Part shown: positions 1-39,711 of the stretch, piece after piece
Numbering within the stretch: position 1 is the first letter of the stretch
How the letters are laid out: each line of letters begins with the position of its first letter
The notes under the pieces: model-generated
Databases searched by the model: none
Told to the model about the DNA's origin: nothing
What the model saw: the letters and a program-made list of their open reading frames with translations, nothing else
Virus record (IMG/VR): IMGVR_UViG_2563366967_000006
Length of the DNA stretch: 39,711 bases
Source of the DNA: a virus
Lineage: Duplodnaviria > Heunggongvirae > Uroviricota > Caudoviricetes
Reading direction: 5' to 3' (one strand)
Position numbers and translations under genes: made by a program

Positions 1-1143
1 CTATGCTGTTTTGATATCTACGATAATCCAGTCTTTACCACGATCATCATTGTATCGGTCGGTCATTTTTCTGGATTTATGGCCTAACAACTTTTGCGTA
101 TCCAGACCCTGTTCCCGATATAACCGTTCTGACAGAGATCGCTGCTCATGAAATGTGGGCGCAGTTCCTTGCTCCCATTTTATGCCACATTTTTCCCGGG
201 CCTTTTTAAAAGCCGTTGTCAGAGTATTTGCAGAAACCTGGTCTCCTCTGTTTGCTTGAGAGGTAGTGTGACGGTAATGGACCAGATATTTACTAACAAC
301 AGCATCCCTGCACTGAGATATAACTTCACGAAGGGTAATATTCAGAGCATCGCATTTCAGGTTAAGCGGAATAGCAAGTTTTGAACCGGTTTTTTCCTGA
401 GTAATGTGCAACATGTCGTCCCATATATCAGAGAATTTCAAATTGCAGATATCGCCTAAACGTTGTCCAGTAACAAGAGCAAGTAGCATGCCGCATTTTA
501 AATAGGGCTGCCGTCTGCTTACGCTGTCAAATATTGCCTGCCATTCGGGCAGTGATAATCTTTGGCGGTTTACTCGATTTCGCGGTTGTTTTGTTGCCTG
601 CGCTGGGTTAAATCCTGGCGGAACATGTCCTGCGTGTTGTGCTTCTTTGAAGACGTCGATTAACACCATTCTCACGACTTGCGCCATCCTGTTATGACCT
701 TCAGCCTTTACAGCATCAATTATTTCGGCAATATCAAGTGCGGTAATATCCTTGAGGTGTTGTATTCCACAATGCTCACGGAAAAGACGAATGGGTTTGC
801 CTTTTTGCCGATAGGAGTTGGGTCTTAGTTCATTATGTTGCAGCCTGTCCTCCTGGATAGAAATATATTTATCAAGCCATTCTGTCACCGTAATGTCTGA
901 GCGCCTGCCTTTCATTCTTTCCAGACGCTCATTGACGCTTAATATTTGTCGGGTACGTTGTTCAGCAATAATGGTATTTGCTTCAGTAGCAACTTGTTTT
1001 GCTTCATTCTCATCAGTTCCTAAGCTATGAAAACGACCGGATAGTGGATGTTTGTATTGCCAATATACCTTTCCGGTTCGCTTATCTAATTTGCAATATA
1101 AATTGGGTATAGAGATTTTGTGAGATCGGGGTCTAGCAGCCAT
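1..1143 (-). CDS. int: Tyrosine site-specific integrase (lambda Int family)
   Basis: 380-aa ORF; C-terminal block ...TFHEQRSLSERLY...LLGHKSRKMTDRYNDDRGKDW resembles the lambda Int catalytic region (R..H..Y). Overlaps the xis start, as is typical for int-xis. Confidence 0.9.
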   Translation of the reverse strand: MAARPRSHKISIPNLYCKLDKRTGKVYWQYKHPLSGRFHSLGTDENEAKQVATEANTIIAEQRTRQILSVNERLERMKGRRSDITVTEWLDKYISIQEDRLQHNELRPNSYRQKGKPIRLFREHCGIQHLKDITALDIAEIIDAVKAEGHNRMAQVVRMVLIDVFKEAQHAGHVPPGFNPAQATKQPRNRVNRQRLSLPEWQAIFDSVSRRQPYLKCGMLLALVTGQRLGDICNLKFSDIWDDMLHITQEKTGSKLAIPLNLKCDALNITLREVISQCRDAVVSKYLVHYRHTTSQANRGDQVSANTLTTAFKKAREKCGIKWEQGTAPTFHEQRSLSERLYREQGLDTQKLLGHKSRKMTDRYNDDRGKDWIIVDIKTA

Positions 1144-1369
1144 CAGCGATTATCCGTTGGAGTTTTGGGTTTGCGTTTATTGGGAGTTGCGGTTCTGCAA
1201 GCGTTCCTACAAAACGGGAATTTCGGTCAATCATCCAGTAGCGACCAACTTTTATAGCGGGTGGGGCCATCATTTTCCCTTGCGCGTATTTTTTCAGAAC
1301 TCGCTCACTTGGTGCTAAGTCCCCAAATTCTTCTTTAGCCCAGTCCTGTAAAGTGATTAGTCGAGACAT
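1133..1369 (-). CDS. xis: Excisionase
   Basis: 78-aa ORF immediately upstream of int and overlapping it by 11 nt; small basic protein in the canonical xis position. Confidence 0.65.
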   Translation of the reverse strand: MSRLITLQDWAKEEFGDLAPSERVLKKYAQGKMMAPPAIKVGRYWMIDRNSRFVGTLAEPQLPINANPKLQRIIADGC

Positions 1370-1508
1370 TTGTCCTCCTCTTAGCTGCTGAGGGAGTTTG
1401 TGACCGATATATCTGACATGATATTAAGCTCATGGCAGGTACATCTCTTGACTGGTCATAGAGATAAATTTAATGCTGAGAAATGCAGTATTGAATTTAT
1501 CAATTTTT

Positions 1509-1748
1509 CTATTTCCTGCGCATGTCACGTAACTTCTTAATGTGTTCTGCCGTTTCGATCTCTTCTGCTATCCGATCTGCATCAGCTTTATTCACAGGTT
1601 CAAAGTCATGATTAAAGCGGAACATGCTGGCGATACATGTTCTGCCTTTTCGGATGTAGTGAACTTTGTTGTGGGTAGAACGCAGGATTTTGCAGGGAGT
1701 GCCGTGGTGGTCGACGTACCAGGTGTTAGGGTCAATCACTCTGAACAT
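1509..1748 (-). CDS. Hypothetical prophage protein (79 aa)
   Basis: ORF in the leftward accessory block between xis and exo; no motif recognised. Confidence 0.45.
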   Translation of the reverse strand: MFRVIDPNTWYVDHHGTPCKILRSTHNKVHYIRKGRTCIASMFRFNHDFEPVNKADADRIAEEIETAEHIKKLRDMRRK

Positions 1749-2061
1749 TCTTGACCTTGTGTTGTGCGGATTGATATTCAGTGCTGATATTCACCTTTAT
1801 AGCGAACACCTTTACCGGTTTATCGCCAAAGTGCGGATGTGTGATTGTCTTCACTTCATATCCGTCATACGGAACATCAATTCTGCGACTGGAATCGTCG
1901 CGCTTCGGATATCCCTTTGTGATAATCAGGCGGTCATATTCCCGGAACATAATTCGCTTATTCCAGTAGTCATTACACAAGCGATACTCTTCCGTTTTCT
2001 CTCCGCGAATCATGGCATCGAAGTATTCACTTTTAACAGCAAGTTGCAGGTTAGCCATCAC
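1732..2061 (-). CDS. Hypothetical prophage protein (109 aa)
   Basis: ORF co-oriented with neighbours; short overlap with the adjacent ORF suggests operon packing. Confidence 0.45.
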   Translation of the reverse strand: MMANLQLAVKSEYFDAMIRGEKTEEYRLCNDYWNKRIMFREYDRLIITKGYPKRDDSSRRIDVPYDGYEVKTITHPHFGDKPVKVFAIKVNISTEYQSAQHKVKNVQSD

Positions 2062-2279
2062 TTAATCCCCCTTTGTTTGCGGATAAGCTCCAGATCTTGC
2101 TGGCAACTGGCGCAAGTACGACAACCCTGAACGGCCAGGCGTCTTCGTTCATCTATCGGATCGCCACACTCACAACAATGAGTGGCAGATACAGCCAGGT
2201 AGTTCAGGCGGCGCATTTTTATTGCTGTGTTGCGCTGTAATTCTTCTATTTCTGATGCTGAATCAATGATGTCTGCCAT
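2058..2279 (-). CDS. TraR/DksA-type C4 zinc-finger protein
   Basis: 73-aa ORF with CxxC...CxxC (HCCECGD...CRTCASC), as in phage TraR/DksA-family zinc fingers. Confidence 0.55.
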   Translation of the reverse strand: MADIIDSASEIEELQRNTAIKMRRLNYLAVSATHCCECGDPIDERRRLAVQGCRTCASCQQDLELIRKQRGIK

Positions 2280-2325
2280 CTTTCATTAATCCCTGAACTG
2301 TTGGTTAATACGCTTGAGGGCGAAT

Positions 2326-2356
2326 GCGAATAATAAAAAAGGAGCCTGTAGCTCCA
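2326..2356 (-). terminator. Putative intrinsic terminator (minus strand)
   Basis: Plus strand reads aataataaaaaaggagcctgtagctcc; on the minus strand this is a GGAGC/GCTCC hairpin followed by a T-run, just downstream of the 2378-2659 ORF. Confidence 0.4.
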
Positions 2357-2377
2357 TGATGATTTTGTTTTTCATGT

Positions 2378-2659
2378 TCACCGTTCCTTAAAGACGCCGT
2401 TTAACATGCCGATCGCCAGGCTTAAATGAGTCGGTGTGAATCCCATCAGCGTTACCGTTTCGCGGTGCTTCTTCAGTACGCTACGGCAAATGTCATCGAC
2501 GTTTTTATCCGGAAACTGCTGTCTGGCTTTTTTGATTTCATAATTAGCCTGACGGGCAATACTGCGAAGGGCGTTTTCTTGCTGAGGTGTCATTGAACAA
2601 GTCCCATGTCGGCAAGCATAAGCACACAGAATATGAAGCCCGCTGCCAGAAAAATGCAT
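2378..2659 (-). CDS. Hypothetical prophage protein (start may be the internal Met near 2593)
   Basis: ORF in the leftward operon; the internal Met (MTPQQENALRS...) would give about 71 aa. Confidence 0.4.
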   Translation of the reverse strand: MHFSGSGLHILCAYACRHGTCSMTPQQENALRSIARQANYEIKKARQQFPDKNVDDICRSVLKKHRETVTLMGFTPTHLSLAIGMLNGVFKER

Positions 2660-3012
2660 TCAGTGGTTGTCATACCTGGTCTCTCTCATCTGCTTCTGCT
2701 TTCGCCACCATCATTTCCAGCTTTTGTGAAAGGGATGTGGCTAACGTATGAAATTCTTAGTCTGTTTCTACTGGTATTGGCACAAACCTGACTCCAATTT
2801 GAGCGAGGCTATGTGCCATCTCGATACTCGTTCTTAACTCAACGGGAGATGCTTTGTGCATACAGCCCCTCGTTTATTATTTATCTCCTAAGCCAGCCGC
2901 TGGGCTTTCAGTGGATTTTGGATAACAGAAAGGCCGGGAAATACCCAGTCTCGCTTTGTAACGGAGTAGATGAAAGTGATCGCGCCTACCCGGATATTAT
3001 CGTGAGGGTGCG

Positions 3013-3693
3013 TCATCGCCATTGCTCCCCAAATACAAAACCAATTTCAGCCAGTGCCTCGTCCATTTTTTCGATGAACTCCGGCACCATCTCGTCAAAA
3101 CTCGCCATGTACTTTTCATCCCGCTCAACCACGACATAATGCAGTCCTTCACGCTTCATACGCGGGTCATAGTTGGCAAAGTACCAGGCATCTTTTCGTG
3201 TTACCCACATGCTGTACTGCACCTGGGCCATGTAAGCCGACTTTATGGCCTCGAAACCACCGAGCCGGAACTTCATGAAATCCCGGGAGGTAAACGGGCA
3301 TTTCAGCTCAAGGCCATTGCCGTCACTGCATAAACCATCGGGAGAGCAGGCGGTGCGCATACTTTCGTCGCGATAGATGATCGGGGATTCAGTAACATTC
3401 ACGCCGGAAGTGAATTCAAACAGGGTTCTGGCGTCGTTCTCGTACTGTTTTCCCCAGGCCAGCGCCTTAGCATTAACTTCCGGAGCCACACCGGTGCAAA
3501 CCTCAGCCAGCAGGGTGTGGAAGTAGGACATTTTCATGTCAGGCCACTTCTTTCCGGAGCGGGGTTTTGCTATCACGTTGTGAACTTCTGAAGCGGTGAT
3601 GACGCCGAGCCGTAATTTGTGCCACGCATCATCCCCCTGTTCGACAGCTCTCACATCGATCCCGGTACGCTGCAGGATAATGTCCGGTGTCAT
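3013..3693 (-). CDS. exo: Lambda exonuclease (Red-alpha)
   Basis: 226-aa translation ([30 protein letters not shown]...) is near-identical to lambda Exo as I recall it. Confidence 0.95.
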
Positions 3694-4475
3694 GCTGCCA
3701 CCTTCTGCTCTGCGGCTTTCTGTTTCAGGAATCCAAGAGCTTTTACTGCTTCGGCCTGTGTCAGTTCTGACGATGCACGAATGTCGCGGCGAAATATCTG
3801 GGAACAGAGTGGCAATAAGTCGTCATCCCATGTTTTATCCAGGGCGATCAGCAGAGTGTTAATCTCCTGCATGGTTTCATCGTTAACCGGAGTGATGTCG
3901 CGTTCCGGCTGGCGTTCTGCAGTGTATGCAGTATTTTCGACAATGCGCTCGGCTTCATCCTTGTCATAGATACCAGCAAATCCGAAGGCCAGACGGGCAC
4001 ACTGAATCATGGCTTTATGCCGTAACATTCGTTTGGGATGCGACTGCCACGGCCCCGTGATTTCTCTGCCTTCGCGAGTTTTGAATGGTTCGCGGCGGCA
4101 TTCATCCATCCATTCGGTAACGCAGATCGGATGATTACGGTCCTTGCGGTAAATCCGGCATGTACAGGATTCATTGTCCTGTTCAAAGTCCATGCCGTCA
4201 AACTGCTGGTTTTCGTTGATGATGCGGGACCAGCCATCAACGCCCACCACCGGAACGATGCCGTTCTGCTTATCAGGGAAGGCGTAAATTTCTTTCGTCC
4301 ACGGATTAAGGCCGTATTGGTTGGCGACGATCAGCAATGCGATGAACTGCGCATCGCTGGCATCGCCTTTAAATGCTGTCTGGCGAAGAGTGGTGATCAG
4401 TTCCTGTGGGTCGACAGAATCCATGCCGACACGTTCAGCCAGCTTCCCTGCCAGCGTTGCGAGTGCTGTACTCAT
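3690..4475 (-). CDS. bet: Red-beta single-strand annealing protein
   Basis: 261-aa translation ([59 protein letters not shown]...) matches lambda Bet; overlaps exo by 4 nt. Confidence 0.95.
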
Positions 4476-4480
4476 CCGTT

Positions 4481-4777
4481 TTATACCTCTGAATCAATAT
4501 CAACCTGATGGTGAGCAATGGTTTCAACCATGTACCGGATGTGTTCTGCCATGCGCTCCTGAAACTCAACATCGTCATCAAACGCACGGGTAATGGCTTT
4601 TTTGCTGGCCCCGTGGCGTTGCAAATGATCGATGCATAGCGATTCAAACAGGTGCTGGGGCAGGCCTTTTTCCATGTCGTCTGCCAGTTCTGCCTCTTTC
4701 TCTTCACGGGCGATCTGCTGGTAGTGACGCGCCCAGCTTTGAGCCTCAAGACGATCCTGAATGTAATAAGCGTTCAT
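4481..4777 (-). CDS. gam: Gam, host RecBCD nuclease inhibitor
   Basis: 98-aa translation ([21 protein letters not shown]...[10 protein letters not shown]) matches the short form of lambda Gam. Confidence 0.9.
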
Positions 4778-4852
4778 GGCTGAACTCCTGAAAATGGCTG
4801 TGAAAATATCGCCCGCTAAATGCCAGGCTGATTAGGAAAACAGGAAAGGGGA

Positions 4853-5263
4853 TTAGTGATTCAGGCCGTTACCGCGTCCGTCGAGAAAAACTTCCACGAG
4901 CAAATCACGGGTATAAGTGCGCTCGATGCCGCGATGCAGATAAAGCCGTCCGCGTAAATTAGCTGATGCAGTCCAGGTACCATCTTTGTGTTTGACCAGC
5001 ATTCCTGGCATGACCGCACCTCGATTAACGGTCTGCGTTCCGTAATGTTGATGAACCATAAAAACTCCTGCCCGTAAGCTGGGCTGCTGAACATATAGAG
5101 ACTTCTGCGCGTATTCAGGCGGTGGATGGCCGCCGGTTGTCATAACTAAGCCGCCTCGTTGAAGCGACTGAGGTATGAGGTGTTGAGTTGATTTCAGCTG
5201 GTCACACCGACGTTCACACGTCCGTTTCACCCCTCGCACTCCCCGGAGCCTGCTGAAATTCAA
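4853..5263 (-). CDS. Hypothetical early-leftward protein; TTG start at 5263 or ATG start at about 5143 (96 aa)
   Basis: Only ORF between gam and the OL/PL-like operator cluster, where lambda carries kil-cIII-ral-N. The 5263 start is TTG; an in-frame ATG at about 5143 has a GAGG upstream. Arg-rich N-terminal extension. Confidence 0.35.
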   Translation of the reverse strand: MNFSRLRGVRGVKRTCERRCDQLKSTQHLIPQSLQRGGLVMTTGGHPPPEYAQKSLYVQQPSLRAGVFMVHQHYGTQTVNRGAVMPGMLVKHKDGTWTASANLRGRLYLHRGIERTYTRDLLVEVFLDGRGNGLNH

Positions 5264-5490
5264 GCTGCGGATCTAAGCGGTCATCGCAACGGTGAATCAG
5301 GTGGTTGCCGTATCGTTGTGTTGTTGCGATGAACTCATTTAAAACTATAGTTGTTTTACCGTCAACAACAAAAGTTGTTTCATTGGTTGTTTTAGATATA
5401 ACTGGTTGTATTTAGGATGGATTTATTTTGTGACTTGCATCGCATAGCGATAACTGAAGCGGGGGGTATGGTGGTTTTTTGAACGGTGTG
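5264..5490. promoter_or_regulatory. OL/PL-like operator-promoter cluster
   Basis: Several GGTTGT/ACAACC half-sites and inverted repeats (gttgtt...aacaac, aacaacaaaagttgtt, tggttgtt, ctggttgta), the same half-site as in the cI-cro intergenic region. Confidence 0.45.
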
Positions 5491-5499
5491 TGATGAGGG

Positions 5500-5528
5500 G
5501 AGGCAAAAGAAAACCCGGCACGACGGCC
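5500..5528 (-). terminator. Putative intrinsic terminator downstream of the membrane-protein gene
   Basis: Plus strand reads gcaaaagaaaacccggcacgacggccggg; on the minus strand this is a CCCGGC/GCCGGG hairpin followed by TTTTCTTTTG, directly after the stop at 5540. Confidence 0.5.
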
Positions 5529-5539
5529 GGGGAGGGGGG

Positions 5540-6046
5540 TCATTTTAATCTATCAAGGAGTGACTCTCTTTCCTTCTTCTCTGATTCTCTTCGGTTTAAT
5601 AACGCTTTAAACTCTTGAAGCTCAACCATTATTTTATGAACGAATACACTGGTATAGAGAGAAATAAAGAGTAATCCACCTGAAATTTTTAAGACCCTGA
5701 AGAGTAGGGCTTGATCATTTGTGCTTGCTATTAACCCCAAGATTACAAACAAAGTTGAAAATACATAGAAAGCTAATAATAAAACCAATTTCAGTCTCTT
5801 GGATTTGACTATTGGCACTAATCGCCTAACCTCACTAGGGGTTAAAGACGAGTGGTCATTGGCCTCATTTGCCTTAAAAATGGCTTGTATACAATATGAT
5901 AATGGCAATTGCATGAGTCCAACCACAGCCCACGGAGCAGTTAGGACAACACCCGGTGTAATATAGCCCAATGCTGACTTGAACAAAAAGTAACCAGCAA
6001 AATAGAAGACCAACATACCAATAAGGTGGATGATGTTCGATTTCAT
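5540..6046 (-). CDS. Unknown multi-pass membrane protein (168 aa, about 4 hydrophobic segments, charged C-terminal tail), second gene of the cassette in the rexB position
   Basis: Four long hydrophobic stretches followed by a charged tail (RRESEKKERESLLDRLK). Strong RBS (aaaaggaggg) 21 nt after the upstream gene's stop. AT-rich. Confidence 0.8.
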   Translation of the reverse strand: MKSNIIHLIGMLVFYFAGYFLFKSALGYITPGVVLTAPWAVVGLMQLPLSYCIQAIFKANEANDHSSLTPSEVRRLVPIVKSKRLKLVLLLAFYVFSTLFVILGLIASTNDQALLFRVLKISGGLLFISLYTSVFVHKIMVELQEFKALLNRRESEKKERESLLDRLK

Positions 6047-6067
6047 TATCGCCCTCCTTTTGGTAGG

Positions 6068-7090
6068 TTATTTTGCAACCAATTCTCCGGCATCAAGTTT
6101 TGAGAACAGCCACTTATGCATTTTTAAGAATAAATCATTTTCATCAATAATGCCATTGTTATATTCAACGCTAATTTTTCCGGATAATTTTATCTCTTTT
6201 CCCGTTATTTCCCCACCGCCTTGAAGTTTGATGCTAATATCATCCTCATCTAGATGTCGTAGTGAGGTAGCAATACTGTCTATAACAGCTTGACCGCTAT
6301 CATTTGTTTTTCTGAAGTATGTAATCTCGAGGCTTACTTGTAAATTGGCCTCATCTAATGAATCTTTAATGTTTATATCATTTGCCCAGTTATCGCCAAA
6401 AAATGCTTTTAGTAGCGCACCTCCTTTCCCTATTGGGCGGTATTTTATTGTCTTCACCGAACCATTTGAAAAGGAGGGTGTTTGGTTCTCTGAATTTTTA
6501 ACTTCTGAAGTAATGGGTAATCCACCAATTTTTATGCTCTTGGCTGGTGCTTTCTCCATTTTTTTCATCGTTTCTTCGGATGGCTTATCTTGAAGCATTA
6601 ACACAGATTCTTTTTCATCTGTGAATGTATTAATTAGCCAATTCAAATGCGCCTCAAGCTCCCTTGCTCGAAGCGATGTGGATTGAACGATCATGACATG
6701 GTTGTTTAGTACACCAAAATATAAAATTGAATCTACAAACTCTCTTTTTTTGTCACTACGTTTATCTCCATCAATAATTATATCATTAGACGTGATGGAG
6801 TTAATGTCATAAAATTTAACATTATCACTAAGCTCTAATAGAGACTGGCTTTTGTCTTTTTCAAATAAAACCAGTTGCCCAAAAAGTATAGTTTTGTATG
6901 TGTCGCTTTTATTTAAGAAACGATACCCCGAATTTTCATCTGAAGGTGTTATTTTTTCTTGTCTACTAAGTACTTTTTCTGCAACGCCGCCCTCACCTAT
7001 AATACTAAGTAGTATGTTTTGTAATGATGATTTGCTGTGTGGGATTACTGCTTTTTTATAATGAACGACTTTTTGTCTGTTATCTTTCAT
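6068..7090 (-). CDS. Unknown soluble protein (340 aa), first gene of the cassette in the rexA position
   Basis: ATG at 7090; immediately downstream of cI on the same strand. Lys/Asn/Ser-rich and AT-rich; no P-loop or nuclease motif seen by eye. Confidence 0.8.
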   Translation of the reverse strand: MKDNRQKVVHYKKAVIPHSKSSLQNILLSIIGEGGVAEKVLSRQEKITPSDENSGYRFLNKSDTYKTILFGQLVLFEKDKSQSLLELSDNVKFYDINSITSNDIIIDGDKRSDKKREFVDSILYFGVLNNHVMIVQSTSLRARELEAHLNWLINTFTDEKESVLMLQDKPSEETMKKMEKAPAKSIKIGGLPITSEVKNSENQTPSFSNGSVKTIKYRPIGKGGALLKAFFGDNWANDINIKDSLDEANLQVSLEITYFRKTNDSGQAVIDSIATSLRHLDEDDISIKLQGGGEITGKEIKLSGKISVEYNNGIIDENDLFLKMHKWLFSKLDAGELVAK

Positions 7091-7147
7091 TGCTATAGTC
7101 CAACTAGTATTGAATAAATAAACACAGTAAAGACATAAAAATTTCTT

Positions 7148-7177
7148 ATAGCTACCGATAACGTAATCGGTAGCTAT
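7148..7177. repeat. Perfect 12-bp inverted repeat with 6-nt spacer (atagctaccgat-aacgta-atcggtagctat)
   Basis: Read directly from the sequence between the cI stop (7213) and the 340-aa gene start (7090); on the minus strand a short T-run (AAGAAATTTTTATG) follows. Confidence 0.55.
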
Positions 7178-7212
7178 TACAAATCAACCAAAGGTAATTC
7201 TTTACATACTAC

Positions 7213-7902
7213 CTACCCATGCTTCCTGTAGGTCTGCGGCATGCTCCCAATAACTTTCCCGAAGATAAACACCCGGTTCATCTCGTCTTTCTCAATTGGG
7301 TCCCACGGCGAGTAGCTCTTGTTATCAGAGATAACCAGTAGCTTATCCTTCATCATTTGCAGGCGCTTTACATGGGCTGTGTCGTCGTACAGAAACGCAT
7401 AGATACCATCACCGTCGAAAGATTTAACTGTGATATCAACGAACAGCAGATCACCTGGTTCGATCGTTCCTGACATGCTGTCACCACGCACGTTAATGAT
7501 GCGGATATTTTCCGCCTTCCTACCATCGAACATGTGACGAGCATCGTCAAACGAGTACTCAACCGAGCGTAGAACTTCTACAAACTCACGGTTGATGACT
7601 CCCGGCCCAGCACTGACTTCTATATCAAGAACGTCAATCTTAAAGTATTTGGAATGGCTGACAGTTGATAGTATTGGTTGCACTGTACTGTCTGACATAT
7701 TTCCAACGCCAGAAGATAACCATTCTGCGCGCACACCCAAAGCGTTCGCGATCTCCACGATTTTAGTTGTTTGGTTAGCTTTCCCTGTTTCGATTTTCTG
7801 AATAGCAGCTTGGCTAACCCCGACCAAATCCCCAAGCGCCTTTTGTGTAAGGCCTCGCGCTAATCTGGCTTCTTTAAGTCTTTCTGAGAGTGTTGTTTTC
7901 AT
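7213..7902 (-). CDS. cI: CI-type prophage repressor (HTH plus S24/LexA-like peptidase)
   Basis: N-terminal HTH (LTQKALGDLVGVSQAAIQKIETGK) and C-terminal peptidase-like domain with GDSM. The likely start is the internal ATG at 7902 (MKTTLSERL...); the ORF track extends to 7968. Not lambda cI. Confidence 0.85.
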   Translation of the reverse strand: MKTTLSERLKEARLARGLTQKALGDLVGVSQAAIQKIETGKANQTTKIVEIANALGVRAEWLSSGVGNMSDSTVQPILSTVSHSKYFKIDVLDIEVSAGPGVINREFVEVLRSVEYSFDDARHMFDGRKAENIRIINVRGDSMSGTIEPGDLLFVDITVKSFDGDGIYAFLYDDTAHVKRLQMMKDKLLVISDNKSYSPWDPIEKDEMNRVFIFGKVIGSMPQTYRKHG

Positions 7903-8006
7903 AGTCCAAATGTACAACCAAGGTTTTATTCCATCAAACGAAAATGGTTGTTGACTAAAAACAACCATAGTTTTAATCTTGATTCAAATTAACCACGGAG
8001 GTTGTT
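7903..8006. promoter_or_regulatory. OR/PRM/PR-like divergent operator-promoter region
   Basis: Inverted repeat ATGGTTGTT-7 nt-AACAACCAT at 7944-7968 overlapping a TTGACT -35-like hexamer, plus further ACAACCA/GGTTGTT half-sites near 7914-7925 and 7990-8005; RBS ggagg before the cro-like start. Confidence 0.55.
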
Positions 8007-8237
8007 ATGAACCCAGCTATCAAAACAGCGATCAATATCGTTGGTTCACAAAAGAAACTGGGCGCTGCCTGCGAAGTTTCACAGCAGGCCGTCTATAAGT
8101 GGCTTCACAACAAAGCAAAGGTATCCCCTGAACATGTCGGCAGCATTGTTACGGCTACTGGTGGAGTAGTGAAGGCATACCAGATTCGCCCGGATCTTCC
8201 GAAGTTGTTTCCACACACCGAAAAGAACGCAGCTTAA
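8007..8237 (+). CDS. Cro-like HTH regulator
   Basis: 76-aa ORF divergent from cI with an HTH-like stretch (QKKLGAACEVSQQAVYKW). Confidence 0.7.
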   Translation: MNPAIKTAINIVGSQKKLGAACEVSQQAVYKWLHNKAKVSPEHVGSIVTATGGVVKAYQIRPDLPKLFPHTEKNAA

Positions 8238-8306
8238 ATTTCCATTTCACGCTCTTTAACAATAAGCAATCAACTTAACAGTCAATTCAAACTAAAGGAG
8301 TCAATT

Positions 8307-8846
8307 ATGCAACCACTTACATACCAACAGACTAGCGGATTTAGCCCGACTGCGGTGATAAATCGTTCTCAAACAAAACAGGTGCCAGGCCACGAAAAAA
8401 TCCGTGATGCCGTCCGCGCCTGGTCGGCTGAAGATAATCAGGATGTCGTTGCCACACTCATTGTGAATGAGTATCGGGAGCAGGGCGGCGGCGCCATCGA
8501 TTTCCCTGATGATGTCAGCCGTGCACGCCAGAAGCTGTTCCGCTTCCTCGATAACAAATTCGATTCTGAAAAATACCGAAATAACGTGCGTGAACTGACC
8601 CCGGCAATTCTGGCGGTACTACCGCTGGAATATCGCGGTTACCTGGTTGAGCAGGATAGCTTCATGGCTAGGTTGGCTGAAATGGAAAAGGAACTCAGTG
8701 AGGCAAAACAGGCTGTCATTCTCAACGCACCACGCCACCAGAAACTGAAGGAGATGAGTGAAGGTATTGTGTCGATGTTTCGTGTGGACCCGGATCTGGC
8801 TGGTCCATTGATGGCGATGGTTACCACCATGTTGGGGGCAATATGA
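8307..8846 (+). CDS. CII-position early regulatory protein, possibly YdaT-like
   Basis: 179-aa ORF between the cro-like gene and O; the family name is a tentative recollection (motif PAILAVLPLEYRGY). Confidence 0.55.
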   Translation: MQPLTYQQTSGFSPTAVINRSQTKQVPGHEKIRDAVRAWSAEDNQDVVATLIVNEYREQGGGAIDFPDDVSRARQKLFRFLDNKFDSEKYRNNVRELTPAILAVLPLEYRGYLVEQDSFMARLAEMEKELSEAKQAVILNAPRHQKLKEMSEGIVSMFRVDPDLAGPLMAMVTTMLGAI

Positions 8847-8932
8847 CAGGCTCAGAAATGGCGAAAGCCGGTCTGCGGGAACAGAGCCGACTTTCAGGTG
8901 CAAATCGTAACACACTCATTGCGGGAGGAATT

Positions 8933-9862
8933 ATGGCAAACACTGCTGAGATATTCAATTTTCCAGTGCCGGATGTGGCACAAAAGGAGCCGCGCGTGGC
9001 AGATCTCGATGATGGTTATACGCGCATTGCAAATGAGTTGCTGGAAGCTGTGATGCTGGCCGGATTAACACAGCACCAGCTTCTGGTCTTCCTGGCTGTC
9101 ATGCGCAAAACATATGGCTTTAATAAAAAACTGGATTGGGTGAGCAACGAGCAACTTTCCGAGTTGACCGGGATATTGCCGCACAAGTGTTCTGCTGCAA
9201 AAAGTGTTCTGGTAAAGCGTGGGATTTTTATTCAGAGCGGGCGGAATATCGGCATTAATAATGTGGTCAGTGAATGGTCAACATTACCCGAATCAGGTAA
9301 GAAAAATAAAGTTTACCTGAAAGAGGTAAATTTACCTGAATCAGGTAAGAAAAGTTTACCCAAATCAGGTAAAGACGTTTACCCGAATCAGGTAAACACA
9401 AAAGACAAACTAACAAAAGACAATATAAAACCTTTTTCGTCCGAGAATTCTGGCGAATCCTCTGACCAGCCAGAAAACGATCTTCCTGTGGTGAAACCGG
9501 ATGCTGCAATTCAGAGCGGCAGCAAGTGGGGGACAGCAGAAGACCTGACCGCCGCAGAGTGGATGTTTGACATGGTGAAGACCATCGCGCCATCAGCCAG
9601 AAAACCGAATTTTGCAGGGTGGGCCAACGACATCCGCCTGATGCGTGAGCGTGACGGGCGTAACCATCGCGACATGTGCGTTCTGTTCCGCTGGGCCTGC
9701 CAGGACAACTTCTGGTCCGGTAACGTGCTGAGTCCAGCAAAACTCCGCGACAAGTGGACTCAGCTCGAAATTAACCGCAACAAGCAACAGGCTGGTGTGA
9801 CTGCCAGCAAACCAAAACTCGACCTGACAAACACTGACTGGATTTACGGGGTGGAGCTATGA
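8933..9862 (+). CDS. O: Replication initiator protein O
   Basis: N-terminus resembles lambda O (VADLDDGYTRIANELLEA..., RKTYGFNK...); the gene contains the iteron array. Start taken at ATG 8933 with RBS gggagg; the track ORF begins at 8843. Confidence 0.85.
   Translation: MANTAEIFNFPVPDVAQKEPRVADLDDGYTRIANELLEAVMLAGLTQHQLLVFLAVMRKTYGFNKKLDWVSNEQLSELTGILPHKCSAAKSVLVKRGIFIQSGRNIGINNVVSEWSTLPESGKKNKVYLKEVNLPESGKKSLPKSGKDVYPNQVNTKDKLTKDNIKPFSSENSGESSDQPENDLPVVKPDAAIQSGSKWGTAEDLTAAEWMFDMVKTIAPSARKPNFAGWANDIRLMRERDGRNHRDMCVLFRWACQDNFWSGNVLSPAKLRDKWTQLEINRNKQQAGVTASKPKLDLTNTDWIYGVEL
9284..9397 (+). repeat. Origin iterons (five ~19-bp direct repeats, TTTACCYGAATCAGGTAAR) followed by an A-rich tract
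   Basis: Read directly: ttacccgaatcaggtaag, tttacctgaaagaggtaaa, tttacctgaatcaggtaag, tttacccaaatcaggtaaa, tttacccgaatcaggtaaa, then cacaaaagacaaactaacaaaagacaatataaaa. Confidence 0.8.
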
Positions 9863-10572
9863 AAAATATTGCCGCGCAGATGATTAACTTTGACCGTGAG
9901 CAGATGCGTCGAATCGCCAACAACATGCCGGAACAATACGACGAAAAGCCGCAGGTGCAGCAGGTGGCGCAGATCATCAACGGTGTGTTCAGCCAGCTGC
10001 TTGCGACATTTCCGGCAAGCCTCGCGAACCGCGACCAGAACGAGCTGAACGAAATCCGCCGTCAGTGGGTTATGGCTTTCCGTGAAAATGGAATTACCAC
10101 TATGGAGCAGGTTAACGCCGGAATGCGCGTGGCCCGCCGACAGGAGCGACCATTCCTGCCGTCGCCCGGCCAGTTCGTAGCGTGGTGTAAGCAGAGTGGC
10201 GGGGCGTTAGGTATCACTGTTGACCAAGTCATAACCGAATACTGGGATTGGCGTAATCGTTCCTTCGAATTCACTTCCAGCGAGCATTTCCCGTGGTCAC
10301 AGCCTGTCATGTACCACATCTGCGTCGAACTGCGCCACCGCAGCACAGAGCGCCAGTTAACGCATGGTGAGCTGGCGCGTGAAGCCGGCGATCTGCTGGA
10401 CATGTGGGAGAGGCGCGTCACCGAGGGCAAACCAGTACCGCCTGTGCGCCGGGCGATTGCAGCACCGGCTGCCGAGCATGGCCCGACGCCAATCCAGCTG
10501 CTTCAGGCGAAGTACAACCGCAACAAGTCGAACGGGATGGTGCGAAGTGGTAAAGAAGATAATAAAGAATAA
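9859..10572 (+). CDS. P: Replication protein P (DnaB helicase loader), mosaic
   Basis: N-terminal ~110 aa nearly identical to lambda P (MKNIAAQMINFDREQMRRIANNMPEQYDEKPQVQQVAQIINGVFSQLL...); the C-terminal half differs from lambda P as I recall it. Confidence 0.85.
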   Translation: MKNIAAQMINFDREQMRRIANNMPEQYDEKPQVQQVAQIINGVFSQLLATFPASLANRDQNELNEIRRQWVMAFRENGITTMEQVNAGMRVARRQERPFLPSPGQFVAWCKQSGGALGITVDQVITEYWDWRNRSFEFTSSEHFPWSQPVMYHICVELRHRSTERQLTHGELAREAGDLLDMWERRVTEGKPVPPVRRAIAAPAAEHGPTPIQLLQAKYNRNKSNGMVRSGKEDNKE

Positions 10573-10650
10573 TATTTAGGGTTATAGGTCTTAGCCCATT
10601 TTAAATGGAAGGCAGACATGCAGCCATGCATACTTCGCATGGCAACATAA

Positions 10651-11079
10651 TTATTTAGACAAACTATCTAATTTTTGCGTCGCTTTTTGTGTTAGGTCGC
10701 TGTAACTGATAAACCCTACGTTAGCACCTACAATTAACACTAAGAACACTAAGCTGCATATGGATAGAGTGGCAGATTTATGCTTATGGAAAACAAAATA
10801 TGCTACTATTGCACTTAATATGAAGGAAATGAATAGAAATATAGATGTTGATGTTTTTAGATATTTTTCAGGAAATAATGGGTGAGCAATAATGTATACA
10901 AGATTAAGTAGTATATAAATTGCTACCGGAATGAAAATCATGCTCCAGTGTGTATCTTTTTTGGGAGGGATTGGCTGCAAATAATCAGACACCGTTTTTC
11001 CATCAGTTTCAAGAAGAATTACTAGATCTCTTACTTCACCACTGACTTGAGTGCCATCCTTAGTAGTAATGTTAATCAT
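10651..11079 (-). CDS. Unknown membrane protein (~142 aa, soluble N-terminal region plus about 3 hydrophobic segments)
   Basis: Start taken at the internal ATG 11079 (MINITTKDG...), which overlaps the upstream stop as ATGA, with a GGAGGG RBS. The track ORF extends to 11136. AT-rich. Confidence 0.6.
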   Translation of the reverse strand: MINITTKDGTQVSGEVRDLVILLETDGKTVSDYLQPIPPKKDTHWSMIFIPVAIYILLNLVYIIAHPLFPEKYLKTSTSIFLFISFILSAIVAYFVFHKHKSATLSICSLVFLVLIVGANVGFISYSDLTQKATQKLDSLSK

Positions 11080-11453
11080 TTTTTCCCTCCAAATACGATT
11101 CCCTCTACGTCTTTGGAAGCTTTTTGTGATGACCACTCCTCTGAATCAGGTGATTTAATTAAAAATATTGTATCTCCATCAAAAATCGTATTTGTTCCGT
11201 AAAAATTTACATTTGATAGATCACCACCAAAAACCCTCTGCCCACTCGAGGTAATTGCCTCACCTAATTTAGTAAAATTACCTGCAATAGATGATTTTCT
11301 TTTTCCACTTCTATTCAAAGTGGCTTTAATTACACCACCACCATCCTTAGAGTTAAATAATTGAATGTCCACTCCAGCAGTTGGTTGTATATATTTTGAA
11401 AGCTCTTTCTTGAACTTGTTAATATATTTATCTTTGTTTTCTTTGTTGGTCAT
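11076..11453 (-). CDS. Unknown small soluble protein (125 aa), first gene of the ren-position cassette
   Basis: ORF antisense to the early rightward operon; Gly/Ser/Lys-rich; no motif recognised. AT-rich. Confidence 0.6.
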   Translation of the reverse strand: MTNKENKDKYINKFKKELSKYIQPTAGVDIQLFNSKDGGGVIKATLNRSGKRKSSIAGNFTKLGEAITSSGQRVFGGDLSNVNFYGTNTIFDGDTIFLIKSPDSEEWSSQKASKDVEGIVFGGKK

Positions 11454-11720
11454 TGGTTAGATCCATAGTTCTGGCTGTGATTAGGTGAAAGTATACAAGG
11501 TTTTTAAAGCGAAGATCACTGTTTTGGCTTCAAGATAGTTTTGATTTATCGTAATCAATCCGCCATAATCCTCTCATCGGAGCCTGAACAACTCCGGTGA
11601 CTTCTGCGCATTTAAGGGGACTTAAATGCGACCACAATCTGAACTCATCACCTTGTCACAGATGCAGAAATGCACCTGCGATGTCTTGCATCCAGCGTTT
11701 GATCTCTGCGGAGGTGAAGC

Positions 11721-12176
11721 GTGAACCTCCCACAAGATGGCATCAAATTACATCGCGGTAACTTCACCGCTGTCGGTCAGCAGATCCAGACTTATCTGGA
11801 AGACGGCAAATGCTTTCGCATGGTGCTTAAACCGTGGCGCGAGAGACGCAGTCTTTCCCAGAATGCACTCAGCCACATGTGGTACAGCGAAATCAGTGAA
11901 TACCTCATCAGCAGGGGTAAAACGTTCGCCACTCCAGCTTGGGTAAAAGATGCTCTCAAACACACATATCTCGGTTATGAAACCAAAGACCTGGTTGATG
12001 TCGTAACCGGTGATATCACCACTATCCAGTCGTTACGCCATACCTCCGATCTTGATACCGGAGAGATGTATGTCTTCCTGTGTAAGGTTGAAGCCTGGGC
12101 GGTGAATATTGGCTGCCACCTGACTATTCCGCAGAGCTGCGAGTTCCAGCTGCTCCGCGACAAGCAAGAGGCGTAA
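11721..12176 (+). CDS. ybcN: NinB/YbcN-family protein
   Basis: 151-aa translation matches my recollection of DLP12 YbcN ([15 protein letters not shown]...[20 protein letters not shown]...). Confidence 0.75.
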
Positions 12177-12346
12177 TGGCTACACCGCTTATTCGTGTCA
12201 TGAACGGACACATCTACAGAGTATCAAATCGTCGTAAGCGTAAGCCTGAGCTGAAGCCATCCGAAATACCAACACTGCTCGGATATACCGCCAGCCTGGT
12301 TGATAAAAAATGGTTGCGACTGGCAGCAAGGAGGAGTCATGGCTGA
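12176..12346 (+). CDS. ninE: NinE-like small protein (56 aa)
   Basis: Not in the ORF track (under 60 aa). Hand translation [56 protein letters not shown]; coordinates ±1-2 nt. Confidence 0.55.
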   Translation: MATPLIRVMNGHIYRVSNRRKRKPELKPSEIPTLLGYTASLVDKKWLRLAARRSHG

Positions 12347-12629
12347 TTTGAGAAAAGCAGCGCGTGGTCGGGAATGCCAGGTAAGAATCCCTGGCGTATG
12401 TAATGGCAACCCTGAAACGTCTGTACTGGCACATATCCGGCTGACTGGATTGTGCGGCACCGGTACCAAACCGCCAGACCTGATTGCCACCATTGCATGT
12501 TCTGCCTGCCACGACGAAATCGACCGCCGCACACATTTTGTCGATGCTGCATATGCAAAAGAATGCGCGCTGGAAGGTATGGCGAGAACACAGGTTATGT
12601 GGCTGAAAGAGGGGGTTATTAAGGCGTGA
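12339..12629 (+). CDS. ybcO: DUF1364-family nin-region protein (YbcO-like)
   Basis: Start at internal ATG 12339 ([34 protein letters not shown]...); the stop overlaps the rusA start (GTGA). Confidence 0.7.
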
Positions 12630-12988
12630 ATACCTACAGCATCACATTACCCTGGCCTCCGAGCAATAATCGCTATTACCGCCATAATCGCGGGCGCACG
12701 CACGTCAGCGCAGAGGGGCAGGCATACCGCGATAACGTCGCCCGAATCATTAAAAACGCAATGCTGGATATCGGCCTGGCTATGCCTGTGAAAATCCGCA
12801 TTGAGTGCCACATGCCGGATCGCCGTCGCCGTGACCTGGATAATCTGCAAAAAGCCGCTTTTGACGCACTCACTAAAGCAGGTTTCTGGCTGGATGATGC
12901 TCAGGTCGTTGATTACCGCGTTGTGAAGATGCCTGTTACCAAAGGTGGGAGGCTGGAACTGACCATCACCGAAATGGGGAATGAATGA
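12626..12988 (+). CDS. rusA: Holliday-junction resolvase RusA
   Basis: 120-aa translation ([36 protein letters not shown]...[25 protein letters not shown]) matches RusA. Confidence 0.9.
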
Positions 12989-13125
12989 TGTTTGAGTTTA
13001 ATATGGCAGAACTTCTTCGCCACCGCTGGGGGCGTCTGCGCTTATATCGTTTCCCCGGTTCTGTTTTGACCGATTACCGAATACTGAAGAATTACGCCAA
13101 AACCCTGACAGGAACAGGAGTATGA
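12985..13125 (+). CDS. ylcG: YlcG-like small protein (46 aa)
   Basis: Not in the ORF track. Hand translation [46 protein letters not shown]; overlaps the rusA stop (ATGA). Confidence 0.55.
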
Positions 13126-13210
13126 AGTCAGAGATAACAATCAACTAATACTGTTTTGTTGATTTTTGCTTGTAATTGGCGTTCTGGTCTGATTTTTGTG
13201 GAGTAAGTTG

Positions 13211-13594
13211 ATGCGTGATATTCAGATGGTTCTTGAGCGTTGGGGTGCGTGGGCGGCTAATAATCATGAAGATGTGACCTGGTCGTCCATTGCCGCCGGT
13301 TTTAAGGGATTAATTCCTTCAAAAGTAAAATCTCGCCCGCAATGTTGTGACGATGACGCGATGATCATTTGCGGGTGCATGGCCCGTCTGAAAAAGAACA
13401 ACAGCGATTTACACGATTTATTAGTAGATTATTATGTATGTGGTATGACATTCATGTCACTGGCAAGTAAGCATTGCTGCTCGGATGGTTATATCGGGAA
13501 AAGGTTACAGAAGGCTGAGGGCATAATTGAAGGGATGTTAATGGCATTAGATATCCGGTTAGATATGGATATCGTTGCTAATAATTCTAATTGA
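13211..13594 (+). CDS. Q: Late-gene antiterminator Q
   Basis: Translation [31 protein letters not shown]...[16 protein letters not shown] matches DLP12 QuuD-type Q as I recall it; the track ORF starts at 13196. Confidence 0.85.
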
Positions 13595-13730
13595 TATGCA
13601 ATTGTTTACTAAAAGTTATTAAAAATGGGGCGTGGAAACGCCCCCAAAATAAAGGGTAATATATAACAGAAGGTTTATATAGTAAGAAGCAAGGTAGTGC
13701 TTCTAAAGGAAGTGGCTTGAGGGCTCCACT
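13595..13730 (+). promoter_or_regulatory. Putative PR'/qut region downstream of Q
   Basis: AT-rich stretch with promoter-like hexamers and a GGGGCG/CGCCCC hairpin at about 13627-13645; by position equivalent to the lambda late promoter and Q-utilisation site. Confidence 0.35.
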
Positions 13731-13772
13731 TATATGTTGCGGAGGCAAAGCCTCCCGCAACATATCTTTTTC
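13731..13772 (+). terminator. Intrinsic terminator (tR'-like)
   Basis: Long GC-rich hairpin atatgttgcggagg-caaag-cctcccgcaacatat followed by CTTTTTCG; about 140-180 nt downstream of the Q stop. Confidence 0.6.
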
Positions 13773-13782
13773 GTAAGTCAGA

Positions 13783-14865
13783 TTAGAACTGATAAACCAG
13801 ACCTACAGCGACGATGTCGTCGGTATCAATACCAGCTGTTTTGGTAAACTTACTATCGTCAATTAAGTTGATTTTGTAATCAACAAAAGTGGACATGTTT
13901 TTATTAAAGTAGTAAGTAGCACCGACATCGACATACTTGACTAAGTCTCGGTCACCATGAACACCAAGGTCTTTACCTTTTGACTGAAGGTAAGCAACAG
14001 ATGGACGCAGACCGAAGTCAAACTGATATTGTGCTACTGCTTCAAAGTTTTGTGCTTTGTTTGCAATATGGTTATTACCAAAAACGGTCATATTCTGAGT
14101 TTCAGAATATGTGGTAGCCAGATAGATATTGTTCGCATCATATTTCAGGCCTGCAGCCCATACTTCCGCATTTTTGCCGGAGGCATTGAATTTGCTCTTA
14201 CCATAGGCGACCTGACCGTCAGTGCGATCTGATTTAGCATAGGTTGCACCCACGCCGAATCCTTCATACTCATAAGTAGTGGAGAAACCGAAACCATCAC
14301 CATTGGCTTCAGTTACGTCAGTGCGGTCATTTTTACCCTGATACTGAGCAGCAAAGTTCAGGCCATCGACCAGACCAAAGAAGTCGTTGTTACGATAAGT
14401 TGCAACACCAGTAGTGCGACCAGTCATGAACACATCTGTTTGGGTCCAGGTATCACCACCGAATTCTGGCAGAACGTCAGTCCACGCACCGATGTCGTAT
14501 GCTACACCGTAGTTACGGCCGTAATCGATTGAGCCGTAATCACCAAATTTCAGGCCTGCAAATGCAAGACGGGTTTTGTCTTTGGAAGAACCTTGAGATT
14601 CAGCACGGTTGCCTTTGAATTCATATTCCCACTGACCGAAACCAGTCAGTTGATCGTTGATTTGGGTTTCACCTTTGAAGCCAAGACGGGCATAAGTAGT
14701 ATCACCATCATCTGCATCATTAGAGGAGAAGTAGTGCTTGGCATTAACTTTCCCGTATAGATCCAGCTTGTTACTGTCTTTATTATAAATTTCAGCTGCC
14801 TGAGCAGACATCGCCATCAGTACTGATGCAGCTACAGCAGAAATTGCCACTGTTAATTTTTTCAT
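13783..14865 (-). CDS. nmpC: OmpC-family porin (NmpC-like moron)
   Basis: Signal peptide [23 protein letters not shown] then AEIYNKD...; C-terminal VGLVYQF beta-barrel signature. Start taken at internal ATG 14865; the track ORF runs to 14925. Confidence 0.85.
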
Positions 14866-15453
14866 TGTACGCCCTTTTTTTGAACTATTATTAAAAAATG
14901 ATGTCACTGCGCGATAAATATTCATCTAATCAATGTGATTATTTCAAGATGTAAGTTTTAGTTTCTCATTTAATTTGTGAAGTAGATCTCTATTTTTATC
15001 GGAACCTTTTCTATCTAATCCTATTCATGGCTCTTGTCTGAACAAAAATAAATCTATTAGCTAATTTATATTAATGGCACTTATTTATAAGTGCTCTATA
15101 ATTCTTTAGCTTAATTTAAACAAACTAAAAATAACATCGGAAATTATTAACTGGTTATTTGTTGAAGTTTTCTTATGCATTTGTGGTGGTGTTTTGAACA
15201 CTCGGTGGCATTCTCACAAATATCATTTAGTAGTTTACGTACGTAAAAAATTGGTTATGCTGTTAAGAGTGGTTACTTCGTCACACAGCTTAAACCCGCC
15301 GTCGAGCGGGTTTTTCCATTTTTTGAGTCTCGATATTAGCTGATAACCCAATACCTGAGTTATTCACTGACTCCGAATCTGTTACGTTTCTGCCTTTATT
15401 GCGATACGTAGTATCCCCTTAATTTACACCCGCTTTGTCTGCGAGGTGGGGTT

Positions 15454-15669
15454 ATGAAATCCATGGATAAGTTAACAACGGGTGTCGCCTATGGTACCTC
15501 AGCAGGTAGTGCCGGGTACTGGTTTTTACAGTTGCTCGATAAAGTCACGCCCTCACAGTGGGCGGCAATAGGTGTGCTGGGTAGCCTGGTATTTGGCCTG
15601 CTGACGTACCTGACAAACCTTTATTTCAAGATTAAAGAAGATAAGCGCAAGGCTGCGAGAGGTGAATAA
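15454..15669 (+). CDS. Phage-21-type pinholin (class II holin) with dual-start motif
   Basis: 71-aa [24 protein letters not shown]...; two TM segments; Met1-Lys-Ser-Met4 fits the antiholin/holin dual-start arrangement of S21/EssD. Confidence 0.85.
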
Positions 15670-16166
15670 TGCCTCCATCATTACGAAAAGCCGTTGCTGC
15701 TGCTATTGGTGGCGGAGCAATTGCTATAGCATCAGTGTTAATCACTGGCCCAAGTGGTAACGATGGTCTGGAAGGTGTCAGCTACATACCATACAAAGAT
15801 ATTGTTGGTGTATGGACTGTATGTCACGGGCATACAGGAAAAGACATCATGCTCGGTAAAACGTATACCAAAGCAGAATGCAAAGCACTCCTGAATAAAG
15901 ACCTTGCCACTGTCGCCAGACAAATTAACCCGTACATCACAGTCGATATACCGGAAACAACGCGCGGCGCTCTTTACTCATTCGTTTACAACGTGGGTGC
16001 TGGTAATTTCAGAACATCGACGCTTCTTCGCAAAATAAACCAGGGCGATATCAAAGGCTCATGTGATCAGCTACGTCGCTGGACATATGCTGGCGGTAAG
16101 CAATGGAAAGGTCTCATGACTCGTCGTGAGATTGAGCGTGAAATCTGTTTGTGGGGTCAGCAATGA
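15669..16166 (+). CDS. SAR endolysin (phage lysozyme, R21-like)
   Basis: N-terminal Gly/Ala-rich weakly hydrophobic segment ([20 protein letters not shown]) followed by a lysozyme domain; overlaps the holin stop. Confidence 0.85.
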
Positions 16167-16624
16167 ACAGAGTAACCGCGATTATCTCCGCTCTGGTTAT
16201 CTGCATCATCGTCTGCCTGTCATGGGCTGTTAATCATTACCGTAATAACGCCATTACCTACAAAGCCCAGCGCGACAAAAATGCCAGAGAACTGAAGCTG
16301 GCGAACGCGGCAATTACTGACATGCAGATGCGTCAGCGTGATGTTGCTGCGCTCGATGCAAAATACACGAAGGAGTTAGCTGATGCGAAAGCTGAAAATG
16401 ATGCTCTGCGTGATGATGTTGCCGCTGGTCGTCGTCGGTTGCACATCAAAGCAGTCTGTCAGTCAGTGCGTGAAGCCACCACCGCCTCCGGCGTGGATAA
16501 TGCAGCCTCCCCCCGACTGGCAGACACCGCTGAACGGGATTATTTCACCCTCAGAGAGAGGCTGATCACTATGCAAAAACAACTGGAAGGAACCCAGAAG
16601 TATATTAATGAGCAGTGCAGATAG
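16163..16624 (+). CDS. Rz: Rz i-spanin
   Basis: N-terminal TM then coiled-coil periplasmic domain; start taken at MNRVTAII; the track ORF starts at 16151. Confidence 0.8.
16383..16565 (+). CDS. Rz1: Rz1 o-spanin lipoprotein, embedded in Rz in the +1 frame
   Basis: Lipobox VVGC and proline-rich mature region ([22 protein letters not shown]), fully inside Rz. Confidence 0.8.
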
Positions 16625-16655
16625 AGCTGCCCATATCGATGGGCAACTCATGCAA

Positions 16656-16949
16656 TTATTGTGAGCAATACACACGCGCTTCCAGCGGAGTATAAATGCC
16701 TAAAGTAATAAAACCGAGCAATCCATTTACGAATGTTTGCTGGGTTTCTGTTTTAACAACATTTTCTGCACCACCACAAATTTTTGCTGCATCGACAGTT
16801 TTCTTCTGCCCAATTCCCGAAACGAAGAAATGATGGGTGATGGTTTCCTTTGGTGTTACTGCTGTAGGTTTGTTTCCAACAGTAAACGTCTGTTGAGCAC
16901 ATCCTGTAATAAGCATTGCCAGAGCGGCAGAAAACAACATTTTTTTCAT
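16656..16949 (-). CDS. bor: Bor outer-membrane lipoprotein (serum-resistance moron)
   Basis: MKKMLFSAALAMLITGCAQQTFTV...EARVYCSQ matches lambda Bor; start taken at internal ATG 16949. Confidence 0.85.
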   Translation of the reverse strand: MKKMLFSAALAMLITGCAQQTFTVGNKPTAVTPKETITHHFFVSGIGQKKTVDAAKICGGAENVVKTETQQTFVNGLLGFITLGIYTPLEARVYCSQ

Positions 16950-17429
16950 CTTATTATCCTGCATTGTTAAAAACGGCAGAATCCTATGTGACAACAATTA
17001 AACGATAGTTAAATGGATTGATGAAAATTAAAACTACACAGGTGGGCTCAGACTATTGGAGGAAGTTGGGGACACTCAGAATCCTGTGGAATGAAATAAA
17101 CCGGTCTATCCGTCCATTACCCTTTTAGCTGCGCTGTATCGTCGCCGTATTCCCGCATTAACCATGACCGTAGCCCGACGGGGAATTCCTTCTGCGTGAG
17201 TGTGCGGGAATAATTAAAAACGATGCACACCGGGTTTTTACCGCGTTAATGATTCGCGGGTTTATCCCGGTGCGATGGTGGAAGAAACAGGAAGCTGTAT
17301 TACAGAAAGTGCTACTACTGTATCCCGATGCGATGTATGTAATGTGAGTCAGATAATGGCACAGGATGTGGTGATGTGGCAGTCTGGAACACAGGATATA
17401 TTGTCAGAATAAGACCCGTAGGAATAAAA

Positions 17430-17756
17430 ATGAAAAGACGCCTTTTACTACTTTTTCTGTTATCTGTCCTGGCAGTGGGATGCTCGCAGCAAAAAGCTGA
17501 TGAGCCCCGGCAATTAGTGACGGTGTATCCACGATATCCGGAATATGCTGCAGCAAATTATATCAAGGGGCTGGTTGAGGTTAAGTTCGATATTGGTGCT
17601 GATGGGACTGTGACACGGATCGTTTTTCTCCGCTCAGAGCCTCATAATTTGTTTCGTGATGAAGTGGTGAAGGCCATGGCGAAATGGCGATTTGAAAAGA
17701 ATCGCCCCTGTCAGGGAGTGAAGAGACAATTTATCTTTACGCCGTCACGTCCTTGA
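17430..17756 (+). CDS. Lipoprotein with TonB C-terminal-like domain (moron)
   Basis: Signal peptide with lipobox (LLSVLAVGCSQQ), then a TonB-C-like pattern (P.YP..A....G.V.V.F.I..DG.V.......S.......E...AM..W.F). Start taken at internal ATG (MKRRLLLL); the track ORF starts at 17376. Confidence 0.6.
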   Translation: MKRRLLLLFLLSVLAVGCSQQKADEPRQLVTVYPRYPEYAAANYIKGLVEVKFDIGADGTVTRIVFLRSEPHNLFRDEVVKAMAKWRFEKNRPCQGVKRQFIFTPSRP

Positions 17757-17878
17757 TGCTTCCAGATAGAGAGGGGCTGGAAGCAGGAGAAAAATGAAAG
17801 AGCCAGCGGTTATATTTTTGTCATGGCTGACGAGGAATGATGGAAGAAGGCGTTGTATGCCACACAACGCCTCACTGT

Positions 17879-18232
17879 TCATTTCTTCTTTTTCTCTGGT
17901 GGAACCCGATGAATAAGAGTTGCACTGGTTTCCGATGAGATGGCGATATACTCGGGCAAAGTATGCTGGCAGTTTTCCAACTGGTCAAAAATACCTGCTC
18001 TCGTCTGTTGCAATGCCTGCAGCATGCGGCGGCAATGTGCCTTGCTTTTACTAACCATCTTTCCTTCCTCTATCAGTCGCTGCGTGAACTCATCATGGAA
18101 TACCAGGTAAATGCGGATGTTATCGGTTTTGGCTACGCAGCATAGTACAAAACGGGCAGGTGCATCCCGGGACGGGGGAGGCGTCACATGTCCCTGTGAT
18201 GGTTGTTCCGGGTAATGTACTGTGTGGGGCAT
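17879..18232 (-). CDS. Hypothetical protein (possibly shorter, from the internal Met near 18058)
   Basis: ORF only; conflicts with the 18120-18371 ORF over the overlap. Confidence 0.25.
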   Translation of the reverse strand: MPHTVHYPEQPSQGHVTPPPSRDAPARFVLCCVAKTDNIRIYLVFHDEFTQRLIEEGKMVSKSKAHCRRMLQALQQTRAGIFDQLENCQHTLPEYIAISSETSATLIHRVPPEKKKK

Positions 18233-18371
18233 AAAAATGTCCGATAATTTTACTTTCTACCGCAGTTAGTTGATTCGTTGGTCCTGGTAGCACATTGGGC
18301 GAGGATTTAAATGCCAGGCAACTGAAGGATGATGTCGCAAGGGAGATAGCGAGAATATTTCTGATTTTCAT
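18120..18371 (-). CDS. Hypothetical small secreted protein (~84 aa)
   Basis: Internal ATG gives MKIRNILAISLATSSFSCLA signal-peptide-like N-terminus with an RBS (agagg) upstream; overlaps the 17879-18232 ORF, so only one of the two is likely real over the shared stretch. Confidence 0.35.
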   Translation of the reverse strand: MKIRNILAISLATSSFSCLAFKSSPNVLPGPTNQLTAVESKIIGHFYAPHSTLPGTTITGTCDASPVPGCTCPFCTMLRSQNR

Positions 18372-18439
18372 TTGATGATGCCTCTGTGTGAAATGACGGT
18401 AAACGACGCACTTGTGCCGGCACATAATAGCAAGCACCA

Positions 18440-18707
18440 TAATAGATCAGATTCGATTCTTGCTGTAAGTGATAATTATTCTCGTTTTCGGGTCCTTTCC
18501 GTCGATCCAACAGGTTACGGGGCGGCGACCTCGCGGGTTTTCGCTATTTATGAAATTTTTCCGGGGAAAATCATGTCGGTACTTCTCGAACATAACTATT
18601 TGTTTTTTCTAATATCGAATCCGTAAAAGGTCCGACATGAAAACGCCTAAAAAAGTCATTTTCGGGCACTTTCATGTCGGACCCTGTATTTATTGTGAGA
18701 CTGTTTC
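18440..18707 (+). other. cos site (cosQ-cosN-cosB); the 12-nt cohesive end GGGCGGCGACCT is at 18520-18531
   Basis: ...gatccaacaggttacg|gggcggcgacctcgcgggttttcgctatttatgaaa... matches the junction of the lambda right and left ends; immediately upstream of Nu1. Confidence 0.85.
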
Positions 18708-19227
18708 ATGAAGGTTAATAAAAAGAAACTTGCCGAAATTTTCAACGTGGATCCGCGAACGATTGAACGCTGGCAGTCTCAGGGACTCCCTTGCGTCTCC
18801 GGAGGTAGTAAGGGCGTTGAATCTGTATTTGATACCGCCATGGCAATTCAGTGGTATGCGCAGAGGGAAGCTGATATCGAAAATGAAAAACTCCGTAAAG
18901 AGGTTGAGGATTACAGGGCTGCCAGCGAGGCAGATCTCCAGCCTGGGACTATTGAGTACGAACGCCATCGACTTACGCGTGCGCAGGCCGACGCACAGGA
19001 GCTGAAAAATGCCAGAGACTCCGCTGAAGTAGTGGAAACCGCATTCTGTACTTTCGTGCTGTCGCGGATCGCAGGTGAAATTGCCAGTATTCTCGACGGG
19101 ATCCCCCTGTCGGTGCAGCGGCGTTTTCCGGAACTGGAAAACCGACATGTTGATTTCCTGAAACGGGATATCATCAAAGCCATGAACAAAGCAGCCGCGC
19201 TGGATGAACTGATACCGGGGTTGCTGA

Positions 19228-19253
<26 letters not shown>
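18708..19253 (+). CDS. nu1: Terminase small subunit Nu1
   Basis: 181-aa translation is near-identical to lambda Nu1 (…[60 protein letters not shown]…). Confidence 0.95.
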
Positions 19254-25805
<6,552 letters not shown>

Positions 25806-25817
25806 TCAGGAGGGCGA

Positions 25818-26213
25818 ATGACCAAAGAGACTCAATCAACAACTGTTTCAGCCACTGCTTCGCAGGCTGACGTTACTGACGTGGTGCCAGCGACGGAGGG
25901 CGAAAACGCCAGCGCGGCGCAGCCGGACGTGAACGCGCAGATCACCGCAGCGGTTGCGGCAGAAAACAGCCGCATTATGGGGATCCTCAACTGTGAGGAG
26001 GCTCACGGACGCGAAGAACAGGCACGCGTGCTGGCTGAAACCCCCGGTATGACCGTGGAAACGGCCCGCCGCATTCTGGCCGCAGCACCACAGAGTGCAC
26101 AGGCGCGCAGTGACACTGCGCTGGATCGTCTGATGCAGGGTGCCCCGGCACCGCTGGCTGCAGGTAACCCGGCATCTGATGCCGTTAACGATTTGCTGAA
26201 CACACCAGTGTAA
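25818..26213 (+). CDS. nu3: Scaffolding protein Nu3 (in frame with the C-terminal part of C)
   Basis: MTKETQSTTVSATASQADVTDVVPATEGENASAAQPDVNAQITAAVAAENSRIMGILN… matches lambda Nu3; lies downstream of the IS100 insertion and appears intact. Confidence 0.7.
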   Translation: MTKETQSTTVSATASQADVTDVVPATEGENASAAQPDVNAQITAAVAAENSRIMGILNCEEAHGREEQARVLAETPGMTVETARRILAAAPQSAQARSDTALDRLMQGAPAPLAAGNPASDAVNDLLNTPV

Positions 26214-26222
26214 GGGATGTTT

Positions 26223-26555
26223 ATGACGAGCAAAGAAACCTTTACCCATTACCAGCCGCTGGGCAACAGTGACCCGGCTCATACCGCAACCGCGCCCGGC
26301 GGATTGAGTGCGAAAGCGCCTGCAATGACCCCGCTGATGCTGGACACCGCCACCCGTAAGCTGGTTGCGTGGGATGGCACCACCGACGGTGCTGCCGTTG
26401 GCATTCTGGCGGTTGCAGCTGACCAGACCAGCACCACGCTGACGTTCTACAAGTCCGGCACGTTCCGTTATGAGGATGTGCTCTGGCCGAAGGCTGCCAG
26501 CGACGAGACGAAAAAACGGACCGCGTTTGCCGGAACGGCAATCAGCATCGTTTAA
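26223..26555 (+). CDS. D: Head decoration protein D
   Basis: [41 protein letters not shown]… matches lambda gpD. Confidence 0.9.
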
Positions 26556-26574
26556 CCTTACCCTTCATCACTAA

Positions 26575-26597
26575 AGGCCGCCTGTGCGGCTTTTTTT
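26575..26597 (+). terminator. Hairpin plus T-run between D and E (possible partial terminator)
   Basis: aggccgcctgtgcggc followed by ttttttt. Confidence 0.4.
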
Positions 26598-26610
26598 ACG
26601 GGATTTTTTT

Positions 26611-27636
26611 ATGTCGATGTACACAACCGCCCAGCTGCTGGCGGCAAATGAGAAGAAATTTAAGTTTGATCCGCTGTTTCTGCGTCTCTTTTTCCGTGAG
26701 AGCTATCCCTTCACCACGGAGAAAGTCTATCTCTCACAAATTCCGGGACTGGTAAACATGGCGCTGTACGTTTCGCCGATTGTTTCCGGTGAGGTTATCC
26801 GCTCCCGTGGCGGCTCCACCTCTGAATTTACACCGGGATATGTCAAGCCGAAGCATGAGGTGAATCCGCAGATGACCCTGCGTCGCCTGCCGGATGAAGA
26901 TCCACAGAATGTGGCGGACCCGGCTTACCGCCGCCGTCGCATTATCCTGCAGAACATGCGAGACGAAGAGCTGGCCATTGCTCAGGTCGAAGAGATGCAG
27001 GCCGTTTCTGCCGTGCTCAAGGGCAAATACACCATGACCGGTGAAGCCTTCGATCCGGTTGAGGTGGATATGGGCCGCAGTGCGGCGAATAACATCACAC
27101 AGTCCGGCGGCACGGAGTGGAGCAAGCGTGACAAGTCCACGTATGACCCGACCGACGATATCGAAGCCTACGCGCTGAACGCCAGCGGTGTGGTGAACAT
27201 CATCGTGTTTGATCCGAAAGGCTGGGCGCTGTTCCGTTCCTTCAAAGCCGTCAGGGAGAAGCTGGATACCCGTCGCGGCTCTAATTCCGAACTGGAGACA
27301 GCGGTAAAAGACCTGGGCGAAGCGGTGTCCTATAAGGGGATGTATGGTGATACGGCGATCGTCGTGTATTCCGGACAGTACGTGGAAAACGACGTCAAAA
27401 AGAACTTCCTTCCGGACAACACGATGGTGCTGGGGAACACTCAGGCACGCGGTCTGCGCACCTATGGCTGCATTCAGGATGCGGACGCACAGCGCGAAGG
27501 TATTAACGCCTCTGCCCGCTACCCGAAAAACTGGGTGACCACCGGCGATCCGGCGCGTGAGTTCACCATGATTCAGTCAGCACCGCTGATGCTGCTGGCT
27601 GACCCTGATGCGTTCGTGTCCGTACAACTGGCGTAA
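26611..27636 (+). CDS. E: Major capsid protein E
   Basis: MSMYTTAQLLAANEKKFKFDPLFLRLFFRESYPFTTEKVYLSQIPGLVNMALY… matches lambda gpE. Confidence 0.95.
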   Translation: MSMYTTAQLLAANEKKFKFDPLFLRLFFRESYPFTTEKVYLSQIPGLVNMALYVSPIVSGEVIRSRGGSTSEFTPGYVKPKHEVNPQMTLRRLPDEDPQNVADPAYRRRRIILQNMRDEELAIAQVEEMQAVSAVLKGKYTMTGEAFDPVEVDMGRSAANNITQSGGTEWSKRDKSTYDPTDDIEAYALNASGVVNIIVFDPKGWALFRSFKAVREKLDTRRGSNSELETAVKDLGEAVSYKGMYGDTAIVVYSGQYVENDVKKNFLPDNTMVLGNTQARGLRTYGCIQDADAQREGINASARYPKNWVTTGDPAREFTMIQSAPLMLLADPDAFVSVQLA

Positions 27637-27677
27637 TCATGGCCCTTCGGGGCCATTTTCTCTCTGTGGAGGAGTCC

Positions 27678-28073
27678 ATGACGAAAGATGAACTGATTGC
27701 CCGTCTTCAGGTGCTGGGTGAGCAACTGAACCGTGATGTCAGCCTGACGGGGACGAAAGAAGAACTGGCACTCCGTGTGGCAGAGCTGGAAGAGGAGCTT
27801 GATGACACGGATGACGCTGCCGGTCAGGACACATCTGTCAGCCCGGAAAATGCGCTGACCGGACATGAAAATGAGGTTGTATCAGCGCAGCCGGATACCG
27901 TGACTGATACGGCTGAACTGGTCACGGTTGTGGCACTGGTGACGCTGCATACTGATGCACTTCACGCCACGCGGGATGAGGCTGTGGCATTTGTGCTGCC
28001 GGGAACGGCGTTCCGTGTCTCTGTCGGTGTGGCAGCTGAAATGACAGAGCGCGGCCTGGCCAGAATGCAATAA
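27678..28073 (+). CDS. FI: DNA-packaging protein FI
   Basis: MTKDELIARLQVLGEQLNRDVSLTGTKEELALRVAELEEELDD… matches lambda FI. Confidence 0.85.
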   Translation: MTKDELIARLQVLGEQLNRDVSLTGTKEELALRVAELEEELDDTDDAAGQDTSVSPENALTGHENEVVSAQPDTVTDTAELVTVVALVTLHTDALHATRDEAVAFVLPGTAFRVSVGVAAEMTERGLARMQ

Positions 28074-28084
28074 CGGGAGGCGCT

Positions 28085-28438
28085 GTGGCTGATTTCGATA
28101 ACCTGTTCGATGCTGCCATTGCCTGCGCCGATGAAACGATACGCGGGTACATGGGAACGTCAGCCACCATGACATCTGGTGAGCAGTCCGGTGCTGTGAT
28201 ACGTGGTGTTTTTGATGACCCTGAAAATATCAGCTATGCCGGACAGGGCGTGCGCGTTGAAGGCTCCAGCCCGTCCCTGTTTGTCCGGACTGATGATGTG
28301 CGGCAGCTGCGGCGCGGCGACACGCTGACCATCGGTGAGGAAAACTTCTGGATAGACCGGATTTCGCCGGATGATGGCGGAAGCTGTCATCTCTGGCTTG
28401 GGCGGGGCGTACCGCCTGCCGTTAACCGTCGCCGCTGA
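28085..28438 (+). CDS. FII: Head completion protein FII
   Basis: MADFDNLFDAAIACADETIRGYMGTSATMTSGEQSGAVIRGVFDDPENISYAGQGVRVEG… matches lambda FII. Confidence 0.9.
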   Translation: MADFDNLFDAAIACADETIRGYMGTSATMTSGEQSGAVIRGVFDDPENISYAGQGVRVEGSSPSLFVRTDDVRQLRRGDTLTIGEENFWIDRISPDDGGSCHLWLGRGVPPAVNRRR

Positions 28439-28449
28439 AAGGGGGATGT

Positions 28450-29028
28450 ATGGCCATAAAAGGTCTTGAGCAGGCCGTTGAAAACCTCAGCCGTATCAGC
28501 AGAACGGCGGTGCCCGGTGCCGCCGCAATGGCCATTAACCGCGTTGCTTCATCCGCGATATCGCAGTCGGCGTCACAGGTTGCCCGTGAGACAAAGGTAC
28601 GCCGGAAACTGGTAAAGGAAAGGGCCAGGCTGAAAAGGGCCACGGTTAAAAATCCGCAGGCCAGAATCAAGGTTAACCGGGGGGATTTGCCCGTAATAAA
28701 GCTGGGTAACGCGCGGATTGTCCTGTCCCGACGCAGGCGTCGTAAAAAGGGGCAGCGTTCAGCCCTGAAAGGTGGCGGCAGCGTGCTTGTGGTGGGAAAC
28801 CGTCGTATTCCCGGCGCGTTTATTCAGCAACTGAAAAATGGCCGCTGGCATGTTATGCAGCGTGTGGCCGGGAAAAACCGTTACCCCATTGATGTGGTGA
28901 AAATCCCGATGGCAGTGCCGCTGACCACGGCGTTTAAACAGAATATTGAACGGATACGGCGTGAGCGTCTTCCGAAAGAGCTGGGCTATGCGCTGCAGCA
29001 TCAACTGAGGATGGTAATAAAGCGATGA
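28450..29028 (+). CDS. Z: Tail completion protein Z
   Basis: MAIKGLEQAVENLSRISRTAVPGAAAMAINRVASSAISQSASQVARETKVRRKL… matches lambda gpZ. Confidence 0.9.
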   Translation: MAIKGLEQAVENLSRISRTAVPGAAAMAINRVASSAISQSASQVARETKVRRKLVKERARLKRATVKNPQARIKVNRGDLPVIKLGNARIVLSRRRRRKKGQRSALKGGGSVLVVGNRRIPGAFIQQLKNGRWHVMQRVAGKNRYPIDVVKIPMAVPLTTAFKQNIERIRRERLPKELGYALQHQLRMVIKR

Positions 29029-29420
29029 AACATACAGAACTCCGTGCAGCCGTACTGGATGCACTGGAGAAGCATGACACCGGGGCGACGCTTTTTGATG
29101 GTCGCCCCGCTGTTTTTGATGAGGCGGATTTTCCGGCAATTGCCGTTTATCTCACCGGCGCTGAATACACGGGCGAAGAGCTGGACAGCGATACCTGGCA
29201 GGCGGAGCTGCATATTGAAGTTTTCCTGCCTGCTCAGGTGCCGGATTCAGAGCTGGATTCGTGGATGGAGTTCCGGATTTATCCGGTGATGAGCGATATT
29301 CCGGCACTGTCAGATTTGATCACCAGTATGGTGGCCAGTGGCTATGACTACCGGCGCGACGATGATGCGGGCCTGTGGAGTTCAGCCGATCTGACGTATG
29401 TCATTACCTATGAAATGTGA
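29025..29420 (+). CDS. U: Tail terminator protein U
   Basis: [54 protein letters not shown]… matches lambda gpU. Confidence 0.9.
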
Positions 29421-29427
29421 GGACGAT

Positions 29428-30168
29428 ATGCCTGTACCAAATCCTGTAATGCCGGTGAAAGGTGCCGGGACCACCCTGTGGGTTTATAACGGGAGCGGCG
29501 ACCCTTATGCGAACCCGCTTTCAGATGTTGACTGGTCGCGTCTGGCAAAAGTTAAAGACCTGACGCCCGGCGAACTGACCGCTGAGTCCTATGACGACAG
29601 TTATCTCGATGATGAAGATGCGGACTGGACCGCGACCGGGCAGGGGCAGAAATCAGCCGGAGATACCAGCTTCACGCTGGCGTGGATGCCCGGAGAGCAG
29701 GGGCAGCAGGCGCTGCTGGCGTGGTTTAATGAAGGTGATACCCGTGCCTATAAAATCCGCTTCCCGAACGGCACGGTCGATGTGTTCCGTGGCTGGGTCA
29801 GCAGTATCGGTAAGGCGGTGACGGCGAAGGAAGTGATCACCCGTACGGTGAAGGTCACCAATGTGGGCCGTCCGTCAATGGCAGAAGATCGCAGTACGGT
29901 GACGGCGGCAACCGGTATGACTGTGACGCCTGCCAGCTCCTCGGTGGTGAAAGGGCAGAGCACCACGCTGACCGTGGCATTCCAGCCGGAAGGCGCAACC
30001 GACAAGAGCTTCCGTGCGGTGTCAGCGGATAAAACAAAAGCCATCGTGTCGGTCAGTGGTATGACCATCACCGTGAAAGGCGTTGCTGCAGGTAAGGTCA
30101 ACATTCCGGTTGTATCCGGTAATGGTGAACTTGCTGCGGTTGCAGAAATCACTGTCACCGACAGTTAA
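29428..30168 (+). CDS. V: Major tail tube protein V
   Basis: [50 protein letters not shown]… matches lambda gpV; C-terminal Ig-like domain. Confidence 0.9.
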
Positions 30169-30183
30169 TCCGGAGAGTCAGCG

Positions 30184-30606
30184 ATGTTCCTGAAAACAGA
30201 ATCATTTGAACATAACGGCGTGACCGTCACGCTTTCTGAACTGTCAGCCCTGCAGCGTATTGAGCATCTCGCCCTGATGAAACGGCAGGCAGAACAGGCG
30301 GAGTCAGACAGCAACCGGAAGTTTACTGTGGAAGACGCCATCAGAACCGGTGCTTTTGTGGTGGCGATGTCCCTGTGGCATAACCATCCGCAGAAGACAA
30401 AGCTGCCGTCCATGAATGAAGCCGTTAAACAGATTGAGCAGGAAGTGCTTACCACCTGGCCTACAGAGGCAATTTCTCATGCTGAAAACGTGGTGTACCG
30501 GCTGTCCGGTATGTATGAGTTTGTGATGAATGATGCCCCTGAACAGGCAGAGGACGCCGGGCCTGCAGAGCCTGTTTCTGCGGGAAAGTGTTCGACGGTG
30601 AGCTGA
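30184..30606 (+). CDS. G: Tail assembly chaperone G
   Basis: MFLKTESFEHNGVTVTLSELSALQRIEHLALMKRQAEQAESDSNRKFTVEDAIRTGAF… matches lambda gpG. Confidence 0.9.
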   Translation: MFLKTESFEHNGVTVTLSELSALQRIEHLALMKRQAEQAESDSNRKFTVEDAIRTGAFVVAMSLWHNHPQKTKLPSMNEAVKQIEQEVLTTWPTEAISHAENVVYRLSGMYEFVMNDAPEQAEDAGPAEPVSAGKCSTVS

Positions 30607-31022
30607 GTTTTGCCCTGAAACTGGCGCGTGAGATGGGGCGACCTGACTGGCGCGCCATGCTTGCCGGGATGTCATCCACAGAGTATGCCGACTGGCACCG
30701 CTTTTACAGTACCCATTATTTTCATGATGTTCTGCTGGATATGCACTTTTCCGGGCTGACGTACACCGTGCTCAGCCTGTTTTTCAGCGATCCGGAGATG
30801 CATCCGCTGGATTTCAGTCTGCTGAACCGGCGTGAGGCTGACGAAGAGCCTGAAGATGATGTGCTGATGCAGAAATCGGCAGGGCTTGCCGGAGGCGTCC
30901 GCTTTGCCCCGGACGGAAATGAAGTTATCCCCGCTTCCCCGGATATGGCGGGCATGACGGAGGATGACGTAATGCTGATGACAGTATCAGAAGGGATCGC
31001 AGGAGGAGTCCGGTATGGCTGA
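30588..31022 (+). CDS. T: T portion of the G-T tail assembly chaperone, expressed by -1 frameshift at GGGAAAG (30582-30588)
   Basis: -1-frame ORF overlapping the end of G; slippery heptamer G GGA AAG read directly; translation matches lambda gpT. Confidence 0.85.
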   Translation: MFDGELSFALKLAREMGRPDWRAMLAGMSSTEYADWHRFYSTHYFHDVLLDMHFSGLTYTVLSLFFSDPEMHPLDFSLLNRREADEEPEDDVLMQKSAGLAGGVRFAPDGNEVIPASPDMAGMTEDDVMLMTVSEGIAGGVRYG

Positions 31023-33594
31023 ACCGGTAGGCGATCTGGTCGTTGATTTAAGTCTGGATGCGGCCAGATTTGACGAGCAGATGGCCAGAGTCAGGCGTCA
31101 TTTTTCCGGTACGGAAAGTGATGCGAAAAAAACAGCGGCAGTCGTTGAACAGTCGCTGAGCCGACAGGCGCTGGCTGCACAGAAAGCGGGGATTTCCGTC
31201 GGGCAGTATAAAGCCGCCATGCGTATGCTGCCTGCACAGTTCACCGACGTGGCCACGCAGCTTGCAGGCGGGCAAAGCCCGTGGCTGATCCTGCTGCAAC
31301 AGGGTGGTCAGGTTAAGGACTCCTTCGGCGGGATGATCCCCATGTTCAGGGGGCTTGCCGGTGCGATCACCCTGCCGATGGTCGGGGCCACCTCGCTGGC
31401 GGTGGCGACCGGTGCGCTGGCGTATGCCTGGTATCAGGGCAACTCAACCCTGTCCGATTTCAACAAAACGCTGGTCCTTTCCGGCAATCAGTCGGGGCTG
31501 ACGGCAGATCGCATGCTGGTCCTGTCCAGAGCCGGGCAGGCGGCAGGGCTGACGTTTAACCAGACCAGCGAGTCACTCAGCGCACTGGTTAAGGCGGGGG
31601 TAAGCGGTGAGGCTCAGATTGCGTCCATCAGCCAGAGTGTGGCGCGTTTCTCCTCTGCATCCGGCGTGGAGGTGGACAAGGTCGCTGAAGCCTTCGGGAA
31701 GCTGACCACAGACCCGACGTCAGGGCTGACAGCGATGGCGCGTCAGTTCCATAACGTGACGGCGGAGCAGATTGCGTATGTTGCTCAGTTGCAGCGTTCC
31801 GGCGATGAGGCCGGGGCATTGCAGGCGGCGAACGAGGCCGCAACGAAAGGATTTGATGACCAGACCCGCCGCCTGAAAGAGAACATGGGCACGCTGGAGA
31901 CCTGGGCAGACAGGACAGCGCGGGCATTCAAATCCATGTGGGATTCGGTGCTGGATATTGGTCGCCCGGACACTGCCCGGGAAATGCTGGAGAAAGCAGA
32001 AAAGGCTTTTGATGAGGCGGACAAAAAATGGCAGTGGTATCAGAGCCGGAGCCACCGGCGCGGTAAAACATCCGCATTTCTTGCTAATCTCCGGGGAGCA
32101 TGGGAGGACAGAGCGAATGCGCAACTTGGGCTTTCAGCCGCCACGTTGCAGGCCGATCTTGAAAAGGCCAGAGAGATGGCAGCAAAGGACTGGGCCGAGT
32201 CTGAGGCATCACGGCTGAAATATACCGAAGAGGCGCAGAAGGCTTATGAACGCCTGCAGACGCCGCTGGAGAAATATACCGCCCGTCAGGAAGAACTGAA
32301 TAAGGCCCTGAAAGACGGAAAAATCCTGCAGACAGATTACAACACGCTGATGGCGGCGGCGAAAAAGGACTATGAAGCGACACTGAAAAAGCCGAAGCAG
32401 TCCGGCGTGAAGGTGTCTGCAGGAGAGCGTCAGGAAGACAGTGCTCATGCCGCCCTGCTGACGCTTCAGGCAGAACTCCGGACGCTGGAGAAGCATGCCG
32501 GAGCGAATGAGAAAATCAGCCAGCAGCGCCGGGATTTGTGGAAGGCGGAGAGTCAGTTCGCGGTACTGAAGGAAGCGGCGCAACGTCGCCAGCTGTCTGC
32601 ACAGGAGAAATCCCTGCTGGCGCATAAAGATGAGACGCTGGAGTACAAACGCCAGCTGGCTGCACTTGGCGATAAGGTCACGTATCAGGAGCACCTGAAT
32701 GCGCTGGCGCAGCAGGCGGATAAATTCGCACAGCAGCAACGGGCAAAACGGGCCGCCATTGATGCGAAAAGCCGGGGGCTGACTGACCGGCAGGCAGCGC
32801 GGGAAGCCACGGAACAGCGCCTGAAGGAACAGTATGGCGATAATCCGCTGGCGCTGAATAACGTCATGTCAGAGCAGAAAAAGACCTGGGCGGCTGAAGA
32901 CCAGCTTCGCGGGAGCTGGATGGCAGGCCTGAAGTCCGGCTGGAGTGAGTGGGAAGAGAGCGCCACGGACAGTATGTCGCAGGTTAAAAGTGCTGCCACG
33001 CAGACCTTTGATGGTATTGCACAGAATATGGCGGCGATGCTGACCGGCAGTGAACAGAACTGGCGCAGCTTCACCCGCTCCGTGCTGTCCATGATGACAG
33101 AAATTCTGCTTAAGCAGGCAATGGTGGGGATTGTCGGGAGTATCGGCAGCGCCATTGGCGGTGCTGCCAGTGGTGGAGCATCAGCGTCAGGTGGTACAGC
33201 CATTCAGGCCGCTGCGGCGAAATTCCATTTTGCGACCGGGGGATTTACGGGAACCGGCGGCAAATATGAGCCAGCGGGGATTGTTCACCGTGGTGAATTT
33301 GTCTTCACGAAGGAGGCAACCAGCCGGATTGGCGTGGGGAATCTCTACCGGCTGATGCGCGGCTATGCCACCGGCGGTTATGTCGGTACACCGGGCAGTC
33401 TGGCGGACAGCCGGTCGCAGGCGTCCGGGACGTTTGAGCAGAATAACCATGTGGTGATTAACAACGACGGCACGAACGGTCAGATAGGGCCACAGGCACT
33501 GAAGGCTGTTTATGACGTAGCCCGTAAGGCGGCAATGGATGTTGTGACCGGGCAGATGCGCGATGGTGGTCTGTTCTCCGGAGGTGGACGATGA
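31015..33594 (+). CDS. H: Tail tape-measure protein H
   Basis: 859-aa translation matches lambda gpH over most of its length. Confidence 0.95.
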   Translation: MAEPVGDLVVDLSLDAARFDEQMARVRRHFSGTESDAKKTAAVVEQSLSRQALAAQKAGISVGQYKAAMRMLPAQFTDVATQLAGGQSPWLILLQQGGQVKDSFGGMIPMFRGLAGAITLPMVGATSLAVATGALAYAWYQGNSTLSDFNKTLVLSGNQSGLTADRMLVLSRAGQAAGLTFNQTSESLSALVKAGVSGEAQIASISQSVARFSSASGVEVDKVAEAFGKLTTDPTSGLTAMARQFHNVTAEQIAYVAQLQRSGDEAGALQAANEAATKGFDDQTRRLKENMGTLETWADRTARAFKSMWDSVLDIGRPDTAREMLEKAEKAFDEADKKWQWYQSRSHRRGKTSAFLANLRGAWEDRANAQLGLSAATLQADLEKAREMAAKDWAESEASRLKYTEEAQKAYERLQTPLEKYTARQEELNKALKDGKILQTDYNTLMAAAKKDYEATLKKPKQSGVKVSAGERQEDSAHAALLTLQAELRTLEKHAGANEKISQQRRDLWKAESQFAVLKEAAQRRQLSAQEKSLLAHKDETLEYKRQLAALGDKVTYQEHLNALAQQADKFAQQQRAKRAAIDAKSRGLTDRQAAREATEQRLKEQYGDNPLALNNVMSEQKKTWAAEDQLRGSWMAGLKSGWSEWEESATDSMSQVKSAATQTFDGIAQNMAAMLTGSEQNWRSFTRSVLSMMTEILLKQAMVGIVGSIGSAIGGAASGGASASGGTAIQAAAAKFHFATGGFTGTGGKYEPAGIVHRGEFVFTKEATSRIGVGNLYRLMRGYATGGYVGTPGSLADSRSQASGTFEQNNHVVINNDGTNGQIGPQALKAVYDVARKAAMDVVTGQMRDGGLFSGGGR

Positions 33595-33920
33595 AAACCT
33601 TCCGCTGGAAAGTGAAACCCGGTATGGATGTAGCTTCGGCCCCTTCCGTAAGAAAGGTGCGCTTTGGTGATGGCTATTCCCAGCGAGCGCCTGCCGGGCT
33701 GAACGCTGACCTGAAAACGTACAGCGTGACGCTTTCTGTTCCCCGTTGGGAGGCCACAGCGCTGGAGTCGTTTCTGGCTGAGCACGGGGGCTGGAAAGCC
33801 TTTCTGTGGACGCCGCCTTATGAGTGGCGGCAGATAAAGGTGACCTGCGCAAAATGGTCGTCGCGGGTCAGTATGCTGCGTGTTGAGTTCAGCGCAGAGT
33901 TTGAACAGGTGGTGAACTGA
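33591..33920 (+). CDS. M: Tail tip protein M
   Basis: MKTFRWKVKPGMDVASAPSVRKVRFGDGYSQRAPAGLNADLKTYSVTLSVPRWEAT… matches lambda gpM. Confidence 0.9.
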   Translation: MKTFRWKVKPGMDVASAPSVRKVRFGDGYSQRAPAGLNADLKTYSVTLSVPRWEATALESFLAEHGGWKAFLWTPPYEWRQIKVTCAKWSSRVSMLRVEFSAEFEQVVN

Positions 33921-34618
33921 TGCAGGATATCCGGCAGGAAACACTGAATGAATGCACCCGTGCGGAGCAGTCGGCCAGCGTGGTGCTCTGGGAAATCGAT
34001 CTGACAGAGGTCGGTGGAGAGCGTTATTTTTTCTGTAATGAGCAGAACGAAAAAGGTGAGCCGGTCACCTGGCAGGGGCGACAGTATCAGCCGTATCCCA
34101 TTCAGGGGAGTGGTTTTGAACTGAATGGCAAAGGCACCAGTACGCGCCCCACGCTGACGGTTTCTAACCTGTACGGTATGGTCACCGGGATGGTGGAAGA
34201 TCTGCAGAGTCTGGTCGGCGGAACGGTGGTCAGGCGTAAGGTTTACGCCCGTTTTCTGGATGCGGTGAACTTCGTCAACGGAAACAGTGACGCCGATCCG
34301 GAGCAGGAGGTGATCAGCCGCTGGCGCATTGAGCAGTGCAGCGAACTGAGCGCGGTCAGTGCCTCCTTTGTGTTGTCCACGCCGACGGAAACGGATGGTG
34401 CTGTTTTTCCGGGGCGCATCATGCTGGCCAACACCTGCACCTGGACCTATCGCGGTGATGAGTGCGGTTATAGCGGTCCGGCGGTCGCGGATGAATATGA
34501 CCAGCCGACGTCCGATATCACGAAGGATAAATGCAGCAAATGCCTGAGCGGTTGTAAGTTCCGCAATAACGTCGGCAACTTTGGCGGCTTCCTTTCCATT
34601 AACAAACTTTCGCAGTAA
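33920..34618 (+). CDS. L: Tail tip protein L
   Basis: MQDIRQETLNECTRAEQSASVVLWEIDLTEVGGERYFFCNEQNEKGEPVTWQGRQYQPY… matches lambda gpL. Confidence 0.9.
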   Translation: MQDIRQETLNECTRAEQSASVVLWEIDLTEVGGERYFFCNEQNEKGEPVTWQGRQYQPYPIQGSGFELNGKGTSTRPTLTVSNLYGMVTGMVEDLQSLVGGTVVRRKVYARFLDAVNFVNGNSDADPEQEVISRWRIEQCSELSAVSASFVLSTPTETDGAVFPGRIMLANTCTWTYRGDECGYSGPAVADEYDQPTSDITKDKCSKCLSGCKFRNNVGNFGGFLSINKLSQ

Positions 34619-34623
34619 ATCCC

Positions 34624-35367
34624 ATGACACAGACAGAATCAGCGATTCTGGCGCACGCCCGGCGATGTGCGCCAGCGGAGTCGTGCGGCTTCGTGGTAAG
34701 CACGCCGGAGGGGGAAAGATATTTCCCCTGCGTGAATATCTCCGGTGAGCCGGAGGATTATTTCCGGATGTCGCCGGAGGACTGGCTGCAGGCAGAAATG
34801 CAGGGTGAGATTGTGGCGCTGGTCCACAGTCATCCCGGTGGTCTGCCCTGGCTGAGTGAGGCCGACCGGCGGCTGCAGGTGCAGAGTGATTTGCCGTGGT
34901 GGCTGGTCTGCCGGGGGGCGATTCATAAGTTCCGCTGTGTGCCGCATCTCACCGGGCGGCGCTTTGAGCACGGGGTGACGGACTGTTACACGCTGTTCCG
35001 GGATGCTTATCATCTGGCGGGGATTGAGATGCCGGACTTTCATCGTGAGGATGACTGGTGGCGTAACGGCCAGAATCTCTATCTTGATAATCTGGAGGCC
35101 ACAGGGCTGTATCAGGTGCCGTTGTCATCAGCACAACCGGGCGATGTGCTGCTGTGCTGCTTTGGTTCATCGGTGCCGAATCATGCCGCCATTTACTGTG
35201 GTGACGGCGAGCTGCTGCACCATATTCCTGAACAACTGAGCAAACGAGAGAGGTACACCGACAAATGGCAGCGACGCACACACTCCCTCTGGCGTCACCG
35301 GGCATGGCACGCATCTGCCTTTACGGGGATTTGCAACGATTTGGCCGCCGCATCGACCTTCGTGTGA
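34624..35367 (+). CDS. K: Tail assembly protein K
   Basis: MTQTESAILAHARRCAPAESCGFVVSTPEGERYFPCVNISGEPEDYFRMSPEDW… matches lambda gpK. Confidence 0.9.
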   Translation: MTQTESAILAHARRCAPAESCGFVVSTPEGERYFPCVNISGEPEDYFRMSPEDWLQAEMQGEIVALVHSHPGGLPWLSEADRRLQVQSDLPWWLVCRGAIHKFRCVPHLTGRRFEHGVTDCYTLFRDAYHLAGIEMPDFHREDDWWRNGQNLYLDNLEATGLYQVPLSSAQPGDVLLCCFGSSVPNHAAIYCGDGELLHHIPEQLSKRERYTDKWQRRTHSLWRHRAWHASAFTGICNDLAAASTFV

Positions 35368-35936
35368 AAACGGGGGCTGAAGCCATCCGCGCACTGGCCA
35401 CACAGCTCCCGGTGTTTCGTCAGAAACTGAGCGACGGCTGGTATCAGGTACGGATTGCCGGGCGGGACGTCAGCACGTCCGGGTTAACGGCGCAGTTACA
35501 TGAGACTCTGCCTGATGGCGCTGTGATTCATATTGTTCCCAGAGTCGCCGGGGCCAAGTCAGGTGGCGTATTCCAGATTGTCCTGGGGGCTGCCGCCATT
35601 GCCGGATCATTCTTTACCGCCGGAGCCACCCTTGCAGCATGGGGGGCAGCCATTGGGGCCGGTGGTATGACCGGCATCCTGTTTTCTCTCGGTGCCAGTA
35701 TGGTGCTCGGTGGTGTGGCGCAGATGCTGGCACCGAAAGCCAGAACTCCCCGTACACAGACAACGGATAACGGCAAACAGAACACCTATTTCTCCTCACT
35801 GGATAACATGGTTGCCCAGGGCAATGTTCTGCCCGTTCTGTACGGTGAAATGCGCGTGGGGTCACGCGTGGTTTCTCAGGAGATCAGCACGGCAGACGAA
35901 GGGGACGGTGGTCAGGTTGTGGTGATTGGTCGCTGA
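35265..35936 (+). CDS. I: Tail assembly protein I
   Basis: MAATHTLPLASPGMARICLYGDLQRFGRRIDLRVKTGAEAIRALATQLP… matches lambda gpI. Confidence 0.9.
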   Translation: MAATHTLPLASPGMARICLYGDLQRFGRRIDLRVKTGAEAIRALATQLPVFRQKLSDGWYQVRIAGRDVSTSGLTAQLHETLPDGAVIHIVPRVAGAKSGGVFQIVLGAAAIAGSFFTAGATLAAWGAAIGAGGMTGILFSLGASMVLGGVAQMLAPKARTPRTQTTDNGKQNTYFSSLDNMVAQGNVLPVLYGEMRVGSRVVSQEISTADEGDGGQVVVIGR

Positions 35937-35996
35937 TGCAAAATGTTTTATGTGAAACCGCCTGCGGGCGGTTTTGTCGTTTACGGAGCGTGAGGA

Positions 35997-38900
35997 ATGG
36001 GTAAAGGCAGCAGTAAGGGGCATACCCCGCGCGAAGCGAAGGACAACCTGAAGTCCACGCAGTTGCTGAGTGTGATCGATGCCATCAGCGAAGGGCCGGT
36101 TGAAGGTCCGGTGGATGGATTAAAAAGCGTGCTGCTGAACAGTACGCCGGTGCTGGACACTGAGGGGAATACCAACATATCCGGTGTCACGGTGGTGTTC
36201 CGGGCAGGTGAGCAGGAGCAGACTCCGCCGGAGGGGTTTGAATCCTCCGGTTCCGAGACGGTGCTCGGTACAGAAGTGAAATATGACACGCCGATCACCC
36301 GGACCATCACGTCGGCAAACATTGACCGTCTGCGTTTTACTTTCGGCGTGCAGACACTGGTGGAAACCACCTCAAAGGGGGACAGGAATCCGTCGGAAGT
36401 CCGCCTGCTGGTTCAGATACAGCGTAACGGTGGCTGGGTGACGGAAAAAGACATCACCATTAAGGGCAAAACCACCTCGCAGTATCTGGCCTCGGTGGTG
36501 GTGGGTAACCTGCCGCCGCGCCCGTTTAATATCCGGATGCGCAGGATGACGCCGGACAGCACCACAGACCAGCTGCAGAACAAAACGCTCTGGTCGTCAT
36601 ACACCGAAATCATCGATGTGAAACAGTGCTACCCGAACACGGCACTGGTCGGCGTGCAGGTGGACTCGGAACAGTTCGGCAGTCAGCAGGTGAGCCGTAA
36701 TTATCATCTTCGCGGGCGCATTCTGCAGGTGCCGTCGAACTATAACCCGCAGACGCGGCAATACAGCGGTATCTGGGACGGAACGTTTAAGCCAGCATAC
36801 AGCAACAACATGGCCTGGTGTCTGTGGGATATGCTGACCCATCCGCGCTACGGCATGGGGAAACGTCTCGGTGCGGCGGATGTGGACAAATGGGCGCTGT
36901 ATGTCATCGGCCAGAATTGCGACCAGTCGGTGCCGGATGGCTTTGGTGGCACGGAGCCGCGCATCACCTGTAATGCCTGGCTGACCACACAGCGTAAGGC
37001 GTGGGATGTGCTCAGTGATTTCTGCTCGGCGATGCGCTGTATGCCGGTATGGAACGGACAGACGCTGACATTCGTGCAGGACCGACCATCGGATAAGGTG
37101 TGGACCTATAACTGCAGTAATGTGGTGATGCCGGATGATGGTGCGCCGTTCCGCTACAGCTTCAGCGCCCTGAAAGACCGCCATAATGCCGTTGAGGTGA
37201 ACTGGATTGACCCGGATAACGGCTGGGAGACGGCGACAGAGCTTGTGGAGGACACGCAGGCCATTGCCCGTTACGGTCGTAACGTCACGAAGATGGATGC
37301 CTTTGGCTGTACCAGTCGGGGGCAGGCACACCGCGCCGGGCTGTGGCTGATTAAAACGGAGCTGCTGGAAACGCAGACCGTGGACTTCAGCGTGGGCGCA
37401 GAAGGGCTTCGCCATGTACCGGGCGATGTCATTGAAATCTGCGATGATGACTATGCGGGTATCAGCATCGGCGGGCGCGTGCTGGCGGTGAACAGCCAGG
37501 CGCGGACACTGACGCTCGACCGTGAAATCATGCTGCCATCCTCCGGCACCACGCTGATAAGCCTGGTTGACGGAAATGGCAATCCGGTCAGCGTGGAGGT
37601 CCAGTCCGTCACCGACGGCGTGAAGGTGAAAGTTAGCCGTGTTCCTGACGGCGTTGCCGGATACAGCGTGTGGGGGCTGAAGCTGCCGACGCTGCGCCAG
37701 CGCCTGTTCCGCTGCGTGAGTATCCGTGAGAACGACGACGGCACGTATGCCATCACCGCCGTGCAGCATGTACCGGAAAAAGAAGCCATCGTGGATAACG
37801 GGGCGCACTTTGACGGCGACCAGAGCGGCACGGTGAATGGTGTCACGCCGCCAGCAGTGCAGCACCTGACTGCCGAAGTCACCGCAGACAGCGGGGAGTA
37901 TCAGGTACTGGCCCGCTGGGACACGCCGAAGGTGGTGAAGGGCGTGAGTTTCATGCTTCGCCTGACCGTGGCAGCGGATGACGGCAGTGAGCGGCTGGTC
38001 AGCACAGCCCGGACGGCGGAAACCACATACCGCTTCACACAACTGGCGCTGGGGAACTACAGGCTGACAGTCCGGGCAGTAAATGCGTGGGGGCAGCAGG
38101 GCGATCCGGCATCGGTATCGTTCCGGATTGCCGCACCGGCAGCGCCGTCGCAGATTGAGCTGACACCGGGGTATTTTCAGATAACCGCCACGCCGCATCT
38201 TGCGGTTTATGATCCGACGGTACAGTTTGAGTTCTGGTTCTCGGAAAAGCGGATTGCGGATATCAGGCAGGTTGAAACCACAGCACGCTATCTTGGCACG
38301 GCGCTGTACTGGATAGCCGCCAGTATCAATATCAAACCGGGCCATGATTATTATTTTTACATCCGCAGTGTGAACACCGTTGGCAAATCGGCATTTGTGG
38401 AGGCTGTTGGCCAGCCGAGTGATGATGCATCCGGCTATCTGAATTTTTTCAAAGGAGAGATAGGGAAAACCCATCTGGCTCAGGAGTTGTGGACGCAGAT
38501 TGATAACGGTCAGCTTGCGCCTGACCTGGCTGAAATCAGGACGTCCATTACGGGTGTCAGCAATGAAATCACGCAGACCGTCAATAAGAAACTGGAAGAC
38601 CAGAGTGCAGCGATCCAGCAGATACAGAAGGTTCAGGTTGATACAAATAATAACCTGAACAGCATGTGGGCTGTGAAGCTGCAGCAGATGCAGGACGGAC
38701 GCCTTTATATCGCGGGTATTGGTGCCGGTATTGAGAATACTCCTGACGGTATGCAGAGTCAGGTGCTGCTGGCGGCGGACAGGATTGCGATGATTAATCC
38801 TGCGAATGGCAACACAAAGCCGATGTTTGTTGGGCAGGGCGATCAGATATTCATGAACGAAGTGTTCCTGAAATATCTGACGGCTCCCACCATTACCAGC

Positions 38901-39479
38901 GGTGGCAATCCCCCAACGTTTTCACTGACACCTGATGGTCGACTTTCTGCGAAAAATGCGGATATCAGCGGTAACGTGAACGCGAACTCCGGGACGCTCA
39001 ACAACGTCACGATTAATCAGAACTGTCGGATTCTGGGAAAACTGTCAGCTAACCAGATTGAAGGTGATATTGTCAAAACGGTGGGAAAAGCCTTTCCGAG
39101 AAATGGCAGTTATGCCAGCGGTACAATAACGGTCACTGTGTACGATGACCAGGCTTTTGACCGTCAGATAGTAGTCCCCCCCGTTCTGTTTCGTGGGGGT
39201 AAGCATGAAAACTTCAACAGCAACAACCAACAGTCATACTGGTATTCAACCTGTAAGCTGCAGGTACTGAAGAACGGACAGGAAATCTTTCAGCAACCCG
39301 CGACGGATGTCAGCAGGGTATTTTCATCAGTCATTGATATGCCTGCCGGACACGGCCATGTCACCCTGACTTTCAATGTTTCTTCATATGGTGCTAATAA
39401 CTGGACGCCAACGACCAGTATCAGCGACCTTCTTGTTGTTGTGATGAAGAAATCTACAGCCGGTATCAGTATCAGTTGA
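35997..39479 (+). CDS. J: Central tail fibre / host-specificity protein J, with a divergent C-terminal domain
   Basis: N-terminal ~800 aa nearly identical to lambda J ([34 protein letters not shown]…); from roughly [14 protein letters not shown] onward it departs from the lambda J sequence as I recall it. Confidence 0.95.
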
Positions 39480-39497
39480 ATTTTATAACCCAGATAC

Positions 39498-39526
39498 GGG
39501 CGCCAGAAATGGCGCCTTTTTTATTT
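39498..39526 (+). terminator. Intrinsic terminator after J
   Basis: gggcgcc-agaaat-ggcgcc hairpin followed by ttttttattt. Confidence 0.55.
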
Positions 39527-39537
39527 GTGGAGTGAAT

Positions 39538-39711
39538 ATGGCAGTACAGATTTCAGGCGTGCTGAAAGACGGTGCAGGAAAACCGATACAGAACTGCACC
39601 ATTCAGCTCAAAGCAAAACGTAACAGCACCACGGTTGTGGTGAACACGGTGGCCTCAGAAAATCCGGATGAAGCCGGACGTTACAGCATGGATGTCGAGT
39701 ATGGCCAGTAC
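39538..39711 (+). CDS. stf: Side tail fibre protein Stf, N-terminal fragment (runs off the window)
   Basis: Hand translation MAVQISGVLKDGAGKPIQNCTIQLKAKRNSTTVVVNTVASENPDEAGRYSMDVEYGQY matches the start of lambda Stf; there is no lom between J and stf. Confidence 0.75.
   Translation, partial: MAVQISGVLKDGAGKPIQNCTIQLKAKRNSTTVVVNTVASENPDEAGRYSMDVEYGQY

Follow-up and report, generated by a model that had tools for sequence, protein, structure and literature searches.

A phi80-type Kil protein as the probable first product of the PL operon in a lambdoid prophage without a recognisable N antiterminator

Introduction

In lambda, about 2350 bp separate the start of gam from the start of PL, and this interval holds kil, cIII, ea10, ral, orf28, sieB and N. 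In the prophage analysed here (a stretch of 39,711 nucleotides, referred to as the window) the corresponding distance is 553 bp, and a single ORF lies between gam (4481-4777, minus strand) and the OL/PL cluster (about 5337-5400). A preliminary description of the sequence had already remarked on this one-ORF arrangement, and our map agrees with it. The same description treated the ORF as unknown, read it either from a TTG codon as a 136-aa product (4853-5263, minus strand) with an Arg-rich N-terminal extension abutting the operators or as a 96-aa product from an ATG near 5143, saw no N gene, and offered two explanations: either leftward early transcription does not depend on N, or the ORF encodes a divergent N-like or Kil-like factor. 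We asked what this ORF encodes, where its translation starts, and what the DNA around it suggests about early transcription from PL.

Results

The ORF downstream of PL encodes a Kil protein

Profile searches of the ORF returned Kil families and no N family. PHROG 294 ('Kil protein for bacterial septation inhibition') matched with an E-value of 2.5e-38 over profile positions 4-80 of 83, and on the 136-aa reading the match was confined to residues 60-136. The corresponding 68-aa product (kil, 4853-5059 including the stop codon, minus strand) aligned over residues 1-68 with positions 1-70 of 73 of the NCBIfam profile NF008465 ('FtsZ inhibitor protein', E 1.8e-17), and by BLASTP it is 41% identical to phi80 Kil (E 5e-16). 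The Kil proteins of phi80 and HK225 have 69 and 68 residues, respectively. Homologs carry PF27398 in precomputed Pfam assignments and the NCBI name 'cell division inhibitor protein', relatives occur in 146 phage records, and identical proteins are annotated as Kil in phages PhiR47_2, PhiR26_1 and Perceval. The Kil-like option was therefore the correct one, and the ORF is not an unknown: it belongs with Rac KilR and phi80 Kil among the cell-division inhibitors, and is an ordinary gene annotated before in relatives.

The NF008465 score of the window protein (63.1 bits) lies under the curated NCBI cut-off for the KilR subfamily (92 bits), so by the NCBI rule its sequence makes it a family relative and not a KilR-subfamily equivalog, and its targets may differ from those of KilR. 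Rac KilR (73 aa, 'inhibitor of FtsZ') and phi80 Kil (69 aa) nevertheless resemble it in family (the PHROG included), in size and in genomic position: all are encoded in the leftward early operon, ahead of the recombination genes. An AlphaFold2 model predicts an all-beta fold with six strands for the window Kil (mean pLDDT 83.6, only one of five models confident); KilR is described as a small (about 68-73 aa), beta-rich or all-beta protein with short unstructured ends (PMC12482147). The best fold match in BFVD, a 73-aa Pantoea phage protein (TM 0.73, 38% identity, E 1.5e-3), adds little. Rac KilR is toxic, causing filamentation via FtsZ (and MreB), and FtsZ overproduction rescues the cells (PMC12482147, PMC5793797); by analogy, the window Kil would block cell division. 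Lambda Kil, a 47-aa ZipA-dependent FtsZ inhibitor, gave no BLASTP alignment with it at E ≤ 100, and the two are unrelated in sequence.

The kil start codon and the Arg-rich extension

The ATG at 5059 is preceded, 5 nt upstream, by a Shine-Dalgarno sequence AGGAG (5069-5065). This lies in the kil-proximal leader (5060-5117, minus strand), which is conserved more strongly than any other part of the region (pi 0.0066), has no third-position excess and is kept at a locus where everything upstream of 5117 is missing (L074). Conservation of kil across genera begins exactly at the residues MVHQHYG. The real start is evidently the ATG at 5059, giving 68 residues. The TTG at 5263 has no Shine-Dalgarno sequence before it, no profile match covers residues 1-59 of the 136-aa reading, and the extension has no homolog beyond near-identical sequences, other genera having different DNA upstream of kil. 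Its frame is uninterrupted in 49 of 83 relatives, as it is in the window; an in-frame TAG (C5170T) or frameshifting 1- or 5-nt indels (at 5192, 5234 and 5260) close it in 33 of the 83, the plaque-forming PhiR34_1 among them. The Arg-rich extension is thus an artefact: it arises when the kil frame is read back from the real start into a G+C-rich leader. The ORF is also not adjacent to the operators, since some 70 nt separate the TTG from the -10 hexamer, and the ATG at 5059 lies about 270 nt past the predicted transcript start.

The alternative ATG (5143-5141) is in frame, as had been pointed out, and kept in 82 of the 83 relatives; gene callers mostly predict the 96-aa product from it (cluster P0002, 472 members), and for these reasons a longer Kil isoform may exist. 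This ATG sits in the outer stem of a conserved RNA hairpin, and it is as one arm of that hairpin that it is conserved. We also considered whether the conservation reflects a leader peptide (MTTGGHPPP, including a PPP stalling motif) and rejected this: variants with a 5-nt deletion encode another peptide and one locus lacks an ATG, which places the conservation at the RNA level. Annotation of the gene varies in related phages, where it appears as a 139-aa protein, as a 77-aa ORF in an alternative frame or as a 'membrane carboxypeptidase'. In place of these, and of the 136-aa reading, we recommend the annotation kil (68 aa, 4853-5059).

Promoter, operators and leader

The PL promoter as read from the sequence (5337-5365, minus strand) consists of a -35 hexamer TTGACG (5365-5360), a 17-nt spacer and a -10 hexamer TTAAAT (5342-5337), and its transcript would start at about the purine 5330. 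PR matches this layout (TTGACT-17-TAATCT, 7951-7979), and the operator within the spacer is shared as well. The OL cluster (5339-5400) contains sites of the type AAAACAAC...GTTGTTTT, and the site at 5339-5357 overlaps the -10 hexamer. This site and 7958-7976 in the cI-cro interval are 95% identical over 19 nt, and 5361-5383 pairs with 7933-7955 in the inverted and direct repeat families; cI would be expected to bind the OL sites. On the 5' side of the long ORF the DNA is non-coding as far as the terminator of the immunity operon (cI-340aa-168aa), which lies upstream of PL (5514-5531, minus strand; CCCGGCCGUCGUGCCGGG then UUUUCUUUU; -12.1 kcal/mol, z -2.8), next to the 168-aa gene (5540-6046). 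In lambda, too, the immunity operon next to PL/OL is closed by a terminator.

About 270 nt of untranslated leader separate PL from kil. Its group-specific 5' part (5179-5330, minus strand) is non-coding, contains the TTG at 5263 together with the Arg-rich reading, is 95-100% conserved and was found in 2211 of the 5426 complete genomes of E. coli. Between phages that differ in their immunity region, similarity sets in at 5330/5329, and three immunity types are fused to the leader precisely at the predicted +1; relatives with the two other types have a different sigma-70 promoter, whose -10 hexamer also ends exactly 7 nt before the conserved TCGCAAC / TTGCA. An nhmmer search found no homolog of 5181-5331 in other genera. 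The segment 5179-5330 tolerates a TAG, a 5-nt insertion and 1-nt indels, and its diversity (pi 0.032-0.035) compares with 0.046-0.052 at the third codon positions of kil and gam. In contrast to synonymous sites, 5060-5178 is far more conserved, and it has no codon periodicity.

As a single RNA the leader is not unusually stable (z -0.7; core 5179-5295, z -0.4). RNAalifold applied to 43 distinct E. coli leaders found only one-sided, wobble-preserving changes, a divergence too small to prove a structure for 5179-5330; all seven common polymorphisms at predicted paired positions retain pairing, and the 5'-terminal stem is present in all three immunity types. Two stretches with an excess of C over G (5330-5253 and 5200-5110; C/G 1.6-1.75) are at about the 95th percentile of the operon. 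The leader has no similarity to the Rac KilS sRNA, which lies upstream of kilR. A 15-nt match between the PL (5269-5255) and PR (8228-8242) transcripts was rejected as a shared nut-like element: part of it is the cro stop codon, it is invariably linked to this cro, and Perceval lacks it despite the same leader; about 0.7 such matches are expected by chance in a 4 kb x 4 kb comparison.

A covarying hairpin upstream of kil

The kil-proximal leader is preceded by a module of two hairpins (5118-5177). Hairpin A, or the CATACC hairpin (5141-5177, minus strand), consists of CAUACC, a 6-bp covarying stem, the loop UUCAACGAG and GUUAUG, and scores 87.8 bits in the window with a covariance model (R2). 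Across 12 loci all six inner pairs change on both sides; the covariation score is 0.50, compared with 0.19 in shuffled alignments (none of 500 reached 0.50) and 0.05-0.09 with slid partners. The hairpin folds at -11 to -14 kcal/mol in the window, lambda, phi80 and HK639. Hairpin B (5118-5134, minus strand; GGCGG-CCAUCCA-CCGCC) is conserved in sequence in HK225, phi80, HK639 and eight other Enterobacteriaceae loci, and its stem shows no covariation. The HK639 record, where a T-run follows, annotates it as a terminator; the window lacks the T-run. Both hairpins recur in the PL operons of HK225, phi80, HK639 and HK022-like phages, and hairpin A directly precedes a ribosome-binding site in lambda (cIII), HK225 (kil) and HK639 (gene 43). 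Lambda has hairpin A without hairpin B, 19 nt upstream of the cIII ATG.

On the other side of kil, the kil-gam spacer (4778-4852, minus strand) contains a weak hairpin at 4811-4828 (-11.3 kcal/mol, z -1.07, poor T-run). The spacer is the left mosaic joint to lambda-type phages: in phages with a lambda-type kil, the match to the window (98% identity) stops at about 4859.

Searches for N, nut and put

No recognisable N was found, in agreement with the preliminary description. PHROG, Pfam and NCBIfam scans of the ORF and the other small ORFs of the PL operon contained no N family; tblastn of the window with phi80 N, lambda N and HK022 Nun gave only noise; Rfam at E ≤ 10 gave two chance matches between 4000 and 9500; and a scan of the whole window for Arg-rich ORFs returned NinE and off-frame readings. 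The curated Perceval record and the PhiR34_1 record list no N either. The search of the PL leader for nut elements, suggested earlier, found no boxA within three mismatches and no boxB-type hairpin.

The sole exact match to the consensus boxA in the window, CGCTCTTTAACAA (8250-8262, plus strand), lies in the PR transcript, between cro (stop codon 8235-8237) and a cII-like gene (start 8307), and it differs from the rrn boxA at the first base only. As judged from the sequence, the signal expected of an rrn-type, boxA-only Nus-factor system, a consensus boxA in the transcript, would thus be available to PR and not to PL. The boxA accompanies this cro in every relative that has it. Perceval, with the same leader and a different immunity type, has no such boxA. 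The sequence reveals no boxB-like stem-loop beside the boxA of the window.

A put covariance model (R1), built from five putL and five putR sequences and, with only 8 base pairs, mainly a test of sequence, scored the HK022 controls at 88 and 84 bits. In the window the best score was at most 9 bits, and none of the matches lay within 5060-5330 or 8238-8306. The 'putL-like RNA' of HK639 is related to put and unlike the window leader.

Terminators of the PL operon

No intrinsic terminator was found between PL and orf61, and therefore kil-gam-bet-exo would not require N. Going leftward from PL, the first good intrinsic terminator (2341-2355, minus strand; GGAGCUACAGGCUCC then UUUUUUAUUA) sits after the orf61 homolog and before a traR-like gene, xis and int. 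It is kept in 67 of 70 assessable relatives, and lambda has the identical 21-mer, likewise downstream of orf61. In lambda, only N-modified polymerase is known to read through this terminator. Its retention argues that some read-through device, or another promoter, would still be needed for xis and int, and its conservation hints at an antitermination device of the group, not detected here. Literature searches found no study of the expression of xis/int or other distal genes after induction in the N-less group; on Perceval, the PhiR phages or N-less lambdoids, only a remark on phage LLS was found.

Comparison with related phages

Perceval (OV696612, Bievrevirus), PhiR34_1, PhiR5_1, PhiR47_2, 4A7, Lambda_4C10 and Turner are 92-97% identical to the window over 4700-5600, with the same order of PL, leader, kil and gam, and with Kil annotated, in Perceval with the note 'phage phi80 Kil homolog'. 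Unlike the window, Perceval has another immunity region, and PhiR34_1 lacks the 340-aa/168-aa insert. The genes gam-bet-exo-orf60a-orf63-orf61 are homologous to those of lambda, which also shares the terminator after orf61 and the CATACC hairpin; however, the early-left region of the window is about 1.8 kb shorter and lacks N, nutL, ral, sieB, ea10 and cIII. HK022 and HK639 have no N gene either, and HK639 also shares a 68-aa annotated Kil and the hairpin A/B module in the PL operon, but both phages carry a put RNA just downstream of PL, with a second copy downstream of PR in HK022. Their leaders are unrelated in sequence to that of the window. In the window kil follows PL as the first gene, and neither N, sieB, an sRNA nor a terminator comes between them, whereas the Rac kil gene is preceded by the KilS sRNA with a terminator, and that of phi80 by N plus tL1A/tL1B.

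Discussion

The early-left region of the window is very probably the start of the PL operon of an N-less lambdoid prophage, with Kil as its first gene. When cI leaves the OL sites, RNA polymerase would start at about 5330 and produce a non-coding leader, of which the 150-nt group-specific segment comes first and the hairpin module follows. Ribosomes would initiate at the ATG at 5059, behind the strong AGGAG, and the 68-aa Kil, if it acts as KilR does, would block the FtsZ ring, and possibly MreB, so that induced cells form filaments. Transcription would continue into gam-bet-exo-orf60a/63/61 and would proceed without an N protein or nutL, since neither exists and the stretch holds no terminator. 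The sequence is thus consistent with the first of the two explanations offered earlier, in which leftward early transcription is independent of N.

Of the readings that give the leader or the long ORF another role, the one in which the 136-aa TTG ORF is real, either as an N-Kil fusion or as a divergent N whose target hairpin lies in its own leader, is extremely unlikely. In its favour, 49 of the 83 relatives have an uninterrupted frame, as does the window, and the segment KRTCERRCDQL bears a loose resemblance to the xRRxERRxxxx pattern of the Arg-rich motifs of lambda, P22 and phi21. However, the Arg-rich stretch lies upstream of the real start and is interrupted by a TAG or a frameshift in 33 relatives, a plaque-forming phage among them, while the TTG has no Shine-Dalgarno sequence, residues 1-59 match no profile, other genera have no homolog of the extension, and the leader offers neither a boxB-type hairpin nor a boxA within three mismatches. 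For practical purposes this reading, and with it the N-like option of the preliminary description, is refuted. The leader could instead be a cis-acting antiterminator RNA, analogous and unrelated to put, that carries PL transcripts past 2341-2355 to xis and int without N, its active part being 5179-5330, the hairpin module 5118-5177, or both. Such an RNA would account for a phage that has no N and yet retains, in 67 of 70 relatives, a terminator identical to that of lambda. The leader begins exactly at +1, travels with three immunity modules, is placed like putL just downstream of PL (PMC9378689), has its 5'-terminal stem in all three types and keeps pairing in seven of seven common polymorphisms; the covariation in hairpin A is real, and a put-like mechanism has been raised by Casjens and co-workers for the N-less lambdoid LLS (PMC12315714). 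On the other hand, neither the put covariance model nor Rfam matches the leader, the PR operon has no second copy, and the 150-nt segment is barely above neutral proxies in conservation, tolerates a 5-nt insertion and 1-nt indels, folds no better than shuffled sequences (z -0.4 to -0.7) and lacks compensatory pairs. The hairpin module, moreover, also occurs where N (phi80) or put (HK639, HK022-like phages) is present, in most cases past tL1-type terminators, and lambda has hairpin A alone, just before cIII; an intercistronic element therefore fits this distribution better than an antiterminator. We consider an antiterminator role of the leader improbable.

A tentative reading, to which we give more weight than to an antiterminator and still less than an even chance, is that the leader is a regulatory 5' UTR that curbs the toxic Kil. 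Rho would load on the C-rich stretches and end leaky PL transcripts in the lysogen, and the hairpin module would control the translation of the next cistron or the processing of its RNA, as has been proposed upstream of lambda cIII. The two C-over-G stretches and some 270 nt without translation are in line with this, and NusG/Rho-dependent termination silences Rac kilR (PMC5793797). In Rac, phi80, HK225, HK639 and phiES15, kil lies behind terminators or an sRNA; the strong, non-periodic conservation of 5060-5178 and the position of the hairpin directly before ribosome-binding sites in lambda, HK225 and HK639 point the same way. Composition alone, however, does not show a rut site, Rho-dependent terminators are not predictable, and strong attenuation would be costly, since kil heads an operon whose gam, bet and exo must be expressed. 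A regulatory 5' UTR is compatible with, rather than opposed to, the explanation of the region as the start of an N-less PL operon headed by kil.

The phage belongs to a very common group without an N antiterminator: about 40% of complete E. coli genomes contain the PL-leader-kil module without an N gene, with the lambda PL-operon terminator kept. If the leader did act as an antiterminator RNA, it would account for the retention of the lambda terminator downstream of orf61 by phages that lost N, and as the leader is small and sharply bounded, the question of read-through is directly testable with reporter fusions. The covarying hairpin common to lambda, phi80, HK022-like phages and HK639 is a candidate for a conserved regulatory or recombination-linker element of lambdoid early-left operons.

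Gene content of the early-left region

The window is a lambdoid prophage. From its left end it carries int (1-1143), xis and small PL-operon genes, then the minus-strand genes exo (3013-3693), bet (3690-4475) and gam (4481-4777), the ORF under discussion (4853-5263) and an intrinsic terminator (5514-5531). Further right lie genes for a LexA-type cI (7213-7968), a YdaS-like cro (8007-8237) and a YdaT-like 'cII' (8307-8846), then O, P and the nin region, and a Q-like antiterminator (13196-13594). The gene map bore out the preliminary description: a single ORF separates gam from the operator/promoter cluster. Gam and PL are 553 bp apart here, versus about 2350 bp in lambda, where the interval holds kil, cIII, ea10, ral, orf28, sieB and N.

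The suggestion that this ORF encodes a Kil-like factor was confirmed. PHROG 294, 'Kil protein for bacterial septation inhibition', is matched by residues 60-136 of the ORF (E 2.5e-38), and the 68-aa C-terminal part aligns from its residue 1 to the NCBIfam Rac KilR model 'FtsZ inhibitor protein' (E 1.8e-17), with a score of 63 bits that lies under the curated cut-off of 92. The 68-aa product shares 85% identity with HK225 Kil (68 aa) and 41% with phi80 Kil (69 aa), whereas lambda Kil (47 aa) is unrelated. A database search with the ORF returned the Kil family alone (precomputed Pfam PF27398; NCBI name 'cell division inhibitor protein'). Identical proteins are labelled 'Kil' in several sequenced phages, and the record of Perceval, a published phage with the same layout, notes a 'phage phi80 Kil homolog'. 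AlphaFold predicted a small six-stranded beta protein (pLDDT 83.6; one of five models confident), in agreement with the small beta fold reported for KilR (PMC12482147).

Annotation of kil is inconsistent across PV340559, OM475428/30, KT630649 and OV696612 (window 4861-5094, minus strand), the variants including an alternative-frame 77-aa ORF, a 'membrane carboxypeptidase' and a 139-aa 'Kil'; in SEN34 a 'homing endonuclease' ORF overlaps the kil start. In the Rac prophage of E. coli K-12, kilR is immediately preceded by an annotated sRNA, KilS, which has a terminator of its own (L127, 4406-4503), and Cronobacter phage phiES15 has a KilS-like sequence before kil (L088, about 3330-3470); none was found in the window.

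Translation start of kil

AGGAG precedes the ATG at 5059 with a spacing of 5 nt, and across genera conservation starts exactly at MVHQHYG, the upstream sequence being different. The upstream reading was surveyed in 83 loci (80 IMG/VR loci with identical Kil, Perceval, the published phage PhiR34_1 and the window). In only 49 of them does the kil frame run unbroken from the TTG at 5263; in 33 it is closed, either by C5170T, which creates a TAG, or, where an indel is responsible, by a 5-nt insertion at 5192. Indels of 1 nt occur in single loci, an insertion at 5234 and a deletion at 5260. PhiR34_1 (recorded host E. coli MG1655) carries the in-frame TAG. The one remaining locus, L074, differs upstream of kil, where it lacks both the leader and an equivalent of the ATG at 5143. 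The Arg-rich N-terminal extension described earlier thus does not hold as protein, the frame being closed in 33/83 loci; the extension is noncoding. We regard an N-like ARM protein as virtually excluded.

The ATG at 5143, kept in 82/83 loci, yields the 96-aa product favoured by gene callers. Since 5060-5143 has no third-position excess and this ATG forms one arm of a conserved RNA hairpin, 5059 was taken as the start; judged from sequence, a 96-aa isoform may nevertheless be made.

Absence of N and distribution of terminators

As the preliminary description had stated, N is unrecognisable. Family scans of ORF residues 1-59 and of every other small early ORF gave no match, phi80 N, HK022 Nun and lambda N as tblastn queries gave none, and a search for Arg-rich early ORFs returned only off-frame readings and NinE. 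The early region was likewise empty in a search for HK022-type put, the N-independent antiterminator RNA (controls 84-88 bits). No convincing intrinsic terminator was found from PL to the orf61 homolog, the hairpin at 4811-4828 being weak as a terminator; kil, gam, bet and exo should therefore be expressed without N. A good terminator first appears in the PL operon after the orf61 homolog (2341-2355, minus strand); 67 of 70 N-less relatives retain it, and PL transcripts would have to pass it to reach xis/int. Lambda has an identical terminator (GGAGCTACAGGCTCCTTTTTT) downstream of orf61.

On the PR side, a boxA of exact consensus (CGCTCTTTAACAA; 8250-8262, plus strand) stands downstream of cro and ahead of the YdaT-like cII gene; no boxB hairpin accompanies it. 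It belongs to the immunity module and travels with its cro; Perceval lacks it. Through this boxA the PR transcript could be bound by the host Nus factor complex. The PR-Q interval holds only weak terminator-like sites, which together with a boxA lacking boxB fits, but does not show, rrn-like, boxA-only shielding from Rho. The stretch from P to the NinB homolog (10573-11720) contains two minus-strand ORFs (PHROG 16940 and 18061), which would leave about 1.1 kb of the PR transcript untranslated and open to Rho action.

PL and its leader

PL was read from the sequence as TTGACG (5365-5360, minus strand), a 17-nt spacer and TTAAAT (5342-5337), the spacer carrying the same 19-bp operator as that of PR. 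Three immunity types occur among the relatives, and the sigma-70 promoter differs from type to type. Homology to the window sets in at (A/G)TCGCAAC, 7 nt past the end of the -10 hexamer, in the two main types; in the third a similar ATTGCA start follows the promoter, and uninterrupted homology resumes at about 5295. These joints point to a transcript start at 5330 and to a leader exchanged as a whole unit. Of 5426 complete E. coli genomes, 2211 carry the 5' 150 nt of the leader (5179-5330), as do 16 Escherichia phage records; no homolog turned up in 25 Kil-bearing loci of other genera. The segment tolerates indels and is only slightly less diverse (pi 0.033) than synonymous sites (0.046-0.052). 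Its folding stability is unremarkable, with no compensatory pairs, and only the 5'-terminal stem of the leader is kept across all three immunity types.

A conserved hairpin module upstream of kil

Homologs of 5064-5180 occur in HK225, phi80, HK639, two HK022-like contigs and eight loci of further genera (Citrobacter, Scandinavium, Siccibacter, Huaxiibacter and others). The module (5118-5177, minus strand) consists of CAUACC, a locus-variable 6-bp stem, the loop UUYAC(N)GAG, GUUAUG(AC) and GGCGG-CYAUCCA-CCGCC. In the first hairpin all six inner pairs are changed on both sides; its covariation score is 0.50 versus 0.19 in column shuffles (0/500 as high) and 0.05-0.09 with slid partners. With the outer CAUA/UAUG arms, which lengthen the stem, folding energies in four phages are -11 to -14 kcal/mol. 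This hairpin, absent from Rfam, is common to PL operons of many lambdoid phages, often followed by the second; lambda and HK022 have the first alone, in lambda 19 nt upstream of the cIII start codon. Copies lie at 2675-2722 in lambda (L126), 3492-3556 in phi80 (L002), 3865-3930 in HK225 (L003) and 5110-5174 in HK639 (L129), and one contig (L098) carries two in a single PL operon (5783-5847 and 6289-6341). The module usually stands right after a tL1-type intrinsic terminator and before the next RBS, whereas in the window PL and the 150-nt segment take the terminator's place. A peptide reading (MTTGGHPPP...) was rejected, as the peptide is not conserved. In our reading the module may act between cistrons as an RNA element for processing or for control of translation, or else serve as a recombination linker; we do not take it for a nut or put site.

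Accessory genes

Between cI and PL, at the lambda rexA/rexB position, lies a two-gene insert (5540-7090, minus strand) encoding a soluble 340-aa protein (6068-7090; PHROG 3482) and a 168-aa protein (5540-6046; PHROG 16807), the latter read as a membrane protein following the annotation of its homolog in Perceval. PADLOC matched neither. Perceval has the insert and PhiR34_1 lacks it, which makes it a candidate exclusion/defence module. A palindrome with 22-nt arms (86% complementary, no spacer) lies at 7141-7184, between the cI stop and the 340-aa gene start. Just downstream of Q, on the opposite strand, a 380-aa ORF (13783-14925, minus strand) matches the position of a gene annotated OmpD in the closely related PhiR34_1. 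It resembles a lysogenic-conversion gene placed between Q and the lysis genes. Next comes a strong terminator, probably tR', on the strand of the late transcript (15292-15313, plus strand).

Expression of the PL operon

On sequence evidence, the best supported reading, which we consider highly probable, is that PL would transcribe a non-coding leader, a 68-aa KilR-type division inhibitor and gam-bet-exo, the whole series independently of N. A compatible refinement, possible but clearly less secure, is that the leader keeps toxic Kil in check, both by Rho loading and by means of the hairpin module; the presence of two C>G bubbles in the leader and the silencing of Rac kilR by NusG/Rho (PMC5793797) speak for it. 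That the leader is a new antiterminator RNA is an improbable minority reading; for the N-less lambdoid phage LLS, Casjens and co-workers suggested a put-like mechanism (PMC12315714). N-less early-left operons occur also in Salmonella phage SEN34, Klebsiella phages RCIP0034 and ST101-KPC2phi6.1 and Cronobacter phage phiES15.

The finding is real yet ordinary: the gene is a known one, already annotated in phages that are nearly identical, and lambdoids lacking N have been recognised before. What remains of interest is the terminator read-through that a very common prophage group would need, and the covarying hairpin common to the window and lambda.

Follow-up and report, generated by a model that had tools for sequence, protein, structure and literature searches.

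A predicted lambda-type lysis/lysogeny switch of uncharacterised immunity specificity with 434-like operator sites

Genes and half-site clusters of the immunity region

The analyzed window is a 39,711-nucleotide stretch of caudoviricete DNA in which a repressor gene, cI (positions 7213 to 7902, minus strand; 229 aa), lies divergently to cro (8007 to 8237, plus strand; 76 aa), which precedes a gene for a CII-like regulator (8307 to 8846, plus strand). Cro belongs to the YdaS family (Pfam YdaS_toxin, E = 4e-17) and the regulator to the YdaT family (Pfam YdaT_toxin, E = 1.5e-29; PHROG CII-like activator). As proposed by the first-pass annotation, cI encodes an S24-peptidase repressor of a non-lambda kind: a Peptidase_S24 domain (E = 1e-18) is joined to a 434-like HTH_3 DNA-binding domain, which is not that of lambda cI. 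The sequence contains the motifs of self-cleavage (A-G in SAGPG, Ser in GDSM, and Lys in VKRL) and is thus predicted to specify a LexA-type self-cleaving repressor. Also on the minus strand, beyond cI, are genes for a 340-aa protein with a RexA-like fold (6068 to 7090) and a 168-aa membrane protein in the position of RexB (5540 to 6046). A terminator-like hairpin with a trailing T run (5514 to 5531, minus strand) marks the shared end of a putative cI-cargo transcription unit.

GGTTGT/ACAACC half-sites had been noticed on both sides of the cargo, and our counts bear out their strong clustering. The exact GGTTGT hexamer is not enriched across the whole 39.7-kb window (25 copies found versus 19.9 expected); four of its copies lie in 7914 to 8005 and two, at 5385 and 5404, in the left cluster. 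The shorter GTTGT/ACAAC motif has its two densest 160-bp windows at 5315 to 5474 (seven copies) and 7892 to 8051 (five copies), with three copies in the runner-up, i.e., half-site frequency peaks in the two intergenic regions relative to the rest of the prophage. An unbiased k-mer test on 5330 to 5420 plus 7903 to 8006 likewise returned ACAAC/GTTGT as the top 5-mer (9 found versus 0.35 expected; p ~1e-10 to 2e-10) and ACAACCA/TGGTTGT as the top 7-mer, with five copies in these 195 bp and five in the remaining 39.5 kb. The pattern ACAACNNNNGTTKT gave six matches (0.20 expected), which correspond to five distinct sites because the symmetric OL2 (see below) is hit on either strand. Of these sites, four fall inside the two intergenic regions and the fifth at 20664.

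The 104-bp cI-cro spacer contains three predicted 14-mer sites with centers 24 and 23 bp apart, which overlap both putative divergent promoters. OR3 (7914 to 7927, plus strand; ACAACCAAGGTTTT) and OR1 (7961 to 7974, plus strand; ACAACCATAGTTTT) were recognized by pattern match and conservation, whereas OR2 (7938 to 7951, plus strand; ACGAAAATGGTTGT), which adjoins the PRM -35 element, has a single good half-site and was called on conservation. A possible fourth site (7992 to 8005, plus strand; ACCACGGAGGTTGT) covers the cro ribosome-binding site; it occupies the same position in the four phages with the SQAAIQK helix, a conservation that is confounded with that of the Shine-Dalgarno sequence. 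The putative PRM (7909 to 7937, minus strand) consists of -35 TTGATG (7932 to 7937), a 17-bp spacer, and -10 TACATT (7909 to 7914), with TTG and TAnnTT invariant in five phages. Transcription from PRM would start on the A of the cI ATG, which makes a leaderless cI mRNA probable. The putative PR (7951 to 7979, plus strand) consists of -35 TTGACT (7951 to 7956), a 17-bp spacer, and -10 TAATCT (7974 to 7979), with a predicted start near 7986 and TAnnnT kept in five phages. The 9-7-9 inverted repeat ATGGTTGTT/AACAACCAT reported earlier for this spacer is perfect (arms at 7944 to 7952 and 7960 to 7968) and does overlap this TTGACT hexamer. Two additional half-site pairs had been described there as well; the extra half-sites exist, but they are single (7914 to 7919 and 8000 to 8005), each with a weaker partner, rather than clean pairs.

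On the left, an 89-bp OL/PL block (5330 to 5418) is specific to the immunity type. It contains two predicted sites, OL1 (5341 to 5354, minus strand; ACAACTATAGTTTT), which matches the pattern, and OL2 (5365 to 5378; ACAACAAAAGTTGT), the sole fully symmetric site, both conserved in five phages and 24 bp apart in all five. A AAAACAACCA half-site upstream of OL2 is also found in the five phages at a variable distance. Lone strong half-sites (TGGTTGT at 5384 to 5390 and 5403 to 5409, plus strand) are candidates for OL3, although neither conforms to the 14-mer; a regularly spaced OL3, 24 bp away from OL2, was rejected, as 5389 to 5402 has no fit. The earlier reading of 5300 to 5415 as one cluster of the same half-sites is correct except for the leftmost GTTGT copies (5315 and 5320), which we leave out of the specific set because the sequence in which they lie is kept in phages of different immunity too. 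The putative PL (5337 to 5365, minus strand), which would drive kil, gam, bet, and exo, has -35 TTGACG (5360 to 5365), a 17-bp spacer, and -10 TTAAAT (5337 to 5342), with a predicted start near 5330; the alternative is an 18-bp spacer with TAAATG, and depending on the spacer chosen the -10 element lacks A at position 2 or T at position 6. The PL segment is conserved in five phages. A simple sigma-70 consensus scan flagged none of PR, PL, and PRM, so the three calls rest on conservation and position. Downstream of PL, a 136-aa open reading frame (4853 to 5263) was considered as an N-like or long Kil gene and rejected: PGAP calls a 68-aa Kil only, and a phi80-like terminator hairpin within the extension counts against it. 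The PL leader does not resemble the annotated putL-like element of HK639 or the HK022 PL leader, as would be expected of a put-type antiterminator RNA, and is no more stable when folded than shuffled sequence (z = -0.7); an Rfam scan of 4000 to 12000 (E <= 1) returned only a chance rliD match. As the region has neither N nor a put RNA, transcription may pass the terminator in the PL leader by a mechanism not yet described.

Operator unit and specificity across related phages

[quoted passage not shown] In Perceval and PhiR30_1, the cargo and the C-terminal domain of cI are 90 to 96% identical to those of the window, but the cI N terminus (helix-turn-helix), OR, and cro are different. On the left side, their divergence is confined to the 89-bp block at 5330 to 5418, between near-identical flanks, where GTTGTT sites give way to a GCTATTG-type motif of their own OR, i.e., the whole block is exchanged from one immunity type to another. 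In phages of Klebsiella, Providencia, and Salmonella whose recognition helix is identical, the 14-mers are retained between diverged spacers, a pattern that held for phages of four other genera. Five phages, each from a different host genus, show no variation in 24 of the 30 OR half-site columns and in 3 of the 46 other OR columns; for OL the counts are 19 of 20 and 13 of 77.

This conservation bears on what the repressor would recognize. The sites fit 14-mers, so the 9-7-9 palindrome is best explained as the facing halves of OR2 and OR1, enclosing the PR -35 element, and a 434-type ACAAC-N4-GTTKT unit is the more likely operator. Alternatively, the unit could be a 25-bp palindrome, GGTTGTT-N7-AACAACC, spanned by one repressor dimer or tetramer, with the weak outer halves irrelevant. 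The perfection of the palindrome in the window, that of its 8-7-8 form in the Providencia phage, and the recurrence of the same inverted pair on both sides of the PL -35 element speak for this arrangement, which we nonetheless consider unlikely. In three phages the arms are separated by 7 bp in OR and 8 bp in OL, whereas the N4 gap within the 14-mers is invariant across the phages compared. Arm centers about 14 to 15 bp apart are a poor match for the well-established operator geometry of a 434-type dimer, and conservation extends to the outer halves, ACGAA and GTTTT. Moreover, OR3 and the sites of HK639 and PA28 are stand-alone 14-mers, and in the Klebsiella phage the 14-mers persist while the palindrome arms are degraded.

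The same comparisons make it very improbable that the left cluster is something other than a repressor operator, be it a chance AT-rich repeat or the repeat array of another factor (Cro only, a nucleoid protein, or a cargo-linked regulator). Such an origin would accommodate the presence of just two exact GGTTGT copies, the arrangement of the lone half-sites as irregularly spaced direct repeats, and the failure of the promoter scan to flag PL. It is at odds with the covariation of the block with the cI helix-turn-helix and the OR type, not with the cargo, and with its retention in phages that have entirely different cargo or none; the enrichment (p ~1e-10) also argues against it. In addition, over 45 bp the segment spanning PR, OR1, and OR2 aligns with OL in inverted orientation, as it should if OL contains a leftward PL.

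The closest solved relatives of the cI N terminus are the 434 repressor and 434 Cro, which align without gaps (E about 1e-9). Ordinary 434 immunity would agree with this 434-like DNA-binding domain and with OL2, which fits ACAA-N6-TTGT exactly. Recognition by the 434 repressor involves helix contacts by Q28, Q29, and Q33, of which only Q28 is kept in cI; at the other two of these three base-contacting positions, Q29 is replaced by A32 and Q33 by K36. OL2 is also the only one of five sites that fits ACAA-N6-TTGT, the other four ending in TTTT or GGTTGT contexts instead of TTGT, and phage searches gave no DNA similarity to a 434 record. Identity with 434 specificity is thus hardly credible, and the switch is predicted to be heteroimmune to 434. 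The suggestion of the first-pass annotation that the immunity specificity differs from that of lambda is supported by these comparisons.

The recognition helices of cI and Cro covary with each other and with the half-site: SQAAIQK in cI and SQQAVYK in Cro accompany ACAAC, SQPAIQK and SQPAVHK accompany ATAAC (PA28 and HK639), and AQPTIWR and AQPTVWR accompany ATA(G/C)(C/G) (Perceval). Judged from their sequences, the HK639, PA28, and Perceval immunity types are sister specificities in the same repressor family. The region may belong to a very large 434-related family with specificity readable from two helix 3 positions, i.e., residue 2 (A or P) may set base 2 (C or T) and residue 6 (K or R) base 4 (A or G). 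If this code is true, prophage immunity groups would be predictable directly from sequence. The YdaT protein may differ in site specificity as well. No good match to the YdaT site TTGATT-N6-AATCAA was found in 8238 to 8306, between cro and ydaT, where PRE is expected; the sole perfect match is at 11541 to 11558, and the consensus is not enriched in the window (5 found versus 2.1 expected).

The cargo slot downstream of cI

Between cI and the terminator lies a hotspot slot, for which seven different contents were recorded. Relatives examined have HipA-type, GevT/A-type, RexAB, RexA-like, or lipoprotein cargo, or nothing, including true RexA/RexB in the Klebsiella phage and no cargo in PhiR34_1, while the hairpin at 5514 to 5531 is conserved in all eight phages irrespective of cargo. 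The 168-aa protein always comes paired with the 340-aa protein; hydropathy profiles show three segments in the version in the window and four in its orthologues. The cargo had no Pfam or PADLOC match, and profile comparison (hhalign) of the 340-aa protein with RexA detected no sequence signal (probability 0.2%). However, its AlphaFold2 model, of moderate confidence (pLDDT 72), matches the RexA fold, which identifies the protein at the level of predicted structure as a relative of lambda RexA.

The cassette had been placed inside the repressor-controlled immunity region. Its location within this region is right, but control by the repressor would take another form: the cassette is probably cotranscribed with cI and not repressed by it. 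Since it shares strand and terminator with cI, it is, like lambda rexAB, most likely expressed in lysogens along with the repressor gene. An intervening palindrome with a 12-bp stem (7153 to 7175) could reduce read-through from cI into the cargo. If the probable reading is true, it tells when such PRM-driven cassettes are expressed. The cassette may be a sequence-divergent exclusion system of the RexAB type driven by PRM. Like the systems of lambda and Pseudomonas putida (RexABpp; PMC12894663), it comprises two genes downstream of a cI-like repressor, encoding a soluble protein with RexA as its best structural match and a small, predicted multipass membrane protein; it differs from them in that no sequence similarity to RexA or RexB could be detected and PADLOC returned no match. 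We regard as doubtful, albeit possible, that this reading, the two-position helix 3 code, and an undescribed mode of read-through in the PL leader all hold jointly.

Working model, prevalence, and relation to known switches

Taken together, the region most probably represents a lambda-type lysis/lysogeny switch of uncharacterised immunity specificity (probability about 0.8). Divergent repressor and cro genes flank a gap of ~100 bp with several copies of one motif over both promoters, and a second set of the same motif lies at the putative leftward early promoter. The OL-cargo-cI-OR layout perceived at first is well supported, as far as sequence can tell, by the module swap, the 45-bp mirror segment, and the conservation of sites among diverged spacers. 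By analogy with lambda and 434, the repressor would bind as dimers to the 14-bp ACAAC-N4-GTT(G/T)T sites, and in a lysogen its occupancy of OR1/OR2 and OL1/OL2 would shut off PR and PL. From OR2, adjoining the PRM -35 element, it could activate PRM, and OR3 over PRM would provide negative autoregulation. These sites would be the targets of the YdaS-family Cro too, and RecA-stimulated self-cleavage would inactivate the repressor.

This switch type occurs in 1524 of 5426 complete Escherichia coli genomes (about 28%), O157:H7 included, some of which have several copies; the OL/PL block at 5330 to 5418 was found in 1354 E. coli genomes. Literature on Perceval/Bievrevirus, the PhiR phages, GevT/GevA, and HipD yielded no paper describing this immunity type, and literature searches found no published operator map for its specificity. 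We claim nothing categorically new, because the architecture is that of the textbook lambda switch. The site set and the covariation of helix 3 with the half-site nonetheless supply testable rules for superinfection immunity and for cross-repression between coresident prophages.

Phage 434 shares with the window the 14-bp site length, the outward-facing orientation of the ACAA half-sites, and the mutual resemblance of the cI and Cro recognition helices. It differs in the recognition helix (QQSIEQ versus QAAIQK here) and in the half-site, which here is preferentially ACAAC(C), often with GTTTT as the partner. The HK639, PA28, and Perceval types have homologous cI and Cro proteins, the 14-mer architecture, and a 24- to 25-bp periodicity, but a different helix 3 and half-site.

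CP-933P of E. coli O157:H7 and phi80 resemble the region in that a Cro analogue of the YdaS type is followed by a CII analogue of the YdaT type. CP-933P further has cargo, a toxin-antitoxin pair, that follows the repressor gene within one operon, a separate PL/OL, and a leaderless repressor mRNA (PMC8630535). Its repressor is PaaR2, unlike the presumably cleavable S24 cI found here, and its operator type was rejected for the window, as the consensus differs, consisting of 18-bp palindromes with GTTTAGTAA (PMC8630535). The 933W type was discarded as well because it involves a different repressor with a 15-bp site.

Relative to lambda, the sites are 14 bp long and 434-like instead of 17 bp, the DNA-binding domain is of the HTH_3 type, Cro and the CII analogue belong to the YdaS and YdaT families, PL and kil have no N gene between them, and OL has just two clear sites. 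The likeness lies in the order and strands of the genes (OL/PL-rexB-rexA-cI-PRM/OR/PR-cro), the tripartite OR with centers 23 to 24 bp apart and a site adjoining the PRM -35 element, the probably leaderless cI, the S24 repressor with its self-cleavage motifs, and the presence, at a distance of about 2.6 kb, of further predicted operators over a leftward PL. As in lambda, a gene for a protein with the RexA fold and one for a small membrane protein follow cI, with a terminator at the end.

Half-site clustering in the immunity region

The window is the early region of a lambdoid prophage. Leftward exo (3013-3693), bet (3690-4475), gam (4481-4777) and kil (68 aa; 4853-5059) are separated by a non-coding stretch from two leftward cargo genes (5540-6046 and 6068-7090) and the leftward repressor gene cI (7213-7902), and a 104-bp spacer lies between cI and the rightward cro (8007-8237) and CII-like (8307-8846) genes, after which come O and P. 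Pfam places the repressor in HTH_3 plus Peptidase_S24, cro in the YdaS family and the CII-like gene in the YdaT family, and the PHROGs assignments concur. A perfect TTGATTTATCGTAATCAA at 11541-11558 fits the published CP-933P YdaT consensus TTGATT-N6-AATCAA; it is located in a divergent intergenic region by two leftward genes (10651-11453), a long way from where PRE would be expected.

The first-pass annotation had described GGTTGT half-sites on both sides of the cargo and a 9-7-9 inverted repeat overlapping TTGACT in the cI-cro spacer. Both descriptions are accurate: four exact copies occur in 7914-8005 and two at the left (5385 and 5404), and the repeat, with perfect arms (7944-7952 and 7960-7968), spans TTGACT (7951-7956). 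Counted over the whole window, exact GGTTGT shows no enrichment (25 copies versus 19.9 expected), yet it is sharply clustered. Across the 39.7 kb scanned, the GTTGT core is densest in the two named regions (7 and 5 copies), with ≤3 copies in any other 160-bp window. Motif discovery in both intergenic blocks by an unbiased k-mer test ranked ACAAC/GTTGT top among 5-mers (9 versus 0.35 expected; p ~2e-10) and ACAACCA top among 7-mers. The clustering is real, and chance is excluded as its source.

Exchange of the left block between phages

A lambda-like layout, OL-cargo-cI-OR, had also been proposed from the sequence; it is supported by the co-travel of the left block with the cI DNA-binding domain and by a mirror relationship between OR and OL. 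The window's switch occurs in six phage records (PhiR5_1, PhiR47_2, PhiR34_1, PhiR26_1, IdasGreatGrand, and Turner), and cargo was inspected in the first five. With the same switch, PhiR5_1 carries genes annotated HipA/HipD, PhiR47_2 and IdasGreatGrand a GevT/GevA pair, and PhiR26_1 a lipoprotein gene, while PhiR34_1 has no gene from cI to the left cluster. Conversely, the window's cargo is also present in Perceval. The C-terminal two-thirds of cI are 90 to 96% identical between the window and Perceval and PhiR30_1, and the cI N-terminus, OR, and cro are completely divergent. The left intergenic regions of Perceval and PhiR30_1 are near-identical to the window's save for an 89-bp block (5330-5418), where GCTATTG-type sites, the motif of their own OR, stand in place of GTTGTT sites. 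Since the swap is limited to this block and brings the motif of the phages' own OR, the left block follows the repressor DNA-binding domain rather than the cargo. Immunity types have their recombination junction within that domain, after helix 3 (approximately codon 45-50; window ~7755-7770): heteroimmune phages have cI helices 4-5, linker, and S24 domain in common, and only helices 1-3 are swapped, together with OR and cro.

A 45-bp OR segment and the reverse-complemented left block match (ATCAAACGAAAATGGTTGTTGAC-TAAAAACAACCATAGTTTTAA versus ATGAAACAACTTTTGTTGTTGACGGTAAAACAACTATAGTTTTAA), the arrangement expected of a putative leftward promoter PL. The swapped block ends approximately where PL transcription would begin (near 5330), and the leader past ~5330 is common to both immunity types. 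This leader (5060-5330, minus strand; ~270 nt) has no credible ORF, there is no N gene between PL and kil, and the leader has no Rfam match and does not belong to the HK022/HK639 put RNA family. A 10-bp stem (5281-5290 with 5323-5332) directly follows the predicted PL start, and features homologous to a hairpin at ~5118-5178 carry a "terminator" annotation in phi80 and HK639.

Predicted 434-type operators and promoters

Gapless alignments match the cI N-terminus to both 434 repressor and 434 Cro (E ~1e-9), whose sites are 14 bp long with outward ACAA half-sites. The corresponding pattern, ACAACNNNNGTTKT, has six matches in the window versus 0.20 expected, which represent five distinct sites because OL2 is symmetric and matched on both strands: OL1 (5341-5354), OL2 (5365-5378), OR3 (7914-7927), OR1 (7961-7974), plus a stray match at 20664. 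Between OR3 and OR1 lies the weaker OR2 (ACGAAAATGGTTGT; 7938-7951). Site centers are spaced by 24 and 23 bp in OR and by 24 bp in OL, much as in lambda. The 9-7-9 repeat most likely consists of the right half of OR2 and the left half of OR1 around the PR -35. Lone half-sites also occur at 5384-5409, outside OL1/OL2.

We revise the operator unit to predicted 434-type 14-mers, which three results favor over the 25-bp palindrome. The cI N-terminus is only 54 to 65% identical in ST101-KPC2phi6.1 (Klebsiella), PSTCR7lys (Providencia), and UPF_BP1 (Salmonella), with the recognition helix SQAAIQK kept, and the helix of Erwinia phiEt88 is near-identical (SQANIQK). In all four of these other-genus phages, 14-mers lie at 15-28, 39-52, and 62-75 from the cI start (± one or two bp), and the OL1-OL2 distance is constant at 24 bp across diverged intervening sequence. 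Invariant columns concentrate in the half-sites (24/30 versus 3/46 of other columns in OR; 19/20 versus 13/77 in OL). The 4-bp center never varies in length, whereas the palindrome arms are separated by 7 bp in OR and by 8 bp in OL in the three phages compared for this. Sister specificities have the same 14-mer architecture: HK639 carries perfect ATAAC-N4-GTTAT sites, three of them in OR (25 and 24 bp apart) and another three in OL, PA28 three ATAAC-type sites in OR, and Perceval ATA(G/C)N6(G/C)TAT sites 25 bp apart. An operator-like 14-mer (ACCACGGAGGTTGT; 7992-8005) covers the cro Shine-Dalgarno sequence; its position is kept in the four SQAAIQK-helix phages, whose 16 bp upstream of it have diverged. 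It may represent a fourth site or merely ribosome-binding-site conservation.

Helix 3 and half-sites co-vary. SQAAIQK in cI, with SQQAVYK or SQAAVQK in Cro, accompanies ACAAC in the window and the Klebsiella, Providencia, and Salmonella phages; SQPAIQK, with SQPAVHK, accompanies ATAAC in PA28 and HK639; and AQPTIWR, with AQPTVWR, accompanies ATA(G/C)(C/G) in Perceval. In the gapless alignment, Q31, A32, and K36 of the window cI are equivalent to Q28, Q29, and Q33 of 434, the base-contacting positions established by 434 structural work. A change at residue 32 would track base 2 and one at residue 36 base 4, as 434 docking geometry predicts.

Three promoters, each with a 17-bp spacer, are predicted: PR (-35 TTGACT, 7951-7956; -10 TAATCT, 7974-7979; start near 7986), PRM on the minus strand (TTGATG, 7932-7937; TACATT, 7909-7914), and PL, also minus (TTGACG, 5360-5365; TTAAAT, 5337-5342; start near 5330). 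OR2 adjoins the PRM -35, and OR3 covers its spacer and -10. The -35 TTG and -10 TA...T are kept for each promoter in 5/5 phages; none of the three passed a simple promoter scan, and the PL -10 is imperfect. The predicted PRM start is the A of the cI ATG (7902), so that a leaderless cI mRNA would result, as in lambda; the CP-933P paaR2 mRNA was shown to be leaderless (PMC8630535).

Cargo slot, prevalence, and standing among known switches

The cargo slot opens at the cI stop codon and closes at a conserved terminator-like hairpin (5514-5531). In related loci L001-L008 and L014, from phages that are collinear elsewhere, it is a hotspot: its occupants are HipA/HipD, the ASCH-domain pair GevT/GevA, a lipoprotein, two hypothetical genes, RexA/RexB (authentic in a Klebsiella phage), or a RexA-like pair, and it may also be empty. 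The OL-OR distance consequently ranges from roughly 1 kb to ~2.6 kb. The window's 340-aa cargo protein has no Pfam or PADLOC match. RexA was the only significant Foldseek match (E 4.5e-4) of its AlphaFold model (45 homologues; pLDDT 72; pTM 0.68), and profile comparison with RexA gave no sequence signal. Its 168-aa partner resembles RexB in having three to four hydrophobic segments. The pair stays together in a Pseudomonas prophage, directly after an S24 repressor, and in Serratia, between Q and mom. P. putida RexABpp, found by the same route, is a precedent (PMC12894663). A perfect hairpin (7153-7175; ~12-bp stem, ATAGCTACCGAT...ATCGGTAGCTAT) in the gap that separates the cI stop codon from the cargo genes is part of the cargo module, common only to the window and Perceval, and may act in attenuation or as a regulatory site specific to the cassette.

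The cassette is rare (43 genomes), but the switch is common: of 5426 complete E. coli genomes, 1524 have the cI N-terminus/OR/cro segment, and the OL block occurs in 1354 genomes of that collection. Some genomes carry up to four copies of this cI/OR/cro type, and OR places outnumber OL places by ~370 (1728 versus 1359), which suggests homoimmune co-resident prophages and remnants without OL. Collectively, this is an ordinary kind of system and of modest interest: a new, very widespread member of the known lambda-like switches.

Follow-up and report, generated by a model that had tools for sequence, protein, structure and literature searches.

A prophage gene pair that replaces rexAB at the cI-proximal site as a candidate, widespread branch of the RexAB abortive-infection class

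The RexA-RexB pair of phage lambda is the oldest known abortive-infection system, and the step by which RexA activates RexB is still debated. A recent account counts only five Rex-like systems described so far, with lambda RexAB included (PMC12894663). In the validated pair gp30/gp31 of mycobacteriophage Sbash, as in gp44/gp43 of Gordonia phage CarolAnn, the first gene encodes a cytoplasmic protein (about 370 aa) and the next a 165-aa protein with four transmembrane (TM) segments. Defence is lost when Sbash gp31 carries the substitution R70A or D73A in its central cytoplasmic loop (PMC6426596). Here we describe a gene pair, A-B, which most likely constitutes an undescribed and widespread branch of the RexAB abortive-infection class. 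The kind of system is already known, from lambda RexAB and four further Rex-like systems, and it is the A/B sequence family that is new.

The pair lies in a 39,711-nt stretch of DNA from a virus of the class Caudoviricetes (IMG/VR record IMGVR_UViG_2563366967_000006), called the window below, on the same strand as the adjoining cI-type repressor gene (Table 1). The initial annotation had pointed to two co-oriented open reading frames in the slot that rexA-rexB occupy in lambda, between OL/PL and cI. Both reading frames were confirmed in length and position, and the case for the slot turned out to be stronger than the one originally made: a prophage that is 97 to 98% identical to the window on both flanks carries a true rexA-rexB pair there. 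This E. coli prophage (L044), in which a 48%-identical RexA homologue is encoded, has the order O, YdaT, YdaS, cI, RexA (PF15969), RexB (PF15968), KilR, Gam, RecT, and YqaJ. It is 98.2% identical to the window at 7214-9633 and 97.1% identical at 3491-5520, with no match between these segments. The right-hand homology stops exactly at the cI stop codon, and the left-hand homology restarts at the hairpin and T-run that form the terminator 3' of rexB in both L044 and lambda. The near-identical flanks, with rexA-rexB in the same interval, indicate that the cassette is a precise replacement of rexAB, and this positional replacement supports a RexAB-type assignment. The left-hand landmark of the slot is a near-copy of PR and has its half-sites in common with the OR/PR region; further to its left lie a kil-like reading frame and then gam, bet, and exo.

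Table 1. Features of the A-B cassette and of the adjoining immunity region
Feature	Position	Strand	Remarks
Gene A	6068-7090	(-)	340 aa, soluble; proposed cytoplasmic sensor and activator; RexA/RdgC-type fold predicted
Gene B	5540-6046	(-)	168 aa, predicted four-helix inner-membrane protein; proposed membrane effector
Shine-Dalgarno sequence of B, AAGGAGG	6053-6059	(-)	6 nt 5' of the B ATG, 8 nt 3' of the A stop; read from the sequence
Intrinsic terminator, CCCGGC-loop-GCCGGG plus T-run	5504-5531	(-)	Closes the cI-A-B unit; terminator scan
Perfect 12-bp hairpin	7148-7177	(-)	In the 122-nt gap from cI to A; belongs to the exchanged cargo
cI-type repressor, HTH plus S24	7213-7902	(-)	Directly upstream of A; right-hand edge of the swapped interval
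OL/PL, inferred	~5337-5405	(-)	TTGACG-17-TTAAAT plus GGTTGTT/AACAACC half-sites; left-hand landmark of the slot
OR/PR	7944-7979		Between cro and cI
cro	8007-8237	(+)	

The anatomy of the genes was confirmed in detail. Only 21 nt separate the A stop codon (6070-6068) from the B start codon (6046), and this gap holds the strong ribosome-binding site that had been noted as coupling the two genes. Directly after B comes a G+C hairpin (5531-5514), followed by TTTTCTTTTG. The earlier description of a hairpin and T-run closing the cassette thus holds as to position, but the element is the terminator of the prophage backbone and not part of the cargo, being common to lambda and the rexAB-carrying relative. 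A and B lie ahead of this common terminator on the strand of cI, and a terminator scan gave no match between cI and A. The AT-rich island seen at the outset was borne out by windowed GC content, which is 0.31-0.39 over 5400-7200 versus 0.47-0.54 in the Red genes and cI. Two features count against the RexAB reading, namely, the perfect hairpin between cI and A (the spacer folds with a z score of -3.3, and a T-run stands 3' of the hairpin) and the lack of a good Shine-Dalgarno sequence ahead of A; co-transcription and expression are accordingly given here as predictions. A promoter scan returned 11 candidates against 8.2 expected in shuffled sequence, which is no better than chance, and an Rfam search of 4500-9000 gave no match.

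By sequence, the two proteins fall outside all named families, as had been surmised; family HMM, profile, and PDB searches gave no significant match to a named family. Neither A nor B had a match at E<=1 in Pfam, PADLOC 2.0, or NCBIfam, and their only matches among the PHROGs were 3482 and 16807, both of unknown function. A set of 149 diverse relatives of A matched no Pfam or PADLOC family consistently, and neither A nor any of these relatives matched the RexA models (PF15969 and that of PADLOC) at E<=1. As positive controls, lambda RexA was recovered at 1e-97 (Pfam) and 9e-110 (PADLOC) and lambda RexB at 8.5e-92 and 8.6e-61, respectively; the Sbash pair likewise went undetected by the Pfam and PADLOC libraries. 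PDB sequence searches with single sequences and with the 149-sequence profile found nothing. Comparison by hhalign of two A-family alignments with the RexA family gave E values of 0.78 and 0.073 (the latter with a probability of 0.8%), and the better alignment spans 52 columns, which lie in the middle domain of each protein, as would be expected. Reciprocal hmmsearch between the A and RexA families gave E values of 0.36 or higher. Hence, homology between A and RexA is not confirmed by profile-profile comparison. The local likeness of TILFGQLV... in A to TFLFTKTN... in RexA, put forward with reserve, has no statistical support (E of about 0.07 to 3 in hmmsearch and hhalign), and the reserve was justified. 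For B, hhalign against the RexB family gave an E value of 0.14, with no RexB HMM match, and sequence comparison of A and B with Sbash gp30 and gp31 produced no link.

Structure prediction, which had been recommended as a check, suggests a relationship for A. The protein has a pI of 6.4 and is soluble as originally described, with no hydrophobic segment (maximum KD19 1.1). Its AlphaFold2 model, built from a 50-sequence alignment, is of medium confidence (mean pLDDT 70.8, pTM 0.68), good at residues 1-80, 120-180, and 290-340 and poor at 190-252. The model agrees with the RexA/RdgC-type fold, which consists of a split globular domain plus a dimerisation domain. Its secondary-structure elements succeed one another as expected for a split globular domain with a beta/alpha domain inserted into it and a helix at the C terminus. 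Besides RexA, the structural matches comprise CHL4 (7.0), CENP-N (6.4), RdgC (6.3), and IML3 (6.1), with the Corynebacterium glutamicum epimerase 3oh8 lower down. In the report by Adams et al. on the RexA crystal structure (PMC11077077), the structural relatives given are this same set, which argues that the match of A reflects a common fold and not an accident. RdgC, IML3/CHL4, and CENP-N match A much more weakly than RexA does, and, unlike A, they are housekeeping or eukaryotic proteins without a membrane partner; neither A nor its relatives match the Pfam RdgC family. We therefore predict a RexA fold for A, at the confidence that the model allows, and this predicted fold supports the class assignment. 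A search of BFVD with A returned only five phage proteins, none of them named.

The predicted topology of B points in the same direction. B (pI 9.8) is a small four-pass membrane protein encoded directly after the RexA-like gene, and hydropathy shows the four hydrophobic stretches and the charged tail, rich in K, R, and E, that had been reported. The AlphaFold2 model, which is confident (pLDDT 83, from a shallow alignment), has four long helices at residues 2-26, 37-62, 70-107, and 112-167, the last of which runs about 28 residues past the membrane as a basic C-terminal helix. The central loop and the tail are rich in lysine and arginine and obey the positive-inside pattern, by which this loop and the two termini should face the cytoplasm. 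The family alignment retains the four hydrophobic helices and has a motif, L-S/T-x-x-E-x-R-R-L, in the TM2-TM3 loop, in which E72 and R75 are invariant, an E-I-x-x-F-K turn following TM4, and the basic C-terminal helix. In BFVD, B is matched best by a Sbash protein of 165 aa (probability 0.99, E 0.079, TM 0.48), identified as gp31 through its length and the genome annotation. The match is suggestive and not significant by E value, and it is to be read in light of the readiness with which four-helix bundles match one another. The invariant E72 and R75 of B occupy the same central loop as R70 and D73 of gp31. Lambda RexB was not among the BFVD matches of B, and the list includes a 172-aa protein of the uncultured phage that also supplied the best BFVD match of A.

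Several further points set the pair beside, and apart from, the described systems. Lambda RexA-RexB (PF15969/PF15968; PDB 8TWQ) has no detectable sequence or profile similarity to A and B, and its proteins are shorter (RexA, 279 versus 340 aa; RexB, 144 versus 168 aa). RexB also has neither the E-x-R-R motif that is conserved in the loop of B nor the basic helix of about 28 residues at the B C terminus. The Sbash and CarolAnn pairs share the arrangement of A-B, a cytoplasmic protein followed by a small four-TM protein, and the charged residues that gp31 needs for defence lie in the central cytoplasmic loop, as do the invariant E72 and R75 of B. However, the Sbash genes follow the lysis cassette rather than adjoining the repressor, their hosts are actinobacterial, and the link from gp31 to B consists of the weak structural match without sequence similarity. 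The RexABpp pair of Pseudomonas putida prophage P1 (PP_5643/PP_5644) differs in that HHpred links RexApp to RexA with 98% probability, and no such link emerged for A from hhalign. The primer-deduced termini of RexApp and RexBpp (MHRTATFVE... and ...GLYYLGYKLQE) occur in none of the A/B family proteins or loci, and the primer-derived DNA was not found in viral or metagenome contigs. Given the deduced termini and the detectability of RexApp by HHpred, RexABpp is probably a lineage other than A-B.

The A/B family is broad. A word-seeded search gave about 130 clusters of A relatives at 90% identity, and an exhaustive profile search, clustered at 50% identity, gave 788 at E<=1e-3 (291 at E<=1e-30), mostly 315-380 aa in length. 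Whereas the RexA family comprises 36 clusters confined to Enterobacterales, these extend across several orders: the named sources are Enterobacterales, Aeromonas, Pseudomonas, Halomonadaceae, Marinobacter, methanotrophs, Acinetobacter phages, and Suttonella, and a 28%-identical homologue comes from a Cytophagales MAG. The coupling of the two genes is conserved: in 29 of 33 loci, the gene immediately after A encodes a B homologue (hmmsearch E<=5e-9). These B homologues are 165-190 aa long, and their genes begin no more than a few bases from the end of A. In pairwise comparisons over 28 loci, the identities of A closely track those of B (Pearson 0.95, Spearman 0.79; reached in 0 of 2,000 permutations), indicating that the two travel and evolve as a unit. 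This conservation and co-divergence of an adjacent pair, one partner with a predicted RexA fold and the other with four TM segments, on prophages and mobile elements supports the assignment to the RexAB class. A reading of the genes as chance reading frames was rejected, considering the 788 clusters of A and the conservation of B downstream. Two loci carry natural insertions, an IS3 disruption of A with B intact in one and an IS1 truncation of B with A intact in the other; since each shows one partner tolerated without the other, they favour neither assignment of the effector.

The genomic contexts vary. A CI/S24 repressor gene lies on the same strand, no more than 1.2 kb upstream of the pair, in 12 of 32 other loci, which come from Morganella, an Acinetobacter phage, Pseudomonas, Methylobacter, Marinobacter, and Chromohalobacter. 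The pair is flanked by Q on one side and by the lysis or stx2 genes on the other in a Klebsiella prophage, SfIV, and Stx2a phages, and in Aeromonas and Oceanospirillum, it is found at the end of integrative elements. Positions beside the repressor, between Q and the lysis genes, and at element ends are typical of defence cargo. The cassette also occurs in the record of the temperate phage Perceval and in Acinetobacter prophages. A role of B as a holin was rejected, as the pair is on the opposite strand where it is near lysis genes and lies in the immunity region in the window.

Taking these findings together, we think it rather probable that the cassette is a RexAB-type two-component system, encoded by a prophage, for abortive infection or exclusion, from a family not previously linked to Rex. 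The initial proposal of a sensor coupled to a membrane effector is thereby supported as an interpretation, and the defence function itself is one that we infer. By analogy with RexA, A would be a dimeric, non-specific DNA-binding clamp in the cytoplasm, made in the lysogen from a repressor transcription unit, cI-A-B, that would end at the shared terminator. When another phage infects the lysogen, A would sense a phage protein or a DNA-protein intermediate of replication or recombination and, once triggered, would activate B. B is predicted to reside in the inner membrane as an N-in, C-in four-helix protein, and its activation would probably proceed through the conserved TM2-TM3 loop (L-S-x-x-E-x-R-R-L) or the basic C-terminal helix. 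The activated B would then oligomerise or open, with loss of the membrane potential or permeabilisation of the membrane, and such damage would stop growth and abort the infection. The analysis itself shows the gene anatomy, the conserved and co-diverging pairing, the predicted fold of A and topology of B, and the exact exchange with rexAB; expression in the lysogen, DNA binding by A, signalling from A to B, membrane depolarisation, and anti-phage activity are put forward as steps of a model.

The roles of the two proteins could also be reversed, with A as a toxic or antiviral effector and B as a membrane anchor that sequesters it until infection. Such logic has been described for the Rex-like pair gp30/gp31 of phage Butters (PMC7542560; PMC12894663). 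Nothing computed here tells which of the two is the effector, and A is the better conserved (mean pairwise identity of 48% versus 31% for B). Yet, in lambda, Sbash, CarolAnn, and P. putida, the part of the effector falls to the membrane protein (PMC12894663), and neither A nor its 149 relatives has a nuclease, NTPase, or other enzymatic motif or family match; we regard the reversed arrangement as unlikely.

A comparably small probability attaches to the idea that the pair mainly serves the lysis-lysogeny switch of its own prophage rather than defence against other phages. It would suit the placement of A within the presumed cI transcription unit and its predicted RexA-like fold, and lambda RexA has a second role in biasing the switch to lytic growth (PMC11077077). 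However, the pair mostly does not adjoin a repressor, it also occurs on the opposite strand in the interval from Q to the lysis or stx genes, as well as in integrative elements without a cI-type switch, and its membrane partner is strictly kept. Its occurrence away from repressors and in elements of this kind points to an autonomous function. No more probable is an unrelated moron, in which B would act alone at the membrane (as a Sie/Imm-type block of DNA entry, a transporter, or a stress protein) and the likeness of A to RexA would be convergent or an artefact of modelling. The lack of sequence homology to any Rex protein, the medium confidence of the A model, and weak EmrE-like matches of B, which are at chance level, could be cited in its favour, while the set of structural relatives that A has in common with RexA speaks for a shared fold.

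If the RexAB-type reading is true, A-B would be a sixth Rex-like lineage and far more widespread than the earlier ones. The pair escapes Pfam, PADLOC, and NCBIfam, and defence inventories based on sequence HMMs would under-count the RexAB class. We raise the possibility, which we find plausible without yet favouring it, that RexAB-type immunity is a large structural superfamily missed by HMM-based finders. Within it, the A/B family, which numbers about 800 clusters at 50% identity and ranges from Enterobacterales through Pseudomonas, Acinetobacter, and methanotrophs to, possibly, Bacteroidota, would form the most widespread branch. A/B and classical rexAB would be interchangeable alleles of one prophage site, and A/B would have its own trigger specificity and its own effector mechanism, in which B works through its conserved E-x-R-R loop and basic C-terminal helix. 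Cargo is exchanged in the interval from cI to the terminator, and prophage backbones that are isogenic and carry either classical rexAB or the A-B pair offer a natural control. Among 5,426 complete E. coli genomes, 42 have the A-B cassette and 9 have rexAB of the L044 type. With A-B present in E. coli, Stx2a phages included, the activation of RexB by RexA could be approached by comparing two interchangeable systems in one backbone.

A literature search with the RefSeq accessions, the phage name Perceval, and Rex-like terms found no description of, or experiment on, the A/B family. In RefSeq and in the record of Perceval, the two genes are labelled "hypothetical" and "transmembrane protein." A 32%-identical homologue in an Acinetobacter phage bears the label "DefenseFinder protein," which is the only hint of earlier recognition; we suspect that this label comes from a structure-based annotator.

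Counterparts of the A-B pair, which encodes the soluble protein A and the four-helix membrane protein B, are found in other phages. In the case of the Acinetobacter phage phi1_092021, a homologue of A (PQ859669, 36216-37217; 32% identical), which carries the GenBank label "DefenseFinder protein," follows the phage repressor and is in turn followed by a 167-aa homologue of B. The pair in the Stx2a phage 1447 (AP012536, 13770-15333; 34% identical) lies on the opposite strand, with the antiterminator Q on one side and, on the other, the block of DNA methylase, tRNA, and stx2AB genes of the Stx2a-converting phages of E. coli O157:H7. Insertion sequences have entered the cassette in two instances: in a single genome, that of E. 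coli T309.Ta3, gene A is split by IS3 while B is intact, and in the Shigella phage SfIV B is cut to 108 aa by IS1. These natural disruptions, while anecdotal, are compatible with a module that is costly.

In Aeromonas veronii (loci L006-L008) and Oceanospirillum sanctuarii, small integrative elements have the A-B pair as cargo at their end. Besides the pair, the Aeromonas element possesses Ogr/Delta, GPO-N, a primase, and a capsid gene of the P2 type, and the Oceanospirillum element an integrase together with a DUF3987 protein and a protein with a Toprim domain; both look like phage satellites.

Within the window, the inferred PL and the promoter PR are near-copies of each other (TTGACG-17-TTAAAT versus TTGACT-17-TAATCT, respectively) and have in common the operator half-sites GGTTGTT/AACAACC and the motif ATAGTTTTAA. 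No N-like antiterminator ORF was found from the inferred PL (about 5337-5365) to the kil-like ORF (5263-5540 and the minus-strand ORF at 4853-5263), and an Rfam search of positions 4500-9000 recovered no known RNA. The cI-A spacer (131 nt; fold z = -3.3) contains a hairpin, ATAGCTACCGAT-TACGTT-ATCGGTAGCTAT, with TTTTTAT 6 nt past it, and gene A lacks a good Shine-Dalgarno sequence. Possible roles for this hairpin are attenuation, an effect on RNA stability, or, as a palindrome bound by a protein, control of cargo expression.

Promoters, spacer hairpin and second island in the window
Feature	Coordinates	Strand	Remarks
PL (inferred)	about 5337-5405	-	
Perfect 12-bp hairpin	7148-7177	-	Inside cI-A spacer, 7091-7212
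PR	7944-7979	+	
Second AT-rich island	10651-11453	-	GC about 0.34; between replication gene P and nin region

The second island comprises two mutually overlapping ORFs, one coding for a soluble protein of 125 aa and the other for a product of about 142-161 aa whose C-terminal part forms a multi-pass membrane region. Neither product matched a family in Pfam or PADLOC, and we consider the island a candidate for a further moron or defence pair.

Follow-up and report, generated by a model that had tools for sequence, protein, structure and literature searches.

The window analysed here, a stretch of 39,711 nucleotides from a lambda-like prophage of E. coli, carries between its replication gene P and its nin region an AT-rich cassette of two overlapping minus-strand genes, which we call A and B. 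The two form an obligatory, co-evolving pair that spans phyla and for which we detected no homology to any family described so far. We tentatively read the cassette as a module for abortive infection or exclusion that acts on the membrane, A sensing or regulating and B serving as the effector, and put the probability of this reading at roughly 45%.

A two-gene cassette in the ren slot

Gene A (11076-11453, minus strand) encodes a soluble protein of 125 aa, and gene B (10651-11079, minus strand) encodes a protein of 142 aa with three transmembrane helices, the length being counted from the ATG common to its homologues (an upstream GTG would give 161 aa). The flanking genes, both on the plus strand and named from the annotation of identical RefSeq prophages, are the replication protein gene P (9859-10572) and the YbcN/NinB-like gene of the nin region (11721-12176). 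In those identical prophages the integration site adjoins icd. An earlier note made from the letters of this DNA had proposed two minus-strand reading frames between P and the nin region, in the position of ren in lambda, and both the frames and the slot are as it described them. Its claim of AT-richness is likewise borne out, with a GC content of 33.6% for 10651-11453, 18 points below the 51.5% of the remainder of the window; P stands at 56.7% and ybcN/ninB at 50.7%. The distance from the cassette to the repressor gene is about 2.7 kb. The rex position (5540-7090) is filled by another AT-rich pair.

The junction of the two genes (11076-11090, minus strand) holds a GGAGGG Shine-Dalgarno sequence at 11090-11085, the ATG of B at 11079-11077 and the TGA of A at 11078-11076. 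The ATGA overlap of stop and start that had been claimed can thus be read directly from the sequence, and most distant pairs have the same 4-nt overlap.

On the upstream side, the earlier note had treated all of 11454-11720 as a spacer, which holds only in part. A blastn comparison with the prophage of E. coli strain 118 places the boundary of the cassette lineage at 11537, and only about 11455-11536 goes with the cassette. The stretch from 11537 to 11720 is instead the leader of the nin region, includes a 33-aa ORF and is common to about 2,500 E. coli genomes. Within the cassette-lineage upstream region (11454-11536, minus strand) lies a candidate -10 element, TATACT (11495-11490), 37 nt ahead of the ATG of A and in register with a TATGAT in a Klebsiella-type variant of the cassette; a consensus scan of the cassette strand upstream of A found no full sigma-70 site and no convincing -35 element. 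In E. coli, H-NS commonly silences DNA of such high AT content, and the cassette, at 33% GC, may be silenced in the same way. The pair may be expressed in the lysogen, as the earlier note expected; what speaks for this is the candidate -10 element.

At the other end of the cassette, the region at 10579-10643 (minus strand) contains two hairpins whose predicted RNA fold has a free energy of -23.2 kcal/mol (z = -3.17 against shuffled sequences). One of them, GCCATGC-N7-GCATGGC (10643-10623), begins 8 nt past the stop codon of B and is kept in the 66-76% identical Klebsiella-type cassette, and the other (10597-10579) is followed by a U-rich tract. Judged by sequence and predicted folding, the two together form a putative terminator that would work in both directions, where the converging genes P and B meet. 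An Rfam scan of 10300-11900 returned no match.

In a closely related prophage, that of E. coli strain 118, the slot is likewise flanked by P and ybcN and holds three small sense-strand genes instead of the cassette, another related prophage has a colicin-like gene with its immunity gene in the same slot, and the occupants of the slot in relatives comprise ren-like genes, a DndB-like gene and colicin-type cargo. The cassette itself is present in 46 of 5,426 complete E. coli genomes, while the adjoining nin leader is present in about 2,500. The lambdoid prophages that carry it are mosaic, with three different replication modules, and in every one examined the cassette sits in this slot and runs antisense to the early operon. 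The earlier description of a moron in a variable slot, oriented against the early operon, therefore agrees with the alternative cargo of strain 118, with the count of 46 genomes and with the GC difference of 18 points. In our reading, the cassette arrived by horizontal transfer as a unit of two genes that is complete in itself. A tblastn search with A against the isolated phages of INPHARED gave no match.

The products of A and B

The protein encoded by A has no hydrophobic segment (its maximum 19-residue Kyte-Doolittle mean is 0.43) and a pI of 9.5, within a family range of 5.1 to 9.7. AlphaFold produced a poor model (pLDDT 58.5) with the fold order alpha-beta-beta-alpha-beta-beta-alpha, an order on account of which a Roadblock/LC7-like fold was considered, and fold searches with this model retrieved only generic alpha/beta sandwiches. 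Because the model is poor and the searches are generic, a sensor role for A is without structural support. The best-conserved part of the protein is the beta3-beta4 hairpin, and its best-conserved motif is F-x-G-T-N...L-I-K at residues 84-100; the loop at residues 47-60 is hypervariable, the most variable stretch of the protein. No recognisable DNA-binding domain is present. A matched nothing in Pfam, NCBIfam or PADLOC, a meaningful Pfam match was found for none of the 71 members of its family, and profile searches of the PDB, which includes the solved structure of GhoS, with both a narrow and a wide A family found nothing.

B has hydrophobic segments at about residues 45-67, 77-98 and 104-127 on the Kyte-Doolittle scale, and its AlphaFold model consists of a small N-terminal beta-hairpin plus helix followed by three long helices. 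The claim that a soluble A is paired with a B of about three hydrophobic segments thus agrees with the hydropathy profiles of both proteins and, for B, also with the model. B is predicted to be an inner-membrane protein with its N-terminus inside, so that a conserved N-terminal mini-domain of about 30-35 residues would be cytoplasmic. The loop between TM2 and TM3 is basic (HKHK here, RFK in distant relatives), and conservation peaks at residues 11-30 and in TM3. Searches of Pfam and NCBIfam gave only sub-threshold matches to generic membrane families, none of the 17 family members had a meaningful Pfam match, and a PDB profile search with a wide B family found no relative.

The earlier note had called both proteins unrecognisable. 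This stands for Pfam, NCBIfam, PADLOC and the PDB, but both are already PHROG families, phrog_18061 for A and phrog_16940 for B, each listed with unknown function. Both are real genes under purifying selection, with dN/dS close to 0.09 (0.086 for A and 0.091 for B, calculated against the 66-76% identical Klebsiella-type pair). As far as alignments can tell, the conserved N-terminus of B and the conserved beta3-beta4 hairpin of A, together with the variable A loop, would suit a constant surface of contact between A and B combined with a changeable surface for recognition.

Distribution and co-evolution of the pair

A full HMMER search collected A-like proteins in 111 clusters, and A-B pairs range over Enterobacteriaceae, Bacteroidota, Nitrospira and Acidobacteria. 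An intact B-like gene of 125-145 aa follows the A-like gene in 22 of the 23 loci examined, usually with the 4-nt overlap, and the enterobacterial B aligns with the partner genes of distant A relatives at an hhalign probability of 97.7% (E 1.9e-12). Pairs were also found at further loci. The lone exception among the 23 is a prophage (locus L048) in which B is frameshifted and A intact; A alone is therefore tolerated. A further prophage (locus L065) had been a candidate for a second broken B and was ruled out, as the alignment shows an intact B that had merely not been called. The pairwise identities of A and B are strongly correlated (Mantel r = 0.886, a value reached in 0 of 5,000 permutations). 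The GC content of the module is lower than that of its flanks in 15 of 21 loci.

One relative (P0104) carries an HNH nuclease (PF01844, E 1.3e-12) joined to the A domain (residues 7-119), an arrangement known from just two metagenome contigs of about 1.7 kb. Such a fusion would follow naturally from a role of A as a domain for sensing or regulation, able to pair with alternative effectors.

Genomic contexts of distant relatives

Copies of the module lie on other phage contigs with integrase, lysozyme and holin genes, on a mobilisable plasmid-like contig with Rep, MobC and relaxase genes, and in an island with BrnA, Gp49/HTH and Ymh genes; the toxin-antitoxin genes found near module copies are BrnA, Gp49/HTH and Xre-MbcA/ParS. 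An identified defence gene is directly adjacent in just 3 of 15 distant loci. In a Bacteroides locus (L026) the module sits exactly between the mod and res genes of a Type III restriction-modification system and on the same strand, in a deltaproteobacterium (L018) it is immediately upstream of brxA-brxB, and in a Nitrospira genome the gene next to it matches the candidate defence family PDC-M14A. Ten further neighbours of distant loci had no match in PADLOC. A PADLOC scan of neighbours pooled across loci gave matches to PD-Lambda-3_B, PDC-S05, PDC-S09 and PDC-S22 that are not tied to single loci. Several distant loci have housekeeping neighbours, among them genes for a tRNA synthetase, EPSP synthase, a CLC channel and MFS transporters, and most module copies, including that of the window, have no restriction-modification genes adjoining. 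The evidence from defence contexts is anecdotal.

Proposed function and its alternatives

The earlier note had guessed at toxin/immunity, exclusion or abortive infection, and this guess fits the contexts above: prophages, a plasmid-like contig, islands rich in toxin-antitoxin genes, a place inside a Type III restriction-modification operon and one directly upstream of BREX genes. In the mechanism that we propose, A and B would be made from one coupled message and would act as a complex, with A, a cytoplasmic alpha/beta protein, as the sensing or regulatory subunit and B as the membrane effector. Detection of a superinfecting phage or another invading element, the presumed trigger, would release or activate B, which would then impair the inner membrane, through a leak of ions or a depolarisation, and so abort the infection. 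The general logic would be that of RexA/RexB or of Butters gp30/gp31, carried out by unrelated proteins. In favour of this reading we count the obligatory pairing, the homology of B across distant loci, the correlated identities, the purifying selection, the genomic contexts, the low GC content, the HNH fusion, the conservation pattern and the prophage that keeps A beside a broken B. Against it stand the lack of homology of either protein to a defence protein, the anecdotal nature of the contexts, the poor model of A, the small number of contigs with the fusion, the absence of A from the isolated phages of INPHARED, the incomplete promoter and the possible silencing by H-NS. A broader version, which we hold to be doubtful, is that the pair belongs to a widespread and as yet unnamed abortive-infection family in which a new sensor domain of about 120 aa, A, works with interchangeable effectors, mostly B and in at least one fusion an HNH nuclease. 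Prophages would carry this family as cargo, and Type III restriction-modification and BREX operons would hold it as a nested second line of protection.

The order of the genes, with A first and B coupled to it, is just as well explained by an antitoxin-toxin operon, a putative antidote gene followed by a coupled membrane-protein gene being the usual type II layout. On that account, B would be a toxin of small size acting in the membrane, A would counteract it as an antidote that is labile or works by titration, the main role of the two would be to stabilise the prophage, plasmid or island that bears them, and any phage resistance would be incidental. The tight co-evolution of A and B, the possible loss of B with A kept, and the presence of the pair near other toxin-antitoxin genes and on a plasmid-like contig that is small and mobilisable all speak for addiction. 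We nonetheless think it unlikely, since neither protein resembles any toxin-antitoxin family in Pfam, NCBIfam or PADLOC, autoregulation would call for a DNA-binding domain, of which A shows no recognisable trace, the A family ranges widely in pI, B has a strongly conserved cytoplasmic domain that simple Hok-, TisB- or GhoT-like toxins do not have, the HNH fusion makes little sense for an A that does no more than neutralise B, and a location inside restriction-modification and BREX operons suggests defence. Toxin-antitoxin and abortive-infection functions are compatible with each other. The housekeeping neighbours of many distant loci and the lack of a defence-family match for either protein would also suit a membrane module with no part in defence. 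Such a module might bring about lysogenic conversion, with effects on the physiology of the envelope, on tolerance of stress or on the handling of small molecules, or might regulate the neighbouring operon, in which case the link to mobile elements would reflect only horizontal spread. This we judge less probable again, given a prophage accessory slot that otherwise holds ren-like, DndB-like or colicin-type genes, the position of the module within a Type III operon and directly upstream of BREX genes, a GC content strongly atypical for most hosts, the relative fused to a nuclease, and the lack of any transporter-like or enzyme-like signature in A or B.

HK97 gp15, T4 Imm and P22 SieA block the entry of phage DNA without killing the cell, and B, with A as a cytoplasmic accessory, could act likewise in the inner membrane. 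As a small polytopic inner-membrane protein of a prophage moron antisense to the lytic operons, B suits such a role, as does the competition cargo (colicin-like gene and immunity gene) found in the same slot of a related prophage. Entry blockers are usually narrow, however, directed at one phage group, whereas the module reaches from Enterobacteriaceae to Bacteroidota, Nitrospira and Acidobacteria and also occurs on a plasmid-like contig and inside restriction-modification and BREX operons; moreover, the conserved parts of B are predicted to be cytoplasmic and not periplasmic, and we know of no Sie protein that needs a soluble cytoplasmic partner. Exclusion at the envelope of this kind therefore seems to us quite improbable.

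Should the cassette prove to be a defence system, as in our preferred reading of an abortive-infection or exclusion module, it would be a compact one of about 800 bp, made of two protein families without a Pfam entry or a solved structure, and its range would extend from E. coli to Bacteroidota, Nitrospira and Acidobacteria. Standard phages of E. coli would serve to test it in the host where it naturally occurs, and the ren slot of lambdoid prophages would become another hotspot of cargo or defence genes. Its nesting in Type III restriction-modification and BREX operons would, if the reading is true, help to explain in simple terms how defences in several layers are connected. Even if the pair serves addiction, the A domain and the cytoplasmic mini-domain of B are new, well-conserved families worth a structure.

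Comparison with known systems

The earlier note had said that its interpretation would be refuted if the proteins were clearly related to an accessory gene already known from replication or regulation, and no such relationship was found. Ren, the usual occupant of the slot, is a sense gene of the pR operon, whereas the cassette genes lie on the opposite strand, and comparison of the cassette with Ren gave an hhalign probability of 0.18%; Pfam and NCBIfam gave no match to a gene of this kind and no toxin or antitoxin domain in either protein. In PADLOC-DB v2.0.0 (2023), which includes the PD-T4, PD-T7, PD-Lambda and PDC candidates, no family was found at E <= 1 for A or B, and the distant B partners tested against PADLOC-DB v2 also had no match. 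A literature search for the RefSeq accessions WP_000182282 and WP_000608370 found no paper, and a keyword search of the literature on lambdoid defence hotspots found nothing describing the pair.

In architecture only, a soluble partner encoded just upstream of a short multi-helix membrane protein that would be the effector of killing or arrest recalls the Cap14/Cap15-type effectors of CBASS, PycTM of Pycsar and the type V pair GhoT/GhoS. Unlike CBASS and Pycsar, A and B contain no cyclase or nucleotide-binding domain and match no PADLOC effector model. GhoT is 57 aa long and has no cytoplasmic domain.

Second-line defences often nest inside first-line ones, as PrrC does in the EcoprrI type I restriction-modification system and as extra genes do in BREX loci. 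The module resembles these in its positions inside the Type III mod-res operon and upstream of brxA-brxB, and differs from PrrC in having no anticodon-nuclease or ABC-ATPase domain. A functional link between the module and the surrounding restriction-modification or BREX genes is a conjecture.

RexA and RexB of lambda interact physically and jointly block the growth of T4 rII in lysogens (PMC11077077). Like them, A and B are a prophage pair in which the gene for a soluble protein precedes that for a small polytopic inner-membrane protein, and both pairs are accessory and no part of core phage function. A has 125 aa and RexA 279 aa, B has three transmembrane helices and RexB four predicted ones, rexAB adjoins cI and has PRM as its promoter whereas the present pair lies between P and the nin region, and the A/B pair, unlike Rex, occurs across phyla and also outside phages. 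In sequence the two pairs are unrelated: the alignment of the A family (71 sequences) against RexA gave an hhalign probability of 0.04%, and that of the B family against RexB one of 0.25%.

The gp30/gp31 system of mycobacteriophage Butters, like that of Sbash, is a prophage-mediated defence against heterotypic phages in which the two products interact (PMC7542560; PMC6426596). The Butters proteins differ from A and B in their much larger size (403 aa and 187 aa), in their actinobacterial hosts and in their narrow known distribution, and comparison of the A and B families with them revealed no homology, the hhalign probabilities being 0.37% and 0.26%. What the two systems have in common is their layout, a two-component prophage system in which the gene for a cytoplasmic protein overlaps a downstream gene for a membrane protein, by 8 nt in Butters.

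Results

Two coupled genes between P and the nin region

The window is a lambdoid prophage, and the same DNA adjoins icd in complete E. coli genomes (F11, BH100, ECONIH2, M-17, and others), where the gene order is int-xis, exo-bet-gam, repressor and cro, a YdaT-like gene, O, P, the cassette, ybcN, ninE, ybcO, rusA, ylcG, quuD, an ompC-like porin gene, lysis genes, and terminase. The cassette lies between the end of P at 10572 and the start of ybcN, a NinB relative, at 11721, which is the position of ren in lambda; in the related prophage of E. coli strain 118, three small sense-strand genes are found in this slot instead. Gene A (11076-11453, minus strand) is an ORF encoding a hydrophilic protein of 125 aa with a pI of 9.5, and gene B (10651-11079, minus strand) encodes a 142 aa protein with three hydrophobic segments. 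The TGA of A and the ATG of B share bases as ATGA, a GGAGGG Shine-Dalgarno sequence is located 6 nt 5' of the start of B, and the GC content of the coding block is 33.6%, compared to 51.5% elsewhere in the window. An earlier note had described an AT-rich pair of minus-strand ORFs in the ren slot, overlapping as ATGA and encoding a soluble protein and a membrane protein of about three segments, and as the ORFs, overlap, hydrophobicity, and GC content were all read as described at these coordinates, that observation is confirmed. When the pair is compared to its Klebsiella-type version (76% and 66% protein identity), dN/dS values are 0.086 (A) and 0.091 (B), with dS near saturation; judged by their sequences, both are real genes.

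In the AlphaFold model of B (pLDDT 67.7), residues 1-33 form a beta-hairpin and a helix and three long helices come next; a structure search with this model retrieved only generic helical bundles. Structure searches gave no functional lead.

Other features of the prophage deserve mention. An OmpC/NmpC-like porin gene (13783-14925, minus strand) is placed as in DLP12, antisense and with the Q antiterminator on one side and the lysis genes on the other; further downstream, the identical F11 prophage carries genes for an iss/bor-type lipoprotein and a TonB-family protein. Another AT-rich minus-strand pair (5540-7090) comes immediately after the cI-like repressor (7213-7968); it encodes a 340 aa soluble protein (6068-7090) and a 168 aa multi-TM protein (5540-6046), resembles rexA/rexB in position and architecture, and had no match in PADLOC. 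In the otherwise near-identical F11 prophage, it is replaced by an ASCH-domain gene and a 353 aa gene. This pair is probably the first cassette that the earlier note presupposed in calling A-B the second.

Boundaries and signals of the cassette

By blastn, homology to the strain 118 prophage ends within P at 10187 and restarts at 11537, while nucleotide homology to the Klebsiella-type version is limited to 10636-11454, i.e., both genes and the first part of a hairpin. Both versions conserve this hairpin (GCCATGC-N7-GCATGGC, 10643-10623). A second one (10597-10579) is followed by a U-rich tract, and folding of the hairpin region is better than that of shuffled controls (z = -3.17). Upstream of A, the sole promoter-like feature conserved in register with the Klebsiella type is a candidate -10 hexamer, TATACT (11495-11490), aligned with TATGAT, with no -35 evident. 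Independent transcription of the cassette from this putative promoter is plausible.

The plus-strand leader of the nin region (11537-11720), which is about 180 bp long, lies upstream of ybcN/ninB, and contains a 33 aa ORF (about 11626-11724), is outside the cassette. It is common to approximately 2,500 complete E. coli genomes and to phages 82, HK639, HK225, and phi80, contains a sigma-70-like site (TTGATT-17-CATAAT, 11541-11569), and is annotated in the phage 82 record with a regulator-binding site, -35/-10 signals, and ribosome-binding sites.

A rare cassette with distant relatives

The cassette is present in 46 of 5,426 complete E. coli genomes, always at 99% identity or more, and in 18 prophage-type contigs of IMG/VR; the isolated phages of INPHARED lack it. 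Neither A nor B had a meaningful match in Pfam, NCBIfam, or PADLOC, and in PHROGs each falls in a family of unknown function. Word-indexed searches returned only enterobacterial relatives of at least 63% identity, and a full HMMER profile search (E <= 1e-3) retrieved 111 clusters of A-like proteins, nearly all 120-135 aa long. These share the patterns Y-I-N-N-F-R-R in helix 1, G-A-I-x-E-F in the first hairpin, Q-x-A-F-G-G-N-L, F-x-G-T-N...R-I-I-L-I-K in the second hairpin, and E-W-S-D-x-A-A-x-x-D-V in the last helix. No Pfam domain was found in any of 71 members, a search of PDB with the A-family profile found nothing, and the B family has no relative in Pfam or PDB.

Distant A relatives (23-35% identity) come from genome and metagenome loci of Deltaproteobacteria, Neptuniibacter, Acidiferrales, Nitrospira, Salinisphaerales, Myxococcales, Bacteroides, Flavobacteriia, and others. 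In 22 of the 23 loci examined, the gene after A is intact, 125-145 aa long, and usually overlaps A by 4 nt, and further pairs were found beyond these. The exception is an Enterobacter-type prophage (L048, 6318-6802; IMG/VR 2619619144_000006) with a frameshifted B. There, B is split into ORFs of 92 and 55 aa next to an intact A that is 92% identical to that of the window, which may reflect real decay or an assembly error.

The partner proteins have in common the conserved N-terminal motif M-K-x-G-x-x-E-G-T-x-E-E-[VI]-x-x-L-F-x-x-x-G-L-x-L-x-x-Y, followed by three TM helices, of which TM2 and TM3 are joined by a basic loop, R-F-K. Aligned by hhalign, enterobacterial B matches the distant partner group with a probability of 97.7% (E 1.9e-12, 112 columns), and the pairwise identities of A and B are strongly correlated (Mantel r 0.886, with 0 of 5,000 permutations as high). 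Conservation peaks in the second hairpin of A (residues 81-100) and in residues 11-30 and TM3 of B, and is lowest in the A loop 47-60. The positive-inside rule applied to the B alignment predicts an N-in orientation, which would make the conserved N-terminal domain and the basic loop cytoplasmic, on the same side as A.

Genomic contexts of the module

In lambdoid prophages of Klebsiella, Enterobacter, and E. coli, the cassette always lies antisense between replication-accessory genes and the nin region, and the adjacent replication modules vary (O/P, DnaB-type, and DnaC/IstB-type). One such prophage (L064, 3665-8971; GCA_030132385.1) has three kinds of cargo in its P-to-nin slot. One is an A-B pair of 67% identity; another is a colicin-like gene in antisense orientation (377 aa, weak PF01024) alongside a colicin-immunity-like gene (174 aa); the third, on the strand of the early operon, pairs a DndB-like gene with an HNH gene. 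This slot seems to be a site where competition or defence cargo accumulates.

Elsewhere, one copy of the module is on a phage contig that also encodes an integrase, a lysozyme, and a holin. Outside the enterobacteria, the closest relative of the pair (A 42% identical) is on a small metagenome contig (L057, 3-3080; 3300053491) beside a replication-initiator-like (Rep) gene, MobC, and a relaxase, which suggests that its carrier is a mobilisable plasmid. There, the rep-like ORF upstream of A overlaps its start by 11 nt. In the uncultured Bacteroides sp. UMGS1534 (L026, 1969-7922), the mod (1969-3969) and res (4875-7922) genes of a Type III R-M system have the pair exactly between them on the same strand, and in a deltaproteobacterial MAG (L018, 2008-4150), it is directly upstream of and co-oriented with BREX brxA (2883-3539) and brxB (3536-4150). 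In Nitrospira, it adjoins a candidate-defence gene, PDC-M14A-like. Other copies are found in an island that also harbours a transposase and BrnA, Gp49/HTH, and Ymh genes, and downstream of smc-zipA-ligA in the vicinity of an Xre-MbcA/ParS antitoxin gene. Pooled scans of 75 neighbouring ORFs also gave PD-Lambda-3_B, PDC-S05, PDC-S09, and PDC-S22 matches along with many housekeeping families, and ten further neighbours had no match in PADLOC. Module GC content is clearly below that of the flanks in 15 of 21 loci.

Two A-family proteins are longer. P0104 (447 aa; L055, 246-1589, on a metagenome contig of only 1.7 kb) has an A-family domain (7-119) fused to an HNH endonuclease motif (191-231), with about 200 further residues without assigned function. 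The other (L058, 258-3051) totals 243 aa with a 110 aa N-terminal extension; it is preceded by a 545 aa gene of unknown function and followed by a 132 aa B-like gene, with a Phage_rep_O gene 3 kb downstream.

Discussion

The evidence shows A-B to be an obligatory, co-evolving, and horizontally mobile pair whose carriers include prophages and a plasmid-like contig and which also sits within or beside R-M and BREX loci. The finding is larger than the reader of the earlier note thought: a phylum-spanning, uncharacterised two-gene module and not an orphan pair of local extent. As for the toxin/immunity, exclusion, or abortive-infection architecture proposed there, it is partly supported, the pair standing as described and its function being what we infer.

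A is predicted to be cytoplasmic and B a small membrane protein with conserved surfaces facing the cytoplasm. The best-supported reading is that they would form a membrane-acting abortive-infection or exclusion module. Its main rival, an addiction-type TA module, is compatible with that reading. A Sie function that blocks entry is also possible, as is a role in the membrane that has nothing to do with defence.

In an abortive-infection or exclusion module, A would act as the sensor or regulator and B as the effector. A-B belongs to neither the RexA/RexB nor the Butters gp30/gp31 system, with hhalign probabilities all below 0.4%. It is in logic that the proposed division between sensor and effector matches both RexA/RexB (PMC11077077) and Butters gp30/gp31 (PMC7542560).

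Follow-up and report, generated by a model that had tools for sequence, protein, structure and literature searches.

The locus between bor and cos

The DNA analysed here, a stretch of 39,711 nucleotides referred to below as the window, carries a prophage of the phage 21 type, and its segment 17000–18519 is 99.8% identical to the right end of phage 21. An open reading frame on the + strand of this segment (17376–17756) lies between the bor/iss lipoprotein gene and cos, as the initial annotation had placed it: bor was assigned at 16656–16949 on the − strand, and cosQ at 18490–18496, with the cohesive end at about 18519, was mapped from the phage 21 annotation through sequence identity. The features of the locus are as follows.

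16656–16949, − strand: bor/iss lipoprotein gene, the left neighbour, given as context (Pfam Lambda_Bor, E = 1e-30; PHROG 260)
17402–17410, + strand: candidate extended −10 promoter element TGTCAGAAT, weak, 20 bp upstream of the ATG
17420–17423, + strand: ribosome-binding site AGGA (read in the sequence; annotated as such in phage 21)
17430–17756, + strand: coding sequence of the TonB_C lipoprotein, stop codon included, 108 amino acids (open reading frame, Pfam TonB_C, identical annotated genes)
17430–17483, + strand: lipoprotein signal peptide (residues 1–17) and predicted lipidated Cys18 (lipobox A-V-G-C in the sequence)
17484–17504, + strand: tether SQQKADE, residues 19–25 (ungapped mapping, HMMER alignment to 2gsk_B, lower pLDDT)
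17505–17744, + strand: TonB C-terminal domain, residues 26–105, equivalent to E. coli TonB 153–232 (AlphaFold2, Foldseek, residue mapping)
18490–18519, + strand: cosQ and cohesive end (cos), where the low-GC cargo segment ends on the right, given as context (phage 21 homology)

The open reading frame is real, but the GTG at 17376, which had been taken as the start of the gene, is merely the earliest possible start codon, and translation almost certainly begins at ATG 17430 behind the AGGA. A start at this ATG yields a 108-residue product matching CPT_21_73 of phage 21 and RefSeq WP_000830178.1. Since these records already carry the names “TonB C-terminal domain protein” (phage 21) and “TonB family protein” (RefSeq), the identity of the product as a TonB C-terminal domain is already known and is not new here. 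The gene is not discussed in the phage 21 genome announcement, and full-text literature searches returned no functional study of the 108-residue lipoprotein. Another open reading frame annotated in phage 21, of 45 amino acids at 17275–17412, is probably non-coding: the JLK-2012 allele has homologous DNA there but does not preserve the frame.

GC content is 40–47% across 16650–18750 (about 45% for the cargo) versus 52–55% in the flanking terminase genes, and in many lambdoid phages similarity is confined to the bor-proximal ~240 bp of the region, the TonB_C lipoprotein gene being absent. As a dispensable insertion of atypical composition between conserved modules, the gene has the position and make-up of a moron. 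In four unrelated lineages the gene sits in this slot, co-directional with the lysis cassette that precedes it and 5′ of the terminase, namely in the phage 21 type, the JLK-2012/Stx1a type, Klebsiella phage ST13-OXA48phi12.4 and Salmonella prophages. Searches for RNA families between bor and Nu1 gave sub-threshold chance matches alone, PADLOC defence-system models did not match the gene or the neighbouring small open reading frames, and no TolA-type lipoprotein was found in the window.

Because the gene is co-oriented with the late transcription unit and lies inside it, the protein would be made during lytic growth; no terminator-like + strand site separates the gene from the lysis genes in the window, nor was a terminator found there for the gene itself. 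A standard promoter scan of the window found none on the + strand, and no convincing promoter for this gene. The weak element at 17402–17410 is homologous to a stronger site of the JLK-2012 allele (ATGACC-16-TAGAAT with TG), and in the Salmonella and Klebsiella lineages, too, better promoter-like sites occupy the equivalent place, 15–35 bp before the gene, at counts no higher than in shuffled controls. Judging from this candidate element, the lipoprotein may also be expressed in lysogens, perhaps at a low level. Iron regulation through Fur was considered and rejected, the best match to a Fur box in the 440 bp upstream being 11/19, no better than background (209 such sites in the window).

A lipoprotein with a TonB C-terminal domain

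The N-terminus MKRRLLLLFLLSVLAVGC combines a positively charged n-region, a hydrophobic core and the lipobox A-V-G-C18 in the layout MKRR-LLLLFLLSVL-AVG-C18-S19, and the initial assignment as a lipoprotein with a lipobox is borne out by comparison: a lipobox occurs in every allele and relative compared (LVMGC, FLMGC, LLLGC, LISAC), and no allele or distant relative departs from Cys18 (12–22 relatives compared). Under the established +2 rule of lipoprotein sorting, a serine (Ser19) and not Asp after the cysteine predicts sorting to the outer membrane. Seven residues, SQQKADE, separate Cys18 from Pro26, which corresponds to TonB Pro153, the first residue aligning with the crystallised domain.

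The remainder of the protein matched Pfam TonB_C (PF03544) with E = 7.3e-13 and a score well within the family (49.2 bits versus a cutoff of 24.6), and TIGR01352 with 47.4 bits versus a cutoff of 27.1. The NCBIfam TonB equivalog models (PRK10819) aligned over model residues ~150–240 with 45–69 bits versus cutoffs of 265–448, indicating that the protein is not a full TonB. Using phmmer, E values of ~1e-14 were obtained to the E. coli TonB chains 1u07, 2gsk_B and 2grx_C, and an ungapped alignment with E. coli TonB 150–235 gave 33 identities in 86 positions (38%). The residue pattern quoted in the initial annotation as typical of TonB C-terminal domains is present save for one glycine, which is Tyr44 in this protein; the YP motif (Y36, P37) and the last strand (residues 94–103) are both there, and the strand is intact and aligns with TonB 221–230.

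An AlphaFold2 model had a pLDDT of ~97 over residues 30–108 and lower values in the tether, and Foldseek matched it with a probability of 1.00 to 1u07 (the top match), 2gsk_B and 2grx_C at 0.9–1.5 Å (2gsk_B, TonB with BtuB: rmsd 1.0 Å over 79 residues, TM 0.92; 2grx_C, TonB with FhuA: rmsd 0.9 Å over 75 residues). All significant fold matches in the PDB were TonB chains or the TonB homologue FusB. A genuine TonB_C fold of the mature part, with a three-stranded sheet packed on helices, is thus fully supported by the model.

When TonB is co-crystallised with FhuA or BtuB, the TonB box joins its C-proximal three-stranded sheet as a further beta-strand (PMC9249621). The prophage protein keeps P161, Y163, P164, F180, G186, F202, W213 and F230 of TonB and has Phe in place of Y215. 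Four residues of TonB that genetics or structures connect with contact to the TonB box or the transporter are changed: Q160 to Tyr (Leu in the other allele), Q162 to Arg, R158 to Thr and R166 to Tyr. The likeness to E. coli TonB (P02929) lies in its C-terminal part (~150–239) and comprises the fold, the identity over the ungapped alignment, the YP motif, G186 and the aromatic cluster. Elsewhere the two differ: TonB has a signal anchor with His20, whereas the prophage protein has the AVGC lipoprotein signal peptide and no His; TonB has a proline-rich spacer spanning the periplasm, whereas the prophage protein has the seven-residue tether and is also without the last ~4 residues of TonB; and it is predicted to be lipid-anchored in the opposite membrane with no ExbB/ExbD coupling. 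Lacking a transmembrane anchor, the spacer and any connection to ExbB/ExbD, the protein cannot transduce energy.

Distribution, selection and relatives on mobile elements

The gene was found in 1225 of 5426 complete E. coli genomes (about one fifth), the extraintestinal pathogen strain 536 included, and has relatives in Salmonella, Klebsiella and plant-associated Enterobacterales; a family signature, SEPxHLFD, recurs across genera. Between two alleles dN/dS was 0.12 at a dS of ~1.5 (saturated synonymous divergence), and all of the 80 copies on IMG/VR viral contigs were intact at 108 amino acids; truncated copies are present in some genomes. The gene is selected as a protein and is under purifying selection.

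A profile search of genome contigs for relatives returned four loci. Klebsiella 10-kb ColRNAI bacteriocin plasmids of the cloacin/E3 type carry an overlapping pair of genes, one for a lipoprotein with a TolA C-terminal domain and the other for a TonB_C protein that is 34% identical to the window protein and has an ordinary signal peptide with no lipobox. Both domains are ones that bacteriocins hijack to be imported, present here as exported orphan copies. In CloDF13, the slot of this pair is occupied by the unrelated proteins K and L. A TolA_C lipoprotein is also encoded by the lambdoid phage mEp460_ev081; the TolA proteins fall into another Pfam family (PF06519) and, like the window protein, are orphan transducer C-terminal domains with an export signal or lipobox on mobile elements. 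No functional test of the plasmid pair or of the phage TolA_C lipoprotein was found in the literature. On chromosomes, a Raoultella relative adjoins genes for a Spy/ZraP-like protein, a glycine-zipper lipoprotein and DUF1440/YagU, and an Erwinia relative adjoins ara genes; DUF1440 occurs again near the relatives in the Klebsiella phage and a Klebsiella plasmid. These ordinary chromosomal contexts hint at a housekeeping envelope role for the family.

Proposed function as a TonB decoy and its alternatives

The function that we favour, at somewhat less than an even chance, is that of an outer-membrane-tethered, motor-less TonB decoy competing for TonB boxes, for which we infer both the binding and the phenotype. 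The seven-residue tether would keep the TonB_C domain at the periplasmic mouths of TonB-dependent transporters, where it would fill the binding sites of TonB, namely the TonB boxes of FhuA, FepA, Cir and BtuB, and group B colicins on their way in would be bound by their TonB boxes as well. The outcome would be a partial, dominant-negative jamming of TonB-dependent import. The cell would tolerate TonB-dependent bacteriocins as well as phages for which energised TonB is required (T1, phi80), at the cost of some siderophore and B12 uptake. T5 had been named along with these phages, which does not hold, since T5 is not known to need TonB for infection; T5 is thus a control and not a predicted target, except if the protein occludes FhuA.

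Inhibition of this kind has a laboratory parallel: Howard et al. in 2001 reportedly found C-terminal pieces of TonB, once exported to the periplasm, to have a dominant-negative effect, inhibiting phi80, colicin M and transport through FhuA/FecA. The mature prophage protein matches almost exactly the extent of the 92-residue fragment crystallised as 1u07; such artificial fragments (Howard et al. 2001; Ködding et al. 2004-2005) are lab-made, soluble and overexpressed, whereas the prophage protein is natural, predicted to be lipid-anchored, diverged and borne by a mobile element. Among phage proteins, Llp and Cor are outer-membrane lipoproteins acting at the periplasmic face of FhuA (bioRxiv 10.64898/2026.03.26.714494). 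The proposed resemblance to Llp of T5 and Cor of phi80, N15 and HK022 stands in so far as all are small phage lipoproteins of the inner leaflet of the outer membrane (by prediction in the present case) with a similar predicted outcome, exclusion or tolerance; it does not extend to homology or a shared fold, since there was no match to PHROG 1119 (Cor) at E ≤ 1, Llp (8A60) was not among the listed PDB matches, and no structure in the BFVD viral set matched at E ≤ 0.001. Llp and Cor are also FhuA-specific and guard against their own kind of phage, whereas the prophage protein would act on any TonB box. LamB, for its part, is not TonB-dependent. Over its C-terminus, the tail-tip protein J has 99.6% identity to J proteins of phage 21 and of the lambda type, and LamB is among the receptors listed for phage 21 (PMC12803456). 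Since the tail tip is thus of the LamB type, exclusion in the Cor/Llp sense, directed at the receptor of the encoding phage itself, is unlikely and was rejected.

A function at TonB boxes is plausible, and circumstantial support for it comes from purifying selection, the slot shared by four lineages and the TonB_C/TolA_C pairing on bacteriocin plasmids. Against the decoy, none of the contact residues Q160, Q162, R158 and R166 is kept. A host whose TonB is strongly jammed would run short of iron; yet the gene is common, also in strain 536, and any jamming must therefore be weak, conditional or selective. The ordinary chromosomal contexts of some relatives, the negative promoter and Fur-box searches, which bear on expression in lysogens, and the use of LamB by the phage itself also count against the decoy.

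The replaced contacts Q160, R158 and R166 can also be read in favour of a structural or stress-related role in the envelope, which we regard as rather improbable, with the domain serving as a generic periplasmic module that binds peptidoglycan or an envelope protein and ties or buffers the outer membrane. The protein would then be, with the same low likelihood, fitness cargo like its neighbour Bor/Iss and have no tie to TonB boxes. TonB homologues can bind other proteins, as in the FusB–ferredoxin complex (9hi3), the other cargo of the prophage, a porin and Bor, likewise consists of outer-membrane proteins, and the envelope-stress-type genes next to the Raoultella relative and the recurrence of DUF1440 would fit as well. 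However, the entire TonB-box-binding architecture is kept at 1 Å rmsd, no peptidoglycan-binding family appeared among the Pfam and NCBIfam matches, and the presence of a TolA C-terminal lipoprotein as partner on the bacteriocin plasmids speaks for import machinery, not structure.

To an accessory of the late lytic phase, which would modulate outer-membrane disruption or silence receptors late and bring no benefit to the lysogen, we give little credence. Its attraction lies in the position of the gene: four lineages that differ in their holins, endolysins and spanins all have it on the late strand immediately 3′ of the lysis genes, at a distance of just 133 bp in Salmonella prophages and, in the window, with no intervening terminator-like site on the + strand. 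Lambdoid phages, however, classically carry cargo such as bor in this very slot, and there are plasmid and chromosomal relatives without lysis genes in the vicinity. A match to PHROG 1267, labelled ‘Rz-like spanin’, suggested a spanin; this candidate was rejected, since complete pairs of i- and o-spanin are already present both in the window (Rz, 16151–16624, with Rz1 embedded at 16383–16565) and in the Salmonella prophage, whose o-spanin lies within a DUF2514 gene, and the TonB_C lipoprotein is therefore not a missing spanin. O-spanins are not known to have TonB_C folds. Protection of progeny from debris is inapplicable as well, because the phage receptor is LamB.

There is also only a slight chance that the partner is host TonB itself, the C-terminus of which would be trapped at the outer membrane in a heterodimer formed through the aromatic cluster. 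Such a heterodimer would give the same phenotype as the decoy with a different partner. The aromatic residues F180, F202, W213, Y215 (Phe here) and F230 are conserved, and the isolated TonB C-terminus crystallises as dimers (1u07); but the same residues form the core of the fold, so that their conservation is uninformative on dimerisation, and the crystal dimers are reported to be absent in vivo (PMC3005593). Finally, a functionless remnant of a captured tonB fragment, as suggested by older annotations (‘partial tonB-like membrane protein’, ‘TonB fragment’) and by the truncated copies, is very improbable and effectively refuted by the selection analysis (low dN/dS at saturated synonymous divergence, uniformly intact viral copies). 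The gain and conservation of a lipoprotein signal peptide and the SEPxHLFD signature also speak against it, and an identity of just 38% to E. coli TonB shows that the gene is not a recent tonB fragment.

Returning to the decoy, it is conceivable, if on the doubtful side, that Enterobacterales phages, bacteriocin plasmids and conjugative plasmids share a hitherto unrecognised decoy defence in which exported orphan C-terminal domains of TonB and TolA jam both import routes. The domains would often be lipid-anchored in the outer membrane, the gene in the window would be the TonB arm, and bacteriocins and many phages would be blocked; we hold this part to be just as doubtful.

If the decoy reading is true, the protein would be a natural dominant-negative TonB, giving receptor-independent protection against all TonB-dependent colicins, microcins and phages, and such a TonB_C lipoprotein would constitute a built-in modulator of iron uptake in pathogens. 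The efficacy of siderophore-conjugate antibiotics and of TonB-dependent phage or bacteriocin therapeutics would then be altered against lysogens. As to the reach of such an effect, the gene is present in the classic phage 21 and in about one fifth of complete E. coli genomes, extraintestinal pathogens included.

Gene call, selection and position in the prophage

An integrated lambdoid prophage, with its genes in prophage order, makes up the window. Segment 17000-18519 matches the phage 21 right end at 99.8% identity, from which cosQ and the cohesive end were placed.

Features of the window (position, strand where assigned, description)
1-1143, minus: integrase
7213-7968, minus: CI-like repressor
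8307-8846, plus: YdaT-toxin-domain protein (Pfam E=1.5e-29), early region, adjoining the repressor
13196-13594: Q antiterminator
13783-14925, minus: full-length general porin (Pfam Porin_1 E=2e-151), between Q and the holin
15454-16624: pinholin, SAR endolysin and Rz/Rz1
16656-16949, minus: bor/iss
17430-17756, plus: TonB_C lipoprotein gene, between bor/iss and cos
17882-18058, minus: candidate 59-aa ORF (PHROG 4843 match, E=3e-46)
18123-18371, minus: candidate 83-aa ORF; clear signal peptide MKIRNILAISLATSSFSCLA, C-terminus rich in Cys
18490-18496: cosQ, mapped by phage 21 identity; cohesive end near 18519
18708-21153: terminase Nu1 and A
up to and including J (35997-39479): head and tail genes

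The ORF that the initial annotation placed at 17376-17756 exists, but GTG 17376 is merely the earliest start it allows; translation from ATG 17430, which follows an AGGA, yields the annotated 108-aa product (phage 21 CPT_21_73, 'TonB C-terminal domain protein'; RefSeq WP_000830178.1, 'TonB family protein'). Identical or near-identical genes are carried by 1225 of 5426 complete E. coli genomes, and the 108-aa ORF was intact in all 80 IMG/VR loci retrieved, with four protein variants. The two main alleles are 72% identical, with saturated synonymous sites (dS ~1.5) and dN/dS of 0.12; this is a real gene under selection. Since the closest full-length TonBs are just ~40-47% identical to the product, it is not a recent scrap of host tonB. 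An exhaustive profile-free search gave relatives of 107-133 aa consisting of a lipobox or signal peptide and TonB_C (35-46% identity), which share a SEPxHLFD signature and fall into clusters named from Salmonella, Klebsiella, Gibbsiella, Rahnella, Erwinia and Pantoea.

Three outer-membrane cargo genes, the porin (annotated OmpC in its E. coli 536 prophage counterpart), bor/iss and the TonB_C lipoprotein, were observed in this prophage. Between the TonB_C gene and cos, the minus strand has two ORFs; small plus-strand ORFs are annotated instead on the same DNA in phage 21 and RefSeq, and minus-strand coding is a candidate.

A lipoprotein with a TonB C-terminal domain

Residues 1-18 form a lipoprotein signal (MKRR, a Leu-rich core and A-V-G-C18), whose lipobox and Cys18 were retained in all alleles and distant relatives examined. 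Ser at +2 directs Lol-dependent outer-membrane sorting, and Ser19 predicts this location here. After a tether of 7 residues (SQQKADE), the protein aligns without gaps to E. coli TonB 150-235 (33/86 identical); the TonB sequence used was checked against eleven residue numbers given in the literature. The region matched Pfam TonB_C (49 bits, E=7e-13), TIGR01352 and the TonB equivalog models, and solved TonB C-terminal domains (phmmer, E~1e-14). An AlphaFold2 model built from a 22-sequence input had pLDDT ~97 across residues 30-108, and deviated by 1.0 Å over 79 residues from TonB of the BtuB complex (2gsk_B), by 0.9 Å from that of the FhuA complex (2grx_C) and by 1.5 Å from the 92-residue fragment 1u07. 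The domain assignment is thus solid, bearing out the lipoprotein with a TonB-C-terminal-like fold proposed initially; this identification already stands in public records and is not new.

TonB residues P161, Y163, P164, F180, G186, F202, W213 and F230 are conserved, Y215 is F, and Q160, Q162, R158 and R166 are replaced. The signal anchor, His20 and proline-rich spacer of the energy transducer were all absent; judged by equivalog scores against the model cutoffs, this is a TonB_C-domain protein, not a TonB.

Genomic settings, expression and TolA_C counterparts

Four unrelated phage lineages carry the gene in the same slot, directly 3' of the lysis cassette, on the late strand and ahead of terminase: the phage 21 type (pinholin, SAR endolysin, Rz/Rz1, lambda-type terminase), the JLK-2012/Stx1a-phage type (HNH endonuclease, different terminase), Klebsiella phage ST13-OXA48phi12.4, and Salmonella prophages (holin_3_1, GH19 endolysin, DUF2514 spanin; 133-bp gap to the gene). 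Window 17430-17753 matches PHROG 1267, labelled 'Rz-like spanin'; we rejected this label as a misnomer because the window already has Rz1 and the Salmonella prophage its own embedded o-spanin. The label seems to be a propagated annotation error that began with 'lipoprotein downstream of the lysis genes'. Other relatives are chromosomal, adjoining Spy-like, glycine-zipper lipoprotein and DUF1440 genes in Raoultella and ara genes in Erwinia, or lie on Klebsiella, Pantoea and Salmonella plasmids.

Since the gene belongs to the late transcription unit and the plus strand showed no terminator-like site between the lysis genes and it, its product must be made in lytic growth. At the place homologous to a candidate extended -10 of the window (TGTCAGAAT, 17402-17410), the other E. 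coli allele (L084, JLK-2012/Stx1a-phage type) has a better promoter-like site, and the Salmonella and Klebsiella versions have promoter-like sites at the equivalent position; none of these sites exceeded shuffled expectation, and they make a weak case for expression in the lysogen. A Fur box was looked for upstream of the gene and not found. A strong antisense promoter-like site within the TonB_C gene (TTAACC-16-TATAAT with TG, 17557-17584, minus) has an 11/12 match at the same codons of L084 (4128-4155, minus); neither the Salmonella nor the Klebsiella alleles have it, so it probably arises as a side effect of the AANYIKG codons. The two E. coli alleles share a conserved small hairpin (CCGCG-9 nt-CGCGG, 17238-17258; L084 ~3780-3800) and ~250 bp of non-coding DNA ahead of the gene, and therefore the gene moves as a ~600-bp cassette; the frame of a 45-aa ORF annotated in phage 21 in this upstream DNA is not conserved between them.

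On Klebsiella IncFII plasmids, a TonB_C lipoprotein lies a few kilobases from a 123-aa lipoprotein (lipobox LLTAC) which after maturation consists of a TolA C-terminal domain (Pfam TolA, E=2e-24). The latter was found in 705 plasmid records, and many of those listed are ~10-kb ColRNAI plasmids. In p69-3, the only ColRNAI plasmid examined, its gene overlaps by 4 nt a gene for a 121-aa protein with signal peptide and TonB_C, and the pair is divergent from a cloacin/colicin-E3-type bacteriocin operon; in CloDF13, unrelated genes K and L occupy this slot. Between Q and its lysis genes, the lambdoid coliphage mEp460_ev081 carries a TolA_C lipoprotein, a TolA counterpart of the window protein, in tandem with another TolA-like ORF. 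A gene for a DUF1440/YagU-family inner-membrane protein was also observed near TonB_C lipoprotein genes in three settings, which could be a functional link or coincidence.

Features in other genomes
L097, 10-kb ColRNAI bacteriocin plasmid NZ_CP025459 (Klebsiella), 2115-2848, minus: TolA_C lipoprotein/TonB_C gene pair; bacteriocin operon at 3694-5880
L096, phage mEp460_ev081, 4997-5425 and 5576-5971: TolA-type ORFs; TolA_C lipoprotein of 142 aa, lipobox IIIGC
L085, Raoultella chromosome, 7738-8301: DUF1440/YagU
L083, Klebsiella phage, 1277-1903: DUF1440/YagU
L095, Klebsiella IncFII plasmid, 10163-10777: DUF1440/YagU

These phage, IncFII and ColRNAI examples indicate that mobile elements repeatedly carry exported, motor-less TonB or TolA C-terminal domains, the two that bacteriocins and several phages must engage for cell entry. 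The plasmid TolA_C context is the most informative lead.

Proposed function and alternatives

The best explanation, held at slightly below even confidence, is a motor-less outer-membrane TonB decoy. Anchored in the outer-membrane inner leaflet on a 7-residue leash, the domain would sit close to where TonB boxes emerge, at the periplasm-facing openings of TonB-dependent transporters. As a domain able to bind without pulling, it would rival TonB for TonB boxes, both those of transporters and those carried in by group B colicins, resulting in a dominant-negative, probably partial, inhibition of TonB-dependent import. Two precedents speak for this reading. FhuA/FecA transport, phi80 and colicin M are reportedly inhibited by exported TonB C-terminal fragments (Howard et al., 2001). 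The phage outer-membrane lipoproteins Llp and Cor act at the FhuA periplasmic face (bioRxiv 10.64898/2026.03.26.714494); they are unrelated to the window protein, for which an analogous function is proposed. It may accordingly be described, with the same reserve, as a natural, re-anchored dominant-negative TonB, an idea that is cheap to test. Its binding, localisation and phenotype are predictions. Several of the substituted residues are tied to TonB-box contact, which is a weakness of the decoy reading, and iron-hungry pathogens, for which blocking TonB strongly would carry a cost, still have the gene.

An envelope-structural or stress function, for which the chromosomal relatives hint at a housekeeping role in the envelope, is unlikely. 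Somewhat less probable still are a late lytic accessory role, to be set beside the post-lysis slot, and sequestration of TonB itself, each at about the same low level. A dead fragment is highly improbable, being contradicted by the dN/dS of 0.12 and the 80/80 intact copies. Self-exclusion was rejected: at its C-terminus, J shares 99.6% identity with tail tips of phage 21 and the lambda type, and the listed receptors of phage 21 include LamB (PMC12803456).

The outer-membrane lipoprotein topology, the conserved post-lysis slot and the parallel with TolA_C lipoproteins of bacteriocin plasmids were found in no paper searched; the full-text literature search gave no functional study of the gene, nor is it discussed in the genome paper of phage 21. 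If the decoy reading is true, it is the lysogen, or the infected cell, that would gain, by protection from other phages and bacteriocins.

Follow-up and report, generated by a model that had tools for sequence, protein, structure and literature searches.

The phage 21-type gene J and lom-less J-stf junction in a stretch of viral DNA, and their bearing on receptor use

Results

The window analysed here is the whole of a 39,711-nucleotide stretch of viral DNA (IMGVR_UViG_2563366967_000006). Its genes are arranged in prophage order, from an integrase (1-1143, minus strand) through recombination, immunity and replication genes, a porin-moron, and the head and tail genes to stf. Gene J, an intrinsic terminator and the first codons of stf occupy its 3' end (Table 1).

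Table 1. Features of the J-stf region; positions are counted from the first nucleotide of the window.
Feature	Position	Strand	Basis or remark
Gene J, encoding a tail tip attachment (central tail fibre) protein of 1160 aa	35997..39479	+	ORF and translation; NCBIfam and Pfam matches
aa 1-805 of J, close to lambda: hub and two FNIII/Ig domains	35997..38411	+	97.1% aa identity to lambda J, no gaps
Block diverging from lambda: 3' third of J and post-J terminator	38412..39520	+	Change point; lambda homology back at 39521
Alpha-helical shaft region with 28 residues (apparently four heptads) that lambda and 434 lack	38502..38594	+	Alignments
Central straight fibre (beta-prism), aa 872-1000	38610..38996	+	Pfam Phage_Tail_Tip
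Receptor-binding domain (RBD), Ig-like, aa 1017-1160	39045..39476	+	Pfam Ig_GpJ_C at aa 1038-1160
Codon I1025	39069..39071	+	I1025T alone adds OmpC use in phage 21 (PMC11336670)
Codon E1071 (GAA), RBD loop	39207..39209	+	K in the experimentally tested phage 21 stock (G18903A)
Intrinsic terminator after J: GGGCGCC-AGAAAT-GGCGCC stem-loop, then T-tract	39498..39527	+	Terminator scan; annotated likewise in phage 21
Empty junction; relatives hold a ~670-bp lom cassette here	39525..39526		Comparison with PhiR70_1
First 58 codons of stf (side tail fibre); the window ends within the gene	39538..39711	+	DNA ~90% identical to the beginning of lambda orf-401/stf

What kind of protein does gene J encode? 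The translated product, which ends at a stop codon at 39477-39479, is a lambda-type tip attachment protein: it matches the NCBIfam model lambda_TipJ (NF049904) over its full length (protein residues 1-1160, model positions 1-1163) with 2375.8 bits, above the curated cut-off of 1950. The Pfam domains follow the order FNIII-A_GpJ (residues 86-207), Phage-tail_3 (330-496), Ig_J (610-714), Ig_J_second (716-818), Phage_Tail_Tip (872-1000, E 3e-31) and Ig_GpJ_C (1038-1160, 129 bits against a cut-off of 26.2), which is the lambda-type succession of hub, two FNIII/Ig domains, helical shaft, beta-prism and C-terminal Ig-like RBD. The same architecture of hub domains, two FNIII domains, alpha-helical shaft, beta-sheet prism and Ig-like RBD has been described for lambda gpJ, where four bottom loops of the RBD go into the LamB trimer; these loops are named L1-L4 (Ge and Wang, PMC11101478). 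The position of the gene also fits the lambda type, with the tail genes L, K and I upstream and stf downstream. This gene order is taken from Escherichia virus mEp460_4F5, with which the window is collinear and 97-100% identical over 33997-39711 and in which minor tail, tail assembly (including I), J and tail fibre genes are annotated. As for the far end of the window, its first 25 kb are best matched by other mosaics (PhiR34_1, PhiR47_2) and not by mEp460_4F5.

Among proteins of known structure, J is closest to A8 gpJ713 (PDB 9wca and 9wcb, E 3e-152), ahead of lambda gpJ713 (E 4e-103). An AlphaFold2 single-sequence model of residues 990-1160 had a mean pLDDT of only 59.6, and the Foldseek search with this low-pLDDT model placed 9wca, 9wcb, 8xck and 8xcj on top with TM ~0.45 and rmsd >15 A. 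That ranking mirrors sequence and not trustworthy model geometry; we have therefore used the entry descriptions of these matches and left the geometry aside.

J was aligned with lambda J (from NC_001416) using MAFFT, and a two-rate change-point model was fitted by maximum likelihood. Over residues 1-805 the two proteins are identical at 782 of 805 positions without gaps, and over residues 806-1160 at 181 of 322 aligned residues (56.2%), with 38 gapped columns. The single change point separates residue 805 from residue 806 (nucleotide 38412) and raises the log-likelihood by 142 over the one-rate model, far beyond chance. The preliminary description, which took the first ~800 residues to be those of lambda and the C-terminal ~350 to differ, is thus borne out by the alignment it had called for. 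Its start of 38400 agrees with the change point. As a small correction, lambda homology resumes at 39521 (lambda 19633), within the T-tract and ribosome-binding site ahead of stf and directly after the stem of the lambda lom terminator, so that the non-lambda block runs from 38412 to 39520.

The divergent C-terminal part nevertheless remains homologous to lambda J. Relative to lambda, the shaft contains an insertion of 28 residues at about residues 836-866, which may represent a lengthening by four heptads. The beta-prism (residues 871-1016) is 64% identical to that of lambda, rising to 85% over residues 945-1005, and in the RBD (residues 1017-1160) identity drops to 45-48%, with three indels in the loops. 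In the J trimer, the lambda-like first 805 residues make up the tail-tip hub and both FNIII domains; the divergent last 355 residues supply a coiled-coil shaft, apparently longer by four heptads than that of lambda, followed by the beta-prism fibre and the Ig-like RBD.

Downstream of J, the single terminator between J and stf consists of an 8-bp stem at 39498-39517 followed by TTTTTATTTG. The spacer from the J stop codon to the stf ATG at 39538 is 58 nt long, holds no ORF, and includes a GGAG ribosome-binding site at 39529-39532. We detected no Lom homologue anywhere in the window (tblastn with lambda Lom, best E=1.4), and the stretch from the J terminator to stf holds no gene of the Lom/Ail/PagC moron type. 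Rfam likewise gave zero matches across the whole window, so the J-stf spacer contains no known RNA family. The earlier reading of the order as J, terminator and then stf directly, with lom absent, therefore stands. PhiR70_1 and BP-4795 have a homologous terminator behind J, and there lom comes after it. The corresponding span of PhiR70_1 measures 4387 bp, compared with 3715 bp in the window. Its left flank is common to both sequences through TTTTTTATT and its right flank from TGTGGAGTGAATATG; in the window the TTTTTTATT of the post-J terminator is joined straight to TGTGGAGTGAATATG, which in lom-bearing phages comes after the lom terminator. This arrangement amounts to an insertion or deletion of ~670 bp bordered by two terminator T-tracts, the classic moron layout, and lom is an accessory moron that is simply missing at the J-stf junction. 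Q-modified late transcription presumably reads through the post-J terminator.

Megablast of positions 35997-39711 gave mEp460_4F5 (LR595868) as the top match, with a reported identity of 100.0%; an ungapped comparison revealed a single mismatch, in J (499 of 500 positions identical in the block 37497-37996). This phage is described as one that "has not been studied experimentally" (PMC12315714). Phage 21 (OL657228) is 97.9% identical over the same interval, and the identity is unevenly distributed: it is ~95% over the 5' portion of J and essentially perfect from about nucleotide 38067 to the end of the window. From 38400 to 39711 the only difference is an A/G at 38730, which produces I912V, the one residue at which positions 686-1160 of the two proteins differ. 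By the sequence of its shaft, fibre and RBD, the window J is thus the phage 21 allele, and the two RBDs agree at all 144 residues.

The 3' third of J is a mosaic module, exchanged in patchwork fashion among relatives, with at least three kinds of junction in natural sequences. The first lies at about residue 805 (the window against lambda), the second at about residue 950 (Lambda_4C10, which joins a lambda shaft to the RBD of the window), and the third at about residue 1000 (PhiR70_1/A8, in which the shaft of the window carries another RBD). The 28-residue shaft insertion occurs in phage 21, PhiR70_1 and BP-4795 and not in lambda, 434 or Lambda_4C10. Identity to the RBD of the window is 100% for phage 21, 89.6% for BP-4795, 81.9% for A8 gpJ and PhiR70_1, 45% for lambda and 40% for 434. 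The window RBD therefore does not belong to the A8 type, from which it is separated by 26 substitutions and which PhiR70_1 carries at 100% identity; the long loop at residues 1066-1084 and the last 29 residues are nonetheless identical between A8 and the window.

The phage 21-type J allele is common. The 144-residue RBD is found at 99% identity or more in 22 phage records, and the RBDs of other phage records form a graded series of ~90, 82, 64, 62, 46 (lambda) and 40% identity. The 1312-bp stretch 38400-39711 matches 270 E. coli records at 99% identity or more, and the 100% matches, among the matches listed, span the whole stretch including the junction. The exact RBD allele occurs together with the empty junction in 15 of 15 IMG/VR contigs, in which stf begins at an equal distance from J and no Lom match is found. 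Since every contig with the exact allele is lom-less, the lom-less junction is linked to the RBD allele. We considered the alternative that the presence of lom is independent of the J allele and rejected it, given that all 15 exact-RBD contigs lack lom and that lom accompanies related but different RBDs.

Could J instead belong to a decayed, non-functional prophage, its divergence being the result of drift? The order of the window, from integrase to stf, is indeed that of a prophage, but the ORF of 1160 codons is intact, as are all of its Pfam domains, the allele is 100% conserved across many genomes, and the J sequence is shared with phages that were obtained as virions (mEp460_4F5, the Lambda_ev series and, over the RBD, phage 21). 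We regard decay as extremely improbable.

Discussion

What is the origin of the J module, and which receptor does it recognize? We read the locus as the phage 21 allele of J and the lom-less J-terminator-stf junction of phage 21, inherited together as one recombinational block. Both this allele with its breakpoints and the lom-less junction are already on record, as is the receptor of the type phage; the allele being known and common, the locus matters little as a discovery. Its interest lies in what it says about receptor prediction.

The preliminary description saw modular host-range switching in the replaced C-terminus and the missing lom, and concluded that the phage probably uses a receptor other than LamB. 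The three kinds of exchange junction uphold the recombinational module. The switch of receptor runs against what has been reported for phage 21, whose RBD is identical. LamB is reported to be its native and sole receptor (OL657228; Borin et al. 2023, bioRxiv 10.1101/2023.04.13.536812), its ancestor is listed as a LamB-only user (Gerbino et al. 2024, PMC11336670 Table 1), and phage 21 is counted among the LamB-dependent phages elsewhere (PMC12803456). The non-LamB inference fails on its own terms, because LamB binding by this domain, the finding it named as evidence against itself, is what has been reported for phage 21. Our search of the literature for classical, independent evidence of LamB use by phage 21 returned only work of the Meyer laboratory and one citing statement. 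The missing lom is uninformative on this question, because lom is a separate accessory cassette. We propose that the primary receptor of the window phage is quite likely LamB, as for lambda, because it shares its RBD, residue for residue, with phage 21; the bottom loops of the RBD would then enter a trimeric outer-membrane porin, most likely the maltoporin LamB. The side fibre, encoded by an stf that lies mostly beyond the window, could offer a second, independent adsorption target.

The opposing view is that the replaced module retargets the phage away from LamB, with OmpC as the most plausible candidate. The low identity of the RBD to that of lambda (45%) and its three loop indels are consistent with such a change, and OmpC is bound by the A8 RBD (81.9%), the closest one whose complex with a receptor has been solved. 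The C-terminus of A8 comes from a natural gpJ and was joined to lambda J at residue 964; the chimera uses OmpC to deliver DNA to delta-lamB cells (Brodel et al. 2024, PMC11338833). In addition, a single J change, I1025T, just ahead of the RBD, gives phage 21 the use of OmpC (Gerbino et al. 2024, PMC11336670). The window J has I1025 and V1026, as does the published phage 21 protein, and by analogy its phage 21-type RBD would stand one mutation from OmpC use. Against retargeting, phage 21 with the identical RBD is reported as LamB-only, delta-lamB hosts resist it until J mutates (Borin et al. 2023; Gerbino et al. 2024, PMC11336670), and A8 differs from the window at 26 of 144 RBD residues. A search of the literature for receptor data on the ECOR-derived PhiR phages found none. 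On balance, retargeting seems to us improbable.

One observation complicates the comparison with phage 21. The phage 21 stock tested for LamB use differs from the GenBank sequence by G18903A in J (Borin et al. 2023), a change that maps to codon 1071 and replaces E by K within the loop GGKHENFNS of the RBD, where the window codon is GAA (E). Published LamB dependence was therefore shown on a stock one RBD residue away from the natural allele. E1071 is the natural allele, and K1071 is essentially absent from natural sequences. A 55-mer centred on GAA is present in 1069 of 5426 complete E. coli genomes (about a fifth), 265 of them exact and including Nissle 1917 and the E. coli type strain; its AAA form is found in 2 genomes, at 96% identity. 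Similarly, a 37-mer with GAA occurs in 15 IMG/VR contigs and its AAA form in zero. In PDB 9wcb, the open state of A8 gpJ bound to OmpC, the position equivalent to 1071 is E.

The unnatural E1071K of the tested stock thus speaks for retargeting, whereas the papers give no hint that E1071K confers LamB use, and we judge it unlikely that the substitution changes receptor use. It is accordingly doubtful, in our estimation about as doubtful as retargeting itself, that the E1071 RBD is less than strictly LamB-specific, using OmpC or both porins natively, and that the LamB-only phenotype of phage 21 stems in part from E1071K. If this were true, the preliminary description would have guessed the receptor correctly by accident, and the literature would assign the wrong receptor to a very common prophage J allele. 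Less probable again is that the natural E1071 allele is natively dual, recognizing both LamB and OmpC, perhaps through conformational heterogeneity of the trimer as in evolved phage 21. Evolved phage 21 variants do use LamB and OmpC from one genotype, and the allele is intermediate in sequence between LamB-using and OmpC-using relatives; the phage 21 ancestor, however, was scored as single-receptor (PMC11336670). Use of LamB remains our preferred reading, and E1071K, by which the tested stock departs from the natural allele, is a minor but tangible loose end where phage 21 serves as a model of receptor evolution.

More generally, RBD divergence fails to predict the receptor in the J family. 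The RBDs of lambda and phage 21 (45% identity) differ in loop lengths and have LamB dependence in common, while those of the phage 21 and A8 types (82%) are assigned to different porins, LamB for the first and OmpC for the second. Divergence at the C-terminus of J is for this reason no evidence of a receptor switch. We suggest that the phage 21-type J is best regarded as a calibration case for inferring host range from sequence.

Finally, the locus can be placed among known systems. Phage 21 is the closest of those with receptor data: its J (CPT_21_21, UMO75436.1, OL657228) is also 1160 residues long and differs at 18 residues, one of which (I912V) lies after residue 685. Its terminator, 58-nt spacer and stf start are identical to those of the window, its record gives the order central tail fibre, terminator, ribosome-binding site and side tail fibre without lom, and its "side tail fiber" is annotated at the position matching stf here. 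It differs in the N-terminal two thirds of J, ~95% identical in DNA, and the remaining genome is a different mosaic. Lambda_4C10 has a J of lambda length (1132 residues) with a lambda shaft that goes over to the allele of the window at about residue 950, and it too is without lom. PhiR70_1 and BP-4795 share the long 21-type shaft but carry other RBD alleles (81.9% and 89.6% identical, respectively) and a lom gene. PhiR70_1 is the natural counterpart of A8; it shares the post-J terminator with the window and has its lom cassette beyond that terminator. The A8 gpJ chimera (PDB 9wca, closed; 9wcb, with OmpC) shares its RBD sub-family with the window but binds OmpC and not LamB. Lambda J (gpJ, P03749; PDB 8xcj, the gpJ713-LamB complex, and 8iyk) belongs to the same family, with the same domain order and a similar trimeric Ig-like RBD, but its shaft is 28 residues shorter and lom lies between J and stf. 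Likewise, the J of the OmpC-specific phage 434 is lambda-like up to the RBD and has its module boundaries where the window has them, but its RBD is 40% identical, its shaft is of the lambda type, and an Ail/Lom-family gene lies downstream.

Mosaic structure of the window

What does the window share with its relatives beyond the tail tip? The end of the window running from J into stf is nearly identical to mEp460_4F5 (LR595868), while positions 1-25000 find their best match elsewhere, the top records being PhiR34_1 and PhiR47_2 (about 70% coverage, 96-97% identity). The two regions have different best matches, and the window is therefore a separate mosaic; by sequence comparison, it has only the tail-tip end in common with mEp460_4F5 and phage 21 (OL657228) and is otherwise differently assembled.

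Features of the window and of two related records
Feature	Record	Coordinates	Strand	Remarks
Second ORF of pair, 168 aa	window	5540-6046	-	second of pair downstream of repressor
First ORF of pair, 340 aa	window	6068-7090	-	directly downstream of repressor
cI-like repressor	window	7213-7968	-	
General porin gene, 380 aa	window	13783-14925	-	Pfam Porin_1, NCBIfam and PDB matches
Antisense ORF inside J, 625 aa	window	36597-38474	-	ORF scan
Side tail fibre (686 aa), then two small ORFs	L002 (phage 21)	7542-10183		beyond point matching window end
Side tail fibre (686 aa), then two small ORFs	L003 (mEp460_4F5)	7542-10177		beyond point matching window end

The tail-tip end

The G18903A mutation carried by the phage 21 stock of published receptor-evolution work maps to E1071K in a loop of the J receptor-binding domain (window 39207-39209). 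Glu1071 is the natural allele, in 1069 versus 2 E. coli genomes and 15 versus 0 IMG/VR contigs. J also contains an antisense stop-free frame of 774 codons; lambda, 21, 434, and PhiR70_1 have an equivalent frame that is likewise long, at 585-705 codons. Rather than a gene, the frame is probably a by-product of base composition, the third codon positions being GC-rich (GC3 0.66).

Phage 21 and mEp460_4F5, the records having the same J-stf junction as the window, continue past its end. The small ORFs 3' of their side tail fibre encode 92 and 97 aa in phage 21, the second annotated as a putative membrane protein, and 92 and 95 aa in mEp460_4F5. Among the annotations after the fibre in these two stretches, no tfa-type assembly chaperone is recognisable; the side fibre may fold by means of an intramolecular chaperone or a novel helper.

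Accessory genes

The porin gene of the window is a moron of the Lc/NmpC type. Its product matches Pfam Porin_1 (E 2e-151) and scores 521 bits to the NCBIfam 'porin OmpC' subfamily (cut-off 484), and its top PDB matches are OmpC, OmpK36, and OmpK37. Rfam found no IpeX-like or other RNA family near the gene. By changing the OmpC/OmpF surface of the lysogen, the phage-borne porin could affect OmpC-dependent relatives in the same J family.

Finally, the two ORFs downstream of the repressor have no match in Pfam, NCBIfam, or PADLOC and match only PHROGs of unknown function (phrog_3482 and phrog_16807). Located where lambda has rexA/rexB, the two form a candidate prophage-expressed exclusion or defence pair of an uncharacterised kind.
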